In this document: piece by piece, positions 1-5,403 of the stretch | Position numbering within the stretch: the stretch's first letter is position 1 | Layout of the letters: every line of letters begins with the position of its first letter | Virus record (IMG/VR): IMGVR_UViG_2548876959_000002 | DNA length: 5,403 nt | Strand: one strand, 5' to 3' | DNA from: a virus | Lineage: Duplodnaviria; Heunggongvirae; Uroviricota; Caudoviricetes | Notes under the pieces: generated by a model | Told to the model about the DNA's origin: nothing | What the model saw: the letters and a program-made list of their open reading frames with translations, nothing else | The model's database searches: none | Program-made: the position numbers and the translations under genes

Positions 1-59
1 GACTATCACTTATTTAAGTGATACTGGTTGTCTGGAGATTCAGGGGGCCAGTCTAATTC

Positions 60-662
60 TTGGTTAACATGGATAGTATTAAGGGGTCTGGTGCATATTT
101 CCCTATTATCGCTGGCTATAGTAACTTAGGTGATGTTGGTTATCGTCAGTCCTTCGAGTTTGGTTGGACGGGTAGCGGTTCGACTCACGGTTGGCGTACT
201 GGTATTATCCGTATGCGTGGCGATAACGCCAACGGGCAGCAAGCACGCTGGGAATTTACTATGGATGGTGACTTTACCGCAGGTCGTAACGGTAGCTTTA
301 ACGATGTTTACATTCGCTCTGACTCCCGTTTGAAGATTAACAAGGAAGAATTACAGGACGGCGCATTAGAGAAAGTAAACTCCCTGAAAGTCTACACCTA
401 CGATAAAGTTAAATCTCTTTCAGATGACACAGTGATTAAACGCGAAGTAGGTATTATTGCTCAGGATCTGGAAGAAGTGTTGCCGGAAGCAGTAGGTATT
501 CAATCCACCGAAGATCCAGAACAACCGGAAGCAATTAAGACTATTTCTAACTCTGCTGTTAATGCCTTGATTATTAAAGCTATTCAGGAAATGGACGCCA
601 AATATCAAGCTAAGATTGAAGCATTGACTAAAGAGATTGCCGAACTCAAAGCAACTAAATAA
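60..662 (+). CDS. Short fibre-like protein with C-terminal S74-type intramolecular chaperone / autoproteolysis domain
   Basis: Open frame 60-662 with TTG at 60 and first ATG at 69; the true start is uncertain. The C-terminal half carries the S74 hallmark known from endosialidase and tail-fibre chaperone domains: YIRSDSRLKINKEEL (Ser-Asp scissile pair at nt 318-323, Lys five residues on at nt 333-335) followed by GIIAQDLEEVLPEAV. The N-terminal ~87 aa are Gly/Trp/Tyr-rich and beta-like. The same frame has a TAA at 54-56, so this protein cannot extend upstream in frame. Confidence refers to the gene being real; function is by motif recall only. Confidence 0.7.
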   Translation: MVNMDSIKGSGAYFPIIAGYSNLGDVGYRQSFEFGWTGSGSTHGWRTGIIRMRGDNANGQQARWEFTMDGDFTAGRNGSFNDVYIRSDSRLKINKEELQDGALEKVNSLKVYTYDKVKSLSDDTVIKREVGIIAQDLEEVLPEAVGIQSTEDPEQPEAIKTISNSAVNALIIKAIQEMDAKYQAKIEALTKEIAELKATK

Positions 663-669
663 TAAAAGT

Positions 670-688
670 CGGGGGACTAGTTCCCCCG
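670..688 (+). terminator. GC-rich hairpin after the fibre-like gene (weak terminator or RNA-stabilising hairpin candidate)
   Basis: CGGGGGA (670-676) pairs with TCCCCCG (682-688) around the 5-nt loop CTAGT. It starts 8 nt after the TAA at 660-662. No uninterrupted U-tract follows (TAATAACAATTTT), so intrinsic termination would be weak at best. Confidence 0.3.
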
Positions 689-718
689 TAATAACAATTT
701 TAATTAAGGGGTAATTCT

Positions 719-1189
719 ATGTCTCAATTTAATGATATTTTTACTGGTGGTCTGGTAAGTCTGTTCTATCACGCTGATACCACTAACACCGCTCTCGATC
801 ACTCCGGTTACGAAGAAATTAAAGAGTGTGCTGGTTTTCCTGAAACTGGTATCGAGCGCGGTACTGTAGAAGTTAAATCCTTCTCTTCTCAGTATAACCG
901 TAAGCTGGTAGGGAAACTGAACGTTCCTGATCTGACTCTGACCGTTAACTACATCCCAGGCGATGCGGTGCACGAGAAGCTCATTAAAGCTGCCGAAGAC
1001 GGTACTCGAATTCAGATTAAGATTGAATACTATGTTGATGCAGCAAAACAGACTGGTATTCGCACCGCTTTCAACGGCTTTATTTCTAAAGTTGCTATGA
1101 ACGGTGGCGATGAAGAAGTTGTAACCAAAGAGTTTACCTTCGCGGTGGACGGAAAGCCGATCAAACAGGAAATCTTCACTGCCGGATGA
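719..1189 (+). CDS. Major tail tube protein (lambda gpV tube-domain-like, no Ig-like C-terminal domain)
   Basis: ATG at 719 preceded by SD AAGGGG with a 7-nt spacer; 156 aa ending in TGA at 1187-1189. Segments LTLTVNYIPGD / GTRIQIKIEY / FNGFISKVAMNGGDEEVVTKEFTFAVDGKP align by eye with my recollection of lambda gpV (FTLAWMPGEQ / GDTRAYKIRF / [30 protein letters not shown]). Position immediately upstream of the chaperone and tape-measure genes fits. Similarity is judged from memory, not from a search. Confidence 0.8.
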   Translation: MSQFNDIFTGGLVSLFYHADTTNTALDHSGYEEIKECAGFPETGIERGTVEVKSFSSQYNRKLVGKLNVPDLTLTVNYIPGDAVHEKLIKAAEDGTRIQIKIEYYVDAAKQTGIRTAFNGFISKVAMNGGDEEVVTKEFTFAVDGKPIKQEIFTAG

Positions 1190-1315
1190 ACTAACGAAGA
1201 ACTTCCTTTAATAGAACCGGAACCACTACCGGAACATGAAGCGGTGGTGATTCCAGAAGTAGAAGAAGTTACGGCGAAAGCCACAGCAAAACGAGGCCGC
1301 AAGGCTAAGAATTAA
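1190..1315 (+). other. In-frame 41-codon open extension after the UGA stop of the tube gene (candidate readthrough extension)
   Basis: From 1190 to 1312 the tube-gene frame has 41 sense codons and then TAA at 1313-1315. They translate to TNEELPLIEPEPLPEHEAVVIPEVEEVTAKATAKRGRKAKN. There is no in-frame ATG; the only ATG in the region (1236) opens a 4-codon ORF. The terminator hairpin follows this second stop, not the first. Confidence 0.3.
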
Positions 1316-1319
1316 TTTT

Positions 1320-1348
1320 AAGCCCTGCCTTAATGGTGGGGCTTTTTT
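1320..1348 (+). terminator. Rho-independent terminator candidate downstream of the tube gene
   Basis: AAGCCCTGCC (1320-1329) pairs with GGTGGGGCTT (1335-1344), 10 bp including two G-U pairs, around the 5-nt loop TTAAT. It is followed directly by a T-run (GCTTTTTTATT). Confidence 0.6.
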
Positions 1349-1363
1349 ATTGGAGTAATCAAA

Positions 1364-1870
1364 ATGGCAAATGTCGTTAATAAGCCCGGCTGGGTCGGAT
1401 CATCTGCTGTATCGGTGACGGGTAAGCGATGGATGAAAGAAGCATTAACAGCTTTAAAAGTTCCGGCTCCGCGTAATATGTCGGCAATGGCTGGTCGTGG
1501 TATGGATACGGTTGTAGCTACTGCATCGTGGTCTACTTCATTGGGTAATAACTGGGGTGTAACTGCTTCAAACTATCCTGTTTCCGGTATGCAAAGCAAA
1601 GGATCTATGGAGAACCCCGAAAACGTGGGCGTAGGCCGTCTAATTGGCGTTATCGTTGGTCAATTCAATGGCGGTACTCCTACTATGGCTGTATATCTCC
1701 AGAACGGTAGAGCGGGGAATATAACCGTTAATTTGGGTGGTGCTGCTGTCACTGTTCCTTATAACAGTATGCAAAGTGGTTTTCATTACTACTGGTTAAG
1801 CAATCCTCCGGCAGCTTTCCTCAATAACATTAAGAAGACTGGCACTAAGCAGACTTTGAAAATCTCTTAA
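1364..1870 (+). CDS. Hypothetical protein, 168 aa, Gly/Ser/Thr/Asn/Val-rich (possible beta-sandwich structural accessory)
   Basis: ATG at 1364 with SD GGAG at 1352-1355 (8-nt spacer), immediately downstream of the terminator hairpin. There is no N-terminal hydrophobic signal-like segment and no catalytic motif I recognise. Composition and the segment ITVNLGGAAVTVPYN suggest beta-rich structure. Function is unknown. Confidence 0.7.
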   Translation: MANVVNKPGWVGSSAVSVTGKRWMKEALTALKVPAPRNMSAMAGRGMDTVVATASWSTSLGNNWGVTASNYPVSGMQSKGSMENPENVGVGRLIGVIVGQFNGGTPTMAVYLQNGRAGNITVNLGGAAVTVPYNSMQSGFHYYWLSNPPAAFLNNIKKTGTKQTLKIS

Positions 1871-1912
1871 ATTCTAAATAAACATATCGAATTAACTTAA
1901 GAGGAAACAAGA

Positions 1913-2221
1913 ATGAATATTAATGAAATGCTGAAAGCTCTTTCTCCGAAACGCGAATCTCTGACCATCGGTGGATTCACTTTCTATGCTCGCCCTATGT
2001 CAGTAAAAGAATTTAACGAACATGTTTTCAATACCGATAAAGATGACCGTGATGAACGTTCTATTCTTCGTTGTATTGAAGATGAAGACGGTAAACCAGT
2101 ATTTGAATCTATGGAACAAGTTAAGGCACTGTATACTAACGTCCGCAGTGAATTAATCGGTTTGGTTGCTCAAGCGTCATTGATGCAAGATCCGACAGTA
2201 ATTGAAAACGAGGTAAAGTAA
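1913..2221 (+). CDS. Tail assembly chaperone (gpG-like by position)
   Basis: ATG at 1913 with strong SD AAGAGGA upstream; 102 aa, acidic, ending ENEVK then TAA at 2219-2221. It lies directly upstream of the tape measure gene and is overlapped at its 3' end by a -1-frame ORF, the usual G / G-T arrangement. Confidence 0.75.
   Translation: MNINEMLKALSPKRESLTIGGFTFYARPMSVKEFNEHVFNTDKDDRDERSILRCIEDEDGKPVFESMEQVKALYTNVRSELIGLVAQASLMQDPTVIENEVK
2212..2218 (+). promoter_or_regulatory. Candidate -1 programmed frameshift site GGTAAAG, immediately 5' of the G stop codon
   Basis: The -1 frame opens at 2206, after a TGA at 2203-2205, and the G frame stops at 2219-2221, so any shift must occur within 2206-2218. 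The only Lys-slippery element there is G GTA AAG (2212-2218), one base different from the lambda G-T site GGGAAAG. The P-site codon GTA is non-canonical. Confidence 0.4.
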
Positions 2222-2250
2222 ACCCGCTTCTGAATTTCTATTTTCGGCAA

Positions 2251-2592
2251 ATGATGCGATCGGGGCTTAGTAAAGATGAAATGGATAATATGCCAATCAC
2301 TCTGTTTTGGAAATTATACATTTTCGACACCTACTTAGAACCACAAAGCCCCGCGTTTCATGATATGCAGAATGCGATGTTGCAATATTCCATGTATATG
2401 ACGTCGCAAGGAATGACACGCGAAACTGCACGCAAACTCAAGCCTAGCCAATTCCAATTAATTAGAGAAGAAAAACTCTTTAAAACTAAAGAAGAACTGG
2501 AAGAAATTGCACGCAAGAAAGAAGAAGAACGTAAAGCGGCAATGCTGAACATGTTTGATCCATCTTTGCTTGAGAAACTCAGAAGCGGTTAA
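2251..2592 (+). CDS. Tail assembly chaperone T-region (gpT-like), probably expressed as a G-T fusion by -1 frameshift
   Basis: This ORF is in the -1 frame relative to the G-like ORF. The frame is open from 2206, and no SD precedes the first ATG at 2251 (upstream TGAATTTCTATTTTCGGCAA). The product is basic and charged (KTKEELEEIARKKEEERK). It ends at TAA 2590-2592, overlapping the SD of the tape measure gene. Confidence 0.65.
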   Translation: MMRSGLSKDEMDNMPITLFWKLYIFDTYLEPQSPAFHDMQNAMLQYSMYMTSQGMTRETARKLKPSQFQLIREEKLFKTKEELEEIARKKEEERKAAMLNMFDPSLLEKLRSG

Positions 2593-2603
2593 AGGGGTAA
2601 TTT

Positions 2604-5033
2604 ATGACAAAACATATAGTAACAATAGAAGGGGATAATAAAGGTCTAAGGAGAAGTACCAATGAAGCCGCCGACCTTCTCGATAGTTTGTCTGAAAAGG
2701 CAAGTAATATTGATTTTGGTGGTGGCTTATCTGGTCTGACTGGATCTCTTCGTGGGATCGCTGGCTCTGCTGGTTTGGCTGCTGGTGGTATCGGCTTAGT
2801 TGCGACCGCAGTGGTTGCAGCCGCTAAAGCTGGCGCGGAATACGTTAAACAATATTCAGAAGTATCTAAGGCGACCGGACTCTCGATTGAATCCCTTCAA
2901 AGACTGGAAAAGGAATTTTCTGGTACTGGCCTAACAGTTGAAAAATTCGGTGATATCAACAAAGACACCTTAGATAAGATGGGTGATGCATGGGCTAACG
3001 GTGGTGGTATTGCTGATGACTTAGAATCGGTTGGTCTTAAGTTAGAAAACTATGCTCACTTCATGACAGATCCGCAAGGTGGTATGAAAGCGGCGATCCA
3101 AGTGTTCTATGACATGAAGAAAGCCGGAAAATCAATGGCTGAAATCAAGTTCATGATGGAATCTTTAGCCAGTGATTCAAGCCATATGACCAGCCAGCTT
3201 GAGAAATATAATAGTGCTCAAGAGGCGATGATCGCTATTCAGAATCAATCTGTTAACGTCACCGAAGAAAACGCTAAAAAATATGATAAATTTTCTCAGA
3301 ATATTAATAAGCTGGAAAATAACCTGAAAGGCGCAGCCATGACCATTACTGGTCCTTTGGTTGATAGCTTAAACTGGTTATTTGAATGGTTTAATATTGA
3401 TTGGGAAAAGAGTTCTCTATTCAGGGCATTAGACCGTCTGAATAAAGAAGGTAAGACCGCAACTGGTGGTATTCTTAACACCAACCATAAAGACGCTCAA
3501 AAGATTATTGACAAGTACAATAAAGAAAAGCGTTGGAATAATCTAGCAGATTGGGAAAAGGCCGCGATCCGTGGTGCTGGTGTCGATCCTCGTACTGCTG
3601 GCTTTGATGTAGAAGGATTTAAGAAACGTTTTGGTGGGTCTTATAAGAAAAATGGTGCTCTGATTGTCGTAGATGCTGGTGAACATCTGACACGCAAGGC
3701 AGATCCTAACACTGATTTAACTCTACCAAATAAACCAGTAAGACCAGAATCATTGGGTAAATCTGGCAACGAGAAGAAAGCCGAGGAAGAAGCACGCAAG
3801 AAAGCGGAAGAGGCAGCTAAAAAGGCTAAGGAAGCCGCAGAAAAAGCACAGAAAGAACGTGAGGATGCAATCAAGCGTCTGAATGCACTTGATGTTAAAT
3901 TGCAAGGGCAAGTTGCAGCGTCTATTGCTTCTCAAAACAAGCAGTTAGAAGCCAGCTTGAAAGATTTGGATACTGCTTTAGATCTGGGCTTAATCTCTCA
4001 GCAAGACGCAGCCGCGAAACGCCAATCCTTAATCGATCAGAATACTGAAAACGTATACAAGATGATTTTAGGTGCTGATCCGGTTGATGCTCTGAATGCT
4101 TTAACACAATTGCAACAAATCAGGGATAATGAGTTAGAAAGCCATAAACGGTTACTTGATGGTAAGGCTATCTCCTACGAAGAATATATGCGTCGTGTGA
4201 ATGATACCGAACAAAGTTATTCGCAGATTGAAGATTCTTTGCATGGAATGGATGGTTTTAAAACCAATCAGTTGACCAATAGCTTAGACTATCAGGACTC
4301 AAATAATCCGTTTGCTAAATTTAATGCAATCGATAAAGAGAAATCGGAAGCCGAACAAGATTATAAAACCGATAAACTCAAGATTGATGGGATCACCGAT
4401 CCGGCTAAACGGATGGAAGAATTAGAAAAACTCAATGAAAACCATCAAAAACGAATGGCTGCAATTGAGAAGAAATATGCTGATGCTCGCCAGTCAATAG
4501 CCGATGATATGTACGGCGGTTTTGCTGCTGCAATGACTCTCTTCGGGCAGGAAAACACTAAAGCTATGCAGATGGCTTTCAATGCTCATAAAGCATTCTC
4601 TATCGGACAAGCGACGGTGAACATGTGGACGGCTGCTACCGATGCATGGAACGATCCGACCAACGTAACCACAGGTCAAAAAATCGCTGCTGCTGCATTG
4701 GCTGTTTCTCAGAACATGGGGAACATCGCAAACATCAAGTCTACTAACGTTAGCGGTATGGCTCATGATGGTATCGATAATATCCCTCGTGAGGGTACAT
4801 GGTTGCTTGATAAGGGTGAACGAGTAGTTGATCAGCGTACTAACGGTGATTTGAAAGACTTCCTTGCTGCTCAAAAATCAGGCGGTGGCAACTCTCAGCC
4901 GATTGAAGTTAACGCACCTTTGAACATTAACGGCAACGTTAATAGCTCAGACAAGATGGTCATGGATGCTATCAAACGTCACGCTAAGTTAGTTGCTCAG
5001 GCGGTAGAAGACGCACAACGCCGTAAGATGTAA
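2604..5033 (+). CDS. Tail tape measure protein
   Basis: 809-aa ORF with SD AAGGGG and a 7-nt spacer. It has an N-terminal Gly/Ala-rich hydrophobic segment (aa 39-78), a long charged alpha-helical segment (EKKAEEEARKKAEEAAKKAKEAAEKAQKERE), and a C-terminal region with the motif GMAHDGIDNIPREGTWLLDKGERVV, which resembles the conserved C-terminal motif I recall from lambda-family tape measure proteins. Size, composition and position after the G/T pair all fit. Confidence 0.93.
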   Translation: MTKHIVTIEGDNKGLRRSTNEAADLLDSLSEKASNIDFGGGLSGLTGSLRGIAGSAGLAAGGIGLVATAVVAAAKAGAEYVKQYSEVSKATGLSIESLQRLEKEFSGTGLTVEKFGDINKDTLDKMGDAWANGGGIADDLESVGLKLENYAHFMTDPQGGMKAAIQVFYDMKKAGKSMAEIKFMMESLASDSSHMTSQLEKYNSAQEAMIAIQNQSVNVTEENAKKYDKFSQNINKLENNLKGAAMTITGPLVDSLNWLFEWFNIDWEKSSLFRALDRLNKEGKTATGGILNTNHKDAQKIIDKYNKEKRWNNLADWEKAAIRGAGVDPRTAGFDVEGFKKRFGGSYKKNGALIVVDAGEHLTRKADPNTDLTLPNKPVRPESLGKSGNEKKAEEEARKKAEEAAKKAKEAAEKAQKEREDAIKRLNALDVKLQGQVAASIASQNKQLEASLKDLDTALDLGLISQQDAAAKRQSLIDQNTENVYKMILGADPVDALNALTQLQQIRDNELESHKRLLDGKAISYEEYMRRVNDTEQSYSQIEDSLHGMDGFKTNQLTNSLDYQDSNNPFAKFNAIDKEKSEAEQDYKTDKLKIDGITDPAKRMEELEKLNENHQKRMAAIEKKYADARQSIADDMYGGFAAAMTLFGQENTKAMQMAFNAHKAFSIGQATVNMWTAATDAWNDPTNVTTGQKIAAAALAVSQNMGNIANIKSTNVSGMAHDGIDNIPREGTWLLDKGERVVDQRTNGDLKDFLAAQKSGGGNSQPIEVNAPLNINGNVNSSDKMVMDAIKRHAKLVAQAVEDAQRRKM

Positions 5034-5037
5034 TTAA

Positions 5038-5083
5038 AAGCCCCCATAGTCATAAATAATCATAAAACTATGGGGGCTTTTCT
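5038..5083 (+). terminator. Long hairpin with U-rich tail between the tape measure gene and the next gene (terminator or attenuator candidate)
   Basis: AAGCCCCCATAGT (5038-5050) pairs perfectly with ACTATGGGGGCTT (5067-5079), 13 bp, around the 16-nt A/T-rich loop CATAAATAATCATAAA. It is followed by TTTTCT and then the ATG at 5084. The loop is large for a classical intrinsic terminator. Confidence 0.5.
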
Positions 5084-5371
5084 ATGTTCAAATCCAAGAA
5101 TATTAAAATCACAGATTTTACTCTTAAATCAAAACAGCCTTTCTTCAAGGCGCAATCTATCTCCGGTAAATTTCAACGTCGCTTTACTGGCATTCATTTT
5201 TACGAAGCAGAATTTACCGCGAATTACATGGCTCAGGATATTAACGAAGTAAAAGAATTTGTAGCACGTCACCTTTTTGGTCGTCCTTTTAGTGTGCCAC
5301 TGTCTTACTTTTCAAAATATACAGGTGATGTACGCCAGATGGTTACGGCGGTAATGACTCCAACTTATTGA
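5084..5371 (+). CDS. Small minor tail protein (gpM-like by position and size)
   Basis: 95-aa ORF immediately after the tape measure gene, ending in TGA at 5369-5371. Size and position match lambda gpM-type minor tail proteins; my sequence recollection is too weak to assert homology. The only SD-like sequence (GGGGG, 5072-5076) lies within the 3' arm of the upstream hairpin. Confidence 0.65.
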   Translation: MFKSKNIKITDFTLKSKQPFFKAQSISGKFQRRFTGIHFYEAEFTANYMAQDINEVKEFVARHLFGRPFSVPLSYFSKYTGDVRQMVTAVMTPTY

Positions 5372-5403
5372 TAGTGTTTTATGTTCAGATAATGCCCGAT
5401 GAC

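Follow-up and report, generated by a model that had tools for sequence, protein, structure and literature searches.

The window, the whole stretch of 5,403 nucleotides that was analysed, is a prophage remnant in E. coli, cut and flanked by insertion sequences. It carries a phage structural gene, an open in-frame region behind the stop codon of this gene, several predicted RNA structures and an intrinsic terminator (Table 1); the next gene downstream of the terminator starts at position 1364. Because of its condition as an IS-flanked remnant, expression of the feature as part of a virion is improbable in the window's own genome.

Table 1. Features of the tail tube locus and the evidence for each (positions in the window; + is the strand shown).
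Feature	Positions	Strand	Evidence or remark
Major tail tube protein gene, predicted lambda gpV-like fold	719..1186	+	ORF, 156 codons
Proposed leaky stop with its context, TGA ACT	1187..1192	+	Family pattern TGA A[C/A]T
Unpaired 10-nt spacer ACTAACGAAG, from the stop to the first helix pair	1190..1199	+	Equal length in all sequence classes
Putative readthrough extension, part 1: acidic Pro/Glu-rich linker TNEELPLIEPEPLPEHEAVVIPEVEEVT	1190..1273	+	Open in all relatives
Extended RNA stem-loop	1200..1270	+	MFE and centroid structures, z = -3.75
In-frame GTG GTG codons, possible starts of a small ORF	1244..1249	+	Sequence
Mini-hairpin GGC-GAAA-GCC with GNRA tetraloop, directly 3' of the large stem-loop	1273..1282	+	Invariant in the E. 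coli set
Putative readthrough extension, part 2: Ala/Lys/Arg-rich basic tail AKATAKRGRKAKN	1274..1312	+	Basic character kept
Small hairpin GGCC-GCAA-GGCT within the basic-tail coding region	1295..1306	+	Predicted fold
Second stop TAA, end of the extension	1313..1315	+	4 nt upstream of the called terminator stem (1320)
Intrinsic terminator: 10-bp stem, 5-nt loop, then T-run	1320..1350 (hairpin 1320-1344)	+	Predicted fold

The upstream gene had been taken for a tail tube gene, and this attribution holds. Its product matches the Pfam family PF16460 (Phage_TTP_11) with 29 bits against a cut-off of 28.4. The best Foldseek matches of the AlphaFold model of a relative's tube product are the tubes of lambda (gpV), YDC107, 80alpha and SPP1, with E-values of 1e-6 to 1e-7 for lambda gpV, YDC107 and 80alpha. 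The gene adjoins a chaperone pair and a tape measure gene, lying directly upstream of both; this synteny fits a lambda-like siphophage, and the RefSeq label of the gene is 'phage tail tube protein'. The family match, the modelled fold and the gene order support the assignment of the gene at 719-1186 to tail tube genes of the lambda-like siphophage type.

The tube ORF ends at a TGA followed by A, and the same frame continues as TNEELPLIEPEPLPEHEAVVIPEVEEVTAKATAKRGRKAKN (41 codons) up to a TAA, behind which the terminator is located. This arrangement, described in the original prediction, was confirmed in the sequence. In mononucleotide shuffles, the 123-nt extension stays open in frame with P = 0.11, in agreement with the chance of about 0.1-0.15 estimated earlier, so that the window taken alone is not significant.

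Relatives of the locus were gathered in several ways. A set of close relatives (n = 24) was retrieved with the tube protein alone and is independent of the conserved core of the element. A nucleotide-defined set comprises 90 instances representing 33 distinct variants; core conservation in this set is partly circular, since part of it was fetched with a pattern derived from the core, and the sets retrieved by protein similarity are free of this problem. A 14-mer core search was too unspecific, giving mostly chance matches, and was replaced by an 18-base pattern; one further candidate family member (L119/L171) was discarded as a chance match of the pattern. The comparison to be made had been set beforehand, and concerned an intact TGA, an open frame, the absence of frameshifting indels and a coding signature. 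TGA|ACT with an open extension of 36, 39 or 41 codons was found in all 24 close relatives. An in-frame TGA followed by A, placed after a long ORF, is present in 90 of 90 nucleotide-defined instances, with an open frame of 28-45 codons. All 33 distinct variants have A after TGA, the bases following the stop being A[C/A]T. Reversion of TGA to a sense codon, or drift to TAA or TAG, was not observed among the 90 instances. A 198-residue 'fused' protein (P0001) was considered as a natural sense-codon version and rejected as an artefact: the codon in its DNA is a TGA that the gene caller had translated as Trp.

In each of the 33 variants, which come in 10 different lengths, frame 0 is free of stops and frames +1 and +2 contain them. 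None of the reverse frames is open in all 33 variants, on which ground an antisense ORF at 1030-1302 was rejected. At least seven independent length changes have occurred in the extension (3, 3, 6, 6, 15, 27 and 48 nt), all of them multiples of three, whereas two 1-nt indels are found within about 50 nt just downstream of it. The pN/pS ratio in frame 0 is 0.38 for tubes, 0.66 for capsids (see below) and 0.57 overall, as compared with 0.78-1.10 in the shifted frames (1.0-1.1 for tubes); frame 0 is the one with a ratio below 1 and the lowest value, although the variants are closely related and the pairwise statistics are therefore not independent. In the 3' half of the extension, diversity at the three codon positions is 0.066/0.018/0.088; in the 5' half it is nearly flat (0.087/0.113/0.131). 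Synonymous diversity is 0.09-0.13 in the extension versus 0.245 in the tube gene. The coding signature is, thus, modest to moderate rather than strong. The comparison came out in favour of the prediction on all the points set beforehand.

The choice of stop codon is also unusual for the genome. In the 29 kb examined of an intact prophage, 25 genes are annotated, 21 of which end in TAA. The native TGA stops in it belong to the capsid and tube genes only, a third TGA being located in an IS2 end. The stop expected of recoding, TGA in the context TGA-A, stands at these genes, against mostly TAA elsewhere.

In the same prophage family, the major capsid gene is followed by a paralogous cassette consisting of TGA ACT, 42 codons (TPVEPSEPSPDSGEENLIPKPEEESQTVTAKATAKRGRKPKE), a stop and a terminator. 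The capsid extension has an acidic Pro/Glu/Ser linker, then ...AKATAKRGRKPKE. Retrieval by protein similarity yielded 41 E. coli-type capsid loci, all of which have this cassette, even where the capsid allele is only 38% identical to the query. A Providencia prophage has a related arrangement behind its capsid gene: TGA ACT AAC GAA G is followed by a hairpin of 12 bp and by GGA-GAAA-TCC, and the extension stays open for 25 codons (TNEELPEEEPLPVATEKSTKRRKSK). The annotation treats the 'gaps' of about 130-190 nt at the 3' side of cassette-bearing capsid and tube genes as non-coding in every record examined. Cassette-less relatives have TAA or TAA TAA immediately upstream of the terminator, and TAA is also the stop of 38 of 40 remote capsid homologues.

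So far, the element has been seen in prophages and metagenomes only. Nucleotide searches of isolated phages, in near and distant modes, gave no match to it, and neither did a tblastn search of phages with the 41-residue extension. The nearest isolated phage, DCP80, has a tube protein with 45% identity, and its tube and capsid genes end in TAA without a cassette. Scans of genome contigs revealed no relatives of the tube and remote relatives only of the capsid. A pattern for short, Providencia-like cassettes found none in viral contigs, and the Providencia capsid used as a query matched E. coli loci only.

The extension had been read as a Pro/Glu-rich linker with a basic tail, and the composition of both parts is kept among relatives with diverged sequences. 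The linker appears as TFEEQPQPIQDEPTVIPE in some tubes and as TPVEPSEPSPDSGEENLIPKPEEESQTV in capsids. The basic tail is maintained with different codons and sequences, including KRSRKAKD, KRGRKPKE, KKQRKTKE and KKVGRPPKAK, as well as TKRRKSK in Providencia. Disorder is predicted for the extension, and the analogy with an Ig-like domain drawn in the original prediction therefore fails. An AT-hook (PF02178) was sought as a GRP core with basic flanks scoring above the Pfam threshold; the sole match, the capsid variant KKVGRPPKAK, reached 13.2 bits, below the cut-off of 17.4, and the window's tail KRGRKAKN had no match. Short basic tails are fused directly to the proteins of many cassette-less relatives. 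Salmonella capsids, 82% identical to the Providencia capsid, end in ...EASKAK or ...PAGRSK, Salmonella tubes end in ...SRK or ...ARK and an Edwardsiella tube has the C-terminus ...VIPEAVAAKEK.

The RNA downstream of the stop is predicted to form a two-part stem-loop. Its closing helix pairs 1200-1205 with 1265-1270 and 1207-1210 with 1260-1263, and an inner hairpin pairs 1219-1222 with 1251-1254 and 1224-1231 with 1242-1249. A stem-loop starting 10 nt after the stop is present in all 33 variants (z from -1.1 to -6.3), the spacer is of this length in every sequence class and the alignment columns A4, T6, G10, A12 and G13 are invariant. Across the classes, 7 of the 11 pairs of the closing helix show double (compensatory) changes. 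The number of cells changed on both sides is 34, compared with 12.6 ± 3.8 after shuffling, and none of 500 shuffles reached the observed value; the covariation score is 0.292 versus 0.06-0.13 in slid controls, on the basis of about 4-5 independent sequence classes, within which almost no paired position varies. RNAalifold applied within the classes showed almost no covariation, the sequences being too similar. A conserved, covarying helix, the 3' structure expected of a readthrough signal, thus lies near the stop, behind a spacer that is 1-3 nt longer than the 7-9 nt known from other systems.

The mini-hairpin with the GNRA loop is replaced in Providencia by GGA-GAAA-TCC, a compensatory change. 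Although this element was part of the search pattern, the searches by protein similarity also gave only loci that contain it. The inner hairpin (1219-1254) was considered as the key element and rejected, being missing in tubes of the L019/L020 type and containing substitutions that break pairs without compensation. The hairpin in the basic-tail coding region is not a conserved element either, because it is missing from the KKQRKTKE capsid variants. The general RNA elements are, therefore, the closing helix and the GNRA hairpin only. The terminator is near-invariant among relatives (pi = 0.019). A search of Rfam gave no match at the gathering score; the sole match, anti-hemB, overlaps the terminator and scored 18.2 bits against the required 49.5 (E = 0.91).

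The conservation of stop, frame and composition makes it likely that the UGA is subject to programmed, or at least selectively maintained, readthrough, giving rise to minor extended tube and capsid proteins. The original prediction had proposed a leaky UGA and a minor extended tube protein with a linker and a basic tail, and the sequence comparison supports this proposal. A small share of the tube and of the capsid protein would then probably bear an acidic linker that ends in a basic tip.

The strong, conserved and covarying RNA structure invites another explanation, which we consider unlikely. The element may be a non-coding structured 3' cassette of about 130 nt, with a stem-loop and a terminator, that stabilises or processes the capsid and tube mRNAs or sets the efficiency of termination. 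It would have been copied between genes, and the open frame would be a by-product. Structure alone, for example one that stabilises the mRNA 3' end, could account for much of the nucleotide conservation, and the cassette lies just behind the two structural genes of greatest abundance, a place where protection by a 3' structure would be of use. The reduced synonymous-site diversity, the near-invariant terminator and the weak codon periodicity in the 5' half of the extension are also consistent with it. However, a non-coding cassette leaves unexplained why frame 0 is open in every variant over 10 lengths when the other forward frames always contain stops, and why all of the indels preserve the frame next to a region with 1-nt indels. 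The constant TGA-A stop in a prophage using TAA, the persistence of the basic tail in different sequences that have no common fold and the occurrence of a similar basic tail inside the ORF of cassette-less relatives are not accounted for either.

It seems less probable still that the region is a decaying remnant of a longer ORF, whose ancestral linker and tail were truncated by a nonsense TGA, the rest being as yet undecayed or kept for its RNA structure. Relatives with directly fused basic C-termini could represent such an ancestral state. Decay does occur, since the Edwardsiella capsid gene has a visibly decayed cassette: its stop context is TGA TAC, the frame closes after 9 codons and the core contains a 1-nt indel. 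The TGA and the open frame have nevertheless outlasted sequence divergence, replaced segments, in-frame indels and three tail sequences, in two genes and two genera, with no instance having returned to a sense codon or moved to TAA or TAG. A pN/pS below 1 in frame 0 only is also not expected of a remnant.

The extension was originally said to have no start codon of its own, which is wrong: the two GTG codons listed in Table 1 are in frame. An independent small gene might thus encode a peptide of 22-23 residues, M-(V)IPEVEEVTAKATAKRGRKAKN, from GTG 1244 or GTG 1247, possibly by reinitiation after the UGA. All tube variants have at least one in-frame GTG in the extension, and the best-conserved part of the extension is located downstream of it. 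The GTG codons, however, lack a convincing Shine-Dalgarno sequence upstream and are situated within the 3' arm of the predicted inner hairpin, which is stable. The capsid cassettes have no conserved internal start (the one in the window's own prophage lacks any start, and elsewhere there is a TTG at codon 11 or just a late GTG), so no start is conserved across the extension family. In addition, the part upstream of the GTG retains its frame through indels and its acidic, Pro-rich composition. A separate gene is, therefore, very improbable.

Dedicated decoding of the UGA, as selenocysteine by means of a SECIS-like hairpin or by a phage-encoded suppressor tRNA, is hardly credible: the fixed distance of about 10 nt between UGA and hairpin superficially resembles the E. 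coli fdhF SECIS, whose upper stem is spaced 11 nt from UGA, but the apical loops differ wholly between classes (GAACAUGAAG, GAUUY, GAAA and AAGAACCG), none of them has the conserved SelB-binding loop of the SECIS consensus, the examined 29 kb of the intact prophage contain no tRNA gene and Rfam has no match.

In the favoured case of maintained UGA readthrough, most ribosomes would stop at UGA 1187-1189 and release the 156-residue tube protein, and a minority would read the UGA as a sense codon and translate 41 further codons as far as TAA 1313-1315. TGA is the leakiest stop in E. coli; Trp is the main residue inserted there, and rates can reach several percent or more (PMC11126739). Decoding here would most likely be by tRNA-Trp, and a stop-spanning peptide of the readthrough product would have Trp at the stop position, e.g., EIFTAGWTNEELPLIEPEPLPEHEAVVIPEVEEVTAK. 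The product would comprise the tube protein, a disordered acidic Pro/Glu linker and a Lys/Arg/Ala-rich tip. The signal would consist of UGA-A (UGA-AC, as in Qbeta), the fixed 10-nt spacer and the stem-loop at 1200-1270 with the GNRA mini-hairpin. With UGA in the A site, the stem-loop would abut the ribosome and might plausibly raise readthrough.

The paralogous cassette follows the capsid gene, so that both major virion proteins may exist as a predominant short species and a rarer tailed one. The C-terminal domain of lambda gpV and T7 10B are both exposed on the virion, and by analogy the tails would probably project from the virion surface. It can be speculated that projecting tails attach to polyanions (the cell envelope, mucus or DNA, for instance).

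The closest parallel is the coat/A1 system of Qbeta (Fiersviridae), an ssRNA phage that also infects E. coli and has a leaky UGA at the end of its major structural gene. This parallel, already drawn in the original prediction, extends to the local stop context TGA AC (TGA ACA in Qbeta, TGA ACT here). The A1 protein is a minor, C-terminally extended virion protein, the extension of which opens with a flexible Pro-rich linker, as is proposed here, and in both cases there is no natural variant fusing the two parts at full stoichiometry. In contrast to the tailed dsDNA prophage, with about 40 disordered residues, a cassette on two genes and a conserved helix after the stop, Qbeta is an RNA phage with a folded extension of about 195 residues that is needed for infection. 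We know of no 3' RNA structure that forms part of the Qbeta readthrough signal.

As to the RNA, there is a resemblance to viruses of eukaryotes. An extended 3' stem-loop stimulates UGA readthrough in alphaviruses, tobra-, peclu- and furoviruses and coltiviruses (Firth et al. 2011, PMC3159437). The alphavirus and plant-virus stimulators were found through reduced synonymous diversity and have a spacer of 7-9 nt and a stem of 10-12 bp or more (PMC3159437). The E. coli element resembles them in having UGA, then a few unpaired nucleotides and a long-range stem (about 9-12 bp) around a variable insert, as well as compensatory changes and reduced synonymous-site variation. The eukaryotic-virus signals operate on eukaryotic ribosomes, their stop is followed by CGG or CUA and their loops measure about 100 nt, whereas the present element, a putative stimulator, has a bacterial host, A as the following base and an insert of 4-60 nt.

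Frameshifting is a familiar form of recoding at the 3' end of phage structural genes, and SPP1 gp17.1* is one recoded C-terminal extension of a major structural protein. Recoded extensions have been described for T7/T3 10A/10B and for the Cps and Tsh proteins of the Listeria phages PSA, A118 and A500 (PMC5009743). In all of these, as proposed here, a fixed minority of the capsid and/or tail protein bears a C-terminal segment owing to recoding at the 3' end of the gene, and in the Listeria phages the capsid and tail genes are both recoded. Unlike the present case of in-frame readthrough into a disordered, charged tail, these systems use -1, +1 or +2 frameshifting and mostly add Ig-like or FN3 domains. 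Lambda gpV has the same tube fold, and the extension described here starts at the attachment point of the gpV Ig-like domain; that domain, however, is folded, is made without recoding and is present on every subunit.

To our knowledge, stop-codon readthrough in phages is essentially confined to Qbeta and its relatives, and no report of readthrough in the capsid or tube genes of tailed DNA phages was found in the literature. Nor is a bacterial readthrough signal stimulated by RNA structure known to us. The element may conceivably represent one, with UGA-A, a 10-nt spacer, a stem-loop and a GNRA hairpin forming a portable cassette behind capsid and tube genes that equips a set minority of subunits with an acidic tether and a polyanion-binding tip, although we would put the chance of this full reading at somewhat under even. 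If true, readthrough would be added to the expression toolkit of tailed phages, and the architecture of stop, spacer and stem-loop, hitherto seen in eukaryotic viruses, would have a bacterial case, making the role of mRNA structure in 70S termination directly testable in E. coli. Annotation pipelines would be missing a class of virion protein isoforms, and phage engineering would gain a natural low-copy display site on head and tail.

A further possibility concerns the terminator. Since the second stop lies only 4-6 nt before the terminator stem, ribosomes that read through would occlude the terminator, possibly coupling the frequency of readthrough to transcription of the downstream morphogenesis genes. 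The distance from the second stop to the terminator is about the same as that from the true stop to the terminator in cassette-less relatives.

The tube gene, which encodes the major tail tube protein, ends at TGA 1187-1189 with A as the next base, and 41 sense codons follow in the same frame before TAA 1313-1315; a terminator (hairpin 1320-1344 and a T-run) is located after this second stop. These features, from which UGA readthrough had been proposed, can be read directly from the sequence. The accompanying chance estimate of 0.1-0.15 for the open stretch is also borne out. As shuffled versions of its 123 nt stay open with P = 0.11, the window sequence alone is weak evidence for readthrough. 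The extension, the open frame between the two stops, was said to have no start codon of its own; this is incorrect, since GTG GTG is in frame at 1244-1249.

A readthrough extension was expected to keep its TGA and its frame in related phages, and it does so. Scanning IMG/VR with the tube protein only, blind to the downstream DNA, yielded 24 close relatives (82-100% protein identity). In 24/24 the stop is TGA followed by ACT, with varying last sense codons before it (GGA, GGT, TCT, GCT), and the frame is open for 41, 39 or 36 codons, closing in TAA. The only indels are in-frame ones of 6 and 15 nt; two 1-nt indels are present in the ~50 nt past the second stop of the same alignment. One segment of the extension has been replaced, with the acidic Pro-rich composition kept (TFEEQPQPIQDEPTVIPE... 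vs TNEELPLIEPEPLPEHEAVVIPE...). No cassette (TGA-A, open extension, RNA structure, second stop and terminator) follows tube genes at 71-73% identity (E. coli), at 55-63% (Salmonella, Providencia, Edwardsiella) or at 45% (phage DCP80). Tube genes without the cassette stop at TAA or TAA TAA, with a terminator a few bases later, and several of their proteins possess a short fused tail with a basic end, e.g. ...VVGSRK, ...ASARK and ...VIPEAVAAKEK.

When E. coli genomes were searched in distant mode with bases 1150-1420 of the window, extra matches (78-80% identity) appeared in unannotated DNA directly 3' of the gene for the major capsid protein in the same prophage family. The product of this gene is an S78 prohead protease fused to an HK97-type capsid protein. 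In the prophage that is the intact counterpart of the one in the window, TGA ACT closes this gene and is followed by 42 open codons (TPVEPSEPSPDSGEENLIPKPEEESQTVTAKATAKRGRKPKE) with no in-frame ATG, GTG or TTG, a stop and a similar terminator. A scan with a capsid-protein alignment, blind to the extension, retrieved 80 loci. All 41 E. coli-type capsid loci have TGA, A and an open extension of 28, 33, 42, 43, 44 or 45 codons, including alleles just 38% identical to the query, which was of the other E. coli allele type. Cassette-bearing capsid loci, with 28-45 codons and a terminator, comprise L002 (5320-7378), L038, L039, L335-L366 and L380-L383; IS2 additionally interrupts the capsid gene in L002. 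Among remote capsid homologues, 38/40 have TAA as their stop, often behind an Ala/Lys-rich tail (...EAKSKA, ...AKAPASK, ...NKATAAGK). Such in-frame tails precede TAA in many of them (L367-L385, L324, L421, L422; also EAKAGK and EASKAK), and ...RK or ...SK forms the C-terminus of related tube proteins, so that a basic C-terminal tip seems to be a family trait of capsid and tube proteins.

Outside E. coli, the capsid gene of a Providencia prophage ends in TGA ACT AAC GAA G, with 25 open codons (TNEELPEEEPLPVATEKSTKRRKSK) before TAG and a terminator. Salmonella capsids 82% and 65% identical to it end in ...IQKVEASKAK and ...VMKAPAGRSK, respectively, each with TAA and an immediate terminator. Close relatives thus have either a direct short basic tail or a longer linker with a basic tail behind a UGA. 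An Edwardsiella capsid gene illustrates decay: it has TGA TAC, its frame closes after 9 codons and the core, the conserved nucleotide pattern of the cassette, contains a 1-nt indel. In phage DCP80 (L001 ~580-720), the capsid stop TAA ACC TAA is followed by a hairpin, a separate 21-codon ORF (MSLGAEALDAAPVKKSKSASG) and a terminator; this ORF may correspond to the basic tail in another arrangement, or be due to chance.

The RNA of the cassette has a stable fold in every variant (z -1.1 to -6.3 vs shuffles; z = -3.75 vs dinucleotide shuffles for the window including the terminator). The architecture common to all sequence classes comprises 10 unpaired bases past the stop, then a helix closing the whole variable part of the extension and, immediately 3' of this helix, a mini-hairpin. 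Conservation of an inner hairpin (1219-1254) was not found across variants. With the classes aligned in a fixed register, anchored on the stop and the mini-hairpin, compensatory double changes occur in 7/11 pairs of the closing helix, 34 cells are changed on both sides vs 12.6 +/- 3.8 when shuffled (0/500 shuffles reach 34), the covariation score is 0.292 vs 0.06-0.13 with slid partners and 84% of cells are paired vs 22-47% slid, the counts resting on just four or five independent classes with almost no variation inside a class. The Providencia mini-hairpin is GGA-GAAA-TCC, in which the pair is kept and two amino acids are changed. Synonymous diversity is 0.09-0.13 in the extension vs 0.245 in the tube gene, which fits a second constraint overlying the coding constraint. 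In alphaviruses and several plant viruses, UGA readthrough stimulators are defined by this same reduction along with a spacer of 7-9 nt and a long-range stem of 10-12 bp (PMC3159437).

Genes of the window and elements of its predicted RNA fold
Feature	Position	Remark
Tail fibre gene, C-terminal part	60-662	truncated by insertion-sequence end
Tube gene	719-1189	
Closing helix	1200-1205 with 1265-1270; 1207-1210 with 1260-1263	predicted fold of window
Mini-hairpin GGC-GAAA-GCC	1273-1282	directly 3' of closing helix
Small gene with Gp38_N adhesin domain	1364-1870	168 residues; domain 2e-15
Tail assembly chaperone pair	1913-2221 and 2251-2592	
Tape measure gene	2604-5033	
Truncated ORF at right-hand window end	5084-5371	

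A purely non-coding stabiliser or terminator cassette would account for this RNA structure and is an improbable, though not negligible, alternative; it leaves unexplained the frame, the indels in multiples of three, the choice of stop codon and the fused tails of relatives. Searches with the core pattern added metagenomic instances. On a nucleotide-only definition (the core plus the terminator start), the total is 90 instances. All 90 have an in-frame TGA followed by A behind a long ORF, and TAA, TAG or a sense codon is found at the TGA position in none of them. In the 33 distinct extension sequences, the upstream frame continued past the TGA (frame 0) is open in 33/33, the +1 and +2 frames contain stops in 33/33 and none of the reverse frames is open throughout the set. 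The length changes, at least seven independent ones (3, 3, 6, 6, 15, 27 and 48 nt), are each divisible by three; without frame constraint, seven such changes would have a probability of (1/3)^7, about 5e-4. The selection signature anticipated for a coding extension was detected, with a frame-0 pN/pS of 0.38 (tube), 0.66 (capsid) and 0.57 (all), against 0.78-1.10 in shifted frames. The C-terminal tails KRGRKAKN, KRSRKAKD, KRGRKPKE, KKQRKTKE, KKERKTKAK and KK(V/A)GRPPKAK differ in codons but are all Lys/Arg-rich, and a local hairpin is possible in only some of them. In 29 kb of the intact prophage, 21/25 annotated genes stop at TAA and one at TAG; native TGA stops are confined to the capsid and tube genes, a third TGA lying inside an IS2 end. 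The sole database protein that looks fused (P0001, 198 residues) was rejected as a natural form, being a gene-calling artefact with the TGA read as Trp.

It is distinctly less likely that the extension is a decaying remnant of a longer ORF, as the TGA and the frame have outlasted later divergence, both in the two genes and across two genera. Independent initiation at the in-frame GTGs is very unlikely, being contradicted by the capsid copies and by conservation of the frame upstream of the GTGs as well. Decoding of the UGA as selenocysteine or by a suppressor tRNA, for which no supporting result was found, is hardly credible.

The best-supported reading of the cassette is leaky decoding of the UGA. 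TGA is the least efficient stop in E. coli and is mainly decoded as Trp; its readthrough varies with context and conditions and can range from less than one percent up to several percent or more (PMC11126739). The tube site, TGA ACT, resembles the Qbeta coat/A1 site, TGA ACA. With the UGA in the A site, the helix would start at the point where the mRNA leaves the ribosome and, judging by this position and by analogy, could favour near-cognate decoding over RF2. Readthrough would lengthen the tube protein by ~42 residues, one inserted at the UGA and 41 from the extension. In an AlphaFold model of a relative's product, the tube core is confident (pLDDT 84-93) and matches lambda gpV and other siphophage tube proteins, and the extension is unstructured (pLDDT 38-53). 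In gpV, the equivalent point leads into an externally exposed Ig-like domain, and T7 10B likewise has an exposed C-terminal extension; by analogy, the tails would probably project from the virion surface. A resemblance of the tail to an AT-hook was under the Pfam threshold and was discarded.

Full-text literature searches found readthrough in Qbeta and eukaryotic viruses, but no report of it in tailed-phage capsid or tube genes, where it would be new. The extended capsid and tail proteins known from T7/T3 and from the Listeria phages PSA, A118 and A500 arise by frameshift (PMC5009743), unlike the stop-codon readthrough proposed here.

The window represents part of an E. coli prophage of the siphovirus type. 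Over bases 56-5349 it matches NZ_CM149869.1 with 100% identity and ~20 further complete E. coli chromosomes with 91-97%. Of bases 1-55, 40 match exactly at IS2 copies of the intact prophage and mark an IS2 end, and the last 54 bases (5350-5403) are presumably IS1 terminal sequence. Bounded by insertion-sequence ends, which truncate the tail fibre gene and the right-hand ORF, the window copy is a prophage remnant; its cassette is probably inert. Inclusion of these ends explains the ~10,000 E. coli records matched by the window search.

Some genomes have the capsid cassette, a tube gene ending in TAA TAA and no gp38-like gene, so the capsid copy is the commoner of the two; the tube gene probably acquired its copy later, along with the gp38-like gene. 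The Gp38_N protein, encoded between the tube and chaperone genes, is restricted to prophages with the tube extension; an Edwardsiella relative has a full GP38 gene directly after the fibre gene, before the tube gene. A stretch of 36 nt, GTTACGGCGAAAGCCACAGCAAAACGAGGCCGCAAG, is identical in the tube and capsid cassettes of a single prophage (L002 7189-7314 vs window 1190-1312), and other prophages combine differing tail types. These patterns suggest that the two cassettes have undergone gene conversion or recombination with each other, and that both sites are subject to mosaic exchange.

The chaperone pair has a likely -1 frameshift site at 2206-2221, where the T frame is open from 2206 and the G frame meets its stop at 2219-2221. 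A classical XXXYYYZ heptamer is absent from this region, and a slip on A_AAG (2215-2218), adjoining the TAA, is the obvious candidate. A G+C-rich hairpin, CGGGGGACTAGTTCCCCCG, at 666-690 lies directly 3' of the fibre gene's double stop TAA TAA and was called terminator-like on the minus strand by a terminator scan.

Follow-up and report, generated by a model that had tools for sequence, protein, structure and literature searches.

How do ribosomes enter the second of two small overlapping open reading frames that lie directly 5' of the tape measure gene in a family of E. coli prophages, when this second frame is the −1 frame of the first? The locus is part of a 5,403-nt stretch of DNA, referred to here, at its full length, as the window, which is the tail module of a siphovirus-type E. 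coli prophage. E. coli strain HCP5S3_I4 (NZ_CM149869.1) carries a prophage region that matches positions 56–5349 with 100% identity, and there the genes follow the order terminase, portal, capsid, a 3.6-kb tail fibre gene, tail tube, gp38-like adhesin, two small hypothetical proteins, tape measure and tail tip genes. The same positions are matched at 91–97% identity by prophages of numerous further complete genomes of the species, and dozens of complete E. coli genomes carry this prophage family. Matches to the window among deposited phage genomes were fragmentary, and a search of plasmids with the window gave no match. The first 55 bases of the window correspond to the end of IS2 and its last 54 bases to the end of IS1, with the 5.3-kb prophage piece sitting between them. 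The genes relevant to our question are the following:

719–1189, plus strand: tail tube (major tail) protein gene; PF16460 Phage_TTP_11 at 29.0 bits (above the gathering threshold of 28.4), phrog_158 major tail protein at E 7e-22.
1364–1870: gp38-like adhesin gene, from the profile search and the RefSeq annotation.
1913–2221, plus strand: G-like tail assembly chaperone ORF, whose zero-frame product has 102 aa; phrog_344 at E 8e-7, PF16459 below threshold.
2206–2592, plus strand: T-like ORF in the −1 frame; weak Phage_tail_T match.
2604–5033, plus strand: tape measure protein gene, 809 aa; phrog_13674 at E 9e-64, in agreement with the RefSeq annotation of NZ_CM149869.1.

The G-like and T-like ORFs are thus consecutive small ORFs between the tube and tape measure genes, and one extra gene, encoding the gp38-like protein, separates the tube gene from G. 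From this arrangement, the tape measure gene would be the expected downstream partner of G/GT, and the T domain would be expected to bind the tube protein. By position and architecture, the pair belongs to the conserved G/GT frameshift of long-tailed phages; the lambda G/GT class is already known, and the window holds an unannotated, non-heptameric member of it. At the sequence level, membership in the G/GT families appears weakly supported. The window's G scored 21.5 bits against PF16459 Phage_TAC_13, below the gathering threshold of 28.8, while 7 of 8 family members matched this profile with a best E of 1e-5. Similarly, the T part scored 21.5 bits against PF06223 Phage_tail_T, below the threshold of 25.9, and this profile was matched by 4 of 8 relatives (best E 1.9e-6). 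An hhalign comparison with lambda T gave a weak match (E 0.016, probability 2.8%), and a sequence search of solved structures with G found no relative.

The positions that govern the passage from one frame to the other are these:

2203–2205, plus strand: TGA closing the −1 (T) frame and forming the 5' limit of the shift window, from the −1 frame translation.
2212–2218, plus strand: heptamer position G_GTA_AAG, with the zero-frame codons GTA and AAG, read from the sequence.
2215–2218, plus strand: A_AAG tetranucleotide, the conserved core of the slip site; AAG is Lys102 of G, and AAA encodes lysine in the T frame.
2218–2592, plus strand: T-frame segment after the shift, 124 codons (VNPLL...LRSG) followed by the stop codon TAA at 2590–2592; from the translation, PF06223 below threshold.
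2222–2250, plus strand: linker between the G stop and the first T-frame ATG, 29 nt, coding in the T frame only and devoid of a start codon.

The G-like ORF ends in ...ENEVK, with its TAA stop at 2219–2221 placed directly 3' of the AAG codon, and the −1 frame is open from 2206 up to the TAA at 2590–2592. Together, the TGA at 2203–2205 and the G stop confine a shift to positions 2206–2218, a stretch of 13 nt. A preliminary description of this DNA had delimited the same shift window between the opening of the −1 frame at 2206 and the G stop, and all of its coordinates are correct. A shift at G_GTA_AAG also yields the junction ...ENEVK-VNPLLNFYFR... that it had predicted, in a fusion of 226 aa. 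As it had further pointed out, G_GTA_AAG at 2212–2218 differs from the lambda site G_GGA_AAG at one base; the G_GAA_AAG of other lineages differs from lambda at that same base.

The view that this is the sole slippery element of the overlap has to be amended, as a second Z_ZZN tetramer, A_AAC at 2206–2209 within T_GAA_AAC, had been missed. We rejected A_AAC as the slip site: PMC4066793 does not count it among the tetramers prone to shift in E. coli, and most lineages lack it. Transcriptional slippage was rejected as well, the longest run of A being 3–4 bases. Of the 1636 codons that make up the window's ORFs, 9 form an in-frame A_AAG, which corresponds to a chance of about 2% of meeting it within a stretch of four codons; its conservation among relatives is a stronger argument than this estimate.

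To assess this conservation, we drew on relatives found in viral contigs, genome contigs and metagenomes, together with one deposited phage. A homology search at the protein level, with the G–T fusion as query, gave no match at E ≤ 0.001, and the scan of genome contigs yielded a single locus. The first sets comprised 33 distinct G–T DNA sequences, to which further metagenome lineages were added, and the fusion proteins of the relatives were 33–100% identical to that of the window. All 33 distinct sequences contain a long −1 ORF that shares 13 to 106 nt with the end of G, and the further metagenome lineages also retain the −1 overlap. Both alternative frames were examined at 12 relative loci; at every one of them the −1 frame held the T-like ORF, with nothing but short ORFs in the +1 frame. 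The relative L102 keeps the same TGA (within ATTGAA) as that found at 2203–2205 in the window. In L018, a 3-nt insertion (GTA_AAG_TAG_TAA) leaves both frames intact, and the relation between them is kept.

We then aligned 14 lineage representatives, including the window, on the last in-frame A_AAG. The preliminary description had argued that relatives lacking any conserved slippery element would speak against a frameshift. Instead, A|AAG is invariant in all 14 representatives, down to a fusion identity of 33%, and the frameshift hypothesis survived. The flanking bases vary: the codon before AAG is GTA, GAA or TTA, and the base before that codon is G, A or T, so that the heptamer positions of the relatives read A_GTA_AAG, G_GAA_AAG, A_GAA_AAG or T_TTA_AAG. 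Apart from A_AAG, no Z_ZZN motif occurs in every overlap. The last of these heptamer positions belongs to phage DCP80 (PQ671644, 33% identity), which carries the canonical T_TTA_AAG at the homologous lysine and is the only relative with an X_XXY_YYZ heptamer; the window has none, only the A_AAG tetramer. From the slip lysine on, the T frames can be aligned even between distant members (FKADWVKRFRY... in DCP80 and SKVNWAKRFKY... in L102). The motif GGTAAAG with its adjacent stop, which the preliminary description had suggested comparing among relatives, is conserved in its A_AAG core, while the full heptamer and the adjacency of the stop vary.

These comparisons bear on the type of slip site. 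The in-frame AAG is preceded by A (GTA_AAG, 2213–2218), which allows tRNA-Lys(UUU) to re-pair with AAA, and the site is of the minimal NNA_AAG type, not heptameric. A single E. coli tRNA-Lys reads both AAA and AAG, and A_AAG is shift-prone (PMC5009743); A_AA.G was by far the most shift-prone of 16 tetramers in E. coli (PMC4066793). In the window, the P-site tRNA on GUA could re-pair with GGU at two of three positions only. For the relatives, re-pairing of the 5' codon would require a move from GUA to GGU or AGU, or from GAA to GGA or AGA. Since the 5' codon and the base preceding it are not conserved in a way that permits re-pairing, re-pairing of the P-site tRNA is not essential, and tandem slippage is not what is conserved. 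A shift driven by tRNA-Lys alone is a reasonable reading of these alignments, in line with the earlier suggestion of non-tandem slippage of tRNA-Lys.

A frameshift is not needed if the T-like protein has its own start. It could be made alone, either from ATG 2251 or ATG 2254 by re-initiation after the stop at 2219–2221, or from ATG 2281 or ATG 2290, and RefSeq/PGAP indeed calls a 100-aa protein from ATG 2290. We compared the initiation signals in front of these four in-frame ATG codons with those of the other genes. At ATG 2251 and ATG 2254, which lack a Shine-Dalgarno (SD) sequence, the best upstream duplexes with the anti-SD sequence reached −1.1 and −1.7 kcal/mol, respectively, against −5.9 to −8.4 kcal/mol at five other gene starts in the window; the start of G has a good SD (−6.0 kcal/mol). 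Weak SD-like sequences precede ATG 2281 and ATG 2290 (−5.0 and −3.1 kcal/mol), from which some free T-domain protein may be made. The statement in the preliminary description that the T region lacks an SD at its beginning is thus confirmed. We also considered a CTG start at 2230 behind GAGGT and rejected it, given a spacing of about 15 nt and a lack of conservation of both the CTG (TTA in L090) and the GAGG. A search for terminators between G and T found no terminator-like site.

The coding pattern upstream of the first ATG argues further against separate initiation of T. Of the 12 variable sites in the 29-nt linker at 2222–2250 (7 gap-free haplotypes), 8 are silent when read in the T frame, compared to 2 and 1 in the two other frames, a pattern of coding in the T frame only. 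F109, encoded in this linker, does not vary in any of the 8 lineages aligned. In L103, L123 and DCP80, the first T-frame methionine lies downstream of the invariant residues F109, R116, G118 and L119, and some relatives have no methionine at all at the beginning of the T frame. The missing T start thus favours expression as a fusion, as had been proposed. An independent start would also leave unexplained the −1 overlap with its invariant A_AAG, kept down to 33% identity, and the consistent placement of the T-like ORF in the −1 frame across the 12 loci and the 33 sequences. We consider exclusive production of T from its own start quite improbable.

Another possibility is that the junction is a decaying pseudogene in a defective prophage fragment, with an apparent slip site that has no function. 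The 5.3-kb piece is enclosed by IS2 and IS1 ends, so this copy may belong to a remnant, and in one relative, L115, the T frame is truncated. The same G–T junction is, however, found in many E. coli genomes within prophages that appear complete, as well as in viral contigs of 30–45 kb, and purifying selection acts on both ORFs across divergent lineages. This makes decay a highly improbable explanation. Taken together, the frames, the tetramer, the DCP80 heptamer, the coding linker and the missing start signals make independent initiation of T unlikely and locate the passage into the T frame at the lysine codon of A_AAG. A G–T fusion produced by a −1 shift at 2215–2218 is well supported by this comparative evidence, and we regard it as very probable.

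We searched the surroundings of the slip site for elements that could stimulate the shift. The minimum free energies of segments of 82 and 151 nt around or downstream of the site were weaker than those of shuffled sequences (z-scores of +1.25 and +1.49), the consensus fold over 7 relatives reached −1.18 kcal/mol, and an Rfam search at the slip site gave no match. A downstream stimulatory RNA was rejected on these three grounds. An SD-like GAGG is located at 2210–2213, 1 nt before A_AAG in the window. It is absent from the L090, L102, L067, L103 and L121–L124 lineages, and an internal SD was rejected as a stimulator owing to this lack of conservation. In reporters, tetramers without a stimulator rose only slightly above background (0.147% versus 0.112%; PMC4066793), while the lambda GT output is roughly 1 in 30 (PMC5009743). 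That such tetramers stay near background, and that no stimulator is detectable in the window, counts against the G–T shift and is a real gap in the argument.

The stop codon next to AAG could fill this role. The preliminary description had proposed that tRNA-Lys slips in the P site under stimulation by the adjacent stop, which would correspond to a slip after translocation: peptidyl-tRNA-Lys would stand on AAG in the P site with UAA in an empty A site, slow binding of a release factor would act as the stimulator, and an abundant Val-tRNA would then read GUA, the stop making up for the missing heptamer and structure. Other stimulators were not found, and 'hungry' slippage of one tRNA in the P site, while the A site is vacant, is documented and does not require a structure (PMC6771820). 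The stop directly follows AAG in 7–8 of the 14 representatives (among them the window, L023, L018, L090, L102, L067 and L117), a group that spans the clade of the window, L090, L102 and the L067/L117 clade. In L018, the 3-nt insertion again puts a stop (TAG) directly after AAG. In DCP80, which has the canonical heptamer, the stop is 10 codons away, which also counts in favour of this mechanism.

The remaining 6–7 of the 14 representatives keep A_AAG with a sense codon after it, the stop following 1–11 codons on. It comes after one codon in L103, L122, L123 and L124, the intervening codon being AAC, AAA or CCC, after 4 codons in L101 through a single T-to-A change of TAA, and after 10–11 codons in DCP80 and L121. 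L121 has neither a nearby stop nor more than the tetramer. Moreover, the adjacent stop is UAA or, in one variant, UAG (TAG), and never UGA. UAA is read by both release factors and is an efficient terminator, not a notoriously slow one. The part of the earlier proposal that concerns tRNA-Lys slipping alone thus remains reasonable, while a role of the stop, adjacent in 7–8 of 14 representatives, is not established. We hold post-translocation slippage stimulated by the stop to be possible but somewhat unlikely. As far as the alignment indicates, the adjacent stop may help in the window's clade and would not be required for the frameshift of the family. In its strongest form, the G stop would itself be the selected stimulator, a structure-free −1 'shifty stop' on A_AAG_UAA that competes with release factors; we put this forward tentatively, as a doubtful option. 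If it were true, the G:GT ratio, and hence tail assembly, would be coupled to the termination capacity of the host.

The closest known system is lambda gpG/gpGT, which shares with the window a gene pair directly 5' of the tape measure gene, a start-less second ORF that overlaps the first in the −1 frame, and a slip on the lysine codon AAG. In both phages the T frame opens with Gly-Lys-Val (GKVFDG... in lambda, GKVNPL... in the window). No conserved downstream structure was detected in the window, which is a further likeness. To our knowledge, the lambda G–T frameshift needs no downstream structure. The systems differ in the heptamer, which in the window is not of the X_XXY_YYZ form and has U (A in relatives) instead of G as its third base, so that full re-pairing of the P-site tRNA is impossible. 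They also differ in the stop, which directly follows the slip codon in the window and comes five sense codons later in lambda, and in the gp38-like adhesin gene between the window's tube gene and G. The sequences of lambda G and T are marginally similar to those of the window, with weak family-level Phage_tail_T/TAC similarity. Frameshifting in lambda G–T is low-level and widely conserved (PMC5009743).

NNA_AAG sites offer a second comparison. They operate in B. subtilis cdd (A_CGA_AAG) and IS1222 (G_CGA_AAG), with an efficiency that depends on the 5' codon (PMC5009743). Together with other IS3-family sites, they share with the window an A_AAG behind a non-repetitive 5' codon, the dependence on a single shift-prone tRNA-Lys(UUU), and a low-level shift that extends or fuses a protein (PMC5009743, PMC4066793). 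The tetramers rose above background only in combination with the IS3 pseudoknot (PMC4066793). In the window's family, by contrast, the 5' codon is GUA or GAA and not CGA, and the context is phage tail assembly and not transposase synthesis. For the cdd and IS1222 sites, stimulation likewise comes from an SD upstream or a structure downstream. Such stimulators are neither detectable nor conserved in the window.

One-tRNA slippage of the 'hungry' or 'shifty stop' kind, as seen for dnaX under aminoacyl-tRNA limitation and in the HIV-1 FFR route, resembles the window in that the A site stays empty for longer and no structure is needed (PMC6771820). It differs in that, among the cases described in PMC6771820 and PMC5009743, the 'hungry' −1 examples arise under aminoacyl-tRNA limitation and the 'shifty stop' examples concern +1 shifts, and in that stop adjacency is not conserved across the window's family. 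Finally, non-canonical motifs for chaperone frameshifts are already recognised: many annotated frameshifts in actinobacteriophage chaperones lack XXXYYY, with slip sites on average 26 nt from the zero-frame stop (PMC10885494). The PRFect motif classes defined there, such as 'twoonefour', likewise place a non-canonical motif near the zero-frame stop; unlike the site described here, they were derived from annotation alone in high-GC phages (PMC10885494), and G_GTA_AAG (two-one-three-N) is not a listed class.

From these comparisons, the following sequence of events can be proposed. The majority of ribosomes would stop at the TAA at 2219–2221 and release the 102-aa G-like protein. In a minority, tRNA-Lys (anticodon mnm5s2UUU) on AAG at 2216–2218 would slip by −1 and re-pair with AAA at 2215–2217. 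The shift-prone tRNA-Lys on A_AAG would drive the slip, the preceding tRNA re-pairing poorly or not at all. The next codon would then be GUA at 2218–2220, and translation would continue in the T frame to 2592, giving the 226-aa G–T fusion (...ENEVK-VNPLLNFYFRQMM...). If the pair works as lambda gpG/gpGT does, binding of the tape measure protein would fall to the G part and recruitment of the tail tube protein to the T part, with the slip frequency setting a fixed low G:GT ratio. That ribosomes shift here, how efficiently they do so, which ribosomal site the tRNA occupies at the slip and what the products do in assembly are all points that we infer.

Apart from the G–T junction, the tail tube gene shows an unusual 3' end. 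Its TGA at 1187–1189 is followed by 41 in-frame sense codons (1190–1312) and a TAA at 1313–1315, with a terminator hairpin at 1320–1344 downstream of this extension. The tube stop is TGA in 15 of 15 distinct relatives of the segment. The extension measures 126, 120 or 111 nt (stop included) and so remains a multiple of three despite deletions of 6 and 15 nt; a 3-nt insertion upstream of the tube stop likewise preserves the phase. The extension has no start codon at its beginning, and 13 of 36 of its variable sites are silent in the tube frame, compared to 6 of 36 and 7 of 36 in the others. In L101, whose tube protein is 60% identical, the stop is missing and the ORF continues into a related tail (...NVIPEAVAAKEK, versus ...AVVIPEVEEVTAKATAKRGRKAKN in the window). 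A hairpin at 1219–1254, 32 nt past the UGA, is more stable than every shuffled sequence (z −3.39). This looks like programmed UGA readthrough, which would yield a minor tube protein with a C-terminal extension of 41 residues and a junction reading ...EIFTAG-X-TNEELPLIEPEPLPEHEAVVIPEVEEVTAK, where X, the residue at UGA, would be expected to be Trp. Listeria phages produce extended major tail proteins by +1 frameshifting (2016 recoding review, PMC5009743). Our literature search found no description of readthrough in a phage major tail protein.

Returning to the G–T pair, the RefSeq record NZ_CM149869.1, the one feature table examined, lists G and T as two hypothetical proteins, the second of them beginning at ATG 2290, and the other genomes in the hit list mostly carry 'hypothetical protein' labels across the region. 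Judging from the frames and their conservation, the G–T frameshift is very likely missing from the RefSeq record examined and the T start given there wrong, the correct product being the 226-aa fusion joined at 2218. The general picture of G–T frameshifting is unchanged by this. The family forms a natural series, from the canonical T_TTA_AAG through G/A_GTA_AAG to G/A_GAA_AAG, with the stop 0–11 codons away. It lends itself to measuring the share of the 5' codon and of an adjacent stop in low-level, structure-free −1 shifting. The series shows that A_AAG alone is conserved, which is useful for prediction tools that now demand heptamers.

Three natural variants of the junction between the G-like tail assembly chaperone ORF (G) and the T-like -1-frame ORF (T) were found among the relative loci. 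In L018, a 3-nt insertion turns the junction into GTA_AAG_TAG_TAA, a variant also represented by L042. In L101 (1800-1821), a TAA-to-AAA change removes the adjacent stop and lengthens G by 4 codons, and in L115 (1794-1925), a low-coverage food-metagenome contig, the T frame is truncated.

The proposed programmed frameshift is left unmarked in the RefSeq/PGAP annotation, where G and T appear as two separate 'hypothetical proteins'. PGAP starts T at the ATG at 2290 (2290-2592; 22235-22537 in relative locus L001), thereby losing 24 conserved codons. RefSeq contains proteins identical to G and T (WP_024245689.1 and WP_001434083.1), while a homology search with the G-T fusion as query over 5.8 billion proteins returned no matches at E <= 0.001.

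Among deposited phage genomes, a relative of the G-T pair occurs only in that of Escherichia phage DCP80 (PQ671644.1, 8777-19342; L104), a 141-kb record classified as Straboviridae/Tevenvirinae. Its locus nevertheless comprises, in order, the tube gene, G/T with a canonical T_TTA_AAG site, and a gene of tape measure size; every gene is annotated as hypothetical and no frameshift is marked. The sole G-T relative in the genome contigs searched lies on a 10-kb contig (JBEBQJ010000175.1; L067) from a metagenome-assembled genome named Sphingobacterium yanglingense. Gut and other metagenome contigs (L117-L120) carry an almost identical G-T region, and L067 may have been misbinned or given the wrong host.

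Features of the window discussed below.
1-55: IS2 terminus, left end of the window
60-662: tail fibre C-terminus, with a Peptidase_S74 chaperone domain and profile matches to families of T4-like long tail fibre distal subunits
719-1315: tail tube gene and extension (TGA 1187-1189; extension 1190-1312; TAA 1313-1315)
1200-1270: folded region with an RNA hairpin just 3' of the tube-gene UGA (core 1219-1254)
1364-1870: Gp38_N adhesin gene, flanked by the tube and chaperone genes
5350-5403: IS1 terminus, right end of the window

The prophage part enclosed by the two IS termini begins within the tail fibre gene and ends within the gene that follows the tape measure gene. A search of 5,426 complete E. 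coli genomes revealed no such IS-flanked arrangement, the best matches spanning 56-5349 only. The siphovirus tail module of the window also houses receptor-binding parts of T-even type (60-662 and 1364-1870), and about 300 nt of the tail fibre are 90% identical to the 164-kb phage Cognac.

The TGA of the tail tube gene is followed by 41 in-frame sense codons (TNEELPLIEPEPLPEHEAVVIPEVEEVTAKATAKRGRKAKN), a TAA and a terminator, and the extension has no start codon at its 5' end. The tube gene stop is TGA in all 15 distinct relatives, among which every indel keeps the frame. In relative L101, the tube gene has no stop at all and runs as a continuous ORF into a related tail (...NVIPEAVAAKEK). The RNA immediately downstream of the UGA folds, with an energy of -22.3 kcal/mol (z -3.39), into a hairpin more stable than each of 200 shuffles. 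In a by-eye comparison of the relatives, some of the pairs at 1219-1254 are preserved and some are disrupted by substitutions, so that covariation is not clear-cut. This hairpin could act as a stimulator of UGA readthrough. The tube gene is a candidate case of programmed UGA readthrough, which would give rise to an extended tube protein.

What the first reader, a model, noticed from the sequence alone, without database searches (positions are those of the whole stretch)
2718..2837. Gly/Ala-rich hydrophobic segment near the N-terminus of the tape measure protein
Residues 39-78 (GGGLSGLTGSLRGIAGSAGLAAGGIGLVATAVVAAAKAGA) form a ~40-aa glycine-zipper-like hydrophobic stretch. Hydrophobic segments in tape measure proteins are usually discussed in the context of membrane insertion or channel formation during DNA ejection. 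An N-terminal location (the end expected near the tail tip or the head-proximal end, depending on orientation) is worth noting.
Basis: partly seen in the sequence, partly recalled or inferred. Interest (0 to 1): 0.35.

Follow-up and report, generated by a model that had tools for sequence, protein, structure and literature searches.

The report
Membrane-type helix near tape-measure N-terminus
The Gly/Ala-rich stretch is real, but it is the usual hydrophobic, membrane-type helix found near the start of most phage tail tape measure proteins (phage lambda has one at the matching place), preceded by a floppy glycine-rich linker, so it is an ordinary feature and not a special glycine zipper.

Summary
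Observation confirmed. Window 2718-2837 encodes residues 39-78 of an 809-aa tape measure protein (TMP, 2604-5033) in an E. coli siphovirus-type prophage. Of the 40 residues, 23 are Gly or Ala; 0 of 20,000 shuffles reach this.

The stretch is two things:
- Residues 35-50 are a Gly/Ser-rich, indel-prone linker that AlphaFold2 does not fold.
- Residues 51-74 are an uncharged hydrophobic helix of single-span length, the only strongly hydrophobic stretch in the protein.

The glycine spacing is no more regular than the composition alone gives.

The N-proximal position is the rule. 107 of 133 full-length representative relatives have such a peak in the first ~138 residues, against 16% of shuffles. 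So do four cultured phages checked, lambda gpH (residues ~104-140) and phage Bas14. In 92% the first charged residue on the N-terminal side is Lys or Arg.

Best reading: a membrane-inserting anchor of the head-proximal end of the TMP, used during DNA ejection, probably at the inner membrane. That step is inferred. Published escape mutations of Bas14 against a membrane-bound nuclease include a deletion and a duplication of residues 144-150, which I find at the start of its equivalent helix.

It is a new member of a known kind. Interest is low.

The parts
2604..5033 (+). Tail tape measure protein gene, 809 aa
   Evidence: ORF. PHROG TMP families: phrog_13674 8.8e-64, phrog_1506, phrog_2854, phrog_339. 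No Pfam or NCBIfam hit. Annotated 'phage tail tape measure protein' in the identical prophage of NZ_CM149869.
2637..2705 (+). Residues 12-34: N-terminal amphipathic helix before the segment
   Evidence: AlphaFold2 helix 12-34 with low pLDDT. Helical hydrophobic moment 0.52, mean hydrophobicity -0.31. The motif GDxxGL...L..F is conserved in the N-terminal alignment.
2706..2753 (+).
   Evidence: Coil with pLDDT 34-39 in AlphaFold2. Indels of up to about 30 columns among homologues here. A basic residue precedes the hydrophobic core in 97 of 107 representatives; 2 of the 107 have no charged residue on that side.
2718..2837 (+). Residues 39-78: the finding as given
   Evidence: 23 of 40 residues are G or A; 0 of 20,000 shuffles reach this.
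2754..2825 (+). Residues 51-74: uncharged hydrophobic helix core (GIAGSAGLAAGGIGLVATAVVAAA), of single-span transmembrane type
   Evidence: KD19 peak 1.94 at residues 56-74, the only run of 20 or more residues without charge. Low hydrophobic moment 0.12, mean Eisenberg hydrophobicity 0.68. Predicted helix 49-91. Conserved in length and hydrophobicity but not in sequence: identity 0.56 against 0.80 for the next domain, with no gaps, among 106 close relatives. The equivalent uncharged run has a median of 25 aa in 107 representatives.
2838..3392 (+). Residues 79-263: conserved all-alpha domain that the hydrophobic helix runs into (motif EKFGDINKDxLDxLGD)
   Evidence: pLDDT 94-98 for residues 80-230. 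Invariant D121, G133, E186. No PDB fold match. BFVD matches are predicted TMPs, some labelled with lambda GpH domains.
1913..2221 (+). G-like tail assembly chaperone gene just upstream. It is context, and a candidate shield for the hydrophobic helix during assembly.
   Evidence: PF16459 Phage_TAC_13 E 3.2e-4 (below the curated cut-off); phrog_344 8.3e-7.
2206..2592 (+). T-like reading frame, in the -1 frame relative to the G-like gene
   Evidence: PF06223 Phage_tail_T E 2.5e-4, below the curated cut-off. The frame is open from 2206 and the G stop is at 2219-2221.

Best explanation
The segment is the N-proximal hydrophobic module found in most lambda-like and related tape measure proteins. It consists of a flexible Gly/Ser-rich linker (residues 35-50) followed by one uncharged helix of about 24 residues (residues 51-74). 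That helix continues into a conserved all-alpha domain (residues 79-263).

In the virion it lies in the tail-tube lumen at the head-proximal end, because TMP C-termini sit in the tail tip. During assembly the exposed hydrophobic helix is probably kept soluble by the G/GT-type chaperones encoded just upstream.

At infection the TMP is expelled through the opened tip. I propose that this helix then inserts into a host membrane as a single-span anchor. The inner membrane is most likely, with the Lys/Arg-bearing N-terminal flank towards the cytoplasm. In that position it would help the three or six TMP copies, possibly together with host inner-membrane proteins, to form the conduit for DNA.

Shown here: the segment is real, it is hydrophobic and of single-span length, it keeps its position across the family, and its flanks carry a charge bias.
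Inferred: the location in the virion, the shielding by chaperones, membrane insertion, which membrane, and the topology.
For: (1) Transmembrane-type properties. KD19 is 1.94. There are 24 uncharged residues. The hydrophobic moment is low (0.12) and the mean hydrophobicity high (0.68). The next most hydrophobic region of the protein is far weaker: summed Hessa-scale value +10.5 against +1.7 kcal/mol.

(2) Conserved as a property, at a fixed place.
- 107 of 133 full-length representatives have a KD19 peak of at least 1.4 starting in the first 120 residues (median start 57). The figure is 6-24% for other 120-residue bins and 16% for shuffles.
- 62 of 85 representatives that I classed, from the matched stretches listed, as resembling the query only in the C-terminal part also have it.
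- The uncharged run has a median of 25 aa (5th to 95th percentile 17-34), which is single-span length.

(3) Flank asymmetry. The first charged residue on the N side is K or R in 97 of the 107 representatives with such a peak, against 58 of 107 on the C side. Net charge of the 15-aa flanks is +1.0 (N side) against -0.3 (C side).

(4) Structure prediction. Residues 49-91 form one helix. The part up to residue 65 has pLDDT below 50, as expected for a helix with no partner in the monomer. It joins a domain with pLDDT 94-98.

(5) Same position as lambda gpH ~104-140.
- Both proteins match phrog_339 from the same profile position: query 50 to profile 430, gpH 119 to profile 435.
- BLASTP and hhalign place them in a similar register (offset 62 and 69 residues): query 42-171 to gpH 104-248, E 0.028; hhalign P 8e-4.
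- PMC12617516 names gpH 116-140 as the favoured predicted transmembrane segment.

(6) Inner-membrane contact in the literature (PMC13190303).
- Lambda gpH is proximity-labelled by TurboID-ManZ during injection.
- Bas14 escapes from an inner-membrane-anchored, cytoplasm-facing nuclease domain through the TMP mutations Q100P, A105E, V117D and a deletion or duplication of residues 144-150.
- In the Bas14 TMP I find the hydrophobic peak at 146-164 (KD19 1.94), and residues 144-150 (GPVGIGL) are its start.

(7) Cultured phages DCP80, Bonzee, KLB5 and V6Aob keep the segment.

(8) The T4 preprint (10.64898/2026.03.06.709160) reports predicted transmembrane segments as a common feature of TMPs, and pore formation by gp29.
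Against: - No membrane experiment exists for this protein or its close family.
- On the Hessa scale (values from my memory, position-independent) the best 19-mer sums to +1.7 kcal/mol. That is marginal for spontaneous or translocon-type insertion. No dedicated transmembrane predictor was available.
- AlphaFold2 confidence for the helix is low.
- The Ur-lambda authors tentatively placed the N-terminal third of gpH at the outer membrane, not the inner one (PMC12617516).
- In TP901-1, deleting one of the two hydrophobic regions hardly affected infectivity. The authors favoured chaperone binding over membrane insertion (PMC5099701).
- Three to six single helices cannot by themselves line a channel for double-stranded DNA (argument made for T5 in PMC10038345).
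- Homology to the lambda module is weak: no Pfam TMP_2 hit and hhalign probability of only 7-25%.
- In the window's own assembly the prophage segment is flanked by IS2 and IS1 ends. This copy may never make virions.
Confidence: 0.55

Rival explanations
1. Assembly role only. The hydrophobic helix is the docking site for the G/GT tail assembly chaperones, or the contact through which TMP copies bundle at the head-proximal end and meet the tail terminator. It never enters a membrane.
For: A G-like and a T-like gene lie directly upstream. [quoted passage not shown] Small residues (G, A, S) favour tight helix packing.
Against: A docking or bundling site should conserve sequence or an amphipathic face. 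Here only length and hydrophobicity are kept: identity 0.56 against 0.80 for the neighbouring domain, and hydrophobic moment 0.12. The run length clusters at membrane-spanning size and the N flank is basic in 92%, which a chaperone site does not predict. The Bas14 escape mutations against a membrane-bound nuclease touch this helix (PMC13190303). The two roles are not exclusive.
Confidence: 0.2
2. Outer-membrane insertion. The N-proximal helix inserts into the outer membrane, as tentatively drawn for lambda gpH residues 1-319, while other parts of the TMP span the periplasm and the inner membrane.
For: PMC12617516 fitted the AlphaFold3 hexamer of gpH 1-319 at the outer-membrane end of the trans-envelope density, and cites residues 116-140 as a possible transmembrane domain.
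Against: The authors say the placement is not definitive. The TMP C-terminus, not the N-terminus, is next to the tip and the outer membrane in every solved tail. In T5 it is the C-proximal hydrophobic stretch that is assigned to the outer membrane (PMC10038345). The Bas14 escape mutations lie next to and within the N-proximal helix and were selected against a cytoplasm-facing domain (PMC13190303).
Confidence: 0.15
3. Soluble glycine-rich linker. The whole of residues 39-78 is a flexible spacer with no membrane or packing role.
For: Residues 35-48 are predicted coil with pLDDT below 40. This part varies in length among homologues.
Against: This is true only for residues 35-50. Residues 51-74 carry no charge, have KD19 of 1.94, are predicted helical, show no indels among 106 close relatives, and recur at the same place in 80% of representatives. 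Linkers are normally polar and tolerate length changes.
Confidence: 0.05
4. A specific glycine zipper (GxxxGxxxG) drives tight homo-oligomerisation into a pore, as in VacA or the T6SS effector Tde1.
For: Loose motifs are present (G40-G44-S48, G47-G51-S55, A53-G57-G61). A glycine zipper is needed for Tde1 translocation (title of PMC10240207, listed; the paper was not read).
Against: The motif counts are what the composition gives: 62%, 65% and 23% of within-segment shuffles reach them. The glycine positions are not kept in register in distant homologues. Half of the motifs lie in the part predicted to be disordered.
Confidence: 0.05

Closest known systems
Phage lambda gpH, N-proximal hydrophobic stretch (residues ~104-140, inside Pfam TMP_2 PF06791)
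   Same: It is Gly/Ala-rich and uncharged, preceded by [FL]RG and followed by a helical domain. It lies at the same profile position in phrog_339 and in a similar register (offset 62 and 69 residues) by BLASTP and hhalign. It is the favoured predicted transmembrane segment of gpH (PMC12617516). The C-terminus of the protein is at the tail tip.
   Different: In lambda it starts about 65 residues further from the N-terminus. The query does not reach any Pfam threshold, TMP_2 included. Sequence similarity is marginal, so homology of the module is suggested and not proven.
Phage Bas14 (TheodorHerzl) TMP, residues 144-168
   Same: An N-proximal hydrophobic helix with the same KD19 peak value (1.94). 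Published escape mutations against the membrane nuclease SNIPE fall just before it and at its start (PMC13190303). This is the best available functional hint for this kind of segment.
   Different: The Bas14 TMP is lambda-type in its sequence motifs and is not a close relative of the query. No such genetics exists for the query.
Phage T5 pb2 hydrophobic stretch
   Same: A hydrophobic segment of a siphophage TMP proposed to insert into a host membrane and form part of the DNA channel (PMC10038345).
   Different: In T5 it is 46 residues (two helices), lies near the C-terminus next to the tip, and is assigned to the outer membrane. Here there is one helix of about 24 residues at the opposite end of the protein.
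Phage T4 gp29 predicted transmembrane segment (residues 207-246)
   Same: A predicted transmembrane segment in a TMP, lying N-terminal to a helical-bundle domain, with an N-terminal helical region closest to the DNA end. The TMP is implicated in inner-membrane pore formation (bioRxiv 10.64898/2026.03.06.709160).
   Different: T4 is a myovirus. The segment lies about 35% along the chain. No sequence relationship was tested or seen.
Lactococcal phage TP901-1 TMP hydrophobic regions (390-460 and 591-679)
   Same: Hydrophobic, predicted membrane-spanning stretches in a TMP. The first region is essential (PMC5099701).
   Different: They lie mid-protein, have three predicted spans each, and belong to a phage of a Gram-positive host. 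The authors favour a chaperone-binding role.

Membership tests
Phage tail tape measure protein | Significant similarity to TMP profile families | tested here: met
   phrog_13674 E 8.8e-64 over residues 24-802, plus eight further PHROG families annotated as TMP. BFVD fold matches are predicted TMPs.
Phage tail tape measure protein | Gene lies after the tail tube and G/T chaperone genes and before the distal tail and tail tip genes | tested here: met
   Window gene order. The full prophage context is in NZ_CM149869 and NZ_CP071263.
Phage tail tape measure protein | Sits in the tail-tube lumen and sets tail length | not testable with these tools
   Needs virions, electron microscopy and deletion mutants.
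Lambda gpH-type N-terminal module (Pfam TMP_2, PF06791) | Match to PF06791 above the gathering score | tested here: not met
   No Pfam family at E up to 0.1 for the query. Lambda gpH, P0252 and P0268 score 2.4e-69 to 1.7e-75.
Lambda gpH-type N-terminal module (Pfam TMP_2, PF06791) | Profile-level homology of the hydrophobic helix plus the following domain | tested here: inconclusive
   A shared phrog_339 match starts at equivalent positions. hhalign gives a similar register but probability of only 6.8% and 24.6%. BLASTP E 0.028.
Single-span transmembrane helix | At least 19 uncharged residues with high mean hydrophobicity and low amphipathicity | tested here: met
   24 uncharged residues, KD19 1.94, Eisenberg mean hydrophobicity 0.68, hydrophobic moment 0.12.
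Single-span transmembrane helix | Predicted free energy of insertion at or below zero, or a positive call by a dedicated predictor | tested here: inconclusive
   +1.7 kcal/mol with a position-independent Hessa scale recalled from memory. DeepTMHMM, TOPCONS and the dG predictor were not available.
Single-span transmembrane helix | Physically inserted in a membrane | not testable with these tools
   Needs fractionation, protease protection or cross-linking during infection.
Glycine zipper (GxxxGxxxG-type packing motif) | Periodic small residues beyond what the composition gives, kept in register among homologues | tested here: not met
   62%, 65% and 23% of within-segment shuffles reach the observed motif counts. 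The Gly positions are not aligned in distant homologues.
T5 pb2-type two-helix hydrophobic hairpin | About 40 or more contiguous hydrophobic residues able to span a membrane twice | tested here: not met
   R50 interrupts the stretch. Residues 39-49 are too short and too polar. The uncharged run is 24 aa, with a family median of 25 aa and a 95th percentile of 34.

The most novel reading that the evidence does not exclude
Across lambda-like TMPs and this Pfam-less TMP family, the N-proximal helix with its basic N-flank could be the universal element that spans the inner membrane with the N-terminus inside. If so, the head-proximal end of the tape measure, which abuts the DNA end in the virion, would breach the cytoplasmic membrane and lead the DNA in. 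It would also be the surface that membrane-bound defences such as SNIPE, and some superinfection-exclusion proteins, read.
Probability: 0.3. Interest if true: 0.55.

Novelty: new member of a known kind. Interest (0 to 1): 0.2.

Why it matters
How siphophage DNA crosses the inner membrane is still open, and the tape measure protein is the prime candidate for the conduit. This finding adds no new kind of element.

The survey behind it does yield one simple, testable regularity. About 80% of 133 diverse relatives carry one single-span-length hydrophobic helix 40-100 residues from the N-terminus, and its N-flank is basic in 92% of those that have it. That points to a defined topology. It also fits published escape mutations of phage Bas14 against a membrane-bound nuclease.

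For annotation, the segment should be labelled 'N-proximal hydrophobic helix of the TMP', not 'glycine zipper'.

Tried and rejected
- Pfam and NCBIfam scans of the TMP gave nothing.
- A sequence search of the PDB gave only chance hits, to designed helical proteins and to a capsid protein through low-complexity sequence.
- A Foldseek search of the PDB with the model of residues 1-300 gave no match at E up to 0.001.
- The glycine-zipper idea was rejected after the within-segment shuffles.
- The two-helix hairpin idea (as in T5) was rejected because the uncharged run is only 24 aa.
- I tried to read Xu et al. 2014 (PMC3907469) on where gpG binds gpH. The paper is not held.
- One guess of the Bas14 accession was wrong (MZ501064 is Bas67) and one (MZ501106, Bas43) served only to locate the alphabetical neighbour, before MZ501107 was found.
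- The tblastn hits in phages start at residue ~79 only because the low-complexity filter masks the segment. The annotated proteins do contain it.
- The first MAFFT run on the close relatives timed out and was repeated with faster settings.
- The 55-nt window ends were not found in the loci fetched up to then. The left end was then identified as IS2 through a Stx-phage record.
Full report
WHAT THE WINDOW IS. The 5,403-nt window carries part of a siphovirus-type tail module:
- the C-terminal part of a long tail fibre with a Peptidase_S74 chaperone domain (60-662);
- a tail tube protein (719-1189);
- a Gp38-like adhesin (1364-1870);
- a G-like chaperone (1913-2221);
- a T-like reading frame in the -1 frame (to 2592);
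- an 809-aa tape measure protein (TMP, 2604-5033);
- the start of the next tail gene (5084 onwards).

Nucleotides 56-5349 are 100% identical to a prophage of E. coli HCP5S3_I4. They are 92-97% identical to prophages in 16 other complete E. coli genomes. In those genomes the module sits between terminase, portal and capsid genes on one side and distal-tail and tail-tip genes on the other. The last 54-55 nt at each end of the window are IS termini: IS2 on the left and IS1 on the right.

THE OBSERVATION. Twenty-three of the 40 residues are Gly or Ala, against 20% in the whole protein. None of 20,000 shuffles of the protein reaches that density in any 40-residue window. Residues 56-74 give the only Kyte-Doolittle 19-residue peak above 1.0 in the protein (1.94).

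ANATOMY. The stretch is not one unit.
- Linker. In an alignment of 38 N-terminal regions from representatives at 22-69% identity, residues 35-50 fall in a Gly/Ser/Thr-rich zone with large indels (alignment A1). AlphaFold2, given A1, predicts coil for residues 35-48 with pLDDT below 40.
- Helix. AlphaFold2 then predicts a single helix from residue 49 to 91. Its confidence is low up to residue 65. It runs into an all-alpha domain with pLDDT 94-98 for residues 80-230.
- Core. Residues 51-74 have high mean hydrophobicity (Eisenberg 0.68) and almost no amphipathicity (moment 0.12).
- Conservation among close relatives. Among 106 relatives from E. coli and Shigella the core has no indels, but it is less conserved in sequence (0.56) than the following domain (0.80). 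It occurs in three main allelic forms that keep length and hydrophobic character.

The 'zipper' spacing of the glycines is not special. Shuffling the 40 residues gives as many small-xxx-small, GxxxG, or GxxG plus GxxxG motifs in 62%, 65% and 23% of trials. The glycine positions do not stay in register in distant homologues.

HOW GENERAL IT IS. An exhaustive HMMER search of 1.84 billion cluster representatives gave 3,362 relatives at E up to 0.001. I analysed the 133 full-length proteins among the best 150.
- 107 (80%) have a KD19 peak of at least 1.4 that starts within the first 120 residues, with a median start at residue 57.
- The same criterion is met by 6-24% of the other 120-residue bins of the same proteins, and by 16% of shuffled versions.
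- 62 of the 85 representatives that I classed, from the matched stretches listed, as resembling the query only in the C-terminal part also have it.
- The uncharged run around the peak has a median of 25 residues (5th to 95th percentile 17-34). That is the length of one membrane span, not of a hairpin.
- The first charged residue on the N-terminal side is Lys or Arg in 97 of those 107 (2 have no charged residue on that side). On the C-terminal side it is Lys or Arg in only 58 of 107. The 15-residue flanks carry +1.0 and -0.3 net charge.

Four cultured phages with related TMPs all carry the segment: Escherichia DCP80, Serratia Bonzee, Klebsiella KLB5 and Vibrio V6Aob. The tblastn alignments start at residue ~79 only because the low-complexity filter masks it.

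RELATION TO LAMBDA. Lambda gpH has the same kind of stretch at residues ~104-140 (FGGMIPMFRGLAGAITLPMVGATSLAVATGALAYAWYQ; KD19 1.59). It lies inside Pfam TMP_2 (residues 54-256).
- The query has no Pfam hit.
- Both proteins match phrog_339 from equivalent points: query residue 50 to profile 430, gpH residue 119 to profile 435, and both run to the C-terminus.
- The best pairwise BLASTP alignment is exactly this region (query 42-171 to gpH 104-248, E 0.028).
- Profile-profile comparison gives a similar register (the residue offset is 69, against 62 in BLASTP), but only 7-25% probability.

I take this as positional equivalence with suggestive, unproven homology. The Ur-lambda study calls gpH 116-140 the favoured predicted transmembrane segment (PMC12617516).

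ORIENTATION. In lambda, T5 and JBD30 the C-terminal helices of the TMP are resolved in the tail tip (PMC12617516, PMC10721106, PMC10038345, PMC11445458). By homology of the C-terminal half, the query's N-proximal helix lies at the head-proximal end of the tube. This is an inference.

MECHANISM. The properties fit a single-span membrane helix better than a linker, a chaperone site or a zipper. Length and hydrophobicity are conserved without sequence conservation. There is no amphipathic face. The N-flank is basic.

Published work supports a membrane role for TMPs:
- Lambda gpH* becomes protease-resistant in LamB liposomes and builds the trans-envelope channel (PMC12617516).
- T5 pb2 has a 46-residue hydrophobic stretch assigned to the outer membrane (PMC10038345).
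- T4 gp29 has a predicted transmembrane segment and forms pores. The same preprint states that predicted transmembrane helices are common in TMPs (bioRxiv 10.64898/2026.03.06.709160).

The most specific hint comes from the SNIPE study (PMC13190303). Lambda gpH is labelled by TurboID-ManZ at the inner membrane during injection. Bas14 escapes an inner-membrane-anchored, cytoplasm-facing domain through the TMP changes Q100P, A105E, V117D and a deletion or duplication of residues 144-150. I fetched the Bas14 TMP (MZ501107) and confirmed that residues 100, 105 and 117 are Q, A and V. Its only strong hydrophobic peak is at 146-164 (KD19 1.94), and residues 144-150 (GPVGIGL) are the start of that helix.

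So the N-flank and the start of the equivalent helix are what a cytoplasm-facing defence protein senses. This fits a helix that spans the inner membrane with the N-terminus inside. The link is my inference, not a claim of that paper.

Points against:
- The Hessa-scale sum is +1.7 kcal/mol, which is marginal. The scale values are from my memory.
- The Ur-lambda authors tentatively put the N-terminal third of gpH at the outer membrane.
- In TP901-1, chaperone binding was preferred for the hydrophobic regions (PMC5099701).
- Three to six helices cannot line a DNA channel alone. The helix is therefore more likely an anchor, or a partner of host proteins, than a pore.

VERDICT. The finding is a correct observation of an ordinary and widespread TMP feature. 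Its noteworthy aspects (N-terminal place, 'zipper') are respectively the norm and a by-product of composition. It is a new member of a known kind. Interest is low (0.2). The family-wide regularities (position, length, basic N-flank) are a modest by-product that could guide topology experiments.

Noticed in passing
window 1-55 and 5350-5403: The window ends are insertion-sequence termini: IS2 on the left and IS1 on the right. Each is about 55 nt long, which looks like the k-mer overlap of a short-read assembly. The tail fibre gene and the gene after the TMP are therefore cut at IS boundaries in this genome. The otherwise identical prophage in NZ_CM149869 is contiguous here, but it carries two IS2 copies elsewhere.
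   Followed up: partly
window 60-662 and 1364-1870 (full context L001 8999-13815): Unusual tail module. A ~1,200-aa long tail fibre of the T4 gp37 type, with a Peptidase_S74 chaperone domain, lies upstream of the tail tube gene. A T-even-type Gp38 adhesin gene (PF21721, E 2.1e-15) lies between the tail tube and chaperone genes of a siphovirus-type tail.
   Followed up: no
window 2206-2221: The T-like frame is -1 relative to the G-like chaperone, as expected for a G/GT frameshift. However, the two frames overlap by only 13 nt before the G stop codon, and no canonical XXXYYYZ slippery heptamer is present there (sequence GAAAACGAGGTAAAGTAA).
   Followed up: partly
window 2838-3392 (TMP residues 79-263): A very confidently predicted all-alpha domain (pLDDT 94-98 for residues 80-230) with the conserved motif EKFGDINKDxLDxLGD and invariant D121, G133 and E186. 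It has no Pfam or NCBIfam family and no PDB fold match. BFVD matches are other predicted TMPs. Its function is unknown.
   Followed up: partly
window 2781-2788 (+): A perfect Chi site (GCTGGTGG) lies inside the segment, spanning the Ala-Gly-Gly codons GCT GGT GGT. It is the only one in the window. 19 of 200 shuffles have at least one, so it is probably a by-product of codon choice.
   Followed up: yes
window 3735-3875 (TMP residues ~378-424): A Lys/Glu/Ala-rich, low-complexity helical stretch (KKAEEEARKKAEEAAKKAKEAAEKAQKERED). It produced the only PDB 'hits', to de novo designed helical proteins, which are compositional.
   Followed up: no
L004 (PQ671644.1, Escherichia phage DCP80) 2243-4657: This record is classified as Straboviridae/Gaprivervirus (140,978 bp). 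It nevertheless encodes the closest cultured-phage relative of this siphovirus-type TMP (36.6% identity over 70% of the query), annotated as a hypothetical protein. Either the taxonomy or the assembly of the record may be wrong.
   Followed up: no
protein P0088: A TMP 71% identical to the query is labelled by its source as coming from a Veillonella sp. metagenome-assembled genome. This is probably a binning error for an E. coli prophage contig.
   Followed up: no

Follow-up and report, generated by a model that had tools for sequence, protein, structure and literature searches.

A conserved hairpin with a promoter-like loop motif over the ribosome-binding site of the distal tail gene in siphovirus-type prophages: a possible T4-like RNA insulator

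In a tail module shared by prophages of Escherichia coli, the gene for the tape measure protein (TMP) and the gene for the distal tail protein (Dit) are separated by little more than a perfect hairpin, and the ribosome-binding site of the second gene lies inside this structure. The locus raises the question of what such a hairpin does and on which RNA it acts. In a preliminary description, it had been seen as a terminator or RNA-stability element for the upstream transcript and as a translational attenuator for the downstream gene. Here, the junction is examined in the virus record IMGVR_UViG_2548876959_000002, of which the whole stretch of 5,403 nt is called the window, and in close and distant relatives. 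The features of the junction and its surroundings are listed in Table 1.

Table 1. Positions of the genes and junction elements in the window
Feature	Position	Strand	Basis
TMP gene, 809 aa	2604..5033	+	ORF list; PHROG tape-measure families, best E = 8.8e-64; labelled tape measure in intact relative
5' arm: A-tract (5036-5039), anti-SD GCCCCC (5040-5045) and AUAGU	5036..5050	+	inverted repeat; fold
Loop, 16 nt, A/U-rich, CAUAAAUAAUCAUAAA	5051..5066	+	diversity analysis
TAAATA core of the motif T-n-A-TAAATA-(A/C), 31 nt 5' of the Dit ATG; putative -10-like promoter element	5053..5058	+	conserved position, enrichment; promoter role predicted
3' arm ACUAUGGGGGCUUUU, holds the SD	5067..5081	+	inverted repeat; no variation in 28 distinct relatives
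Shine-Dalgarno (SD) G-run (GGGGG) of Dit, 7-nt spacing to AUG	5072..5076	+	duplex with 16S anti-SD -8.4 kcal/mol; P(unpaired) 0.00
U-tract UUUUCU (UUUUUCU in about half of relatives), possible terminator tail	5078..5083	+	sequence; terminator scores
Dit gene, 5' part, about 88 codons	5084..5349	+	phrog_1302, E = 1.5e-16; homology to all intact prophages stops at 5349
IS1 copy, terminal inverted repeat and inner sequence, cuts Dit	5350..5403	.	thousands of matches; IS1-like element IS1B family; GGTAATGACTCCAACTTATTGATAGTG

The TMP gene ends with a TAA codon (5031-5033), 50 nt 5' of the Dit ATG and on the same strand. This ATG is annotated and conserved, and in intact relatives Dit has a full length of 186 aa and is followed, in this order, by the genes for a hub-domain protein, a DUF6950 protein and a J-like tip protein. 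The downstream gene, previously called a minor tail gene, could thus be identified as Dit, but it is not intact here: IS1 cuts it after codon ~88 of 186, which had been missed. The tail fibre gene is cut in a similar manner by IS2, and only its 3' end (56-662) is present. The window is therefore bracketed by an IS2 end on the left (1-55) and an IS1 end on the right. Matches to prophages in E. coli all break off at 56 and at 5349, and positions 1-55 match the end beside an IS2 transposase gene in the intact prophage record. The window sequence is 100% identical to the intact prophage of E. coli HCP5S3_I4, which lies at about 2,456,000-2,493,500 of NZ_CM149869.1, sits in hicB and has a serine recombinase gene at its end. 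The exact IS2/IS1-bracketed configuration was found in 0 of 5,426 complete E. coli genomes. The window is a 5.3-kb tail-module prophage relic and, since Dit is disrupted by IS1, the hairpin serves no functional gene in the genome of the window at present.

Several further observations concern the make-up of this tail module. In another relic (L012/L050; IMGVR_UViG_2690316210_000001), the 5' arm of the hairpin is joined directly to an IS1 end (...GGCAGCATCACC/AAGCCCCCCATAGTG, the slash marking the joint) and the TMP gene is gone. The 3' part of the fibre gene (window 56-600) has ~90% DNA identity over 300 nt to T-even-type phages (phage Cognac) and 74-76% to others, and the gene at 1364-1870 carries the N-terminal domain of the T4 Gp38 adhesin, which together show that this siphovirus-type prophage has swapped fibre and adhesin modules with T-even phages. 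The chaperone-like ORF at 1913-2221 (Phage_TAC_13) and the next ORF at 2290-2592 (weak Minor-tail-protein-T match) lie 68 nt apart without overlap, and the start site of the latter is annotated differently among relatives.

The two arms of the hairpin (AAAAGCCCCCATAGT and ACTATGGGGGCTTTT) are 15 nt each, are 100% complementary and lie 16 nt apart. The stem begins 2 nt past the TMP stop codon, finishes 2 nt short of the Dit ATG, and consists of an 11-bp GC-containing core and four A-U pairs. The perfect 13-bp stem that had been described (5038-5050/5067-5079) is present as the core of this 15-bp repeat, and a calculation of the folding free energy, which had been proposed as a check, gave a value far below that of shuffled sequences: -25.6 kcal/mol for the 81-nt context as RNA, compared with -10.3 +/- 2.5 kcal/mol for 200 dinucleotide shuffles (z = -6.25; 0/200 as good). 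The 56-nt spacer by itself reached z = -6.45, the hairpin overall amounts to -24 to -26 kcal/mol, and the minus strand folds equally well (-27.6 kcal/mol). None of the Rfam 15 covariance models matched 5030-5090, with E values up to 1 considered. With 15 bp, the stem is shorter than the approximately two helical turns (20 bp or more) of an RNase III processing site.

The G-run GGGGG in the 3' arm is, as had been noticed earlier, the sole SD candidate of Dit, and it is fully paired. G-run SDs of the type GGGG(G)TAA..ATG are the norm at most genes of this phage. The predicted P(unpaired) of the Dit SD is 0.00 for every transcript 5' end from 4950 to 5030, and the predicted cost of opening 5070-5096 is 27 kcal/mol in read-through RNA, whereas it is 6.1 kcal/mol in an RNA starting at 5064. 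In the intact prophage (L096), the SD is fully occluded at 3 of 26 starts, namely those of terL, Dit and the gene at 40135, each of which adjoins a TAAATA motif. The hairpins of terL and of the gene at 40135 have z-scores of -4.0 and -3.7, with one G.U pair each.

A stable hairpin at this position could be a plain intra-operon attenuator, in essence as in the preliminary description, that is, a partial Rho-independent terminator and/or a 3' stabiliser of the TMP message that damps Dit translation on the same polycistronic RNA. Low Dit synthesis would then come from coupling to TMP termination or from breathing of the hairpin, and the loop motif would have another role. This explanation is rather unlikely. 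It draws on the GC-rich stem and U4-5 tail right after a stop codon, on the presence of post-TMP hairpins in nearly all co-directional lineages, even without motif or SD occlusion, and on the stem-loop terminators that bound the late-gene clusters of SPP1 (PMC6316719). In addition, the TMP stop lies 2 nt from the stem. The coupling itself was simulated by forcing the RNA under the TMP-terminating ribosome to be unpaired. With the ribosome edge at 5039-5041, the SD stayed wholly closed. With the edge at 5043, three of the five SD G residues became free, but a residual stem of 7 bp still held 5072-5073. The terminating ribosome frees the SD only in part, and simple TMP-Dit coupling is therefore a weak route; translational coupling, considered as the main explanation, was demoted to a part of the attenuator reading because of this partial release. 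An opening cost of 27 kcal/mol is also far above what breathing or standby binding normally overcomes.

The MS2 coat/replicase coupling and the standby model (de Smit and van Duin; PMC5934652) are the known systems closest to such a coupled attenuator. The likeness lies in a stable SD helix with an upstream cistron that ends near its 5' arm, so that at the TMP-Dit junction, too, the terminating ribosome must partly melt the helix. In contrast to these systems, the helix here is far more stable (~25 kcal/mol), the distance from stop to start is 50 nt, the simulated SD release is partial, and the read-through RNA shows no obvious unstructured tail for standby binding.

The purpose of an attenuator at this junction is also not obvious. 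In siphovirus tails, the TMP and the tip proteins are required in similar low copy numbers, so a stoichiometric step-down at the junction would have little evident point. The idea that the hairpin sets the stoichiometry of tail-tip components is unsupported. What stands of the attenuator is the complete occlusion of the SD, which recurs in unrelated families and at two other genes of the prophage; a constitutive attenuator, on the other hand, ignores the conserved motif in the loop, and it gives no account of the invariance of this loop or of a motif at a fixed distance where no co-directional upstream gene is present.

The hairpin also has features of a terminator, as a GC-rich stem is followed by a U-tract, UUUU(U)CUAUGUU, after a stop codon. 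Terminator strength was estimated with a d'Aubenton-Carafa type score, using an own implementation of the formula with modern energy parameters. The hairpin of the window reached d = 1.6 (U4) or 11-12.8 (U5), compared with 34.6 for the terminator of the tube gene in the window and 22-33 for those in relatives. This borderline score is mainly due to the loop, which at 16 nt exceeds the usual 3-8 nt and is also the reason why a consensus terminator scan (loop 3-8) skips the hairpin. The U-rich tail of the earlier account is present as UUUU, but it is broken after four to five U residues, continues as CUAUGUU, and its U residues pair with the upstream A-tract. A terminator role is made plausible by the stem, the U-tract and the fact that a junction terminator is the rule in relatives, and is weakened by the borderline score of the window hairpin itself. 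Compared with the Rho-independent terminators of phage late operons (e.g. SPP1, PMC6316719), the junction is alike in its GC-rich stem after a stop codon, its upstream A-tract and its downstream U-tract, and textbook terminators sit at the same junction in relatives; it is unlike them in the 16-nt loop, in the U-tract that breaks after 4-5 U, and in a 3' arm that is the ribosome-binding site of the next gene. In SPP1, the TMP and Dit genes overlap (PMC6316719). A different intercistronic hairpin of the window, in the fibre-tube gap at 670-688 (CGGGGGA-cuag-UUCCCCCG), does not resemble a terminator on the plus strand, where its score is -30.

The selective constraint on the spacer was assessed in close relatives (34 loci, representing 28 distinct sequences). 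Nucleotide diversity is 0.020 in the 50-nt spacer, compared with 0.145 and 0.082 at the third codon positions of TMP and Dit, respectively, and 6% of the spacer sites are variable, compared with 76% (TMP) and 28% (Dit) of the third positions. The spacer, loop included, is thus 4-7 times less variable than the adjoining synonymous sites. In the 28 distinct relatives, the 3' arm is without any change and the loop is fixed but for its first base. All changes in the 5' arm amount to C5044U, which is common and keeps a G.U pair, an indel in the C-run and one G5040A, while the U-tail is U4 or U5. This pattern excludes a chance origin and indicates that the whole spacer, including the loop, is under purifying selection. 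The fixation of a 16-nt loop is not explained by the hairpin alone.

The loop sequence CATAAATAA is a member of a clade-wide motif, T-n-A-TAAATA-A/C, which had been overlooked in the preliminary description. TAAATA is found 26-39 nt 5' of the Dit ATG in 25 of 30 distinct sequence families, with Dit identities down to ~35%, and this position holds both where a same-strand TMP gene lies upstream and where the upstream neighbour, an endolysin or another gene, is encoded on the other strand. In the latter arrangement, Dit needs a promoter at this place. Between the genes of the intact prophage, no hexamer ranks above TAAATA (11 copies observed, 0.96 expected). Only 5% of the structural region is intergenic in this prophage, yet this fraction holds 12 of the 19 plus-strand copies, mostly 25-46 nt before a start codon, and in 23 other loci the density of ATAAATA between genes is 24 times that in coding DNA. 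The three plus-strand copies of TAAATA in the window are all at gene junctions, where they precede the tube gene (656-661), the gene for a tail assembly chaperone (-38; 1875-1880) and Dit (-31).

The motif precedes most operons of the intact prophage, including terS, the operon of a Rha-like regulator and the leftward genes, usually beside a hairpin, and two copies stand back to back in the divergent region 5' of terL. Based on this position and distribution, the motif is predicted to be a promoter element, with an RNA start near 5064-5066. It is no sigma-70 -10 hexamer (A at the last position in 25/25 cases), and a sigma-70 promoter scan gave nothing at the TMP-Dit junction. Searches against PHROGs, Pfam and PDB sequences, which could miss remote homologues, were negative for a sigma factor, an RNA polymerase, a known activator and a gp55/gp33-like protein among those proteins of the intact prophage that were tested. 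Resemblances of the motif to H-NS, sigma-32 and other sites were set aside as possible look-alikes. If late transcription were antiterminated as in phage lambda, there would be no need for internal promoters. No genes for replication or for a repressor could be recognised in the small left ('early') part of the intact prophage, which includes a stretch of ~1.1 kb (L096 12134-13251) with no ORFs of 60 aa or more and with two minus-strand copies of the motif.

Searches with Dit profiles yielded 95 analysable loci with 48 distinct leader sequences. In a representative genome collection, a scan with the single protein found no relatives and a scan with the profile found one, probably a mis-binned MAG contig. 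Alignment of the Dit leaders with MAFFT and RNAalifold gave no consensus structure, as loops and arms are too divergent, and folds per family and an SD-anchored comparison were therefore used. The motif is preceded by a strong canonical terminator (score 22-33) in 8 of the 15 co-directional families, with 8-22 nt between the two. In several families, the motif is wrapped between an anti-SD and the SD by unrelated arms, such as CCTGAT/ATCAGG in L143, TCTCCTGAT/ATCAGGAGA in L163 and TCCTGGATT/AATCCAGGA in L120, as well as in L073 and in the palindromes of the divergent context, and all these wrapped junctions fold better than shuffled sequences (z = -2.2 to -9.0). The anti-SD lies 5' of the predicted start (~7 nt past the motif) in 18/18 hairpin families, and SD and anti-SD covary: GGGGG is found with CCCCC, GAGG with CCUC, and CAGGAG with CUCCUG. 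SD occlusion is strongest where a separate strong terminator is absent, as in the window and L073. A hairpin after the TMP stop occurs in almost every co-directional lineage, including L075 and Escherichia phage DCP80. Three related TMP-Dit junctions (L075/L109, DCP80 and L091) have neither motif nor SD occlusion.

Two cases among these relatives stand apart. In L077-L086, L110 and L116 (e.g. L082 3450-3503; Dit ~41-49% identical), the Dit-hub pair stands alone, between a divergent late operon (endolysin-terS) and a convergent gene for a large serine recombinase. The whole interval of 45-69 nt between the start codons is palindromic in this group, with up to 19 perfect pairs and z = -9, and each arm of the palindrome is the SD of one gene plus the TAAATA of the other. 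The other case is phage DCP80 (L172; PQ671644.1, 1-30000), the only sequenced 'phage' with this structural module, whose TerL and Dit are 43% identical. Its record is 141 kb in length and classed as a T4-like Gaprivervirus, while the first ~30 kb resemble a self-contained siphovirus genome, so the record may be a composite assembly. In the siphovirus part of DCP80, TTATAAATA is found directly after the T-tracts of terminators.

The loop motif could also be read at the RNA level, as the site of an endoribonuclease, either RNase E-type or phage-encoded. In such a processing switch, the cut would leave the 5' arm on the TMP message and release a Dit message with a free SD. A single-stranded, A/U-rich sequence flanked by stems, as found here, is the classic setting of an RNase E site; the cut would yield the same loop-start RNA, with an opening cost of 6 kcal/mol, as a promoter in the loop, and the motif often lies beside hairpins elsewhere in the prophage. 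The sequence itself, however, would probably not suit the preference of RNase E for U at +2 and +3, and the arms of a 15-bp helix would not readily part after a cut in the loop. The motif is moreover kept next to an upstream neighbour of opposite orientation and just behind strong terminators, settings in which there should be little RNA to process. Processing of this kind is quite improbable.

Slightly less probable still is a DNA-level element, with the RNA fold as a by-product: an operator for a dimeric regulator, a cruciform, or a boundary for recombination and module exchange. The repeat is a perfect palindrome whose minus strand folds equally well (-27.6 kcal/mol), the palindrome of the divergent context fills the whole gap between two start codons, TMP and Dit differ in diversity across the junction, and IS1 inserted right at the 5' arm in the relic L012. 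A dimeric binding site is, however, difficult to reconcile with an arm spacing that varies from 4 to 33 nt among families, and the arms are unrelated between families except for the SD in one and its complement in the other. Imperfections in the repeats are G.U pairs on the plus-strand RNA (C5044U, terL, 23734 and 40135). As weak evidence in the same direction, 14 of 18 families have a plus strand that equals or exceeds the minus strand in stability, with 23 versus 14 G.U pairs.

The reading that is preferred here, with a probability of about 0.5, is that the hairpin is an RNA insulator in the style of T4 gene e, placed around the point where the tail-tip genes begin as a transcription unit of their own. 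A promoter-like motif in the loop suggests that the hairpin acts on read-through RNA alone. In such RNA, the 5' arm, with its A-tract and anti-SD, would pair with the 3' arm, which contains the SD and the U-tract, and a terminator-like structure would form just 5' of the Dit AUG. Termination is expected to be only partly efficient, and in RNA that escapes it the ribosome-binding site of Dit would be locked, with ~27 kcal/mol needed for its opening. An RNA that begins ~6-8 nt past the loop motif, near 5064-5066, would contain the 3' arm only and would be neither terminated nor closed. In this way, Dit and the hub and tip genes that follow it would be expressed from their own start and not from upstream read-through. 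The hairpin of the window would merge two devices that are kept separate in relatives, a terminator for the TMP RNA and an anti-SD lock. The structure and its stability, the occlusion of the SD, the conservation and the recurrence of the architecture are established by the comparisons above; to these, the insulator reading adds promoter activity, the RNA start point and the extent of termination as predictions. At two positions of the intact prophage (L096 25287 and 28956), the motif lies upstream of a complete hairpin, and the logic by which a gene's own transcripts escape the hairpin fails there.

In phage T4, ribosome-binding sites are sequestered in long transcripts, while translatable RNA comes from late promoters (TATAAATA) located within the 5' strand of the structure (PMC3014915). 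The insulator reading is an analogy to this system. In the T4 genes e, soc, 49 and I-TevI, the SD is likewise buried in a helix of a long RNA that is initiated upstream. The window has an A/T-rich sequence, CATAAATA, that is similar to the T4 late promoter, and several relatives have TATAAATA itself. As in T4, the element is upstream of the SD arm, so that an RNA begun there would lack the inhibitory arm, and co-directional transcription, here of the TMP gene, reads into the regulated gene. There are also differences. The present element belongs to a temperate, siphovirus-type prophage with a serine recombinase and without a detected gp55/gp33-like factor, the conserved T in the motif flank of the window clade is at -3 and not at -2, and the motif is in the loop, whereas the T4 promoter is in the 5' strand. 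Moreover, the same hairpin here bears a terminator-type U-tract, and the RNA start is a predicted one. Literature searches did not turn up any account of the junction or the motif for siphoviruses. At the even odds given above, the element would follow the T4-type logic of a promoter inside a hairpin that sequesters a ribosome-binding site, here fused with a terminator in a clade of temperate siphoviruses.

If this reading is correct, a compact element of 46 nt would be a terminator, a translational lock and a promoter at once, and the tail-tip genes would answer to their own start signal alone, not to transcription arriving from upstream. The control logic documented in T4 would then extend to temperate siphoviruses, with a conserved promoter-like motif for a large clade of prophages. 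If it is wrong, the junction has a terminator or attenuator of the common intercistronic kind. By itself, the hairpin is nothing unusual; the clade-wide motif and the insulator design are the noteworthy part. For annotators, this implies that such hairpins should not simply be taken as terminators, and the design could be a template for synthetic insulators. A wider proposal, which is unlikely and put forward tentatively, is that T-n-A-TAAATA-(A/C) could be the promoter of a clade-wide, non-sigma-70, T4-late-like system used by temperate prophages of the siphovirus type in enterobacteria and other hosts. Its reader would be missed by current profiles or, more remotely, borrowed from co-infecting T-even phages, and the terminators and anti-SD arms around the motif would form a code that restricts genes to their own promoter.

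Another observation in the same prophages, at window 1187-1315 and L096 23541-23672, concerns the ends of the tube and capsid genes. The tail-tube gene ends with TGA (GGA TGA ACT), after which the frame stays open for 41 further codons (TNEELPLIEPEPLPEHEAVVIPEVEEVTAKATAKRGRKAKN). In the intact prophage, the gene for the major capsid protein likewise closes with TGA ACT, and its frame is open for 42 codons beyond, with the same basic tail at the end (VTAKATAKRGRKPKE). A textbook terminator follows the extension of the tube gene in the window at 1320-1350 (GCCCUGCC-uuaau-GGUGGGGC and then U6; score 34.6), where the sole Rfam match in the window, at chance level, is also located. The frame past the TGA is open in 6/6 tube and 4/4 capsid relatives, although amino acids have changed and a 3-nt indel has occurred in frame, whereas a stop is reached after 0-19 codons in the other frames. 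A canonical terminator lies immediately after each extension. Judged from these sequences, the two genes probably undergo programmed UGA read-through, which would give C-terminally tagged capsid and tube proteins.
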